A DNA stretch of 64,000 nt, from the NCBI GenBank assembly GCA_907165135.1, contig OU015566.1, forward strand, positions 9,114,001-9,178,000. The letters run 5' to 3'. The position numbers and the translations under genes were made by a program. This stretch comes from Oikopleura dioica. Its lineage: Eukaryota > Animalia > Chordata. Below are positions 1 to 64,000 of this stretch, one piece after another. Position 1 is the first letter of the stretch; every line of letters starts with the position of its first letter. Under the pieces are notes generated by a model. The model was not told where the DNA came from. It saw only the letters and a program-made list of their open reading frames with translations, and did no database searches.

Positions 1-596
1 GGTCGACTCTTTTAGGTCTTGGTTTTGGAATTTTTCAATAAAATGAAATCACAAAATTAAGTTTTTATTTTTTGAAAGCCAAAATAAGCAAAGATTTCAA
101 CGTTCAAATAAGTGTGAATGAATCTGTAGAAGACTCGATTGAAGTGATTCAAGAAGAACCAGAGCCTGATGAGAGCGAAATCACTATGGAACGAACTGCT
201 ACAAAAGTCAAGTTCTCTGAAGTCATTCATGAAATTCCACAACCCGAGAGCCGCGAAGAATCACCTGTTGTTCCGCTTTCAAGGAAAGAATTGATGCGAC
301 AAAGGAGAAGAAACGACAGTATAAAGAAAATATGATAAATGTATATTTCTGTACTTTATAAATTATCAATTTTAATAAAGCAAATGAGTAATGAATGACA
401 ACTCTTTCAGACTTAGGATAGACGACAGCAGGGGGCTCAAGGTGATTATTGTTTCCATTTTGAAAACGGAAATTGTCCCAAAATCCGCGGGATTTGTATT
501 TCAACGCTGGAAAACGAGGATGCACAATTGCGTTGCGTAGATGGCGTAAATTGGCACGTAAATTGTGACAAGCGAATCTGAATAAATAAGATAATC

Positions 597-712
597 GAGT
601 AGGGCCCATTAGGTGTAAATACCCATTAGGTGTAAATTCCATTAGGTGTAATTTTCTAGAAGGTGTAACACACCTAATGGATATTTACACCTAATGGGAA
701 CTTACACCTATT
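597..712 (+). repeat. Left TIR of the MULE, itself palindromic (TAGGTGTAA units direct then inverted)
   Basis: Matches the reverse complement of 7581-7697 with few mismatches. Confidence 0.92.
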
Positions 713-829
713 GGGTGAAAATTCTTTGTTTTGGGACATTTGGTGTAAATTGTTGCCGAATTCATTTCTTTCGATCGAAAAAACTCTGCGAAATCCGACT
801 GCTGACGAGAAAATACAAAGAAAAACAAG

Positions 830-1600
830 AAAAAAAACCTTGATCTGCCTGAATATAAATAATACGAATAAAAGAGATTCTCAATAAAACCGGTCAAGAA
901 GGAAGCTCTTTGATAATATCGTCCTTGAAGCCTCTTTATTTTTATAAAATGAAACGACTTCTGCAGGAACCAAAGCATCGGACTTGAATTTACTTGCTCC
1001 ATCAAAATCTTTTTCATCGAACTTTTTCTTTGGAAGCGAGCTCTGCGTTTGATTCGTTTATACAAGCCGATCATAATGCCTTTACACAGTTTTTGAATAC
1101 TTCCCTCTAAATAATTGACAACAGAAGGAAATTCGTCACGAAGTAGGACAGTACCTGATTTGTACTTTTCGATGAAGAGACAAATCTCATGAATGAATCC
1201 TAACGAGCCAATAGTTGCAATCGACTTTTCCGAGTTAAGCTGCGACAGGATAATCATCGACTCGTTAACGACATCTTTACATTTTGACGTGCGCACAATA
1301 CTGTACAAAGGTCGTAGTAGTTCTGAAGTGACGCAGCCAAATTGGAGCAATTTCAGGCACTAAATCACGATCGCGTCGTTTTCTTTGTGACTAAGCATGG
1401 TGAGCAGAAGTGGTCGGGAGTTCTGTGTCAGTTTCTCGCTCTTTGTGAAAAAGAAATCGCTGTAGCTGCTGAGGAGGACTTGTAGTATTTCTCAAGATAT
1501 GCCATCGAATCTTTGAGGTTGAGGTCTGCTTTCGGAGCTGGTACTTTCGTATTCATTGAGATCTTCATCCATTTGCAGCTGCGTTGTCGTTTTGCTTAAA
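830..1600 (-). pseudogene. Unidentified passenger ORF in the MULE (helical, possibly ARM/HEAT-like), two in-frame stops
   Basis: ORF 691-1350 extends upstream in frame through a TAG near 1360 and a TGA near 1493 (...GIS*EILQVLL...AIVI*CLKLLQFG...). Confidence 0.45.
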
Positions 1601-1738
1601 ACACTGTTATACAATTATATTGACTATATGAATTTGAATTCTAGTGCTTCTAGAACTTAAGTCTACAGATATTTTCATAAAAATTGAACATTTACTTCTC
1701 GATTTTCTGCAGGAGTCTACTTATTATTAGAGATAAAA

Positions 1739-4700
1739 ATGAAGCGTAAAAAGGATGATGAAAAGAATGAGGATTTGGAATTAACAAAAGAAGTCAGCGA
1801 CATGGTTAAGAAAGCGCCAAAAGCTAAACTTGAGCTCAAAGACTTGCTTACGCCTGAACGTCCCCCAACGATGATTGAAACTCAAGAAATCATCGATGAT
1901 TCTACCAGTACCGATCCAAAGGAAAAGTGCTCTTTATTAATAATTGAATTACCTTGCAATTTGTCGTAAGGATAAACTTCCAAGTAGCCTCGGTCAGAAA
2001 TGAGCAACCCTTTCGCGGAGAACTCTTCATCATCAAATTGAAATCTTGAGAGCACTAAATAGTTGATATCAGTTCAATTGGCAACAAGCATGGTCAATTT
2101 CATTTTCTTTATTTGCTTTGGACCTAATGAATTGTTCTCATATACTCCGCGCAATAAAGACGATTTTCAAGATCTTCCAAAAGAACTAGCAGCAAAATAT
2201 CCAGGAGCAGGTCAAATAGAATGATTTACCCTTTAATATATACGGCATGCATCTTTAGGGCATTAACTTACCTAAAACGCTTCTCAATCGAGTAAATCAT
2301 GTTGTGGACATCGCTTTGGCACTGTTGCTTGCCAAAATGCTGGAATTGTGACGGTTTTTTCGTGCGCTGAAATCAAAAATTATCATTTTGAGATCTGTTA
2401 AAAAGGATGGAAAAGAATGAATCTCAACTGTCAAAACCACCACGTTCGAAAGAATCTGGAAACATCTAACTGTAAAGCGAAAATATCGGTGCTTGTACGA
2501 AATTCTGATTACAAATCGAAAGAATTTTACGATGTTGAAAACTTTATAATCTACGATCCAAGAAAATCTCATGTGGCGTTTGAAGTTTGTGGCTTTGGTG
2601 GTCATTTGAATGCACTGATTGATTGTTGGAAAAGATATGTGGTTTACAGATTCCGTCGAAACGAGCTTGAATCACAGCCCCGGACTTCGAGAAAAATGCT
2701 TGAATTGTTGCAAGATGAAGTCGTTGACAGTGAAATTTCAAATCGAATTTTCGGTGGAAATGCCAAAAAGAATGCCAAAAAAGCGGCGCTTCGATTTAAA
2801 AACTCAAATGTCGCTGCCAAGGAAAAACAAATTGTGCCGACAAAATGCCACTTCTTATATATGTTTCAACGATGGTGGGCGGATTCACGACTCCCTTCCC
2901 TTAGCAACGATTTCACGCGCCACAATATAGTGTTTTTTTTTGGACCATGACGCTCGCCGAAGTGAATATGCATCAAGTCTCAATATAGGAAGAGTTTTTT
3001 ACCTTTATTGAGTACAGTTGAGTTGTTGTTATTGTAGATGAGACAGGTTGTTTGTGAGTTCGCTCGTGATCTGAAAAAAAATATGAAACTCGAAAAGATG
3101 GAATAATGAGTGTCGTGAGTGCCGTCAAAAAACAGTGGCCACAACTTGTGATGGTAACCGAACCTTGCCGCGATCAATCGAACAAATTCAAGGTCGGGTT
3201 TTTTTTATTTAAGTCGCTTGGTGTCGCTTATTCGGGCTTTTGTTTTCGGGGTAATCATCAAAAATCGACGGTGCGTTAAAAAAACCTGTCAAGGGTTATT
3301 GCGTTGACCGAATGACTTGTCTCCTCAAAGATCACAAAGCGGAAACATATGAAGCGTTATGGGCATTCTTCAAAAGCCAAACGAATGGGCTCCCTAATCT
3401 TCGCTATGTGTGCAGTGACTGGGAGAAATCCTTTATCTCTGCTCACAAAACTGTCCTGCCCGGCGTTATTCATATAAAGTGTTCCTTCCACTTGTATCAA
3501 TCCTGGAAACGCCGGGCAGGACAGGAAGGCCTCTTGAAGGCTTGGGAGGAAGAACGGACACAAGTCATCAGGAAGGTTTTATAAAATGAGATTGCTAACA
3601 TTTGCTATTTTACCTTTGATCTTTTAGCATCAGCTGATTTGTAGATAAGTTTCCGCTCTCCGACTCGCTTGAGGTTTCGGTTGCCATTCGGGCAAATCTT
3701 CTGCGGAAGATGAATTTTTTCTGACTGAGCTTCAAAATGAAGAATACACAGGCGCTTTTGGTCTTCATTGGAGGTGTGTATTGATAACTGTGCGCTTAGA
3801 ATGGGTATTATTTGAAATCAATTAAAAATCGTCCACAAAATCAAATTCTGACGTATTTTCGTACCTTGGCAAATAGTATCGATGAACTTGATTTTTTTTG
3901 TTGCTAGTTTGCGCTCTTGGTTGACTTAATAAAGGACTTGTAGTTTTGCTCAGCTTTTTCTTTTCTCCGGCTTTGAGGACTTCCTCGATGTTCAGATTGA
4001 CATCGAGAGCTCCTGTGCATTCGCCAGCGAAGATCTTTCTCGCTCCGTGACGGATCATGTTCAACATTTCCTTTTGATTGAGCTTCTTGTTCTGATCTAT
4101 TGATCATCGTTGAGGGTTTCTAAAAGGGGGATTAGTATTGTGAAAGTCAGTTAATTTCATTTTATAAAATCAATAAGGAATTGTCTGTATTCTGCGCCTT
4201 ATTTCCCTGTTGGACAAGATGAATTTCGGGCTGTTTTCATCGAAATCATCACAGAAGAGTGCCAAAAAAATCTTGAAATCGACGGTAATGCTGTTGAGTC
4301 GATGGATGTTGATGACGAAAACGCGAAAAAAGAGGTGGATGTTGATGATGACGAAAACGCGAAAGAAAAGGTGGATGTTGATGACGGCGAAAAGAAGAAA
4401 AAGAAGAATGGATGGATCGCTTATCGCGACTACCTCCTCAAGAACTATTTCAACGAAGACGCCACATTCAAGCCTAGTGAATGGGCCGATAAATCATCCA
4501 ATATGATCAAAACTGGGGAAATCGATAGCACTAATAACGCCAGGCTTGGTTTGATCATTTTTACCTAAATTTTTCTCCATGATTTCGACCACGGTCTCTC
4601 TATTTTTATTCGAATTGAGCAGCGCTTCTCATCAGCTTCATGACCAGCGACAACAACAGCTTGACTCGTTTCTAAAATATCAATTAACTTTTGAAATCAA

Positions 4701-4850
4701 CGATGAACCAAGATTTAGCGAGAGTGTAAATGCACGACTCTTGCGCGGTCTGCAGTCTAAGCCTGATGTTCAAGAGCTTTGCAAAGTGATCACAAATCGC
4801 AAGAAAACGACGTTTAACGATGAGTTGAGCTATCTTGAAGATGGAAAATG
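1739..4850 (+). CDS. Spliced MULE-family DDE transposase, probably with frameshifts; exon limits approximate
   Basis: CDGNRTLP (~3147, first Asp), SDWEKSFISAHKTVLPGVIHIKCSFHLYQSW (ORF 3312-3584, second Asp and CxxH), NYF...W...TNNA|SESVN (third acidic residue after intron 4544-4718). Confidence 0.85.
3957..4097 (-). pseudogene. Fragment resembling the ISWI/SNF2L post-helicase region, inside a transposase intron
   Basis: DQNKKLNQKEMLNMIRHGARKIFAG...NIEEVLKAGEKK resembles recalled ISWI [25 protein letters not shown]...DIDGILERGAKK. Confidence 0.7.
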
Positions 4851-6166
4851 GCCAATAAAAACAACGCAAAAACTGGTACAACATGGATGGTTAAATTTAA
4901 CGCTATGCAACGATTCTATCGAAAGTTGGATCGACAGTCTTCTTCCATGCCTCTAAAAATAAGCCATGCTGAGCTGAAAAAGCTTGTAATATCGACTTCA
5001 AAAGATCTAAAAGGGGCGTCGACCGAGGCAAAAAGATTACTCTCTTCAAAAGACGCACTTGACAAGTTCCTTTGTGACCTGGATCGCAGAAATCCAGTGT
5101 TTGAGACTTTTCTCGCTGGAATGAATTTCAATTTGGTCGAAAAGAAAGAAGAAAACGCAAAAAAGAAAAAGGGCTCACCTGGTCATGAAATCAACGAAGA
5201 GAACCTTCCAGCAATGGGCGAGCATAGCGGCGCCTTTGTGAGGAAAACAGATGAAATCAAGGAAGAAAAGCGTCGTATTGATGTCCTTGAAGAAGCCGCG
5301 GAATACACAGAAGTTAAGACAGCAACAAACAACGATGAATCGTCCAATTCCATTCTTCTTGAGGAATCTGAAAATGCAATGAAATACGAAAACGAGCTTG
5401 ATAGAAAAATGTTCAAAACTCCAACTTTCAAGTTTGAAAAGTTTAATGGCTACAAGATGTCATTTGAAGCAGAAAATATCGCTAAAAATATACAAAAATG
5501 GCCTGAAGGACAGCTGGTCAATTTAATAGAAAAGGAGGAAGTTCGCGTCCGAGATCTGTTGCCACTTTACAAACTTCGAACAGAAACAAAAGACAAAATT
5601 CTGGACTTGTTTATCATCATTATGAGACATTACCAACAGCAACACCAAACTAATGATATTATTCTTGAAGACACGAAATTCTCACAAATGGTCTTTCAAG
5701 GAAAAAATTTTGCTGGTACTGGTTATCATCCATCAGAAATAAAACGATTTGTTTGCCCTGTCTTTATCCCTGGTCGAGTTGGACACTGGATAATTGTCAA
5801 GGCGGATAGAGAGGAAAAAAATATTTACAATTTACGACTCTTTGAATTTCGAAGATTATGGAGATGTCTATCAAGGCAAATTTCAAAAAATATTAGATTA
5901 ATTAACCGTATCATAAGCGCAATTGGAAATTTAATTAAGTGTTTCTTGAAGTATTCGAAGAAGACGAAAAGGACTGGGCTCCTATATATCAAAAATGCCC
6001 AAAACAAAAATACATGGACTGCGGCATTAATGTGGCGTATGGATTATTTTTCATCGTGTGCCTAAATCTGGAGAACTATTCAACAAAACTCAAGGAGAGC
6101 TCCAAAAATTTACGACTAAATTTGGCAGCGTGCATATCCACTGGCGAATTAATGATTGGTACCTGA
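4848..6166 (+). CDS. Transposase C-terminal region plus Ulp1/SENP-like (C48) cysteine protease domain
   Basis: GHWIIV (His), TIYDSL in an alternative frame near 5830 (Asp), PKQKYMDCGINV (Gln, Cys; ORF 5939-6166). One frameshift near 5820-5830. Confidence 0.82.
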
Positions 6167-6167
6167 T

Positions 6168-6845
6168 GTTTGGCGAACCAGCTGTAAGATTTTACTTTCC
6201 AGTACTTCTTTTTCTTAAATAAACATAATCAGAAACAGAGATTTATTCAGTTATTTACTTTCGAGTACAAAAGCGTATCGCTGAGCCCCTCAACCGCAAC
6301 TGCGAGGCGTTGATTATGCCAGGACATTTGGAGGACGTCGCCTTCGAAGCCTTCGATTTCGCGAGCTTCTTCGTCCGGGCCCATGATTCCTTCGAAAGAC
6401 GCGATGAAGATCTAAAATGAGGGTGAGAAATCGTAAACATGGACGGAGCACTTGCCTTGTTTTTGATGGCGAAAATGATCTTTTGATCGTCATGTGACCA
6501 ACAGACGTTCAAAGCAGGGCCTTCCAAATTGCACCAGGTTCCTTCATTTGTCCAGGTTACGCAGCTGAAAGAACAGTTTATTGGTCATAAATTGAGCGCA
6601 GTTTTACCTAAAAATGGCGATAGAATCGCTTTCAGAAACGACCAGTTTCTCTCCCGAGTTACTAAATCCGACGAAGGCAACACAACTTGTCCAACTTGTC
6701 GCTGAACGAGTTCTTCTCGATCCGAGTCCCAGATTTAGACAAAAGTCGCGTTCTTCGAACTCAGCGCCAGAAGCGAGCTGAACGGGTCCCAAGAAAGCGA
6801 GTGGATCGGCTTCAAAACTTTGCCAAAAAAGGTCGACATTTTCCG
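6168..6845 (-). pseudogene. Captured intron-containing Aladin (AAAS)-like WD40 fragment
   Basis: Spliced translation KPIHSLSWDPFSSLLALSS..FV*IWDS, FSNSGEKLVV..IFR|CVTWTNEGTWCNLEGPALNVCWSHDDQKIIFAI, EGDVLQMSWHNQRLAV is collinear with recalled AAAS repeats. Stop at 6735-6737, a frameshift at a duplicated ACAAGTTG, and three short introns. Confidence 0.72.
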
Positions 6846-7580
6846 CGAAGGAAAGTTCTTCGTGACAGACGTTCGTGCTCTCGAGGAATTGGTCATCAGC
6901 GCCGCCTGGATTTCGCGTTCGACGCTAGAATTTTACAATTTATTTTCAAAAATCCCTTCTAAAAGATTACCTCAAGTTCATGAGTCAGCGGTCGAGGGAG
7001 ATTCTCAACGATTTGATGAACTGGTCTTCCTTTTTCTGCGAATATTAACTTTCCTCTTGATTCGGAGTAGCATCTCTCTTCTGCTCCTGGACTCATCATT
7101 TTTCAGCCGGGCTGTTTTCATTAAGCTTCAATTCTTCTTCTCTTTTGTGAATATACATTTGATCATCTATCTGTAATCAAAAAAGGTACCATTAAAGGTC
7201 CTACGGGTTAGTTTTAAATATAAAAATTTATCAGAAAAAATTGCAGGAAATAGATTAAACTTCAGCTAAATAAACGTCGGCAAGAAAACATATTTCGCAG
7301 AAAGATTTCTCGTTTGAAAAAAGAAAGAAAAATGATAATTCATTGAGCGCAAATGACGAAACGCTTCAGCTTGTCACGATTACTCATCGATAGCGCGCGA
7401 TTTTCAAATTTTGACTTCGAAAATTGCTCGAAAAGATGTTTTTTGTTTCTTGAGTGCAATTTAGAAAGAATTAAAAAAAAATATTTTTCCAAAAAAAAAT
7501 GCTCGTTGGGGGGTCGTCGAGAATGTGTGACAGCTTGTGTCGATCCCTTTTTTACAAAATAATTTTGAAAAATATTGAAC

Positions 7581-7697
7581 AATTAGGTGTAAATACCCAT
7601 TAGGTGTAAATATCTATTAGGTGTGTTACACCTTCTAGAAAATTACACTAAATGGGTATTTACACCTAATGGGATTTACACCTAATGGGCCTCACCC
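7581..7697 (-). repeat. Right TIR of the MULE
   Basis: Reverse complement of 597-712. Confidence 0.92.
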
Positions 7698-9616
7698 AAG
7701 ATAATCGACACGTTTTTCATCACCATGATTCACCAAAAGAATTTCTAGCGAAAGGGACATCTTTCCCGGAAGCTGTTCTTGATTTAAGAAGCTCATTCTT
7801 ACTCATGGTCAAACAATTTTTGTATAACAAAGTATCAATGGGATCAAGGACGATTATTAATCGTCGATTAACAAACGGCCTTGATGTTTTTTCATCTAGA
7901 ATTTTCCCAAACGATCTTGACTCAAGATTATTGAGAATGAAACTGAACCATGTTATTGACTTCCTTGAAATAAGTGATGAGTAGTAAATGTCAAAATTTC
8001 CGTCTCTAATTATTTCCTCAAGCTGAAGTTCAACCGGATTGAGCGACTCAAGTTGAGCAATAAAAATGTTCCGACTTTAACTTGTTAAATATTTGAAATC
8101 GAATCTGAGGGATACAGTATCCCGGATTCTTTACGAGCCATATGACAAGTGGAGTTCGTAAAATATCTACGGGCACATTGGAAGTGTTCCGAAGTATCGC
8201 GTGCGAATGTTGGTCTACCGGAGGAAAAATGAATATATTTAGCGTGCACTGTTTTTTCTTGCTCAAGTGATTGCTCGAGCCATCTTAGAAGCTCTCACAA
8301 GTTCAAAGAGCTCTTACAGTAGAAAGAAATAAGTGGTTTCATCATTGAGATCACACGATTGATGAGAATTTCAAAAAGCCCTCCGTAGTGGTCTCCGGAG
8401 GGGGGAGATTTTCCGGTTTTATTTTTGTCTTTGGACAATACTGTGACATTTATACAGTGTTTTCTTATTTCAAAGGTAGAAAAAAATCATTATTTTGATT
8501 TAACTTTTGATGAGATAACAGACTTCCTCGACGTCTGTTTGTGAAAAAAACTCCTTTATTCCAAAATGAGAGGGATTTAAACTGACTGTTTTGTCCAAGT
8601 TACATGAGTCTGCTTCGAGGAAGAAGGTGTTAGTAATGACAAAAACGTAATGATGGGAAATTAAAGATTTGCGTGTGAATATTTGCGTAGAGGGAGTCCT
8701 CGGGACGTTGCTTATTGTAAACGTATATTTCTGACGGCGAGATCACGCATTCCTAGCCACTCACTAAATCCCCACCAATTTCCTCACAAGAGCGCACTTC
8801 TACCGACAATTATCCCAAAAGAAGAAAGAAATCATCGAGGAGTCCCCCGAGCGCAGCAGAGAGCGCCGCCAGAACAAGTGTTTAAAAGAGAGCACGAATT
8901 TTTGAAATCATCATAAATCGAAACAAGGAGAAAAAAAAACGAAGTTGAACAACAAGAAGTCCTTAGAAAATCATTTCAGCATCGTTCATCAATAATAAAA
9001 ACGAGGTAGGCTGGAACAACAACAAATGCCGAATTCACAGACTTGTTTTATGGAAACGCGTTTCGAGTTCAAACAAATATACTGAAAATCGTCTGAAAGA
9101 GAACCTTACTAGATGAAAGAGAAAGAGACACCAAATCATCCACTTTTTCATTGTCGGAAAGTAGAGGAAGCTCTTCTTATAAAAAAAGTTTATTGGCTCG
9201 TTTTCAAAAAATATAGCAGTGAATATGAACTCGGCAAATATTCTAATTTACCCGAGATCGGACGGTCCTTTTCACGTTCATAAAATCTGTCAAATTATTT
9301 GCCCAGGCCATTCCATGAAAAGGCACTAAATTAATCTAGGTCTATTTTCAGATCTACTCCTGTGCGTCGCCAAAACGAAAGAACCTCCCACTTCGTAAAA
9401 TACGCAGAAGAAAAATTTACAAAACGAACACTTCCGAATCGGAGACCAAAATGCAGATTATGCTGATTCTACTGTCGTCACAACTGTATCTCATCGGATC
9501 AGTCGCAGGAAGCCCGTGCAGTAAGAAGAACTGTCACAACGTAAGTGAGAATATTTTTAAGCGGGAGATACAGATTGAGATAAAGCTGACAGTAATATGT
9601 ACTCAATGATATTTTC

Positions 9617-9838
9617 GGCTGCTCCTATTTTCAGTAGATTTTTTTCTGGACCTATTTTTCAAATCGATTTTTAAGGGTGTCAGGGGCCTTCCGGCCCCTC
9701 AAACCCTGGCAAAAACCCGGCCCGGGATCCGGGCTTTCTTTTGGTCCAGTCAGACACCCTTAATTATTATTCTAACACACTTAAAAATTGGTTTGAAAAA
9801 TAGGTCCAGAAAAAAATCTACTGAAAATAGGAGTTGCC
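9617..9838. mobile_element. Mutator-type MITE (222 bp)
   Basis: ~58-bp TIRs (GGCTGCTCC / GGCAACTCC...); 9-bp TSD GATATTTTC at 9608-9616 and 9839-9847. Confidence 0.85.
9675..9759. mobile_element. Possible tiny TTAA-flanked element (GGGTGTC...GACACCC) inside the MITE
   Basis: TTAA at 9671-9674 and 9760-9763; same 7-bp termini as the elements at 20436 and 57400. Could instead be part of the host MITE arms. Confidence 0.45.
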
Positions 9839-11623
9839 GATATTTTCGGATAATTTTGGTTTACCATCGGAAATTCTTAATTCGGGGGTCGCAGTAATCC
9901 AATACACCTCTGAATAAAAGGCTTATTGTTGACATCTAAACTTATTTGACATCATTATCCATTGAAGCTTTGAACTTTTTTAAAAAGGCATTTTTGAAAA
10001 TCTATCTATTGAATTTGAAAAACTTGAGTTTGAATTATTAATGGAAGATTAAAGATAATGCTCTTGTGTGACCCTCCAGGCTTCCGGTTCTCAGCTATTT
10101 TCAAGCTTCCGTTTTTTCTCCCCGGAACGTTCGTTGAGCAAATAAAGATGGAAAGTGAATCTGTACTTTTAGTGTCACACTGTCGTGCAGTACAAAAAGG
10201 GGCCGCCGCCGTTAATCCAAAAGTGCTCGATGCTCATTTCAGCTCAGAACTGCTGCTCCTCGTACTTTATGGTAAATGCAAAAGCTGTCAGTTAATGACG
10301 TAAAGAAGTCCTGATCATAAATAACTAAATTCTCAACAACTTGTAGACGAAATTCTTGTCTTTCGGAGATTCCATAAGAAGCGTCAAATAGTAAGGATGT
10401 CGAGCATCCGGTGACTCACTTTCTCCGGATATTTGACCAGAGATGCATTCTCAGCAAAAGCTGAATTTTAAAATTTTATAAAATGTCTACTTAATATCGG
10501 TTAAATTATTAGACCGAGACAAATCGCGTCATTTTTAATTGACAATCGAGAAATAAAAATATTAATGCTATCTGAGTACCTATCAGACTTACCAGAATCG
10601 CGCTAATTGAAGCATTATGAGATTGAGAACCTTCCATTATATTCTTTAGTCCGATCATATGGCTTTCTCGCAGAGCTGCAAACCTGGATGCATTTGCGAA
10701 GGGATGACACTGAAAGACAGTCCCTCGATTCCTGTAGATGTTGCTTTATCCGAGCTTGATGAATTGTAAGTTGACGATTTTAGTTAGGTTTAGTTAGGTT
10801 TTTTTCTGTTTTTGACCTTTCTTAACTAGGATAATCAAAGTTATTCGAACTTAGGTTGAAAAGAGGTCATTTTCACCATATTGACAAGTTAGAGGTCAAA
10901 AGCCGTTAAATTTCAGTGACTGAAGTTCAGTCGATAATTGCCCTAATTTACTTTCACTTATTTCGTAAAGGAAAAAAGTTTATGAAAACAGATTCTTAAG
11001 TCGCCAAATGGGAGAGCTAAATTTGCCCAGCTCAGAAGAAATTTGCGATCCGATTGTTGACAAAAGCGCGTACAATATAACAATTATGGCGCTTCTTGGC
11101 GTTCTTACATCTTTCTTTGCTGTCATCAGGTGAAAATTCTCACGATGGCCTTTCATTACGAAGTTTTTTTAGCTACGGCTTTTATAAGCGAAACTCTATG
11201 AACCCAGCTTCGGGAAAGCTGCGCCAAGTTAAGAAGAAAAAATCTTGCGACGTGAAGTCTTCCTTGACTGCAACTGCTATTCATGCGGCGATGACGTCTT
11301 CCACGATTGCCGATATGAGCGGAGAGCCACAGAAAAAAGTTGCGAGCGATTCAAAAGAAGACGATGAGTTTGTACAAGTAACGAGCCATGTAAATAACAG
11401 ATCACATCATTCAACTGCAACTAACTCATGACAACACAAGTGATACAAATAAATTAAACTTGTTCCAAATAAGATTTATTTTAAAGTATCTGGAAGACTT
11501 ATGCGTCTCGCAATAATCCTTTCTTCTTCTGAAGACATCTGTACATTGGACGATCCTTAGGCATAATAGTACAAAAATCGACCGTTTTTAGACTGTTCTT
11601 CTATAAAAAATTTGTAACAAAAG

Positions 11624-13668
11624 TTATTTAATGAACAAAAATTGCTTACGACTGTTCCTGCTAGAATCCGGCCTAAGCGTTCCATTATGTAGTCTAGTTA
11701 GTGAATTTGTGGGCTGTTGAACTGGTGCTAAATTCAGTGTCGACGAGGTTCTCGATCCCATGCTGGTCGAGTGTGGTCTTCTTAGTTGTTCGTCATGCAC
11801 CTGTGTTTTAGTTTCTGTAATCACCCTTGTTTGATTCTACAAAATAAATAAGTCAACTTTCTAAGAGACAAATTTCACAATGTTGATTTGCTGCTGCAGC
11901 TTCAAGAGTTCAATCTCTTTTTCTAAACGAAAGGTTTCCTTCAATTGTTCTGCTTGTAATCTGGATTGTATCTCAAGCCTCATTACTTGCGTTGACAAGT
12001 TTGAATTGTTTTTAACCACATTAGATACTTCTTTTCTAGCATTTTCAATCGAGTGGTCTCCGTTTGCCCAAGTCGCCGTTTGCCCAAGTCGCCGTCTGCC
12101 CAAGTCGCCGTTTGCCCAACTTGGGCAGACGGAGATCTTAGGCAAACGGCGATGTAAATTTTTTTTTAATTGATTGATCATAAAATGATAGAAGTAAGGC
12201 GACAATTTCATTATCATCACTTAGTCTTCTGGTTGCGCTCTGATTTGCAGAAACTTTCTGGTGAAAACAAAGGTTGTCCTGTGATGTATTTTGAACGGTT
12301 ATTAACCGTGGATCCTTGACAAGACCACCACAATTTTCTCATATTGTTTTTCAATAGTTGTATCCGATTTTCGAATAAATTCTTGAGCATAAACACATAA
12401 ATAAGAGACGAAATGAAAAAACAGTATCGTGGACTCTACGGAAGCTTTCCGAATTATGACATAGTTTACATTGATAACGAAGAGCCTTCGTCATGGATGG
12501 TTTAATTATGAAAGTCGCTAAATTCTCAATAAAAGTCCTAATAAACTATTCCCGGAAGAGTTAATCATTCATTATACTTGAAGTATATTCGGTCGGTCAT
12601 TAGGTCGGTCATTAGGTACCGGTGAAAGCAAGCCTTTACCCGGTATACTCGGTCCATAAATAGAGTTTCCTCACACTGCAGCCGCGGAGCGGACATTAGT
12701 TTTTTGATGAGCCAGAAAATATGCTTGACTTTGGGACCGGGTACCAATTTGTTTCCGGCACCGTCCGTCTCCCGGAGGTTTTGGAAGAGTTTCATCAGTT
12801 TTTCCCTTTTTCTCACTTCTCACAATGACTGTTTTCCCTCAGTTTCAATCAGAAACAATTCCAAAAATAGAACGGACCGAAAATGAATCACAAGAAACAG
12901 CAATATGGGAAACCATCAATTCAACCAAGTTGGGGATTAGCGCTTGTGAGGACTCGGCGCATCCATCGTTTCCTCAATGTGTAGGCCTCGGACGTAAAAC
13001 TAGCGATTTAACTTTACCACTTAAAATCTATCCTATCCTGCTAATTTTGATTTCATAATTAATTTCTTTAAATTGAATTATGATTATATTTTCAATTTGA
13101 TCGCCGTCTGCCCAAGATCGCCGTTTGCCCAAGTCTCCGTCTGCCCAAGTTGGGCAAACGGCGATCTTGGGCAGACGGCGACTTGGGCAAACGGCGACTT
13201 GGGCAAACGGAGACCACTCTTTTCAATCATCTCTCTTAGAGTGTATTGATCCTTTTTCAGTTTCTCCTGTTCCCGTTTGAGTTCGTCTTGATCCAATTTT
13301 AGTTTTTCTTGATCTTGTTGCAATTTTTTTCTTTCCGATCGCATTCTTTCGTGCGCGAGTTTTAGTCTTGATTTGATTTTTTTCTGTTCTATTTTAATTG
13401 TTTCTGCTTCGGTATTTTGACGGAAGTCTTCTACATCTTGTTTGTATTCAGTATATTGAGATTCCACGAGTTTTACTCGTTTATTAATCTCATTAATTTC
13501 ATCTTAATAACTTTACGAATCAAAATAAGAAAAAAAATATTTACCAGCATTTAATTTGATTAGTTCTCCTTGGGACTGTTCATTTTCAATCCGTATCCTT
13601 GCATTTTCGTTTATTTGATTTTGAAAAAAGTCAAGCCGATTTTTCAGAGAACCTGAAATTTCTCCTTG
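11624..13668 (-). CDS. Spliced coiled-coil protein gene with exon 2 interrupted by a MULE MITE
   Basis: Removing 12051-13219 plus one TSD joins ...TLREM-IEN-ARKEVSN... in frame; GT-AG introns join the flanking exons (13513-13710 and 11624-11824 ORFs). Confidence 0.7.
12051..13219. mobile_element. Non-autonomous MULE (1169 bp) with repeat-built palindromic TIRs
   Basis: Termini GAGTGGTCTC/GAGACCACTC; ~100-120 bp TIRs of GCCGT(T/C)TGCCCAAG units; 9-bp TSD TTTTCAATC at 12042-12050 and 13220-13228. Confidence 0.92.
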
Positions 13669-13674
13669 ATTTAA

Positions 13675-14062
13675 GGGAGGGTCGACGAGAATCGGGATTT
13701 CTCTAACCAAAAATGCGAGAATACCTGATTAGATAAGCAAAATCTGAAATTAATGGTGACTAGAAAAGGATTGAAAAAATCCAGCGGCGACAAGAATAAA
13801 TAATTTTGACCAGAAAAAGTTAGTCGAAAATCGCGTCAAAGTAGGGCCATTTTCGCGAAAACACACAAAAACTTGTCATTTTTTTCAAACTTTGTTAATT
13901 TCACCTCCTAAAACTCAATTATATCGTTTTATTTTAGGTTCAACAAGTTTGTGAGAATCTAGCGATTCTAAAAATATAAGTTTCATAGCCAGACTATGAG
14001 TATAACTTATACAGTATAAGCGAAATTACGATCACCCCTGAAAAAATTCTCGTCAACCCCCC
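13675..14062. mobile_element. TTAA-flanked non-autonomous element (Kolobok-like termini)
   Basis: TTAA|GGGAGGGTCGACGAGAAT ... ATTCTCGTCAACCCCCCC|TTAA. Confidence 0.75.
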
Positions 14063-14924
14063 CTTAATCTAAAAAATTCTACCGATACCATATAAGTTTT
14101 GAGCATTTCCCGTAGATCCTTCTCTGGAATAAGTAACATCGCTTTCACTGAATGTCTGAAACGTACTAAATGGAGAATTATCCGTCATTGTATATGAGTA
14201 TCACACACAAAAACAAATTGATCTTTCCCTGAAGAAAACGTGTGGATGCCATTTTGTGTACATAACGTTCTGTTAAAATTTTACATGTCCGGTGCTATTT
14301 ATATAATCAGTCAATAAACATGGTCTATTTGAAATGGAGGAATTTCATAAAAATGAGAAAATTATTAGAATTCTAATGGAAGAACAAATAGCAAAAATAT
14401 GACTATTAAATATAAATTATATCAAATAATCTATGAATTAGAGAATATATCTTTATTTTAAAAATGCAGAGTTGCAAGTTTTTAGAACGCATTTTGCGTC
14501 GAAAATGAGGCCCTAATTAGTTCTAATGGCAGCCTCTGATGGGCAAGTGGGCTCAATCTGCTAATTTATTTAATAAATAATTGAGTTTCATTCTGAATGC
14601 ATAATTCACAACCAAAATCAAAGCTGCTATAGATCGCCTCATGTCCCCGTTTTTTCCTTTCATAAATAAAGCGGAAAATTATTCATCCAGTCACAGAAAG
14701 ACAAACTTTCCCTTTTTCTAGAGACTGTCACAGTAAGAGTGGACTCAGAATTATAAATATAAAAGGAAATCAATCAGCCTGCCAATTTGCAGTTACCATC
14801 CTTTTTCTCGATTCAGAGAAGCAGCAGAGAATCAAAACGCCCGCAAGCCTAATCCAAATGTCAATTTTTATGGACTGAAATTAATTAAACTAATCAGAAA
14901 GTTTGATTGACTCCCGATTCAAAT

Positions 14925-15354
14925 ATGGATCTACAGGAACAAGCTCAAACAGAGAAAGATTTATTTAAAAGAAACATTTTGAACTTTCAACCTTTCAATT
15001 TTAAAACTTATGCAGAGTAAAACCTTCCCAGAAATTTGTATCTACGCGCTCAGTGGATTTGGTAAGATCTCGGGATCTCAAATGGCCATTATTGAAGACT
15101 CTTCATTTAGTTGGAATATGCTCTGTCACTGGAATAATAATCGTCTCATTTATTGTATTCCAGAGTTTGTTTGGCTGCGAAGTCTGCTATTTACCTGATA
15201 GACTAAGTATTCAATTATTATTTTTACAATATTGATATCTTTGAAAGCTAATGGGCCGATAGATACGAAAGACGAAACCGCCCTAGAAGAAGAAGTCAAC
15301 CTAGAAAATGAGCTCTTCCCATCTTCTACCGAAAGGTCATTCCATTTTTTTTAA
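14925..15354 (+). CDS. Possible small spliced single-pass membrane protein
   Basis: ATG at 14925, hydrophobic segment LHLVGICSVTGIIIVSFIVF, putative short introns; no family recognised. Confidence 0.3.
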
Positions 15355-15618
15355 TATCTTCAAAGTTCTTTCAGAAGTCCCGTGATCAAAACCCGTTCCG
15401 AAAGTCGATATTAACGCTCTTTTTATCAGATATCTTTGTATAAATAAATGATTCCTGCCATTCAGCGTCCTGTCAATAATAATCAGTCAGCATAAATCTG
15501 TACTTGTTTGCTTTATTTAAGTCTAAATTTTAGGTAGCAAAGCATATTTTTGCATTTCATTCCTAATTAACTGAAACTGAAGATTGAATTATTTTCCGAA
15601 TAAGGGAGGAGTATTCTT

Positions 15619-16471
15619 TCAGGAGATTTTCTTCTTGATGAAGAAACTTCTCATGTGCGTGACTTGCCAGACTCCAACCACAACCACGAGGAGAACCTAA
15701 AGCTGAATTTCAAAGAAGAAGCAATGATGTGATTCCAACCTGAACACACGCCCACCAAAGAACCCTAGAGTTCAAGATTTCAGAAATTTTTCTGAAGCCA
15801 TCTTCGCGAGTTCGAGCGTAGTCCTGCTCCTTCATGATCCGTGTGATTTGATCAGAAAGCCGCATCGTTTCCATTTTCAATCTGAAAGGGCGAGATATAA
15901 ATTTGGAGATTTACTTTATTGCCCTGTTACCTCGATACTTCTTCGTTTTTGGCGACTTCTTTGTAGTATTGACGCGTTTCGCCAATGTGGAAGGAGATGT
16001 TGATCCGAAGACGCTGCTGGGTTGGCTTTTCCTTGGTGTCTGGTTGCGTCCATGCACCTTTATCGGAGCTAGAATAGTGTACCAACTTGGATTTCAAGTG
16101 ATAATTCTACCTTAGACACATCATGTAGCTTCCAGCTTGCTGAGTGGTAAAAGCAAATCGACCCTTGGATCCATAGGTACGTTCGAGAATCGTTTTGCCA
16201 TCGGGGTTCGTTACTTTGACCATCATCGATTGACCAACTTTCGTATCTGTAATTATTCCGATGGTAGGAGTGACGAGCATTGCGTGATACTGCGCCGTCA
16301 TAAGGGTGTCACCGGGCATTTCTTCAAGAAAGCATCTAGGCTTTTCGCCTTTGAAAAAATAACAGATTAAGAACTTCGCCTTGAGTGTAAGAAAATACCT
16401 GGAAGCATTTCGAAGAACAACGGCTCCAAATTAGCCTGAACGAGACCAAATATTAACAGAAAATTCCTCAT
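15619..16471 (-). CDS. p24/TMED cargo receptor, alpha subfamily (TMED4/9/11-like)
   Basis: Signal peptide; GOLD domain ([11 protein letters not shown]...[10 protein letters not shown]); [14 protein letters not shown]; RVLWWACVQ; tail [16 protein letters not shown]; short GT-AG introns. Confidence 0.9.
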
Positions 16472-17411
16472 AATTTCTCTGTTGGATTTTTCTGGTGGCG
16501 CAAAGCGGTTGGTTGTTGCGATCAGTACTGAGAAGGTCGGCTGCGCTGCCCACGGGCGGGGCGCAGTAGAATTGCTCGATAGTGTGAAATAATAGAATAA
16601 AATGATTCTCAACAACAGAAGTAAGGTATAAATTAAGCATGAAAAAAATGTTTTTATTCAAAGGAAATTGTTCAATCAAACATATTATCATTTGAAATGC
16701 AGTTTTTGGACAACCAAAATGCACAACAAAAATGAATTCACAAAGAGTCATTTTGATAAATAAAAGATAAATATCTTTATGACAAAATTTTTCTATAATT
16801 TTCTCTACAATATTAAGTTAATATATAGGTGTAAGAATCTAAGTTTTTTCGAATTTTTGGATTATCTTCAAAATTGAAGAAAATCACAATGCAACAACTA
16901 GCTCTGGGAGCACTTAGTGCTCCCGCTCTCGTTATCGGGTTAAATATATATAATATTATGAACCCACCATTTAATTTGCCCTCTTTTGATCTTGAATGGA
17001 AACTCAATCTGAGAACGATAAATGTTAGAACATTTGTCTGGCAGCTGTATGTAAAAAGGATGTGGCTTTGCATTTTGTTGTCGTTTTTGTTTAAACAAAT
17101 TGATAAAACAATAACGATAGATAAGACCACCTGAGACTTGTATGTTTTCATGGAACTTTGGAACGTTTCATCCACAGAATAAACAATTGTTCGTTGATTT
17201 GATACGTGTGTTGTTAATCAAAATCAAGCATTTACCTGCTGAGTCGCGTCACATGGCCTCTAACAGTATATAATAAGCAAGAGAGACCCCCTGTCGAGTC
17301 GGTCCACAACAGCAGCGGCTGTTTCCCATCTGCCGATTAAATTTTCCGCCCCGATGATTTTAAAAGCACCCAGTCAAACTCATCCAGGCCCCAAACAACA
17401 TCGCGAAAATC

Positions 17412-18395
17412 ATGTTTTTCGGGAGAAATAAAGCTTTTATCCTCTTACAACTCATTTCGTTATTTACGGAGCAAACAGTCCAAGCAAGATCATGTGATGA
17501 AGAAGAGAATAAAGCGAAGATATTGGACATTGTCACAAGAGGAATAAGAAGAGAAGAAACTAGAGAGACATTTTTGAAGGCGTTTTTTGATGACAGAGGA
17601 AGCAGAAGTTTTTTCGACAAAGTTTTTGGAGAATGCGACGATGCACAGAGTGTTTGGACGACGATGGACAAGAAATCAAAGGAATGGGTTGACTTTTAAA
17701 GCATTTTATATCACTTAAATCACGAAATTATCTAAAAAGGCGTAATAAAACCGTTGAAAATCACTTTCTCCCCGTCGTAAAAAATCATCAACCCTCTAAT
17801 AGCTCACCGTTCAGTCCGTTTTCAACTCACCGGGACTGTTCTCCGACGATTTTTATCAGAAGTTGACGTGAACAAAATGCTTTTGCTTGGAATCTGGTCG
17901 ATTGTGGAAGGATTTGATTCCTTCGGCGAGAAAATACAGAATGATTTCGCCGGGATTAATGATCTCCGCGCGCAAAAGTCATTGAATTCTCTATTGCTGG
18001 ATGAAAATTTGAGGACGATTTTTATTGCGTATTATGAAGATACTTATCAGTTGATGAGGAGGATAAAATCGCTTCCAAGGTTAGTTCTAAAGAGTTGTTT
18101 CAAGTTATCAAAATACATTTTATTACGTAATTTTCGTTAAATATTTAAAATAATAATTTAAACTTATTTCTTTAGAGACAGCCGACAGACCCTCCGCAAC
18201 TTCTACGAGCTCCCAGAAGTCCAAAAAGTCTTGGAAGAAAACCACATTTCCACCCTTCTTGAAAAAGCGCTCAAAATCCCGACACCCCCAAAAGTCCCCA
18301 AAACCGCTTCGCTTATCAGCTCTGCTATCCCGCTTTGCTCGATAAACTGCTTTCTTGTTGGTTTATTCTCAATCCTCTGCTTTCTGCTGCCCTAG
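17412..18395 (+). CDS. Orphan secreted or GPI-anchored-like protein (spliced)
   Basis: N-terminal signal-like peptide; exons at ~17412-17690, ~17800-18079 and 18176-18395 (GT-AG joint after ...KSLPR); hydrophobic C-terminus CFLVGLFSILCFLLP*. Confidence 0.5.
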
Positions 18396-20045
18396 AATCC
18401 TTGAAATATACTTTTGTATCTTTCTAATGGCCTTTATCAAAACACCATAAATGCGACGAAGACCTGGCGAAACCCCATTTATCTGATGTAGCTTTCAGTA
18501 GCACATGATTATCAAGAAAGTGTGGAATCTCCCTGAAAATTGTGATGACACAACTTTAAACTAGAGTCTCTGATGCAAAATATTTATTGAACTTTTCAAA
18601 CTAGCTTTCAAAATCGCAGAAATACTAGAATTTGTTCTTGAATCTAAGTGAGGTCAACTCTTGCCCTCTTAGAAATTATGGAAGACGAAAATACACGTAC
18701 GGTATTGACCTCCTTCCTTGGATCTTTCTTTAGCTTCTCCATGGCCTCCTTGATTTCCTCGTCCGAAAATTTCTCCGCTAGTTGTTGCATGCCAAGGCTT
18801 TCAGTCGTGTTTTCAGTGATTCAATATTTTTGGTGCATTTAAATTCTGAGAGCACGAGCCTAGTGTCAGCCTGCAAAAACGGGTCAAGAGAAGCATCGAA
18901 ATTCTTGAATTCCATCTTATGACAGCTTAGCGTTTTCATCATTTCAACCCGTTGATCGCGCTCGAGATCCTTGTTTTCGTAGATTTGCTTGCAAGTTTGT
19001 TTCTTGTACGATGTCTCCATGCCTTTTAAAGCTATCAAAAATCTTTCCTTTCATTTTAGGCAAGTACCTTCTCGGTGATCTGGCCGGGTCATGTCGAGAA
19101 CAACTGGTGGGGGTCGCGTTTCTGGACCAACGAATGGCAAGTTTTGCTGAGTAAAGCATTTCAAATGGTCTTATTCAATAGGTACCTTGATAGGAGCAGT
19201 TTTGGGTGACTCAATAAATTCAGAAACCATGCAGGATGTTACTTTCTCCTTTTTCAAAAATATGGAGCCGGTCGTATTTTTCTTCAACTCGCAAACTTGA
19301 GAGCTTTTAACGTTTTCAAAATATGTTTCTGTTTTTCGAGCGACTGATAAAATATAATTTTTGAAACATTTTCCTAACAAAATACAAAAGCCATCCAAAA
19401 AGTCTCATTTTCGTCAATCTCTTTTTTCGCGAATGACGATTTAATAAGGACTCTCGCGCGATGGAAAATGCAGATCTTGATAAAACCAAAGTTTCGGTTG
19501 ATGATGCTCATGAAGATAAATTTTGACGATCTTTTCTGTTTCGGAAGATAAGTTTGAAACTTTTCGGTTTTTGTTAAAATTGCTTGTTTGTAAATGCAAG
19601 CCACAATCCCATTTACAAGGAGGTGGTTTTTTCTTCTTCTGAACGGATTATGGAAAGCAAGCTCGTTCCAAAAAAAACGCTTGCTTTTTCAATAATGGAT
19701 TTATTTGTTTTGAGCAAGCTCAATTCCAAAATCCAGGTTCATGCACGATTTTCTGTTATGCTGGCTAACTAAATAAAGCAGACAACAATTGCGGTCGGCG
19801 AGATCAAGGACTGCGTGTTAACTCTTTTCTGATGCCGGTGATAAGCAATTAAATAAATAATTTTGTTAGTCCACGTTTGACAGGAAATTGAAACGAAGCA
19901 GTTTTATTTTTGTCTGGTCTGCAAAATGTTCGTAAATCAAAATTTTGTTTATTTGTTTTAAACTGCAACAACGCGGTTTTCAACATGTCGCTTCCATGTT
20001 CCAGGTTCACCGGGTTTTCAAATTTCGGATAGAAAGCTTTATTAA

Positions 20046-20431
20046 GGGGGTAGAAACAGCTTTCTCGATTTTGGACTGCAGCTACATAAAAGAAAACATA
20101 AGATTTATTTATGTTCACGGAATTTCCTCATAAATGTTCCTAGAAAAAGGGTTGAGCTTAACAAAAATGTGCATGATATTTGTTTAACAATCAGGGGACT
20201 CGAGATATACGTGTTTAAAAATTTGCGAAAATCGTGAATTTCGGAGAGATGAGCTGCTTCTGAGCCCGCTTACTCAAAAATTTGATGACTAAAACAAATT
20301 TCGAGGGAGATGCTCCTAGATCTAAGATGTATCTATCTAAACCAGAAGAGAAAATTTGAAAATGTAAGATTCTCTTGACTGTAGCGCCGGTCAAAAATCG
20401 CCTTTTTCGGAAAAAAGCTGTTTCTACCCCC
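20046..20431. mobile_element. TTAA-flanked element A (386 bp)
   Basis: TIR GGGGGTAGAAACAGCTTT; TTAA at 20042-20045 and 20432-20435. Confidence 0.85.
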
Positions 20432-20435
20432 TTAA

Positions 20436-21273
20436 GGGTGTCCCCAACGATTTTTTCGAAACAGGATCAACTTTGAGTTAATATTTCTACTAATCGGATA
20501 GTTTTTACGTAAAAAATCAATTTGTATATTATTATTTGGACCCTTCTTTCTGCATTAATCTTGACCGATTTTGTATATTTTGATCCGTTAATCCCCTACC
20601 GCCGCTTCAAAGAAGGTCGACTTCTGTAATCTCGGTTAACTTTGAGATCGTTTTTCTCGAAATCTACTCGTTCAAATTTCAAATTTCGAAAAGAATTATG
20701 TTGCTTGAACACTTTTCTCTGCATTAATCGAGACAGATTTTTTATAATTATATCAAATGCATATATAAATATACAATATATAAAATGATGATTTTAACAA
20801 AATTTGAACCAAATTTTAAGGCTCTTCTCGCTTGATTTTTTTTCCAAATTTCAGTCTGAAGATAGTTCGATCCTTCAACAAGGCTCCGATGAGCTCAGAT
20901 TGTGCACCGATAAGTAGGTTAATCCCCTTTTCCGGCGCCAAAGAGCAGGTGTTTTCGAGTTTTGGCGCGCTTTTACAATAAGTAAAATTCATTGGATCTT
21001 TTTGAAAATGGTATCAGCAGAAAGGAAATTTTTCAAGCTTTAAGGAGATATATAATTTGCTACACTTAATTGAGAATTTCAAAATAGCCATTTTCACAGT
21101 GCATTTCTATCGAAGGCTAATGCATTAGCGCGCTCATAGAAAAAGCCATATCTCGAGAAGTAGATAAGATATTGAAGATCTGAAAAAAGGTTCTGAATCA
21201 GAATTTCCTAAATAAGAAGAAAAATTTGAGTCACCGAATTAGACAGTCTCGGCCTCGATCGTTGGGGACACCC
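20436..21273. mobile_element. TTAA-flanked element B (838 bp), sharing its left TTAA with element A
   Basis: TIR GGGTGTCCCCAACGAT; TTAA at 20432-20435 and 21274-21277; internal homology to 57400-58225. Confidence 0.88.
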
Positions 21274-21763
21274 TTAATAGCTACGCGCGTCTTCCATTAG
21301 CCAAAGTATGAGGCAGCGCCTGGATTGCCCATTTTCCCGGATCGCCCACATCCCGGATCGCCCATTTTCCTTGATCGCCCATTGTGGGCAAAACGGGAAA
21401 ATGTGCGGAACGGGATTTGTGTGCAAACCAGGATTTGCAATTGTAAATTTGAAATTTGATAATGAAAGAAGGTGGTTTAGAAATTCTAACACGGGATTCC
21501 ATTCTCATACGAGATTTCTGTGCAAATCAGGATTTCAAAGCAAAATCCTGATCAAAAGGGTGTTCCGACGGTCGAGCTTATCTGCCAGACTCTGGCAGCC
21601 AGAGTGTCATTTTTTCAGAGGGTCAAGATTTTTTTCATCAAAAACGTCAGGAAAAAGGTTCTTAATACCAAATCGAATGCGAAGATTCCGAAAATTATAG
21701 TTGTAACTTCAAGAAATGAGAGTTCCCAGTGGGAACTTTCCACATAAAAGCCTGCATGAAAGA

Positions 21764-22478
21764 GATGATTTCAAAAAACTTTTTGCGGGGCCGGAAATCG
21801 TAAAAAACTGCAAGTGCAGTTTTCTTCAGCTCATCAAGACGAGTCGAATGATGGGTCTGACTCCTGATAAATCTAAGGATCTACCAGTTACCGGCTGGTT
21901 ACCGGAAAATACGTTGTCAGCCGCCGTATTCGTTCTAGAAGTGATAAACAGATGATGGACCCCGGAAATTGTTCCTTATAGTCAGTTCTACTACAGGGCT
22001 GGGGTGCAAAACGGGGCACGGAAGCCCGGTTCTGATTGGTTAATAAGCAAAATGCGGACCTGTGATTGGCTTATTTTAAAAAATGCGTGCCCCGTTTTGC
22101 ACCCCAGCTACAGGGTAAAAGATGAGAGTCGTTCATAACTCCGAAGAGAGTTATCACTAAATTACTATTTTTGGCGTAAATGGGACTAAAAATCAGGAAC
22201 GTGCAGCGACAACGTAATTTATGCAAAATTTGCTGTTTTTAGTTTTAACTCTCTTCGGAGTAATGATACGACTCTCATCTTTTACCCTGTAGTAGAACTG
22301 ACTATAAGAAACAATTTCCGGGGTCAACCATCTTTTCGGTAACCAGCCGGTAAACCGGTCAATCGTTAGAATTATCAGGAGTTAGAGCCATCATTGGACT
22401 CGTCTTGACGAGTTGACGAAAACTGCAATTGCAGTTTTTTACGATTTCCGGCCCCACAAAAAGTTTTTTGAGGTCATC
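21764..22478. mobile_element. GATG-terminal foldback MITE, copy 1
   Basis: Long inverted arms; 4-bp TSD AAGA (21760-21763, 22479-22482); same family as 36648-37288. Confidence 0.9.
21999..22107. mobile_element. 109-bp MITE nested in foldback copy 1
   Basis: TIR CTGGGGTGCAAAACGGGGCACG; duplication CTACAGGG (8 bp; 6 bp if the terminal G/C are counted as element); the opposite arm shows the empty site. Confidence 0.88.
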
Positions 22479-25429
22479 AAGAACATCCTTTTCTTATATG
22501 ATTTTAAAAACGGCTGTCTTATGAATCACTCTTCTTTTCGCAATCAGCATATACAGTTTGGTCAGAAAAAATTTTCCTTATTTTTTCTTTGATGATAATC
22601 ATTTTGATCCTCTGAAAGAGTGACCCTTGTGCAGAGTTCGACGGTCGGAACACCTCTGTGATCTGGATTATTCGTACCATGAATGACTGTTCAATTTTCA
22701 AGAAAAGAAGAAAAGGTAATAATTTTCAGAGAAAAAGAGTTTTTTTGGAATTTTTTAAAAATCCCGTTCTGCCCATTCCTGAATCGCACATTTTCCTGAT
22801 CCGCACATTTTCCCGTTTTGCCCACAATGGGCGATCAAGGAAAATGGGCGATCCGGGATGTGGGCGATCCGGGAAAATGGGCAATCCAGGCGCTGCCAAA
22901 GTATGAGGCTATTTGTTTTCTAAAAAGCAAGTCATCTTCTTTCAACAGAAACTTTTCCTGCTTGAAACAAAATCCACCACGGACCCATGTCTACTCGCCA
23001 CTGCCAAAGTCTAAGGCTAAACCTAACACCGACCCTGATCTTGAGCTTGAGCCCCTTCCAAAGCTGGTTCTCCCTAATCCCACCAAGATGCAAACACTTT
23101 CAAGTTTATTGTGCAATCTGCGTCGCTTTTGATTCTTATCCCTTTCTTGAGGGCTCGACCAAAAATTGCACGACAAGCGCGATATTTTCATTTTCGGCTC
23201 AGCCCTGACCTTGAGCTAGCGTTTTTTTGCATTTTCTCATGAGCACCAAGAGCTTTGATCGCACCGCCGCGAAAATTAGTTTCAAGTGATCGTGTTCGGT
23301 AATTTTTGTTTTGGGGTAAATCGAGTTCAAGGCTAATTATTGTGGGTTATGCAAGTTTTTCTGTTAGACAAGAAAATACTTTTGTTACATAACTTTCGGA
23401 CATTTCTGGGCTGGCCTGACTCTCTTTTGAATATTTATAATTATTGATAGGTTATCTTAAACGGCAAAGCACAGATGAAAATGGTCGGTTGTATATTATC
23501 GAAATGTATTAGCATTATCAGTACCCCGCGGAGCGCTACCCCCGCGCCGTGCCCTTGAATTATCGATAATTACAGACATCGCCGCCGTAGATAATTCTCA
23601 TCGACCGCTAATTGAAAATGGGAAAAATTGTGTTCTTGGAGATTCTACCAACGGCAAATACAATACAGACTGTATTTACCGTTCAATATTGAACTTGGAC
23701 AAATCACCAACAGAATTTGAGTATTTATCGCATAACAAAATAGGCGAAACTAATTATGTTTTATATACAAGCACTAAAGACTGTATAATTGACTGATGTA
23801 CAGATATTTATTTTTGTTATTTTGAGCCTTTTGCAAATTAAAAATATATGCTCATGGGAATATATTTCTTCATTATCAATAGTTTTCAGGTGTTCGCGAA
23901 TTTTGTGGAGCTCAAGTTCGCGAGTCCTCAGCTGGTACCGAGGGCTAGATAACCGCATGTTTTCTTCGCCCGATTTCGTATTTTGAATGCGAGCTGAATT
24001 TGGGATTAAAGTTTTGGCCTTGAACCTCCCATGTCGTCGTCAATCAACCGCACCGGGACACGAGTTGTTAGGTAAGTAACCAGCTCATCCGCCGAGCTAG
24101 GGTACTACTAGACAAGCCCCACTAGATCATCTGCGGCGCCAGAGTGGCGGCCGCTCGTCGGATCGACTCCAACGCCGGGTCACGTGCGCAGCCCTAGGCC
24201 AGCTCGTTGCGCAATTTGCCTGATTGAGGCCCTAACCCCGGCATTGATCTTGCCGGGCCTTGAAAAAGCCACTTTGTGCACTCGATTCTGAGCCTTTTCG
24301 GAAACTAAGAATCGAGGATTGCTTTCTAACAAAAGACAATAAATAACGTTGAAATTGCTCACCAAATCTTAACATCTATTAATCCATCTTCTACGTATTT
24401 TCGTCTGTATTTTCATATCGTAATCATTATCGAAGATCTGGGCAAACAGCGATCAAGAATGAAAATGTTAAAAATCTCCATACTTTCCTGTCGTGAATTT
24501 TGCTTATTTACCCGTGGAAATGTCTTATTTGTCTTCCCTTCTCCTGCCCCGTCAGGAGACACAATCCCTTTCCACCACAAAAAATCCCCTTCAAAGCCTC
24601 AAAACGTTTTCAAAAGGAAATCCAACACTGACCATTGAATCTTTGCGTTCTTGCCTTTTAAGAGTGTCAAGCCAGCCATTATCCCCATGACCTTGAGCTG
24701 CCCTTTCAGTTTGACTGCCTTTGATCGTTTGCTCGTAACTTTGGCTTTCGCTTTTCAATAACTATAAAATATAAACTTAATCTGGGCTGTTGTTGGATCT
24801 GAGCCAGTAAGGGTCCAGAATAACAAATCGTAAGAAATTCAAAGCAAGAAGTGATCATGAGTCAAGTGAAAAATATCCGGGCGATTATGAAATCACCGAA
24901 ATCGGATCAACATCGATTCTTTGTTGAAAATAGGCTCGGCTCAAGGTCAATTAGCCACAGCGGAAACGAAAGCCGAGGAAGATGTTACGCTTCTTTGAGC
25001 AATCAGCTTCAAAATCTCACTCATTCCTTTTATAAATATGTTCGATAAGGTACTCAAAAAGCCTTGAACTTCAAGCCAGCATTACTTTGAGCCCGCCTTG
25101 AAGCGCTAACCCTAAAAGTCTAAAGCAAAAATTGGAGTTTATTCAAAGATCGGCCAAAATAGAAGCTACTTTCTCACGTGATCTAAATTGAATGTTGATG
25201 TTGATACATGAGAGATGTCTGGCTCTTAATTTATCGCTACTGATCGTCGCTAATTTCAACTTGGGAGAAGAAATTCGTCCGCGCTCGTCAAGTCCAGCGG
25301 CTGATCTCCCTTTTTTCTATTCATATTTGTCTAGTAGAGCCGGTCAAGGTCACGGGCGTGGCGGTACAGTCGTCCGCGGGACAGTCTACCAGCCACGATA
25401 TTTGTCGCTGTTGGTCACGTGCGCTGGCC

Positions 25430-26782
25430 TTGGCACTGCGCCAGCGCGCCGCCTCGTCTTGGACTTGGGCGGCCTGTATTGAGCTTGGCAGTGAGCCAGC
25501 GTGAGCCATTTTTTCTATTTCTCTTAGCCACGACCTCCAGCGAGCTTGAAGCAAGGAAAGAAAGAGAACTTGAACCATCGCCAGAAATTGATTTTAATAT
25601 TTTTGTAAGCAGCAGCAAGTCCACTGGTTGGAAGGCAACCAATTTGGCAACCGGTCAAAACCGACCAAGCACCACCAGAGAAAAGCACCAACGAACAGAG
25701 ATTCACTTCAGGAATCAAGGGCAACCCTGCCCGCTCCACCAAATACAGTCATGATGATGGTAAGCCATGCTTTTATTTTTTATAATTTGAGTCTCGAGCA
25801 ATAGGCCCAACGCTCTGTTTTTCAAATTTATCGATATGGATAGGATAGACATGAAATATATTTTTGAAAAGTAAATCGACTTTTTGAGCACTGTTTATGA
25901 AAGCTTCTTTTTATAGATTTTTCTTTTATTATCAAATTTCGTATCTAACCAAAAACTAACGACTTAAGCTTTAAAATAAGGAAATTTTTATTAAAATAAA
26001 GTTTGTGGAAGTCTCAGTCCTTGTCTGACCCTAGTCTAAACTTTCTTATTCTTATAAACCGCTAACAACTCCTACTCATTTCTTCCACTAAATTGGCGTT
26101 TCCGTGTTCGGTTTCTTTTTAGACCCCGAATCTGGGCTCCAAATCATTTGAGCTAATTCGCCTGATAATTAAAATTTCGCCGACCTTGGCCTTGTCGGAT
26201 TAGCGAGGTTGTTTCTTACGCCACGAAGGAGCGGCTCAAGGCCGGGCCCCAAATTATTGAAGCGCCAATTTCGAAGCGTTCCGCTTGGGCGCGCACGGTC
26301 AAGATCAAAATTTATCCGGCAAGATGCGTTTCGTAATCGCACAAGCTCGAGCACCGGGATAATCACCGGTTCTCCAGCCGGTTGCATAAGCGCCCTTGAA
26401 AAAAACAAGGGTCGGGCCAATTAGCATTCACGAGCAAGGGAATCAATATTCGAGCATTGTTCAAGGCCAAGGTCGATTTTTAAAACGCCTCGTCAAATTT
26501 TAATTACAGCGATGGCTGCTTTTATGGCGATCGCGAAAAAAATCATATTGTCAAAATACCGGATATTTTATTTGTCTTTTAATTGCCCTAAATACACATT
26601 TAAAAAGCTAAGATTCAGTTTTTATCAAGAAAAATCCTCGAGAAAAGAGCTTAATGCTCATAAAGAATTTAGATTGACCCTCAAGCGTGATATTTGTTTC
26701 AAAACTCATCGAGGCTAATAAAAATTAGTTATGACGTTAAAACGCGAAATTTAAATTTCACCTTGTGTTGGCACTTGGCCAA
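25430..26782. promoter_or_regulatory. Cluster of NFI consensus sites (TTGGC-N5-GCCAA) upstream of the NFI gene
   Basis: Perfect site at 26768-26782; one-mismatch sites at 25430-25444, 25485-25499 and 25644-25658. Confidence 0.5.
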
Positions 26783-27664
26783 CATTTGTCTTGTCGAGTG
26801 GGGGCGCCCGTGCACCTGAATGAGTGAGCACGTGACCTCTTTTTCTATTTACAGGGCCATGTTCAAGTTAATTGATTTACTAATTGCTTCTAATTAATTA
26901 GTTTTCATCGTAATTTATGAGGAAAATTATGATAAAAAGTAAAAATAATAAAGTATATTTAGGCTTGCATCAAAGATACTGTTGGATCTTTTTTTTTTGG
27001 CTAAAATTTATGTAAAACTAGAAAATGGTCTTCATAAAGTCAAGAAATTCTAGCTCGCTGTGGATCAGGGCCAAGCTCTGAGCCGCGTTGGCATCAGGCG
27101 GGGGCGCTTGAGCCAATTGCGATGTGAAGCTCCCGTTCTGAGCCGCCCGCAAGATCTAAACCAACTCAGAATAGGGCAGCGAGCCAATTTTTACGTGAAC
27201 AAGCAACTTGTTTCATAAGACAAACGAAACACAAAACATAAATAGAAATTACGAAACGTAAGAGAACCTATTCAGCCGAGAAAAAAATACTCAAACGATC
27301 ATCAAAAGATTAAATAAATTAATAAATGAGAAAACTGTTGAAAAAATTTTTTCTAATAAAAATTCTTTTAATTATGTTTTCAAAATAGAAATCAATCGTA
27401 AATTATGCCCACGTTTGAGAAAATATCTCCTCGTTGATTTCAATCGTAACGTAATAAAAGTCAAAATTTCTAACAATTTCTTTCAGGAAGATTTGGAGGG
27501 AAACTCCAACGAATTATTCGATCGGTTTTTATCACGTTCCGGGCCTCCCACAGCAGCACATCACCTGACCTTAGCCAGTGTCCATGCATTACAGGTAAAA
27601 TCCTTCTCTTTTTTCCTTATTTCATAATCGATCCAAGCCGAACGACGAAATTGAACTTAACCTA

Positions 27665-27826
27665 ATGGAAACGTACCCTAACGGGCAAGAAGCATCGTTT
27701 ATCGCAACTCAGTCCCGAAAAATCTCTCAAAACTCGAGCAACGGTTCTGTCCAGTATCCTTCCTTGATGAAAGAAAACCGCCCTGGATCGAGATCGCCGT
27801 CGGAGCAAAATGGCGACCAAGAATGG
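27665..27826 (+). CDS. Candidate alternative first coding exon of NFI
   Basis: ATG-initiated ORF ending at a phase-0 GTAAGT donor, compatible with the phase-0 DEFHPF exon at 30591. Confidence 0.4.
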
Positions 27827-27891
27827 GTAAGTCGATATTCCGCCTAAAAAGAGGGTTGAAAAGAAACGTGATGGGAGAAAATAAAAGATAT

Positions 27892-27964
27892 TACCCTACC
27901 CGGGACTCGAACCCGGAACCTCTGGATTAGAAGTCCAGCGCGCTATCCATTGCGCCAGCAAGGC
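27892..27964 (-). tRNA. tRNA-Arg(UCU), intronless
   Basis: 73-nt cloverleaf: D stem GCGC/GCGC, anticodon arm CTGGA-CTTCTAA-TCCAG, T arm CCGGG-TTCGAGT-CCCGG, followed by TTTT. Confidence 0.93.
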
Positions 27965-30301
27965 ATGGAAGGCACCCTGCAGAGTACGGGATTAGTATCT
28001 TGGTCACTGTAGAATGGGCCCCTGAATGCAATGAAAAAGAGAACTTTTTTTGAGAAAAGAAAAGAATACCAGTTTGAAAAGTGCAGCCAAGTTCGAAGCC
28101 AGAAACTGGGGGTAACTGGCTTTGAGGTGATCCACCGTGACTTGACAATCTGATGTGTCGATTTGACCATGACGGTGGTGCTTGGTGGTGGTGCAGCGGC
28201 GTTACCAACCAGCGCGCGCCCGTCTTGGCGGAGCCACGATGACATTGGAGGGACTGAGGATTCCGCACCATAAATTTAAATGTCACGCCGGATTAGGCTA
28301 TCTTCAAGTTTAGCTGCCCGGAGTTACTCTCAGCCAGCAGGCGCCAGTGGGAGAAAGGCCACCGCCCGATTAGCTCAGGCACCGTGCGGTTACTGTCATT
28401 TTCAATTTAGCATTGACGTTGTTCCTCCAAATGATAAAGTTGAACCTGGACATGAACAGGCGATTAGCGGTTTGATCCAGATTGTCATTACTCTGAATCA
28501 AGACCGTTTTAATCGATTCGAAAAACCGATCCCAAAGCAGTCGAAAAGTTGCACTAGAATCGCTAGAAACTCAAAATATGAATGAAGATTTCATTGTAAA
28601 TTCGAGAAAGCCGCTGGCGGCTTCCGACTTCCTTTTTATATTTAAATTTACTTGAAAGCCGCAAGCGGCTTTTTTCGAAGCTTTTGCGTTTTTCTTCTCT
28701 AAGTAAAAACTCGTAAATTTTGCGTTACGAAAATTGTACGGCGCTGTACGCCAATTTACGGCGCTGTTCGATACGCGGCTCTCCGATTGGGTAAAGAGTA
28801 AAATCGCGAACAAAACGACCGGGAGTTTTCATAAAACAAGCTTTTTCTGGCATTGGAAGGTGGGAAAGTCGTTGTTTTGTCATCTGAAATTCGTCTTCCA
28901 TGCCATGTTTCGTCGTTATCATCAGCTGATAGCCTCGCCCATTTGGTGATGATTATTTTTCCTTGTTCGAACATTTTTTGAGCATGCAATATGGATGGCA
29001 TTTGCAGCTTTTATTCCGGTACCATCCGGTTTTCCTTCTGAGGCATAAAGGAATATGTTTTCGGGTTGTCTTATCACTCCTTGGGTGGATATAAGCAGCC
29101 AAAATCATGTGTCAGATTATCCGACTTGAGCAATTATGATTTTAGCCTTTTTGGCTTTTTGATGAGATGTTTTCGCCAAACATAAAATAATCTCAATAAA
29201 ATGTCATTAATAATTTTCAGAGCCAAAAAGAGACTATGAGATATTTCTAAAATTTCCATTTGAGGGTTGAAGCGAGTTCATTTTTCCGAAAAAAAGTGTG
29301 AGTGGAACTTCGCAACTGATGCCATTGGCGTTGGTCCGCTGGCTCGTTGTAGCTCCCTCTCGCTCCCTCGCCGCACGTCTTGCGTTTTTTCGAATCTGAG
29401 GCGACTCTGATCTCTTCTGAGCTTGGTGGCACTACCAAGTGGCAAGCCGTTTGCTGGCCCATGCCAACGGCCTAGTTCAACGCCCAAGATCTCGAATAAC
29501 ACTGAACAGGGCCAGCGGAGAGCCTCACCTCCAATAGCAACAATAGAAACAGCTATACAGTTCTAACTCAAGCAACAAACAAATTCATAAAAACAAACCT
29601 CATCCACCAAGAGACACTGCGCGAAGAGAAGCTTCTAGAGGCCCCAAATTGAACCTTTTTCCGTTTCAGATTGTTCGCGACCGCGGTGCCAATCACGTGC
29701 GGTCATCATCGAAATCGAGAGTGCTAGAAACTAATTCGATATCTAAAGAAATGCATCATAATTTATAAAATGAAATGGACCTTTATATGCCCGGCTGGAG
29801 AGACTGGGAATGGACTTTAGGCACGAGGGGTTGACTTTCTTACTGTTAGATTAAAAGAGGTAGTTATCCAAAACTGAATTTGTCTTCAAAATTTTTCATA
29901 TATTTCAAAGTGAATAAATTTTTTGTATAAAGAAAATTTAAGATCGAACTACTCAAAAAATTCTAGCAGTATTTGAACCTTGAGAAACATGAAAATCACT
30001 TTTTCGGAGCATGATTCTAGCCTTTATAAATTCGATTCGATTCCCTGGATATTTTTTCTTTAGGGAACATAAAATACCATCTGCAGTCTCTAAGACTTCC
30101 ATTCCAATTTAAACGTGCCCGTTTCGCGTATCGATCTTAGGTGCACGTAGCGCCCGGCGCTTTTACCGATGTTCCTTTGGCAGACCTCCTTTCTGGCTCA
30201 GTCTCGAAGACCAAAGTGTCCTCACTTCTTTTCGATCAATTCCAGACGAAGTTTATTTTTTGTTGAAAAAAGTCGACCCCTTTCGCGATAGCCATCAGCA
30301 A

Positions 30302-33238
30302 ATGAAAAACCCGTTTATGGACTCGGGAATCGCCGCCCATCACGGTTTTCCGCATCATGTCTCATCTCGTCTTCTAGCGCAAAATCCACACGTTGATGCT
30401 GGCTTCATCAATGGGGCTTTTGGGTCGGGTTTTTTGCACAGCGGTGCGAGTGCATTTACGGCTCATGCACCCTCTGGACCAAGATACGGGGTTCACAAAA
30501 GACCGTTTTTTCCATCACGTTTTTTTTCATTACTTTATTCAAAAAGTTGTATACCCTAAATGAACTCCTGCTTCATTCTGTTCCCTTCAGGACGAGTTCC
30601 ATCCATTTATCGAAGCCCTGCTGCCCCACGTGAAGTCCTTCGCCTATGTTTGGTTCAATCTCCAAGCTCGCAAGCGCAAGTACCTCAAAAAGCACGAGAA
30701 AAGAATGCCACCAGAAGAAGAGCGCGCGCAGAAAGAAGAACTTCTCAACGAAAAAGCCGAGGTCAAACAAAAATGGGCTTCGCGTCTTTTGGCGAAGCTG
30801 CGAAAAGACATCAGACCGGAGTACAGAGAAGACTTTGTTCTGACGATTACGGGGAGAAAGCCTGTTTGCTGTATTCTTTCAAATCCAGATCAAAAAGGCA
30901 AAATCAGAAGAATCGACTGTTTGAGACAAGCCGATAAGGTAAGAAAGAACCATCTTTTTGAAGCGCTTCAAGTTCAAAAAGTTGAAACCCTTAGTGCGCA
31001 TTTGAGGCGGCTTAGCCATCGCTTGAACGTCATTTTCAACTTGAAACAACAAACAGGATCTACTTGTAAAGTAGTCCAAAGTTGAGGCGATGGGTCTTTT
31101 TCTATATTTTGGCAGCGAGATTCCCGGCTCGCCGGATAATCATACGTGATAGCTGCTCGCCGCGAGTATGACGATCTAAAAACAATGATCTGAGCTGCAT
31201 AATTCAGCACCAAGTGCATCACTCCGCGGACCGAGCAAAATTGATTCTCCGAAGAACGCTATTAATTACTAAAAACCATGTTCATCTTCAACGCCACTCA
31301 TTTTTGCACACGTACGCTTTCATCTTTTTTGGCGGGGAGTCGGTCTTTCCGAGCTCCTTTGCGTCACTATCTTATGTAACCAGTACTTGACTCTCTTTGC
31401 CTTTTAGGTTTGGCGACTTGATCTGGTGATGGTGATTCTCTTCCGAGGCATTCCACTTGAGTCAACAGACGGTGAGCGCCTTTCCAAATGCGAAACCTGC
31501 GGACAACACAGTGGCTTATGTGTCCAACCGTATCATGTCTCAATCAAAGTCCGAGAGCTAGATCTTTTCCTCGCCAACGTCGTGGGCCAGCGAGATCGAC
31601 TCTTTTCCAAAGGTAAGCGCAAATTTGAACTTGAGCGAAAGTCTAAACCCGGCGATCCTAGACGGGGAGGAAGCGGAAGAGGATCCAAAGGACTTATCTT
31701 TTGGAAATCGCAAACTGGACTTCGGTAAGAGCAAGTTTTTCCGACAACTGCTTGAGTTCTAATCCTCGCTCTTAGGTGTCATGGGTGCCGCAGATGCGTT
31801 TAAAACGCGCGGAGTTTTCGGCGTTAATGAAATCTACAGACTAACCAAAGGTACATCATTTTACATCCGATAGTGTTTCATTCTCTTTCGTTCTTTCCAC
31901 AAAAGCACTGGAAAGAAAGGAGCACAGGTGGAGATTAGCACTCATCCCTTTTTCAGTTCCAATGGTATCACCCGATATGCCTCTCATGCTCAACTCTGTC
32001 GACGCAGCGCCCTACTCTTATGCCAACAATTACGCCGCTGACCGAGTTGGACTCAATCCCGTTGTTGGCTTGCAAAATCAAGGGTCAGTCCCTACTAACG
32101 CTAGAGCCAGCGTTAAACATGATTCTAGCTCGAAACGGATGAAGCTTAGTTCGACGAGTCCCGACGAACTCAACGGTACGGAGGACTCTGCACAGACTGA
32201 TAACAACTCACATTTTAACAATTCGCGGCCAGGTAGTTCAGGTACTAACCCCTAGACTGAGCCAGCTAAAAACAACCGTGAAAATTTTCAGACTAAACAA
32301 AGTTTAAAGCGAATCCCAGTGCAGTTTAAATCGCCAGTCAAATTTCTAACTTACCCCGCAATTAACAAACAATCAAATTAATCAAATCAACAATGTCAAA
32401 AACGAACAAAAACTTAACCAGCTCGTTCAGATCAATCTCCTCTCCAGTCGCCGCGAATAACAGCAAAGACAGAAGCTCCAGACAGTACAACGATCGGAAA
32501 TGCAGCGAGACCGCCGGTTTCCGTCGCTACTTCGATGCGATTCGCAGGTTCGTTCCATTTTCGGATTATTTATTCAATATCGAGGCATCGCTAATTAAGC
32601 ATCCAGAATAAACCTAAACGATATAGACAAGAAAAAAGGAAAACGTTCGCCCGACAAACTCGGTCACGTTTTTTTCTTTTTCTCTTTCATCGTGCATGTT
32701 TCACGTGATCTTCGGGGAGTTAAGAACATGCGGTGAACAACGAGAAAAAAGGATAATCATTTTAATTTATCTGGCGAGTACGTAGACTAACATATTGAAT
32801 CGTAGCATCCCATCCATGGCCGACAGTTCTCAATCATCAAACGTTTCAAATGCAACAGAATCTCTTTCAAGCTGTGGGCAACAAGGACCTCAAGGAATTG
32901 GCGCTCTTTACCGCTCCACAACCGGACGGACAGGTAATCAACCTTTTTGTTGACCTTTCGACTGACTGTATTTCTAGCTGCTGAGCTACACTCCTGTAAC
33001 TACTGCGGGTAATCGAGGCTGGCCAATTCAAGCCGTTGTGCCTCTCCACAGCGGTAGTGGTGAGCCATTTTGAAAATAGCTAGGACTCATTGCTTCATCC
33101 ATCGCCCAATTTAACCCTCTTGCGTCTTTTTTAACCTCCATTTCAGTACCCGGCTTGAACCCGAACGAGCAGCTCGTCACCGAAGAGCGTCTCTTCCCTA
33201 CAGTCGCAGACGGCATTCGCACTGGTGCTAAAGAGTAA
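30302..33238 (+). CDS. NFI: Nuclear factor I (NFI/CTF) transcription factor; termini approximate
   Basis: Exon 30591-30938 [14 protein letters not shown]...[11 protein letters not shown] and exon 31408-31612 [25 protein letters not shown]; canonical introns. Confidence 0.95.
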
Positions 33239-34989
33239 AAATGCCCAAACTTTGAAAAAAGAAACTTTAAAAACTTAACTACGCCCAAAAAAGTATGTGT
33301 GCCCATACACTTCGTCGCATATTTCAACCCTACGAGTTTTTTACTGAACTGCTATGCCCAGCTCTAGCTTATATAGAAAAAAGTAACTGCTTTTTCTATT
33401 CTTGTGTTCTAGGTCGAAAGTATCAAGCTTTAAAAAATGATACCGCCTATCCTAAAAACGAAATCTTCAGCAAATCCGTTCGATCCCCGAAAAATACCGT
33501 TTCGTCCAAAGAAAAATCAAATTTTTGACCAACTGTATTGTCACGATAACTTTAAAACAGACAATTTCCAAAGCAACAAATTCTCAACTGAAACTTTCTT
33601 TCCCGGAATTTTTCAAACTTACAGTTCGATTCGGAATTCAAATAACCAAGACAAACGCCCAGACGCATGTTGAACCCAAAATGCCCAAAAAATAATATCA
33701 TAGTTAACTTTTTGACTTTATCGTTTCTTTTCTATTTATTCTATTAAATTATATCGACGCGCGAATGGTAACTAGACAGGGCGGCCTGTATAAAACGGTA
33801 TATTTCGCATATACTTTTCTATATACAACTTTAATTCAACTCTGTAAATAGTAAAAACAAAACAACTCCGACTAGTTCCTGCTCTTATAAGTTTTCCTTA
33901 AAATAACCAAAATTCAAAAAGCGAAAGAAAAGTAATAAGTTCGGAAAAAAATAAAAAATAACGACAATCAACAGCTACCACGTCTCCGCAAAGCTACTCA
34001 AAATATTCTATTTTCCTGTTATAATTACTGTATTACAGTTAATTGCCAAATTTCCTTAATATTGAACTTTCGCTCTTTATTGATGCTCATTGCTGCGTTC
34101 TTATTTGCTGTGCAGATTTCTTGGTGGCGCTGTTCGCCCACTCTTGAATCTGATTGGTTAATAACCGCGTTTTAGTAGAAATGCTTCAATATACCCGTGA
34201 AATAGTAAAGAAATAGTTTGTGTGCCCTTGTTGCGTAAATCGTAATCAATGTGTGCCCAAAAATCTGTCCCCTGCGACGTTGGAAGCTGCGCGTGTTAAA
34301 AATACTGAACTTGTGAAAAACTCTTAGTGATAAAAAACAACAGCCAAAGTTCATTCTGTCTAACACACTGAGCGTTAATAAAATCAAAAAAAAAATCTTT
34401 TGAAAGTATGGTTTTTCCTTTCCTGCAAGAAAATTTGAAAACAACAATAATTGGATTATTGGACGGCCAATTAGTCTTATTCTTTCATAATTATAAAGTG
34501 TATATTTAAATAATATTGTTGGTGATAAAATTTCAATGAACTGGAAGCTGAGTTAAAGGTTTTTCTTACACTAACACCACAATATACTCATTTCAAGCTG
34601 CACAGTAGTTAAGTTTTTCGTGGATCCTGATCAGAGGTCATTCAAGCACGGATTCACGCTGGAAGAAAATTAAACAGACGGGGTTGAGACCGAAGAAAGG
34701 GGAGTAAAAGAAATGTTGATAAATTGTTGAAAATTGCGAATAGGGGAGAACAAGTTTGAAGAATTTCCCACTTAGTAGATACAGTTGAGTTTTTACTTTG
34801 ATTTTTATAATTGCACGGGTAAAAAAAGTAAAAGAACAAAATGGAAGAGAGAAACAGAAAATTTTCACTAATCGTAGTTGATAGTAGTTCAGTAGTATCA
34901 AATATAAGTACATAGTAAATGAGCTCGAGAAGAAAATTAAAAGGTTTTATTCGGCAAGGAGAGACATTCAATTGTGCGAATTTATATTT

Positions 34990-37900
34990 TCAATTATAAA
35001 TAGTTACGACTTCTCGGCCGCCGCCGCGGACCATCAGTACTCGATCGAGTCCCTCGGTAAGAACTTCCAGAAATTCCATGTAGTTTCGTTCTCTGAAAAT
35101 TATGTCAGTTTTGGGAACTAGAATATACATCAGATTTCCTTGAGGGCGATTACTGAAATCTGTTTAGATAATAGTTCGGATTCGCTAAAAATACAACATG
35201 CATGCAAAAACAAGTTCACCGTCAACGGAAAAGAAATTCTACAATTTGTGCCGACGATTCATACCTATTGGCAATTTCTTGGCGTCTAGAATTGTAATTA
35301 GCAAAACGTTAAATTTATGATAGAATTAAATTATGATCATACTTGTTTGGTCCGTCAACATCAGAGGGATTCTTCTTTGGCGGTCCGGGCAGATTTAGAA
35401 TCACAAGTTTGGCATCGTGGGACTCGGTAACAATTACTTCGTTCAGCCTAGAAACGTTGTGAAGCTGTTAAAGGGTGGCAAGCGTACCTGACGGCATTGT
35501 GCATTCGCCGGAGATTAGGCTGGTCTGGTTTCATGTCGAACATTTGACTGAGATTTTGAACTTCTTCGATTTTCGGCTCTGGCGGTGGTGGCTTTCCGTT
35601 CTCGGCAGACCAGGTCATTGGGACATCGGGCTTGGCGGGTTGAGGATGAATGCCATTAACGGCTTGAACTGCTTCTGAGAAATAGAAGAGTAGTAAAGAA
35701 AAATGAGTCTTTTGACGACTTACGGATTTTGGACTTTTTCTTATTTTCTCGCAGCGTATGAATCAAGTGGTTTCTCTGCTCCATGATCAGAGTTCTATAA
35801 AATTAAAGTTTAGTCTTGCTCCCTTTCAAGATAACTGTACCTTTCATACGCATATGCAGAAACATCAGCCGATTCAAGCTCTACCACTCTGACTTCAGCT
35901 TCAATTCGAAGTTGGTATAAATGCTGCTGCAATTGTTTCTTCATTTTGATCGAATTGTCTTCTGCTTGCGCTACTGTATAGATTCTAGTGCGGCAGTTCT
36001 TCCAGACTAGCAGAAATAATGACTCAAAGAAAAACAATGGCGCTTTTACCGCGATGCTGTTGAAGCAAATGAGGCAAAAGAGTGAGCAATCCTCCGTCGT
36101 GCACAATCCACCAGACATCAATAGTTCCTCCTTCAATCGTATCGTCTTTAGTCGGGTACAATTGAATATTCTTCGGCACAAGGAGCGAGTGATGGCCGGC
36201 AGCTGCTGCGCGAACTATTGCCAAGAAATTTCGATATCCACTTTCGGCCTGTTGCTTCCAGTGGGCTGGCCAGCCACAGAGGACAGTGTTGTGTCTAATA
36301 GAAAAAAGGAAGATCAACCCCTCATTTATGTCGCTCACCTCAATCCGCCGAGACCCGCGGTTTGAATGAGAGCGGAAAGACCTTCTTCAACCTTTTGAGC
36401 AATTAGAACATTCGAAAAGCCCTTGATTTGATGATCTTTTAGCGCTCGTTTGAGGACATTCTCTGCCGCTTGACTCTCGGCAAAATTGACCAAAAAGTCG
36501 CCGTTGACCACGGAGTAAACCATCACCAGACCTGAAAATCAAATCTACCTTCGGTTCAATTTTTCACCACTAGAACAAAAACTAAAAAACTACGAAACTC
36601 AAAAAATATTTTTGAGTTGACCACTTGCATCTGAATTGATGCTCGTGGATGATTTCAAAAAACTTTTGTGGGGCCGGAAATCGTAAAAAAACTGCAAGTG
36701 CAGTTTTCTTCAGCTCGTCAAGACAAGTCGAATGATGGGTCTAGCTCCTGATAACTCTAAGGATTTACCGGTTTACCGGCTGGTTACCGGAAAATACGTT
36801 GTCACCGGCCGTTTTTGTTCTAGAAGTGATAGACTAATGGTTGACACCGGAAATTGTTCCTTATAGTCAGTTCTCCTGCAGCCTAAAAAATGAAGGTTTT
36901 ATCAATTCTCTGAAGAGAGTTATCACTAAAAACTGTAATTTTTACTGAAATTTTGTTGTTGCTGCACGTTCCTAATTTCTAGTCCCATTTTCGCCAAAAA
37001 TAGTATTTTAGTGATAACTCTCTTCAGAGAATTGATACAACCTTCATCTTTTAGGCTGCAGGAGAACTGACTATAAGGAACAATTTCCGGTGTCAAACAT
37101 TAGTCTATCACTTCTAGAACAAAAACGGCCGGTGACAACGTATTTTCCGGTAACCAGCCGGTAAACCGGTAAATCCTTAGAGTTATCAGGAGTTAGACCC
37201 ATCATTCGACTCGTCTTGACGAGCTGAAGAAAACTGCACTTGCAGTTTTTACGATTTCCGGCCCCACAAAAAGTTTTTTGAAATCATCCGTGGATTTCGT
37301 CACCATTACCTTTACCAGCTTTCAACTGAGTAACGAAATCGAGCAGCTGATCCTTTGAAATTCGATATTCACTATCGAGCTTCACCAGAGTTAAAATTTG
37401 TGGCCTCCAGTTTTTCGTATGGGGTGGGCCTTCGTTGAGACGCAGAAGTGCGTATTAGGGTTCCGCACGATTGGAGGACCTTATTTTTCAAACTCCAAAT
37501 CCTTATTGTATTAAGAATTGACTTTTTATAAAATTTAGGTTTTCGAATACGGCGAAAAAATGATGAAATAAATATTCCGATTCACCATCGGAATCGCCGA
37601 TTTCTCTCGGTTTTTCATACTTCTAGTGGCAGCACAAACTTCGCGTTGCCAAATTATGATAGCGATAAAATAAAAATCATTTTTCTTTTTGAAAATTTCT
37701 CTAAAAATTCACCGTTTTCTTGTGCTGGTAGTTTTAATTCTAGCAGTTTGTTATGAATCGCCGTGAGAAAGCTAGGCGCGCTCTGATTGGCTGAAGAGGA
37801 AGACATTCTCAAAAATCAATTTTGAAGGAAGATAATTCTAAGCTTCCGCGACTTTGTCGTTGTTGGTGAAAATTTTTCACTGAAAAGAAGTTCTTTCTTG

Positions 37901-40900
37901 ATAAAAAAATTAACCCCTTGTTATATGGAAAGCCATAATTGCTGAAAGAAATATCTATATGAAAAGAAGCTCCAAAATTTTAAATAAAAACCATAACAAA
38001 GTAAAAATCTTCGATAATTTGATTTTTTACAACAATGGGTGAGGGTGGGGTTGGGGACATAACTGAGATTGATCACCTCGAAGTTCCTAGCCAATGTCAA
38101 GCCCCTTAAATCTAAAAATCAAGGAACGGGGCTGAAACGGCCCGAAGGGCCGTCAAGCCCCTTAAATCTAAAAATCAAGGAACGGGGCTGAAACGGCCCG
38201 AAGGGCCGTCAAGCCCCTTAAATCTAAAAATCAAGGAACGGGGCTGAAACGGCCCGAAGGGCCGTCAAGCCCTTAAATCTAAAAATCAAGGAACGGGGCT
38301 GAAACGGCCCGAAGGGCCGTCAAGCCCCTTAAATCTAAAAATCAAGGAACGGGGCTGAAACGGCCCGAAGGGCCGTCAAGCCCCTTAAATCTAAAAATCA
38401 AGGAACGGGGCTGAAACGGCCCGAAGGGCCGTCAAGCCCTTAAATCTAAAAATCAAGGAACGGGGCTGAAACGGCCCGAAGGGCCGTCAAGCCCTTAAAT
38501 CTAAAAATCAAGGAACGGGGCTGAAACGGCCCGAAGGGCCGTCAAGCCCCTTAAATCTAAAAATCAAGGAACGGGGCTGAAACGGCCCGAAGGGCCGTCA
38601 AGCCCCTTAAATCTAAAAATCAAGGAACGGGGCTGAAACGGCCCGAAGGGCCGTCAAGCCCCTTAAATCTAAAAATCAAGGAACGGGGCTGAAACGGCCC
38701 GAAGGGCCGTCAAGCCCTTAAATCTAAAAATCAAGGAACGGGGCTGAAACGGCCCGAAGGGCCGTCAAGCCCCTTAAATCTAAAAATCAAGGAACGGGGC
38801 TGAAACGGCCCGAAGGGCCGTCAAGCCCCTTAAATCTAAAAATCAAGGAACGGGGCTGGAAGAAAAAAGTGGGTTCGAGTTGGAATCGAGCTCGCCAGCA
38901 CCTCTGTGCGAAGAGAAGCGCTCACCACTCTGCCAACTCCAGTGCGAGAGCGCAGCGCATTACTCGATTCATATTCCCGCGAAAAGCGCCAGCCAATCAG
39001 CGCGCAGCAGGCCTCTTTGGCAAAATATAATTTGAAGCCCTAAAAAGGGCTGAAGGAGGGATTTTCTGGGAAAACAGTGGCCAGGAATGAATTTCTAGGC
39101 ATTATTTTGGTGGAATCTCCAAATTTTATTAAAAATAAAAATTTTGGTCCAATCGTGCGGAACCCTAGTGCGTATCTCGCCGAGCTCATTTGGAGACCTT
39201 TCATGCCATCTCCCCACTCTTTTTCCGCTCCTTTGTACTCGATGTATTTGTAGACCAGTGCCGCCAGAGACAGAGCAACCAGAGCATATACCCAGGAGCA
39301 AATAAACATTAGAACAATACACATGATCATTCCAGAGAGCGAAGCTGCCCAGTGATAGTATCTGAATCGCGGTCGCCAGCTAGGCGTTCGCAGTAGAATT
39401 TGCAAGACACAAGCCAAATTGACGAACATGTAGCACATGAGAAAGAACATCGTCAAGATAGGCGCGACCGCGTCAAGTTCAGCAATGATGATGCCGCTTT
39501 CCGCGATGAGAGCTGTTAAAAGCAGCGCCCAGGTTGGCTCGCCGTTGGCTTTTCCGCCAGCGAAAAATGACAGAAAAGGAATGACGTTATCTTTCGCGAT
39601 GGCTTGAAGAAGACGAGGAGCTCCGGTGAGCGATTGGAGACCCGCACCGATTGTGGACAAGAACGCGCCGATGACCATGAAATAGGGATGTGGCCAGACA
39701 AGAACAGAGGCAACAAGTTTTCCTCCATCACCAGCTTGAAGTGAGTTCCCGAACTTATCAAGCAATAAGAGTCGATCGATCGCGGCGCCAAACAAGAATG
39801 TGCAAAGAATGTAAACCATTGAAGTTGTCGCAATAGCGGCGATGGTTCCTTTGGAATTGAGTCTTGCGCGTCTTTGAGATCTCCTGATCGATTCGAGCCG
39901 GCCATGATTCCAGTCACGGAAGGGAAGAAGATTCCAAGAAGGACCGTAAAACTAGACGTGGCATCTGCAACTATCCAAGCTGGGTAGTCCTCGTTCGCTG
40001 TTATAGGACTAGACTCGTTGATTACGTAAAATGTTGTAGGAGGCATATGTTTATCGACCAAGAGCTCGTCTTCGTGCTGATACATCGACTTAAAATTGGA
40101 CGAAAAGTTTCCACCACGAAAGCCTGGAAAACCAACGCGTCTTGTCATCTCGTAAGAGGCGAAGTTTTGGTCGCAATTTGCAAAAGTCGTGTCCGTTGAA
40201 TTGAAGTCCCCCGTGCAGTAGATTTTCCAATAATCTGTCGGGTGAATCACTCCTTCTTCGTCAGTAAAAGTCTTTGCACAGTAAGAGTCTTCTGTAGCAT
40301 GAAGGAGATGATCCCCAAGCATACACATACACGTGTCGACACAAAGAGATGAGTCAGGATCCACACCGGCTGGTGAAACAGCCAGGGTCTTAAAAAGCCC
40401 GACAAAAATCGACATAATCGACAAGAGGACAATAACGAGGAGAAAGAAGGCAGCTTTGTTGACATACTTGACACCAACGAAGACCAAGGAGGACATGCCA
40501 GCAAGGAAAATTGTTCCATAAAGGCGATAGTTGTGCATCAAATTCATGTCTTCATCGTCAACAAAATGGATAAGTGCATCGTGGAACGCATATTTGATGA
40601 GGATTTCTACGCCTCCGAGGATGTACATGGCACTTCCGAAGGTTGTTCCCAGGTAGAAGAGAATTCCAACGGCGCCACCAAACTCCGGCCCGAGCGCTCG
40701 AGAAATCATAAAGTACGCGCCACCGGCTGGTACAACACCATTCGTGGCAATAGCCGACATTGAAAAGGCAGTAAGCATAGTCGTCATGCAACAAATAAGA
40801 ACGAGTAAAAATGTCTGTCCGACCCCAGCAACGCCAACAATCCAAGCAAAGCGCAGGAACAAAATGACGCCGAAAATGTTTTGAATTGTTGGAAAATAAA

Positions 40901-41223
40901 CACCAGCGAGTGTGCCCATCTTTGCCGAAGATGCATCCTCGCCGTTTTCTTTCGCTTCATGATCGGCTGCTGTTTGGGTCAAGTTTGTGTAGTTTTGAAC
41001 GGTGGAGATGAACTGTGAAACTGTCGGGCGCTTCTCCATCTCTTCCTCGAAGAGGGCAAAATTGTCGTTGAAATTATTGTCGTCATCGTTTTGATGGAGT
41101 GGGACCTTTTCGAATTTCTTAAGGAAAAGTTTTATTGATGAAGAGCTGCTCTAGTCTTACATCATCAGCGTCAGCTGGCTCAGCAACTTTCTTGAACTCG
41201 AATCGCCCGCCGTTTTCTGTCAT
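34990..41223 (-). CDS. K-Cl cotransporter (SLC12A4-7/KCC family); this copy has an exonic hAT insertion and a 1-bp frameshift
   Basis: [68 protein letters not shown]-terminal [25 protein letters not shown]. Confidence 0.96.
36648..37288. mobile_element. GATG-terminal foldback MITE, copy 2, in a KCC intron
   Basis: ~290-bp near-perfect inverted arms; 4-bp TSD CGTG (36644-36647, 37289-37292). Confidence 0.92.
38098..38858. repeat. Tandem array of a 55/56-bp unit, 13 full copies plus a partial, each with an ACGGCCC-GAA-GGGCCGT hairpin
   Basis: Units are identical except for a C3/C4 length variant; no spacers. Confidence 0.97.
38863..38940 (-). ncRNA. tRNA-derived Pol III-like unit (SINE head or tRNA pseudogene)
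   Basis: A box TGGCAGAGTGG, degenerate B box GCTCGATTC, T6 run downstream; no valid cloverleaf. Confidence 0.5.
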
Positions 41224-41328
41224 GTTTTAGGTTGGTAAAGGTGGGTCAACTTTTGGATATACTCAGTTTCATACCGATTCAGACTAAAAGAGATGTGTTT
41301 AATATTTTGGTCAATTAGACGGTAGCAA

Positions 41329-41550
41329 TTAGTTATATTTATACAGCTGAAACCCGATCCACGATATCAAATGTGTAACGAGAAAGATAGGAATGAGCGA
41401 AGGAATAAGTAGAAAGAAGTAACACTTTGACTCCGGCACGTGGCAGTTCTCCCAATCCGAGATAACGCCACAAGTAACGACCAGGCCAAGAAGGATCCAC
41501 GCAGCAGCTTGGAGCGACTTGGAATTATTTCTAATTGTGTCAAAGAGCAT
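41329..41550 (-). CDS. PIGY: PIG-Y-like GPI-GlcNAc transferase subunit
   Basis: 73 aa with two hydrophobic segments; C-terminus CYFFLLIPSLIPIFLVTHLISWIGFQLYKYN matches the recalled PIG-Y pattern CFYSLLLPITIPVYVFFHLWTWMGIKLFRHN. Confidence 0.75.
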   Translation of the reverse strand: MLFDTIRNNSKSLQAAAWILLGLVVTCGVISDWENCHVPESKCYFFLLIPSLIPIFLVTHLISWIGFQLYKYN

Positions 41551-41700
41551 TTCTTAGGATCATTCTAAAAAGTTTATTTTCTGGTTAAACGGGGGGATTA
41601 CCAGGAGTTCGTAAAAATGGAACGTCAAACTGGAAGGCCAACTGGGCCAGTTTCCGTGAATTGGTTTCAATAGAACCGCTTTCAGATCCACTAGAATAGA

Positions 41701-41810
41701 TAGGCTTACCGGACTAAATTTCGGCCCATTTTCTGGGCTTTCTAAAACTGTATCATATGACCCCCAAACTAAGCTAGAAAAATGGGCCAAAATTTAGTCC
41801 GGTAAGCCTA
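41701..41810. mobile_element. 110-bp hAT-type MITE
   Basis: TIR TAGGCTTACCGGACTAAATTT; 8-bp TSD AGAATAGA at 41693-41700 and 41811-41818. Confidence 0.9.
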
Positions 41811-42134
41811 AGAATAGAGCTTCGAGGTTCTTTTTAGATATGACTCTAGTGGAGCTGAATTGGTCCTAGAAGAAGTAAAACAGAGGGCTCAAAAGAGGCT
41901 CTGAAAATGATTGAAAGGAGAAAAGTATCAGTAGAAAGGGAACAGTCAGAAAATGCACAACAATAATGATGATAAGTGATAATAATCAGGAGTTAGGTTC
42001 AGTAGCAATATACACATTTCGAGTTCTGTTCAGTCGCATCAACCAGAAAATAAACAATTTGCCACAATTGACAAAATAGCTCTTCGTGTGAATCTATGTC
42101 TCTTTGTTTCGTAATAACGCGAATACAATTGCCA

Positions 42135-43669
42135 CTAACGATCTCTGTAAAGGACTTGAAGCCTTTTGCCGTCCATTCGTCGCCCGTTGTAAAAGCGCAC
42201 TGCCAAATCTGCCTCATCAGCAGTTCTAATTTCAGGAGTTGAAAAAATTTCGACCTGTTTATAAGTTTTGACTTACGTGAACTTAATTATCACTTCGTTT
42301 TTGTAATTTGCCTCGCTGATGCTCTCGATTGTACCACAACCAAGAAAGACCTTTGAAGAACTTAGAAAATAAATATATTTAATGAAAAAACCTGTGAAAT
42401 TCTATCATAACTCGCGCTGTCTGGCAAGTTTCGGACTTTGACGGATCTCTGCCTGACCGTGTCCACTGGAGCTGGCTTTGTTTCACTAAAAATAAAAAAT
42501 AAATGAAAAACAATTTCTGACTTGGGCGCGACGTCCTACCCAGAGAGAGTGCTCAGCGCGGCTTTGATATTGTTCAACAAGGTCAAATCCACTTTTTGCA
42601 TCAGTTCCGCCGGGATCTCCACGGGCTCGACGGGGGAGCTACTCGACGGTTTTTTTAAAGAAGCTGCGGCGGGATCATTCTTGTGCCCGAGTTTTTGGAG
42701 CAAACTGGAAGAGAAAAAAGTTATTAAAAATTCAATTCTCTGGTTAAATAAAAAACTGGATTTAGGCAGATAATCTTCATTTCGAAATGTAGCCTTAAGA
42801 GTCATCAGATGACTCCTCCTTGTCTCCAAGGGCAAATTAATGATTGATCTCCCTTTGTTTTCTTTTGTTACCTGAGCGAGCGCATCCCTTCCACATCCTT
42901 AACAGCCCATAAATTGTGTCCTCTCAACTCTCGCCCATCGGCTAAGGCTGCTTTGCTCATTCCGCTATACGAGGCTAGGACAACGACGGCTGCACCTGCG
43001 GGTGTCATGTCTGTCTTCTTCAAGAACTCTATCGCCTTGATTTCTGTTGGCTGGACTGGAATGAGGGGAATCAAGTCTGTCTGAAAAAGATATCATTTAA
43101 TTCTCGATTATCGCATGATTCTTTTAGTCTACCTGAGTACAGTCTTTTGGAATATTTCTAATCAACAGTCTCGGCTCTCTCTTCGTCAGGGCTTCCTTCA
43201 GATTATCAATGACACCGTTTGTTTTATATTATCCACCCGTTTTTTGAACCCTTCTAGAAAAGGGATGAGGACATCCTGAGATTATTTTAACCCCCCTACG
43301 CCACAGAATAGACCTTTACCTCTTATTTTAGCTGCATTGAGGCACTGTATGATGCCTGTACTCCGAGTCCATAGACTCCCCAAAAGGGGTCAAAATGAGC
43401 GAAATCGGGTTTTTCCGGCTTAATGACGTCATAAGTCAAAGAACATGTGACAATAACTTTTTCTAAGTACCCCTACGCCACAGATCAGACCCTAAGCTAC
43501 ATTCTGGTACTTTAGGGAACCCTCTGTGATAACTGTGGTCGGAGAGCATAGACTCCCCAGCTTGGGTTAATATAAAACAAACGGTGTCAATGTTCTTTAC
43601 TTTTACATTCATTGAATATGGCGCGGGCCTGTGCGATTGACCCCGGCTTTTTCGCTCAACAGTCGACAT
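42135..43669 (-). CDS. Two-RRM RNA-binding protein (hnRNP M/MYEF2-like first RRM)
   Basis: Spliced PRLLIRNIPKDCTQ|TDLIPL...GAAVVVLAS...GRELRGHNLWAVKDVEG; last exon ADLAVRFYNGRRMDGKRLQV*. Confidence 0.65.
43211..43588. mobile_element. 378-bp MITE in the first intron of the RRM gene
   Basis: 21-bp TIR GACACCGTTTGTTTTATATTA; apparent 3-bp TSD AAT; internal direct repeats with 176-bp period. Confidence 0.75.
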
Positions 43670-43769
43670 TCTACAGATTTTGATTGAAAAGTTAGAGTTA
43701 TCAGGGTAGGTATTTTTAAAATTGAGGAAATAAATGTTCGACTAAATTGAATTTAGAATGAAAGGGCAG

Positions 43770-44712
43770 TTAGGCAAGTTCGCCACAGTCTTTGATCTTG
43801 ATCAAGTGCTTGGTTGTGCCACTCTGGCTGCCGTCCTTTTCCATCATTCGGACGACCTCCATTCCTGAATACAGTTTTACAAATTTCGCAACGACAAATT
43901 CGCTAAAGCGTAGGTAAATACCTTCAAGGACATGGCCGAAAACGACGTGCTTGTTGTCCAGCCAATGCGTCTTAGCCGTACAGATGAAGAACTGACTTCC
44001 ATTTGTATTTTCGCCCGAGTTTGCCATGGACAGAACGCCAGGGCCGGTGTGCTTGAGCTTGAAGTTTTCATCTTCGAATTTTTCGCCGTAAATTGATTTT
44101 CCGCCAGTTCCGTTGTGATTGGTAAAATCGCCTCCTTGGCACATGAAACCAGGGATGATTCGGTGGAAAACGCAGTTCTTATATCCGTATCCTTCGTAAA
44201 CAGTTTAAGGATTTAAAAAGTGAAGATAAAAAAACCTTTCTTATGAGTACAAAGCTGCAAAAAATTCTCAGCTGTTTTGGGCACAACATCTTTTCGCAAG
44301 AGAATCACAACTTTTCCCAACGCAGTTTCGGCATAAGGCGCTACTTTTTGCTTGGCGACAATTTCCATCCAGACGATTGGGTTCTTGCGTTTCGTCTTTC
44401 GCAGAGACTCTCCCTCTTTCCCTTTTTTAGCGAAATCTTTTTCATGACTGAAAGAAGCTTAACCTCAACACAGAATACTAAAATTTACCCTCGCGCAGCG
44501 TACTCCTTCTTGTCATCTTTTCGATCTCGCTCTCGGCTTCTGTCTCTTCTGGATCCTCTTTCCCGACTTCGATCTCTATCCCGTCGAGGTTCTCGATCTC
44601 GAGAACGCGATCGTCGTCGCTCGCGGGATCTTGATCTCTTGCGCTCTTTCTTTTCTCGCTTTCGATCTCGATCACGAGATCGGGAACGCGAACGGCTTCT
44701 CGATCTTCCCAT
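43770..44712 (-). CDS. Cyclophilin (PPIE-like catalytic domain) with N-terminal RS/RD domain
   Basis: Exon 1 [10 protein letters not shown]... joined by the 41-bp GT-AG intron 44448-44488 to ...[11 protein letters not shown]...[14 protein letters not shown]...[28 protein letters not shown]...DCGELA*. Confidence 0.85.
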
Positions 44713-44811
44713 TCTAACAAATGCATATTGAATATGAGCAATCATGTTTGTAAATTTGTTATTTTCCGTAGATTTGTACAGTTCTTTATTAAATACTGGC
44801 AACTTAGAGGC

Positions 44812-47459
44812 TTAAAAACCGATCGACTTTCTAGCCTTCATCTTTTTCTTTTTCATTCGTTCTTCTTTCTTTTCTTTCTTGGCAGACGACTTCGGCGTTT
44901 TCTGCGAGCTGTCAATATTTGTCAGTGTCGTGTTTTGAGAACTTCCAGCGCTGTCAAGAGGTGTAATTTGCGAGTCCTCAAAGTCCACAGCTTGACTCTG
45001 TGTATCATTAATCTGTGAAAAGGGATTCTGCGTGCTGGGAGTTTGAGAGATCGGCTGGGATGCAAACAAGTCTTGGCTTTGTCCAACACCGGTGTCGTCT
45101 CTTCCTAGGCTTTCTTGTGAGCTTTGTCCGTCCTGCGATTTCTCTTCAATGATTCCACTCAAATCAGCGACTGGCAAAATCGACCTTCGATTTTTTCTTG
45201 GAGTTCTAAATGGCGTCTTAGGCTTTTTAGTCAGGCATTCTGGTTCATTCGAGGAACTCTTTTGCGTGGAACTATCAGCGGGAGCTCCAAGACTCAAAAT
45301 AGTTCCCTTTGAAGCGATAATCGAGTCAGATTGGGTGTTTGGTTCAGGAAGCGCAATTTGCGATTGTGGCTCAAATCCAGCCAGAACACTTTCATCTGGG
45401 AGGTCCAAACAGTCGCGGAAATCCATTGCCGCTACGCTTTCTGCGTCGCTGCTAACCACCTCTTCTTTCACCTCCATCTCTTCGTCATTCTGAGCCGATG
45501 GAATAACCGTCGTTTCAGGCTCACGCTCAACAAGAGTACCATCATTTGCTAAACTTTGCTCCATAGCTGTCATGTTTTGCAGGTAGCTCATGCGTTTCAT
45601 CCGGACTTCACTGATTTTCTTCACCGAAAGTTCTTCTTCTCGCATCGTGTTATAAACGATATTTGCGCATTGAAGCTCACTATAAAAATCGATGAAGCTC
45701 GCATTTCTAAACCTAAGTCATACTTCATAGATCCATCGATTTCATGGCTCTCGACAGTCAACGGAAAAGTCATATCCATCATTCTTGCGATATTATTCCT
45801 TGTCCCCTTCGCTCCAAGCTGATAATCCGTCTGGATAACTGTCTCTGGAAGCGAAAATGACCAATCTGTTGGAAGTTCAAACTCGTTCAAATCAACTTCT
45901 TCGCAGGTAAGTTTTTCTTCAGAATCGAAGAACATATTGGTAAGGTATTCCAACAGCTCGTCCTCATCAGGTTGCCGCTCTTCGTACTTTAGGAGGTACA
46001 TACCGCAAAAAACGTACATTGTTTCCCGGTAGACAACAAGATATGGACGCGCTTTTGTGTAGTCTAGGACCTTTTTATCGCTCCTCATCTTTACAACCTA
46101 ACAAAAGCAGATATTTCAAGACATATGGAACTATGGCATACCTTCTTGATGTACTCAAGAGGCGAAGGAAGAAAAACTGGCAGTGAGGTAGCATTCTTTT
46201 CAATACAAATTGCAAAAATCTCTTCTTGCTCATCCGGAACCATGTCAATCACATTTGCTCCGATTCCCGTCTTTCCTCCGGGCTTTAAACTCGTTCTCAT
46301 CTCTAGCTTTCTATTCTGTGTCCAAACAATCGTCACAATTTTCTTCCCGTGAAGAAAATGCAGGTCTAACTCAGCTGTAAATTTGGAGTACTTATGTTTG
46401 ATCGGAATTCCAATTCGCCAATTGATTTTGTTTCTTTCAACGAGTGAAACACTTTGCAAAACACCGCAGCCAGTTAAAAGTATACAGTCAGTTCCATCTT
46501 TGGCATAGGCGATGATGTCTTTGTATGCGTTGTCTCCTAAAGAGTTGTCCGTGTAAAACTCATCCTCGGATTGAGTAATCGTATTGAGCAAAATTATTCG
46601 GGTAGACTCAACGACGTAGAAAACGAAGTCGTTGAGGAATTCGATTCCAAGGAAGGTTTTGTGCTCTTCGTACTCCAGAAACGTATGGACAACTGGAAGT
46701 TCATCGATATCTAATTATCGATAAGTAAAATGTTATCAAGAAATTTTTCTTACAGGAAGTATCTTCATAAGACCAGCGTCGAACTTCGCCGTCTTCAGTC
46801 AAAAATAAGGTTTGCTGGTCTTGCGCCACTAAAGACACCAGCGCAGCAGTGAGGACAATTTCTCCATCATCCTCTTCCATCTCCCTGACAGTTTTAATTT
46901 CACCCATTTGAGTCAACTCTTCGCCAAACGCAACAACTTGACAGCCAGGAACGTCTTCATAAGACCAGCCAACAAGAGTATATCGTCCGTTTGTGTCGAT
47001 AAACTCAATCGATCCTTCGGATCCTTCAATCGCCCTTCGCAACTTTTTCTTCCCCATTCTCAGTACATTTTGATTACACGCAAACAGCAACTTATCTTCG
47101 TGGACAAAAGCTCTTCTTCTGGTTCGGAACCTCGGGTTTAGGTTGCTCAGGTCTTTTCCAATAAGGGATTTGTCCGCGCCGATGAATTCTTTGAACTCAG
47201 CGGCGCTACTCACTGGAGAAAGGTGCATTTTAGGAGGTGAAGGGACACGCTTTCCATAAATCGACCAGTTTAAAAAGCCTCTTTAGATGGATTTTTAAAG
47301 GGATTCTTTATGTCTACTGCAGCTTTTAAAATCATCAAATTCTCAGTCTGAATCCAAGCTTAATCCTTTCGAAACAAAGTTGTGATCATTAAACTCTGTT
47401 GCCAGACAGTTCAACCACTCTTCGGACTCCGTCCACGATTGTCCATCATCACTTATCAT
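44812..47459 (-). CDS. Long protein with beta-propeller-like N-half and SQ-rich tail ending KKMKARKSIGF; possible TAF1C/Rrn6
   Basis: ORFs 46701-47228, 46091-46591, 45621-46088 and 44812-45645 join via short introns and inferred 1-bp homopolymer slips. Confidence 0.5.
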
Positions 47460-47540
47460 TCTAAAAGGATGAAGACAAGGTAGTTTATATGTCCAATAGA
47501 GTGTTGATCAATGAGGCAGTTTTGAAGGTTAACTCTCTTT

Positions 47541-48285
47541 TTACTCGCGCTTGATTAGATTTGGGCAATGGGTGCTTTTGTGGCCGGGCTGTCTGCACGC
47601 GTGGCACATGATGTTCGATTTTACCTCCACAGTTGGCAGATCGAAAGTCGGACTAGAATTTGTAGATTGATAAAAGAAGGGTTGAAGGGCGGGCTTACTG
47701 AGCATATTTGCATTTTGGACCAAGCGGGCAAAAACCAACCAGCCAATTCTGGCACATTACTTTTCTGACGTGTCTTGATTTGCAAAGAGGCCCATGCTTG
47801 CAGAATCCTCTCGCGTACCACTGACATTCTTTCACTTTCGAATTCGGGTCGATATGAAGATACTGAATAGATAAGGTAAAGATTGGAGAAGGTCACGTTT
47901 TTGAATCACCTGGCAATCACGATTTTCGCAACGGCCAAATTTCGAGAAAAAGTAGCACTCGGGCATCTTTGCCATGTCATACTCATGAAGAAACTCGCAG
48001 TCGTCGCCCTTTTTGCACAATCCTCGGAGCCAGTGCTTGCATACCACATGCTTGTCAAGAGTTACGTGGCGAAATGGACAGTTCGCGCCTCTGGTACACA
48101 TGTTTTTCTCGAACAGATCGCAAATCATCGTTCCGGACTCTTATTTTTCTTGTTATATTTTCAAATAACTTCTTATTTCTTACTGTCCATGCCCATAAAA
48201 GGAAGTGGATTAATGCCAACTTGATTTTTGACCAAAAGTCCATGAACAATTCGTTGTTATCCAGCGATCCAAGAACATGCTGCAT
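47541..48285 (-). CDS. CPSF4: CPSF30, five CCCH fingers plus zinc knuckle
   Basis: VCKHWLRGLCKKGDDCEFLHEYDMAKMPECYFFSKFG; C-terminal CHACRQPGHKSTHC; 1-bp slip in exon 1. Confidence 0.96.
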
Positions 48286-49418
48286 CTTTCTTCAATTTCA
48301 AAGATCGATAAGAAGCTGTTTTTAAATAACTTTTAAGTGAAAAGGTAAAAATGAAATATATGTTCTTATAAAGTCAGTTGTCAGTTGAGAAAGTCGAGAA
48401 TTGAAAATAAAGGAAAGGATCAAGATCTACAGTAGTCTGATCAATACTTTGAAAAAGGGAGTAATTGAGCTCCTAACTCTTGAACTCTTGGAAAATCAGA
48501 TACAGATAGGTAAGATACGAAGGGACAGGGGAAATACTTTGAATACTTTGGAGAGTAAGAATTGACGACTTGACGACTTGAAAAAAGAACGTGAAAATAA
48601 AAGTACGGAAAAATTAACAAAAAAGCTCGTGAATGAATACTGAGCTCTTCATACAAGAAATAAATGACTACAGAAGAAAAAAAATGTTCGCTCGACTAAT
48701 AAGTTTATTAACAAAACAAAAAGGGGGTTATAGTTTCGTCGATGAACAAAATTGAAAGTGTGAATGGGGGAAAGAGACTCTTTTTAGTTATGTAAAAGCA
48801 CCAAAATACGGAAGCTCAAGGTCACCAATCGAAATTTCGAAAATAGATCTGGGGCCATCGAAAGAGAAATCAACCAACGAGATAATAGAGTAATTAGTAA
48901 TATATAAATATATAGACAGTCAAGATTTTTGATCGTTGTATGAATTATTCTTTTTATTTAAAATGTTGAACTGGGCGGATAAACGGGTAGAAACTTGATG
49001 ATGAAAAAAAAGTTGAAATCTTTCTTTGGCTCTATTTTTATCTGATACAGGTAAAAGATTGGAAAGGCAATTTTCAAATTCAAACTAGTAGTAATTAAGG
49101 TGTTGTCCTTGTTGTCTCCAAAATTTCACCTAGCTTCGTGAAAATAGTAGAATATGCTGTGAATGAACTCGTCTTTAATTTTTTCGAAATAATGGGCTTG
49201 GGAAACCGGATATGGACTGTACAAAGCAAGAAGATATGGTAATATTAGAGGGCTGGATGAGTATTATTGATAGACACCGAGAAATTATTTAGTTGTAGGT
49301 GAGACAGAATTTTTGAATTTTGAATTTAAAAATTGTGAGTTCAGATTCATTTTTTATTAAGTTTATTATTGTTTTGGCAAGAATCAAGTTATAGGACGAT
49401 ATCGGGGGATGACTTTTT

Positions 49419-51550
<2,132 letters not shown>

Positions 51551-51805
51551 TTTTGGAAAGGGTTGAGACTGGGCTATTGGAGGAAATTGTGAAAAATGAC
51601 GAAATCTTGCGACACGATCCGGCTATTGCAAATCTACAAACGCATGACTTTAGTCATTTTAGGAACTCTTTTTCCGGTGTTTTGGTAATCATAGCAGTAA
51701 AAACTTTATGATTCTAGGGTTACATAACTGTATCTAGAGAGTACTCAACAAACAAGGAAAAGCTGTGAGGCCGTTTCACATTTATTACAATTCAAAATGT
51801 CGCAG

Positions 51806-52900
51806 TTACAATTCTTCCATTTCCACATCTTCGTCAAACTCTTTCTCGTCCTCCGAATCGATTTCTTTCTCCGGCATTGGCCGCTGCATAACCTTCTTAT
51901 GATTGAGCGCGATTTCGTCCAGATTCTGCCGCGCGCTGGGCAGGTGTACAGTTCCTCGCACTTCTCCGGTGAGCCCGTCTTTCGTGATGTTCTTCTTGTT
52001 CTTTTCCTTGATTCCAGAAGGCTGTTTGCAGGCTTTCTTGAAGTTGGTTGGTGTGGAAAGCTGCGTGCGGCGAATGGTGAGATCCATGTTTAGTCCGATG
52101 CTTTCTAGTTCCACTCGGGGCTCTTCCTGTCCTGATTTCTTCATGATCACTTTGTACGATCGCATACTGATAACACCTAAACAAAATTTAATTGCTTCGC
52201 AGCCTGCGAAAATAGTACCTTCTTGAAGAGTGAACTGCATCATAAGCTCGAGGCCTGTTCTTCTGATTTTGTCGACCGTGGATCCGCGGAAAAAGTCCAC
52301 TAGAAGATTTCGAATCCTCTTGAAGTCTATTTTCGATCCATCTTTCAATTCAAGCTCATTTTCCCACGCATCTCCGGCGAATGACATCAGCGGTTTTGTT
52401 CCCATCGCGATTTCTGCCGATGGACTGAACAATGAGAAAAAGAATGAAAAGGGAAAGTTACTGTAGTGGAACGTAGTTTCCGATGCCGAGCTCGATCATG
52501 TCAAGAATCTGGTAATCGAATGTTCTGGCAATGACGAAGTTGTGCGGCCGCTTCTTGTTGTGACTACCGAAGCCGATGAGGGAAGAGTCTGTCTTTTTGG
52601 AAAAGAATTCCAGCGAGCTGGCGTCTTCGAAAGGCCGCACGATGTTCTTTTTCTTGAAGACGATGCTGTTTGGCGACTAAAAAGGAAGATTTAGATGATT
52701 TTTCAGATTTGTAAAAACTAAACCTTTAGTCGATGGAGATCCTTGAAAACGCTGGTAATGACATCTGACACATTTCCACCCTTGATAAATATCGTCGATT
52801 TTGCATTTTCAAAGACTTTCGGCGCCTCATTCTCCAATTTTCTCTTCTGTCGCGCATTTTTCGCCCGAACGACTCCTGCTTCTACCGCTGTTTTCACCAT
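51806..52900 (-). CDS. RPF2: Ribosome production factor 2 (Brix domain)
   Basis: RPFEDASSLEFFSKKTDSSLIGFGSHNKKRPHN, RTFDYQILDMIELG, PRVELESIG; GT-AG introns. Confidence 0.94.
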
Positions 52901-54246
52901 TCTAGCGTTTTATTTGAAAATTTTCATTTTAGGTTTTTGAGTTAATTGAATTGAATTGAAAAGTAAAAACATGTTGCAGTATTTTTTGAGAATTTGAGAA
53001 ACGGAGCCGAAAATTGTTTGTACGATGATTCTTTGGTTGAAATGGAATTTGAAAATGACATTTTTAAATAAAAAGAGTAGTGATTTCTTTTATCGTGGCA
53101 GAATGAATTCGCTGATAAGTCTCAAAAAGAGAGGAAAGAAAAGTTAACAGGTAACTCAGAAATATAAATATCGCGAAAAATAATAAATAAACTTAAAATT
53201 TGGTACAAAAAGTATGTAATAATTCTGTATTTTGCGTAGGTTTGTACGTCAATTAGCGGCTAAAAGACGATCCTTCTTTCTCGAAACTTGAAAAGTAGAA
53301 TGCTTACTTTGTAATAATTTATTTGTATTTTTGAATTGGTGCTTGTAAAAATGCAGTAAATACTGTAATCGAATGAAAACAACGCCAGTTGGTTATTTCG
53401 TCTTTCGTAGTAGTAAAAAATAGAACATGGTTATAATAAAGTGTGAGAATGAGTCTTTTGAAAACGGAACGTCAAAATGAACAGCAAGTTGTCGAAATAA
53501 AAATGGGTCTCGAAATAGTCAAAAAAGGATAGATTCTGGTTGTGTCAAACAAAATGGTATTTCCCCAGCTTTCATTAACAGGTAGAATTTAACCCCAAGA
53601 TACCGCGATTCTCTTGCCACAGTGACTCCTTGATCTTAAAATAACTGCTAAAAATTGAGAAGCCGCTTGCTGCTTCGAGTAAGCGAAAACACAAGACGTG
53701 CACGGCACAGCTTTTCCGTTTTATTTTACTCGGAGCCGCAAGCGATTTCCAATTTCTAACCGTTTTTCTAAGATCAAGGAGTCAGTAAGAAATCAGAATC
53801 GCGGTAGAAAGCTTGGAGGGTATTATAAATCGTATTTAATAAAAATAAACGAAACGGTATTAATGGGCGGCCGATATTGTTTTGTGCACATAAGATATTC
53901 AAAAAATGTGTGGAGAGACGACAGTGGGACGGCAAAAATAACCAGCCGCGATTAAACCAGGTGGCGGTGGGATAGTTAGAGGTTGAACTTTCGAAAAATA
54001 AGAAAATTGAAAATAACAAAAATGAACATTTCACATGTGTGTGTCCGAAAACGAAAAATTTTTATTAAAAATTGTGGGGTCAAGTCAAAAGTCGACTTAG
54101 AAGAGCTTGAAGTGATTGCAATTCAAAATGGCTCCTAAGCCGCCTCAAGATGGTCTGAGGCAAATGTTAAGAAGATAAAAAAAGGGATGAAATAAAATAG
54201 TTGATGATAGTAGCGATGTTGGTAGATTGTGGCGATATTAAATTTG

Positions 54247-57206
54247 TTACACGAAGATTTTGACCAAGCCATCAGCGCCAGCAGAAGCAACGTAGCCTGA
54301 AAAATTTATTCAAAAAAAGGTTGATTGATTTTCATACCTTTATTTATATGGAATGTAGCAAAATGAACCGCTTCGTCGTTCTTTGGCCTGTGAGCTGTCA
54401 TTTCTTGCACACAAACCTTCGTATCAATATTCCAGAGCCTTGGATTCAATTATTTATGCAATTAATGAAGAGAGAAAAAACCTGATGGAGGAGTCATGAC
54501 CACCAGTGAGGAGATAAGATCCAGTCTTATCGATTGCTACAGTGGAAACAGCATCAGCGTGCGCGCTGCATGTGTGTACCAAAATACCGCTGAATGGTTC
54601 GGTCATAAATTGGGTCATGAAATCGGAGGGAAATTCTACGGGGTTTTTACAGACCTAATTTGATTTCTTAGAAAAATGTCAATATTTGATCGAAAGGTGC
54701 TAAAGCGGCTTTTTCCTCTTTATAAGAATGAATTGCGAAATGAATTACAAGGTTACACCAAGTCGTCTGATAAAATGATGACTAAATTATGAAAATCCGA
54801 CAAGATAAGCCGATTTCTGCGATATCAGAGAATTTATGTGATTTTTTAAATGGTACAATTATAATATCCACTTGTATAGCAAATTATGGCCCAACAGCCT
54901 CTACTGCAATCTTACTGGAACAATATAAAATACCTTGACAAGTCCCACATTCGTATATGTTTATCTTCGTGCGCCGTCACAGCAATAGGTACAAGAGGAT
55001 GAGTGCAGACAGCATTTGCATCAACGCATTCGTCAAGCAAGAGCACAATTTTTCCTTAGAATTCATTCTCTATTTTAGTCGCGAAATAACACTACCGGTA
55101 GAGACGTCAATGGTCGTAATTTTGTCTCCCCTCCAAATCGCGACGAGCTTGTTGTTCTCGCTCGACCATCTGGCATCAATTGGAGTGCCCAAGTCGGGCA
55201 TTTCAAGCGATTCGGCGGTAATCGTCATCGCCGGCGTTCCAGTTGCAAGATCCCAAATAATAATCTTGCCATCGGCACCAGTGGAGACGAGTTTTGGCTC
55301 TGGAGCGCGGAGGAAATCGAGATTCCAGACAGCATCTGTGTGACCTTCGAACTTTCTGCCGAGGATTTCGGGATCGAATGGGTCGTACAAATCAGCATCA
55401 AGCTAGTAAAAAGAAAAAGTTTTTAAAGAGCCGTGAATCAAATTATTTACCTTTGGCATAGGCCAGCCGAAAATCAGCCCATCGAGGCCAGATGAGTATA
55501 TTTCATTTTCGCCAAAGACGACTGATAAGACCGGCCCTTCATGTCCCCTTAAATGATAATAAAAGTGAGTTCATAATTTGTTTTCGCACCTATAATTCAT
55601 GATAGGATCAATATCTGCAGTTTGTGTCTTCTTTCCAGCTACAGTTTTATTTAAATTCCACACCTAAAGATAATCATCATAATCTGTTTATCGTCACTTG
55701 GATTTTTACCTTGACGACTTTATCCTCCGAAGCCGAGACAAGAAGTGGCTCGACAGGGTGAAACTGGACGCAACGAACTCCATCCAAATGACTTCGCAGC
55801 GTGTATTTATGAGTCCAAGAGCGTCGGAATTGACTGTTTGATTTTTCAGAAGTTAGATCAAAAGCACACTCCTTTTCTTACCTGTTATCAGAGAGTCCTA
55901 ACGGATCGGCCTCGTTATTTATTGTTAGTCCAGCCAAAACGCCGAGTTCGAGCTCCTCTTCATTTTCCTCTTCTCCGATTTCTTAAAAATAAATTTTACT
56001 TTTTCAACGAATTTTTTCGGACTTCCTCAAGAAGAATATGACGAGGGCGCGAGTTTTTTGTTTTTTTTTTAAGAAATTAAAATGTTATTTTTTATTTCAA
56101 ATTCAACTCAAGAAGATCAAAAAAGAAATACTAGGAATCAATTTCATCCACAGTGAGATCTAGTGAAAACAAGGTTTTAGAGAAAGATTTGGATAAAAAA
56201 CGTACCTTTGTTTTCTGAGTCGTTGTCGTTATTATTTAATTGTCCTTGCAGCTGGTTGAAAATACCGCTGCTTTCTTGGGATCCACGAGGAGGTGAGTTG
56301 TTTCGAGGAGGACGTGGTTTTCGTTTTCGTTCCTGAACCAGGCTAAAATTTGGGGAAAAGAGCTTTTTACTTACGAGGATAAGCTCTTCTTTTTTCTTAT
56401 CTATAACCTGCGTGTTTGGATTCCAGTCACTCGCGTTCTCGCTTTGTAAGAAGTTGAAATCAGCCATAGCATCTTGAATGTCATCGTCTTTAATTGGCAA
56501 ATCATCGAGCACCGCTACATCGCCAGAATCGCTGAGAGCCCCATAGGCTGCCGGCATTTTGCCGTGCTCATTTTCGTTATCATCATCATCGTCTATTTTT
56601 TTAATGAAAACTAGATAATCCTACGAGAAAAAAAAACCGTCATTGGGCGCAGAATTGCCAAGAAGCGCTCGGAGCCGAGCACTTCTAGCGTCAAGAATCG
56701 TATCTGTGAAGCCAACTTCTTGGAGATATTGACGAAGGAGCTGTCTCCCACCAGACCAGAGATCGCCCAGGCCTTCTTGATTGCCTGCCATTTCGGGCTG
56801 AACACATTTTTCATTACTGAAGCAATATGGTAACTTACAGGAATTTCATCTGTTGGCGAGTCGTTGCCATCGAGCTCTGGCGGATTTGGAATGTTTCCTC
56901 CATCTTCTCCCTTCAGTTGCGTCACTTTGATTCGCTCCTTTTTCAGCGCGAATTCAAGCATTTTGATTCTCCTACAACATTTATCAACAAGCGAAGCTAA
57001 TGAAATCGAGACCTGATGAGATCGCGTTTAAGATTTTCTTGTCCGCGTCGTTCTCCCTGCAGAAATGCAATGGTCGCCTGCAACTCGGCCTTCTCCGACT
57101 CCCACTGGGCGCGCTCAAGTTCGAACTGGCTCCACTCATGCTGCAGAAAATGCAAAATCCCGGGTAATGTGTAGCGACAATTATCGAAATCCGGATGATT
57201 GTCCAT
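54247..57206 (-). CDS. STRN: Striatin family WD40 protein
   Basis: YTLPGILHFLQHEWSQFE...LKRDLIR|RIKMLEFALKKER, GRQLLRQYLQEVG, WD40 repeats, C-terminus ASAGADGLVKIFV*. Confidence 0.96.
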
Positions 57207-57265
57207 GTCTGAAAAGAGAAACTGTCATTTGTTTGAACTTGAAGATCTGATTTATTGCGTGATTT

Positions 57266-60200
57266 TTAGCAGGAATGAAGCTGGAAAAGGTTGGGGAAGA
57301 ACTTCACGCCGCGGGAGGAATCGTCGCGGCATAAATCCCCTTTTAACTCGGCCATTTGCAAGTGTTCTTTTGCAACGATAGGACTAAATTTTTCATTAAG
57401 GGTGTCAACATCGATTTTGGCATTTTTTCTGCATCAGTTTAGGTACCTTCCCGTAAACAAAATGATCTGATCTTTCACTATGTTTTAGATTAAACCTCAT
57501 TATTTAGCATAAATTTGGCAGAATAGTAAATTTATAATCCGTTAATCCCCACCGCGTATTCAAAGAAGTCTAAAAAGGCGAATTTCACCAATCTTCTTGC
57601 AACAGCTGTGGCAACACTACAAATTCAAATTTCTTCATTTTTTGTCAGAGGCAAGCCTGAACACTTTTATTTAGCATAAATTTGGAAAATTTGAAAAAAT
57701 TTTACTGCATGCATCTTTTTGCATGCATTATATAATATAACGATTTTTTACAAGTTTGAGCGCTTTTCTAGTGCTGTTCCAAATATTGTATTCTTCTCAT
57801 TTTCTCAGAGATTATGGTTTGATCCTTTGATAATCTCCCGGGGTGCTCAGATCGCGCTCTGATTAATCCCTTAATCCCCTCTTCCGGCGCTAAAGTGCAG
57901 GTGTTTGCGACTTTTGGCGCACTGTTTGAACATGTAAAATTTGCCTGATCCCAACGATATGAGTATCAGTAGAAAGAGAATTTTTCAAGCTTTCAGGAAA
58001 TATATAGGTTGGCATATAAAATCAAAAATTAAAAAATAGCAATTCTAACAGTGCATTTCTACCGAGAACTAGTGCATTAGAGCGCTCATAGAATAACGTG
58101 TATCTCGTGACCTAGAGCAGATATTTCGGATCTGAAAGAAGCTCTGGAATCAGCGTTAGCTAGATAACTTGATATTAATTGTTCGATTCATAAGAGATAC
58201 CCTTACTCAATCGATGTTGACACCCTTAATAAACATTCAAAGAAATTCTGTTACAACCTAAAACCAGCTTTCGCCGAATAATTCTCGGCTGTCAGCCCTT
58301 CTGGAAATTCAGTAATAAGCGCTAGAATTCGCTCAACGACGGCGGCATCAGAGAGGGAGCTGTCTTGAAGGACGGCGATTCCAGAGTCGTATTTCTTGAA
58401 GAGGAGCCCAGCCGCAGGGTAAGTTTTGGAAATCGACTTTGCCGCCGAATAAACTTCTTCCGGTGACACTAGCTCACTCCCTCGGGCGCGGTTCAATGCA
58501 CAATACGCTTCTTCCATGACCTAAATACTTTCAAATACATCTAATATTTTTTGGTTAGTCTTTTAATTATTCATCTAATAATTTATCTAATAAAAATTGT
58601 TAATCGATCTCTAAAATGACCGTATCCTTAGAGAAAATAATGGTCGAAAGAAACATTCCCAATATAAATAAATAACGACTTCGAAGGGCAATTTCTCGTT
58701 TTTTCTTACCATCATTCCGCCGCTCTTCTCAATCAGCGGTCGGCAAACGACGGCAAGCTCCTTTTCTAAACTAATCCGGATTAATTCTTCTCTGTCCCTT
58801 TTTTCTCCCTCAACCGAGAATCTATCCTTCTTTCTTTTTGTTTTCTCTTACCCTAATTCTCCAGTGGCATTGTCGTTTTCAAGTCCTAAACTCATCATCA
58901 TCGATCTGAGCTTCGCGACCTCGTCCTGTCCATCCACTTTGGTCGCGGCGGTCTGCGCCAGTTTCGCCAGGTCATCCGCATGTTTCATTAATTTCTTGAG
59001 GTCTTGCAAGCCCTCTGATGTCATTGCGTTTTCTTTCTCGTGCTTTGCTTCTTGGCTCTTGACCACGGCGCCGATCCCGCGGGATTTGCCACTTGCCGCC
59101 AGAATTCCAGGAATAGTTTGCGATTGCCTCGCCTGTTTTTCCCAAACACGCTCTTCTAGCGCTCTTTGAATGGGATTCAGAAAATCAATAATGGTTTTAA
59201 TGGAAATTTTTCATCTATTAAATTAAAAAACTTCACTTGAGGCAAATTTTCATGAAATTTTTTTTCGTGCTCAGAAGAAAGAACAGAAAATTCTGAGTCG
59301 AATGGACTAGATTTGACCCGAAAATTTTGACTTTATAACCACGAATATTGCGTAACAAAGTCCAGATTAGGGCATTTTTGGTAAACTTTTGGGGAACTTT
59401 TAAGGGGGTTTCCGTTGGACTTATTCGACGTTCTATAGCTCAAAAGAATCGCCGTCGAAAATTGAGGGGAGGTTTTAAAGGGTTTTGAAAAAACTCAAGA
59501 AATAAATTTTGATCATTTTTCGACCGGTCGGTTTGAAGGTGTTTCTCTCGGAGTTTTTCAAAATCCGCGAAAACCCCCCCTCAATTTTTGATGACGATTC
59601 ATATGAGCCCAAGGACGCCGAGAAAATGAATCAAAAACCCCTTCAAAATCGGCCCCAAAGTTTTTTGAGGAAAATGACTCATAATGACGTCATTTCTTAA
59701 AATTATAGAGCCGGAAGTAGACCAATCGACTCAGAATTTTCTACTCTTTCATATGGGGCCATAAAATTTTTTTGAAAAATTTTGCCTCAAATGAAGTTTT
59801 TAAATTTCATCTTAAAGAAAAGTCGAGTTTCTCTTTTCACTAGCGATGAATCTGAAACTGTCCTTTGAATAATTTGAACGGCAAAATCTTCCTGCCTTTT
59901 TTTGGCGACAGCGAATCTGACCTCATTCGAGCGACTTGTTGACTGCGGCCCGGGAGGCTTGAGGGATTGCTCCCATTGTTGTGCAAAGAGCTCCACTTTT
60001 GGCGAATGGTTCCAGGAGCCCGGAACGCTGTTCGCCGAAATTATCAATCTCAGCGGCTAAAGAAATAAATCAATTGTTTTTCGCTAGGATTCTCTTACAA
60101 TGAACAAAGTTACATTTTGACCGTGGTAAGTAATTTTATGAGTTGAGACCGAAATCGTGCCATCTTTGTAATTTGTCTTTACGTCGCCATCATACAGCCG

Positions 60201-60340
60201 GCAGCCCGTACATTGACCGAGGACTCTTTCTAGCATGGGTTAAAATGAAATCGAAACCTTCTTCCCTATTCTAAGTGAAATTTATAACCTCCTCAACCTG
60301 CCGGATCCGGTGCGCCCTCGAAGTAACACCACCGATTCAT
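57266..60340 (-). CDS. VPS36: ESCRT-II subunit VPS36/EAP45
   Basis: GLUE-like exons (GCRLYDGD, GTISVSTHKI), YCALNRARGSELVSPEE, last exon LCRDDSSRGVKFFPNLF*; start codon approximate. Confidence 0.88.
57400..58225. mobile_element. TTAA-flanked element (826 bp) of the 20436 family, in the last VPS36 intron
   Basis: TIR GGGTGTCAACATCGAT; TTAA at 57396-57399 and 58226-58229; shared internal blocks with 20436-21273. Confidence 0.88.
59227..59799. mobile_element. Inverted-repeat element in a VPS36 intron, possibly TTAA-flanked
   Basis: ~85-bp imperfect TIRs; TTAA at 59223-59226 and 59800-59803. Confidence 0.6.
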
Positions 60341-60893
60341 ACTTCTTCAAAAGACAACAATAAATATCAAGTGTTTTTCGGTCAGCGATGCACATTTATT
60401 TGCAACATTGTTTGAACATTCATTGGAACAGTCTCTACATAAGCAAAATCCATTCGTAATAACTCTTTCTGTCGCGGAGACACTGTCTTGTGGACGGTCT
60501 TTTTGCGAGATTATCTTTTACTTTCGACTTTAAAATAAGGAACTAGACCAGAGGGAGGCTTTTGACCATTTTACGAGAGAAAGTTATATGAGAAAGGGGG
60601 GACGGAGGGGAACAAAGAGGGGGGACTTTATATGAAATAAAGCGATAAGGAATTATGGGCGAAATAAGAAAAAGGTAATGGTGATATTAAGACTTTGCTT
60701 TGTTTTTTTTAAATTAACGAACATGAAGTTTTAAGGGATTTACGCGGAAAAATAGAGAGAAAAGAGGGGAGATGAAAAAATGGAAAAAATAAGAACAGAG
60801 TAGTTGGACAACCAGTTAGTTTTTCTTCTCATCGGATGAGAGGCGGGACGGAGTTTTCTTCTTTCGGGTTTCTTTTTAGCTTTTTACCATTAT

Positions 60894-62869
<1,976 letters not shown>

Positions 62870-63338
62870 TTCCTAATTCCCGAATACTCCTAACCTAGCC
62901 TACCCTACTCAAATTCGGGTTCGACTCGTCTTAAAAATCGAGGTTTTATCGCCAGATTCATCATCAAAAAGATTCAGTAGCTTGCAGATTTGCAGTCAGG
63001 ATAACATAGGTTCTACATTACCACAGTAAAGTACTGTATACATAGATAGATATTAATAGAATATAATAAAGCAAAACCTATTTTACCCAATTTGAGAGTA
63101 AAACTGCAAAATTGATCGTAAAAAATGAGCCATCGTCGATGAAAAATAAATAAAAACCCTGTCAATACTGTTATTTTGATTTTAATCTCTGATAAATGCA
63201 ACATTATTGATTATAACTTCGTTTCCTCTGATGATTCAACCTCTTTTTATTCAATAAAAACGTAAAAATGAAATAAAAATAAAGTTTCGAACCCGAATCA
63301 GGAATCTGCTCAGTTCGGTCTCCTCAAAGTCAACTCTT

Positions 63339-63870
63339 TCAGTGCCACGCTGCGAGTGTTTTCGCGTAGACGATGCTCGACCAATCAACGCGCGGGAACC
63401 AGCCCAGCGCCCAATGACCACGAGGAGGATGCCCCTTTCGCAGACATTTTTCCCTTCTCAAGGAAAATGTGGTCTTGCTCGATTCTCCGAGAAATAAAGA
63501 TTCGGGCGGCTCTACCAGTGAACAAATCATGAAAATAAGCAAAAAATCAAGTGTAAGAGCAACCAAGGCCACGTCAACCAAGCCCGGGGCTCGTTACGTA
63601 ATCGGACAGGAACTGGAAAACCTCGAGTGATACTTCGTTTAGTACCTTCTATCTGTTTTAAAATCAAATACTCAGCCATGTCTTCTTGAACGATCCTTTT
63701 TCTTTCTGACAAGAACAGTAATTGATATCAATACCTAAGGTATCTACGATACTGTCTGGTAGACCGTTGAATTCGAGTGAACTCACTGAGCTCAACTCAG
63801 TTGGAGTGCAAGACTTGTTGATGCTTTCGCAATAGAACTCGAAAACCTTAATCAGCACAGCTACTGAGCT
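63339..63870 (-). CDS. 3' part of a possible spliced membrane-protein gene
   Basis: Short GT-AG introns link ORFs 63664-63858, 63527-63712 and 63339-63581; hydrophobic stretch; no family recognised. Confidence 0.3.
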
Positions 63871-64000
63871 GTAGAATTTATTGGAAGGAAAGCAGATTAT
63901 TTTGAGCGTATAGCTAAGAATCTCTCTTTATGCAAACAGCATATGCCCTAAAAGACAATAAATAGCTTTTGAATGACATATACGAATTACCGGGTATCAT

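Follow-up and report, generated by a model that had tools for sequence, protein, structure and literature searches.

A 7,101-bp element at positions 597-7697 of the 64,000-nt stretch of DNA analysed here (the window, OU015566.1:9,114,001-9,178,000 of the Oikopleura dioica assembly GCA_907165135.1, to which all positions refer) is in all probability a cut-and-paste DNA transposon of the Mutator (MULE) superfamily. Its insertion at this site is recent and polymorphic, and the pieces of host genes lying between its ends have decayed and are carried along as non-coding passengers. A multi-exon gene on the plus strand would encode a DDE transposase continuous with an Ulp1/C48-like cysteine-protease domain (Table 1).

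Table 1. Features of the element and its flanks, in window positions
Feature	Position	Strand	Basis
Target site duplication (TSD), left copy, 9 bp, AAGATAATC	588-596	.	X2 empty-site contig: 558-587 runs directly into 7698
Left terminal inverted repeat (TIR), first letters GAGTAGGGC	597-714	+	end alignment, motif count
Cargo 1, host kinase/ARM gene: N-terminal protein kinase domain and ARM-like helical part; exons and intron remnants	945-1553	-	protein matches, DNA identity
Lys/Glu-rich ORF, 76 aa, candidate 5' exon of the transposon gene	1739-1969	+	ORF list
Cargo 2, topoisomerase III gene piece, 67 nt	1959-2025	-	PDB, Pfam, contig boundaries
Short host-like piece	2278-2316	.	X5 contigs, loose ends at 2278 and 2316
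Transposase exon 1, N-terminal region; last base is first base of catalytic D1 codon	2417-2942	+	
Predicted GA-AG intron, 155 nt	2943-3097	+	spliced product collinear with uninterrupted ORF of paralogue L001
Transposase exon 2, FFF-D-GIMS (D1)	3098-3192	+	
Predicted GT-AG intron, 101 nt; contains 53-nt dispersed repeat 3214-3266	3193-3293	+	L001 collinearity
Transposase exon 3: MULE domain, D2 3417-3419, CSFH 3480-3491	3294-3571	+	Pfam
Predicted GA-AG intron, 606 nt, houses cargo 3	3572-4177	+	L001 uninterrupted there (block aa 259-413)
Cargo 3, probable host ISWI (SMARCA5-type) gene, ~500 nt	3599-4098	-	PDB, X5/X6 contigs
Transposase exon 4	4178-4543	+	L001 collinearity
Predicted GC-AG intron, 175 nt	4544-4718	+	L001 uninterrupted there (block aa 410-473)
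Transposase exon 5, TNNASESVNA, catalytic E 4720-4722	4719-4872	+	ends at frame break, A5 run 4868-4872
Linker and N-terminal half of Ulp1/C48-like domain, H 5784-5786	4872-5821	+	stops at A7 run 5815-5821, frame break
Ulp1-like segment, IYDSLN, D 5836-5838, other frame than H	5822-5901	+	aligned with L002 ILDSLN
Ulp1-like C-terminal segment, Q 6005-6007, C 6020-6022, stop codon	5939-6166	+	
Cargo 4, Aladin (AAAS nucleoporin) gene	about 6178-7111	-	tblastn, Pfam, X6 contigs
3' subterminal region, transposon-specific	7112-7579	.	covered by X2 and X5 contigs, by no X6 contig
Right TIR	7580-7697	-	end alignment, motif count
TSD, right copy, AAGATAATC	7698-7706	.	

Ends, insertion site and copies in other individuals

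The two TIRs can be aligned over about 118 bp with about 92% identity, and the motif CCATTAGGTGTAAAT occurs ten times, confined to the two element ends, against 0.11 occurrences expected. Five to six of these copies, in both orientations, lie in the left TIR, which folds as a hairpin by itself. Such long TIRs with motif arrays at the ends only, together with a 9-bp duplication inside the 8-11 bp range of the superfamily, are those expected of a MULE, as a first, sequence-only reading of this DNA had proposed. That reading had also suggested looking for empty-site alleles, and run X2, from another individual, contains one: a contig whose loose end before 7698 equals window 558-587 carries AAGATAATC as a single copy, so that the empty allele lacks precisely 597-7697 plus one TSD copy. 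The X2 haplotype thus lacks the whole unit, cargo included, rather than keeping the cargo resident without TIRs, the scenario that the same reading had set against its own interpretation.

The X2 genome also has the element at another site, which together with the exact empty site establishes the insertion at 597-7697 as recent and polymorphic. X2 contigs over the element showed no substitutions, the copies from two individuals thus agreeing in this respect across kilobases, and indels were the sole differences from the window; this comparison of the interior with short-read contigs covered the element right of 1900. The window assembly may contain homopolymer-length errors, the X2 differences being indels only. 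In run X5 we found a deletion derivative of the element that skips 2374-5303, bears an 11-nt filler at the junction and retains the Aladin piece. Contigs from organism B (run X6) fell on the host-like parts only, in keeping with a host origin of these parts.

Transposase gene

Removal of the four predicted introns (two GA-AG, one GT-AG and one GC-AG) yielded a spliced model with an open 473-aa product containing D, D and E, in which the D1 codon is split (2942 and 3098-3099) and the FFFDG, CSDWE, CSFH and NNASES motifs, including a C..H pair after the second D, align to the paralogue L001. The DDE motifs previously noticed in the sequence are therefore retained in the spliced model. The product matched L001 in three blocks (E 3e-9, 2.6e-16 and 3e-13), each of which spans an intron of the window at a place where L001 is unbroken. 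Pfam MULE (PF10551) was found on the single exon 3294-3569 over profile positions 34-98 of 99, with E 1.3e-5 and 26.0 bits, just below the cut-off of 27.6. We placed a frame break at the A5 run because the frame that follows it is conserved in L001 and L002, and L001:9863-10555 stays open in one frame that starts at the E motif and reaches into the linker.

A homologue search with the 76-aa ORF at 1739-1969 found none. The introns are unconfirmed because RNA support was not found: run X11 yielded no genuine reads on the element, its source animals possibly being non-carriers, and no RNA runs containing 4155-6166 were listed.

Ulp1/C48-like domain and sister elements

Downstream of the linker, H, D, Q and C follow one another in the order and spacing of the C48 family. 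The C48 motif set recognised earlier is therefore present in order, but here none of D, Q and C shares the frame of H. The A7 run at the break has equal length in X2, whereas the X5 copy is one letter shorter; near 5900-5938 no acceptable splice sites were found for the second junction. Of 100 named protein-language-model neighbours of 5469-5831, 88 have a Peptidase_C48 domain (top score 0.91). In the paralogue L002, Peptidase_C48 was matched with E 0.0069 and 16.7 bits (cut-off 20.7), and all 11 PDB matches were SENP1/2 (best E 0.017). The window's own Ulp1 pieces, where the domain is split over three frames, gave no Pfam or PDB match, so neither they nor L002 reached the Peptidase_C48 cut-off. 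A family profile search missed SENP, and an AlphaFold model of the L002 piece had a pLDDT of 55 and returned meaningless Foldseek matches. The Oikopleura Ulp1/C48-like domain is very divergent. Given two A-run frame breaks, the protease part of the copy at 597-7697 is probably disabled, and this copy may depend on another one for its movement.

The combination of transposase and Ulp1-like domain, already proposed from the sequence, is not peculiar to this copy. L001 (on OU015566.1) and L002 (on OU015570.1), two paralogues from the public O. dioica assembly, have the same succession of transposase, linker and Ulp1 domain, with amino-acid identities of 27-58%, and L001 also shares a 9-bp TSD, hairpin-like ends of short motifs, a GAGTA.GGC terminus (GAGTACGGC, compared with GAGTAGGGC in the window element) and antisense host fragments. 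The sister elements differ from the window element in their end motif, CATGTAAAA, and in having the transposase ORF interrupted at other positions, and the L001 cargo comprises SMARCC/SWIRM-associated and Sec61-alpha pieces instead.

Host gene fragments in the element

The host cargo consists of four named fragments, all antisense and decayed, and two short host-like pieces; the three antisense passenger segments counted by the sequence-only reading were thus real in kind but too few. Cargo 1 matched O. dioica proteins with E 6e-41 to 2.5e-14 and was 91.5% identical at the DNA level to a segment of the TARA contig L008 that has unrelated flanking sequence. The parent locus, kinase exon included, recurs in four metagenome contigs, and the copy in the element has two in-frame stops, frame shifts and internal deletions. 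Cargo 2 matched TOP3A in the PDB (E 0.036, residues 462-488) and Pfam Topoisom_bac (E 0.031), and host contigs of X2, X5 and X6 diverge from the element exactly at 1959 and 2025.

For cargo 3 the two best PDB matches were both ISWI, SMARCA5 with E 0.018 (residues 638-687) followed by ISWI with E 0.16, both located at the corresponding point beyond the ATPase. X5/X6 contigs match 3599-3818 at ~93% and 3956-4098 at 97%. Their depth is continuous even though this stretch of the element is missing from X5, and host contigs stop exactly at the boundary of ISWI similarity. The parent is therefore likely ISWI, as first suspected, although the fragment extends over ~500 nt and not the 141 nt originally given.

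Cargo 4 is Aladin. The ORF of contig L010 exceeds the threshold of the Aladin propeller profile (Beta-prop_Aladin, E 5.2e-53, 180.8 bits with a cut-off of 171.1), and tblastn of this ORF against the window gave collinear similarity at E 1e-25 to 1e-38 with cargo 4 as the sole location; X6 host contigs match at 91-95%. While the identity suggested before holds, the piece is not the 3' end of the gene, but joins Aladin residues ~1-85 to ~237-391, with two short introns kept, frame shifts and stops.

Host gene fragments thus lie between MULE TIRs with their parents elsewhere, as in Pack-MULEs, and the term Pack-MULE-like, used in the first interpretation, is apt to that extent. Because a transposase gene is present, a strict-sense Pack-MULE is ruled out; the X5 derivative, by contrast, would qualify as lacking one.

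Origin of the cargo and possible functions

In the history that we favour, the element acquired pieces of at least four host genes (kinase/ARM, topoisomerase III, ISWI and Aladin), most likely through template switching while the gap left by excision was repaired, and its recent insertion here generated the 9-bp duplication. The cargo lies where coding is spared, in the subterminal regions at both ends and in a predicted transposase intron, always antisense to the transposase. Capture predates the latest jumps, since cargo and host genes are 3-13% apart but the copies from two individuals are free of substitutions across kilobases.

Uniform orientation could instead point to a function: read-through or intronic transcripts of the element with antisense ISWI, TOP3 and Aladin might pair with host mRNAs to give small RNAs that damp chromatin or nuclear-pore functions, or might trigger silencing of the element. 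Each of the six named pieces, four from the window element and two from L001, runs antisense to the transposase, an outcome expected once in 64 at random and once in 32 for any uniform orientation, and several parents are chromatin or nuclear proteins. Such transcripts were not detected in X11 or in the RNA run listing, however, the pieces are rearranged and 3-13% diverged from their host genes, and some of the cargo (kinase/ARM, Sec61-alpha) is unconnected with the nucleus; the bias would be explained more simply if selection acted against splice and poly(A) signals in sense orientation, and we consider a function improbable. The SMARCC and Sec61-alpha cargo of the sister element, together with kinase/ARM and topoisomerase III here, makes the nuclear-pore/chromatin theme probably a coincidence, a doubt that the sequence-only reading had itself voiced.

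That the host-like segments were neither captured nor co-travelling, but are nested insertions of other repeats or a later local rearrangement in one copy, is more improbable still. One internal piece, 3214-3266, is indeed a dispersed short repeat, with very high contig depth and many differing flanks in X2, X5 and X6, yet X2 has an element of identical sequence at another site with contigs spanning cargo-transposon boundaries (e.g. 4074-6207), the TOP3 boundary is bridged by the X5 contig 1984-2307, the Aladin piece persists in the X5 derivative, and the cargo parents are single-copy conserved genes. An assembly artefact, conceivable since the assembly is probably long-read based and differs from X2 by indels only, or two MULE ends mobilising an ordinary host block with resident genes, is hardly credible, given an empty allele that removes exactly 597-7697 and one TSD copy, an interior reproduced by independent X2 short-read contigs, and cargo that is fragmentary and stop-ridden with intact parents located elsewhere. 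Captured, co-travelling cargo therefore remains our preferred reading, and in annotation its segments (Aladin, ISWI, TOP3, kinase-like) should count as pseudogene fragments rather than genes.

More tentatively, and with the balance somewhat against it, captured host DNA may have turned into spliceosomal introns within the gene that the transposon itself carries. The ISWI fragment makes up 500 nt of the 606-nt GA-AG interruption, which is absent from the paralogue; if spliced, this would be intron gain from captured filler DNA, almost caught happening. The unusually permissive splicing of O. dioica, 11-12% of whose introns are non-canonical (PMC8008620), would enable such gain and with it a transposase-encoding MULE with cargo inside its coding region. 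The element may thus link transposon cargo to intron gain in the O. dioica genome, and it offers a tractable case of how capture happens, as its exact empty site, the parent genes and a filler-bearing deletion derivative are all available.

Comparison with known systems

That Mutator elements capture genes is textbook knowledge for plants and hardly documented in animals. In plant Ulp1-bearing MULEs the protease is a separate captured gene, whereas in the Oikopleura element and its sisters the protease domain continues the transposase reading frame. The plant KI-MULE/Kaonashi elements (Hoen et al. 2006), as summarised in PMC8277862, are nevertheless similar in being MULEs with an Ulp1/C48 protease-like domain. 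As outlined for rice and other plants in PMC6446971 and PMC8277862 (Jiang et al. 2004), Pack-MULEs likewise have MULE TIRs, a 9-bp TSD and, between the TIRs, rearranged and co-travelling fragments of host genes, often several from unlinked genes, whose parents are elsewhere, but they are without transposase; the element at 597-7697 encodes one, has part of its cargo in a transposase intron and resides in a chordate. Tan et al. (2021, PMC8277862) surveyed 100 animal reference genomes and saw no Pack-MULE, chordate MULEs were almost absent from a eukaryote-wide study (PMC6446971), and in the literature that we searched an Oikopleura MULE was undescribed.

Among animal elements, Muta1 of Aedes aegypti (PMC5225508, PMC5499845) shares TIRs, a DDE transposase and recent activity, and differs in that it is not known to have a protease domain or host cargo. 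Ssk-FB4 of Drosophila (Tan et al. 2021, PMC8277862) is also a TIR element, argued to be a MULE, with 9-10-bp TSDs, captured host sequence and population polymorphism; it is, however, non-autonomous, with ~700-bp TIRs and a single coding cargo, whereas the Oikopleura element combines a transposase gene with several decayed antisense fragments. The element thus extends MULE gene capture to animals, in a chordate family with recent movement, a putative fusion of transposase and SUMO-protease-like domain, and repeated host fragments, some of them apparently within its own introns.

Mobility and allelic forms of the element

The 7,101-bp element is a real and recently mobile Mutator-like element (MULE), carrying a transposase-Ulp1-like gene together with multiple decayed antisense fragments of host genes. 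Copies of the target-site duplication (TSD) AAGATAATC lie at 588-596 and 7698-7706, and the 7,101 bases between them run from GAGTAGGGCCCATTAGG to the complement of GGGTGAGGCCCATTAGG. Aligned with each other, the ends share ~92% identity over ~118 bp, and their building unit is the 15-nt motif CCATTAGGTGTAAAT, of which the 64-kb window has ten copies, all no more than 150 bp from one of the termini (0.11 occurrences expected). Each end forms a hairpin on its own. Rfam microRNA-family matches at these hairpins (615-705 and 7576-7670; 21-32 bits against cut-offs of at least 46) are not real, because they reflect hairpin shape only; the Rfam and tRNA scans yielded nothing real, and no further copy of the element was found within the 64-kb window.

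Contigs of three DNA runs (X2, X5 and X6, the last from organism B) and reads of one RNA run (X11) were compared with window 1901-7900. In X2, another individual with an identical species label, the match of the right-flank contig ends just before 7698 and continues leftward as GTAAATTGTGACAAGCGAATCTGAATAAAT, a 30-mer whose single occurrence in the window (558-587) directly precedes the left TSD copy. The joining of this 30-mer to the right flank therefore marks a precise empty site, in which AAGATAATC stands once. No filled-junction contig was seen in X2, and the interior of the element is represented by X2 contigs (such as 2,126 nt across 4074-6207) that differ from the window by length changes and not by substitutions, indicating that the element lies elsewhere in that animal. 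The scenario that the sequence-only reading had set against itself, cargo kept at this locus without the TIRs, is reversed here, the X2 empty site losing cargo and ends together. X5 contains only an internally deleted form, in which 2373 is joined to 5304, 2,930 nt are skipped and 11 filler letters (ACAACAGAATT) stand at the joint, the kind of trace that interrupted gap repair usually leaves.

Features of the element, in window coordinates
Feature	Position	Strand	Boundaries or supporting match
Kinase/ARM gene piece	945-1553	-	91.5% identity to TARA Oceans contig
Topoisomerase III (TOP3) piece	1959-2025	-	PDB TOP3A, E 0.036; Pfam, E 0.031
Host-like piece without gene name	2278-2316		
Interruption 1	2943-3097	+	GA-AG
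Interruption 2	3193-3293	+	GT-AG
Interruption 3	3572-4177	+	GA-AG
ISWI piece	3599-4098	-	SMARCA5 residues 638-687, E 0.018; second match also ISWI
Interruption 4	4544-4718	+	GC-AG
Aladin piece	~6178-7111	-	tblastn with L010 ORF

The transposase gene and its protease-like domain

The gene model was built by removing four short interruptions by eye, with the sister element L001 as guide. The product is then open over 473 aa and contains the transposase residues D, D and E in FFFDGIMS, VCSDWE...CSFH and TNNASESVNA. In tblastn against L001 it aligned in three blocks, aa 172-248 (E 3e-9), aa 259-413 (E 2.6e-16) and aa 410-473 (E 3e-13), each of which spans one or two of the window interruptions and is uninterrupted in L001. 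This comparison suggests that the four interruptions are introns or insertions, their splicing being predicted. Introns of the GA-AG and GC-AG types are plausible because 11-12% of O. dioica introns are non-GT (PMC8008620). Exon 3 alone matches the Pfam MULE domain (E 1.3e-5). Inside a short predicted intron of the transposase, 53 nt (3214-3266) show ~6-15x the depth of their neighbours in three genomes including organism B, with many contigs diverging on either side and no Rfam or tRNA match; this stretch is a short dispersed repeat, host-like.

Downstream of the transposase, the frame conserved in L001 and in a second relative, L002 (...TWMVKFNAMQRFYRKLDRQSSS...), is reachable only via a one-base shift in the A5 run at 4868-4872. 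A GT-AG intron at 4878-4927 was rejected, as it would remove residues conserved in both relatives; a break of frame within the A5 run is the better explanation. The C48 motifs follow in family order: H (VGHWII), D (IYDSLN) and Q..C (PKQKYMDCG). D stands in a different frame from H, beyond an A7 run (5815-5821), and the region linking to the last Ulp1-like piece (~5900-5938) has no acceptable splice sites. The A7 run has the same length in X2 and is one letter shorter in the X5 copy, which brings H and D into one frame. Judged from its reading frames, the C48-like domain appears broken in the window copy.

The window's own Ulp1 pieces gave no match in a direct Pfam profile search and no SENP match in the PDB; SENP was also missed by a five-row family profile searched against the PDB, and a word-indexed search with ORF 4848-6065 returned no matches. 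Among 100 named language-model neighbours of 5469-5831 (top score 0.91), Peptidase_C48 is present in 88. The window piece aligns well with an L002 piece in which His and Asp share one open frame (L002:10436-10870); the latter matches Peptidase_C48 (E 0.0069) and has 11 matches in the PDB, every one of them SENP1/2 (best E 0.017), aligned from where the catalytic domain begins. An AlphaFold model of the L002 piece, at pLDDT 55, gave no meaningful Foldseek match. The neighbours, the L002 matches and the window-L002 alignment make it quite likely that the domain is C48.

Identity and origin of the cargo

All four named cargo pieces are antisense to the transposase, as are the SMARCC-type and Sec61-alpha pieces of L001. 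The TARA Oceans contig matching the kinase/ARM piece has flanks unrelated to the element, and among the proteins matching this piece is an NCBI entry under the name Oikopleura dioica. Its parent gene was also found on a Bergen scaffold and on four marine metagenome contigs, where an exon encoding a protein kinase (Pkinase, E 2.7e-42) lies immediately upstream; the cargo has decayed, with two stop codons, two internal deletions and shifts of frame. Host contigs part from the element exactly at both boundaries of the TOP3 piece, and the ISWI host contig extends past 4098, where the element similarity ends.

Among searches with single exons of the Aladin piece, those against the PDB gave a chance globin match only (6607-6924) and no match (6250-6411); exon 6471-6584 matched Aladin at E 2 in the PDB and at E 0.097 in Pfam (Beta-prop_Aladin); 6738-6932 matched generic WD40 proteins, the Atlas search with the Aladin region found generic propellers, and a word-indexed search with 6258-6584 returned no matches. 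The identity was settled with an orthologue on L010, found by a degenerate-pattern scan of metagenome contigs. The 487-aa product of its ORF (L010:93-1553) scores 180.8 bits with the Aladin propeller profile (cut-off 171.1) and matches the window only at the Aladin cargo (E 1e-25 to 1e-38), which contains residues 1-85 followed by 237-391. A stop codon and AATAAA had been read as the Aladin 3' end, which proved wrong since the orthologous ORF continues past that point; the cargo there probably extends into an intron. In L010 Aladin is one open frame, and the corresponding stretch of the cargo is split by two introns of 43-44 nt, so intron presence varies between lineages.

In X6, host-like stretches are covered and no contig lies on transposon-specific stretches. 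In X5, the ISWI piece is covered at single-copy depth although the X5 element is without 2374-5303. Evidence that the cargo came from the host genome is strong but not absolute, because a contig can show that a sequence is present and not that one is missing. That the cargo has a nuclear theme is probably coincidental.

Timing of capture and expression

The parent sequences shown in X2, X5 and X6 agree with one another and differ from the cargo, with ~3% divergence across the ISWI exon and as much as ~13% close by, and the element copies of the window and X2 differ by no substitutions. Capture thus preceded the most recent transposition. The X11 RNA run (1.78 Gb read) gave no genuine element reads, only low-identity reads at the acidic VDVDD repeat (4372-4408). 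These ~130 reads, of <90% identity and continuing into unrelated sequence, stem from a different transcript that has a comparable repeat, and not from element expression. No RNA runs with 4155-6166 were listed; the RNA animals may be without the element, so this need not mean that it is silent.

Sister elements and relation to known MULEs

An exhaustive search with 4929-5831 returned only three relatives, all Oikopleura-type, two of them in GCA_907165135.1 (L001 on OU015566.1 and L002 on OU015570.1). L001 is a sister MULE of 9,044 bp (L001:5092-14135) with the 9-bp TSD CAGCATTTC, the terminus GAGTACGGC and hairpin-like ends composed of CATGTAAAA motifs, and the window element is collinear with it from the core of the transposase through the protease motifs. 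Its antisense cargo comprises the SMARCC-type piece at 5884-6270 (SWIRM-assoc_1, E 4.7e-10) and the Sec61-alpha piece at 12294-12884 (SecY, E 2.5e-15), and its transposase ORF has an interruption of ~810 nt (8410-9221) at a position that differs from the window interruptions. A link of internal pieces to the AMP-binding gene beside L001 was sought and not found. No inverted ends were found for L002 within its 20-kb locus, and it may be a fragment.

Tan et al. 2021 detected no Pack-MULE among 100 animal reference genomes (PMC8277862). Almost no chordate MULEs were found by Dupeyron et al. 2019 (PMC6446971), and no description of Mutator elements in Oikopleura was found in the literature searched. 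The element had been called Pack-MULE-like; the host fragments between MULE ends bear this out, and the strict sense of Pack-MULE does not apply, since a transposase gene is present. The X5 deletion derivative, which retains the TOP3 and Aladin pieces, corresponds in form to a true non-autonomous Pack-MULE.
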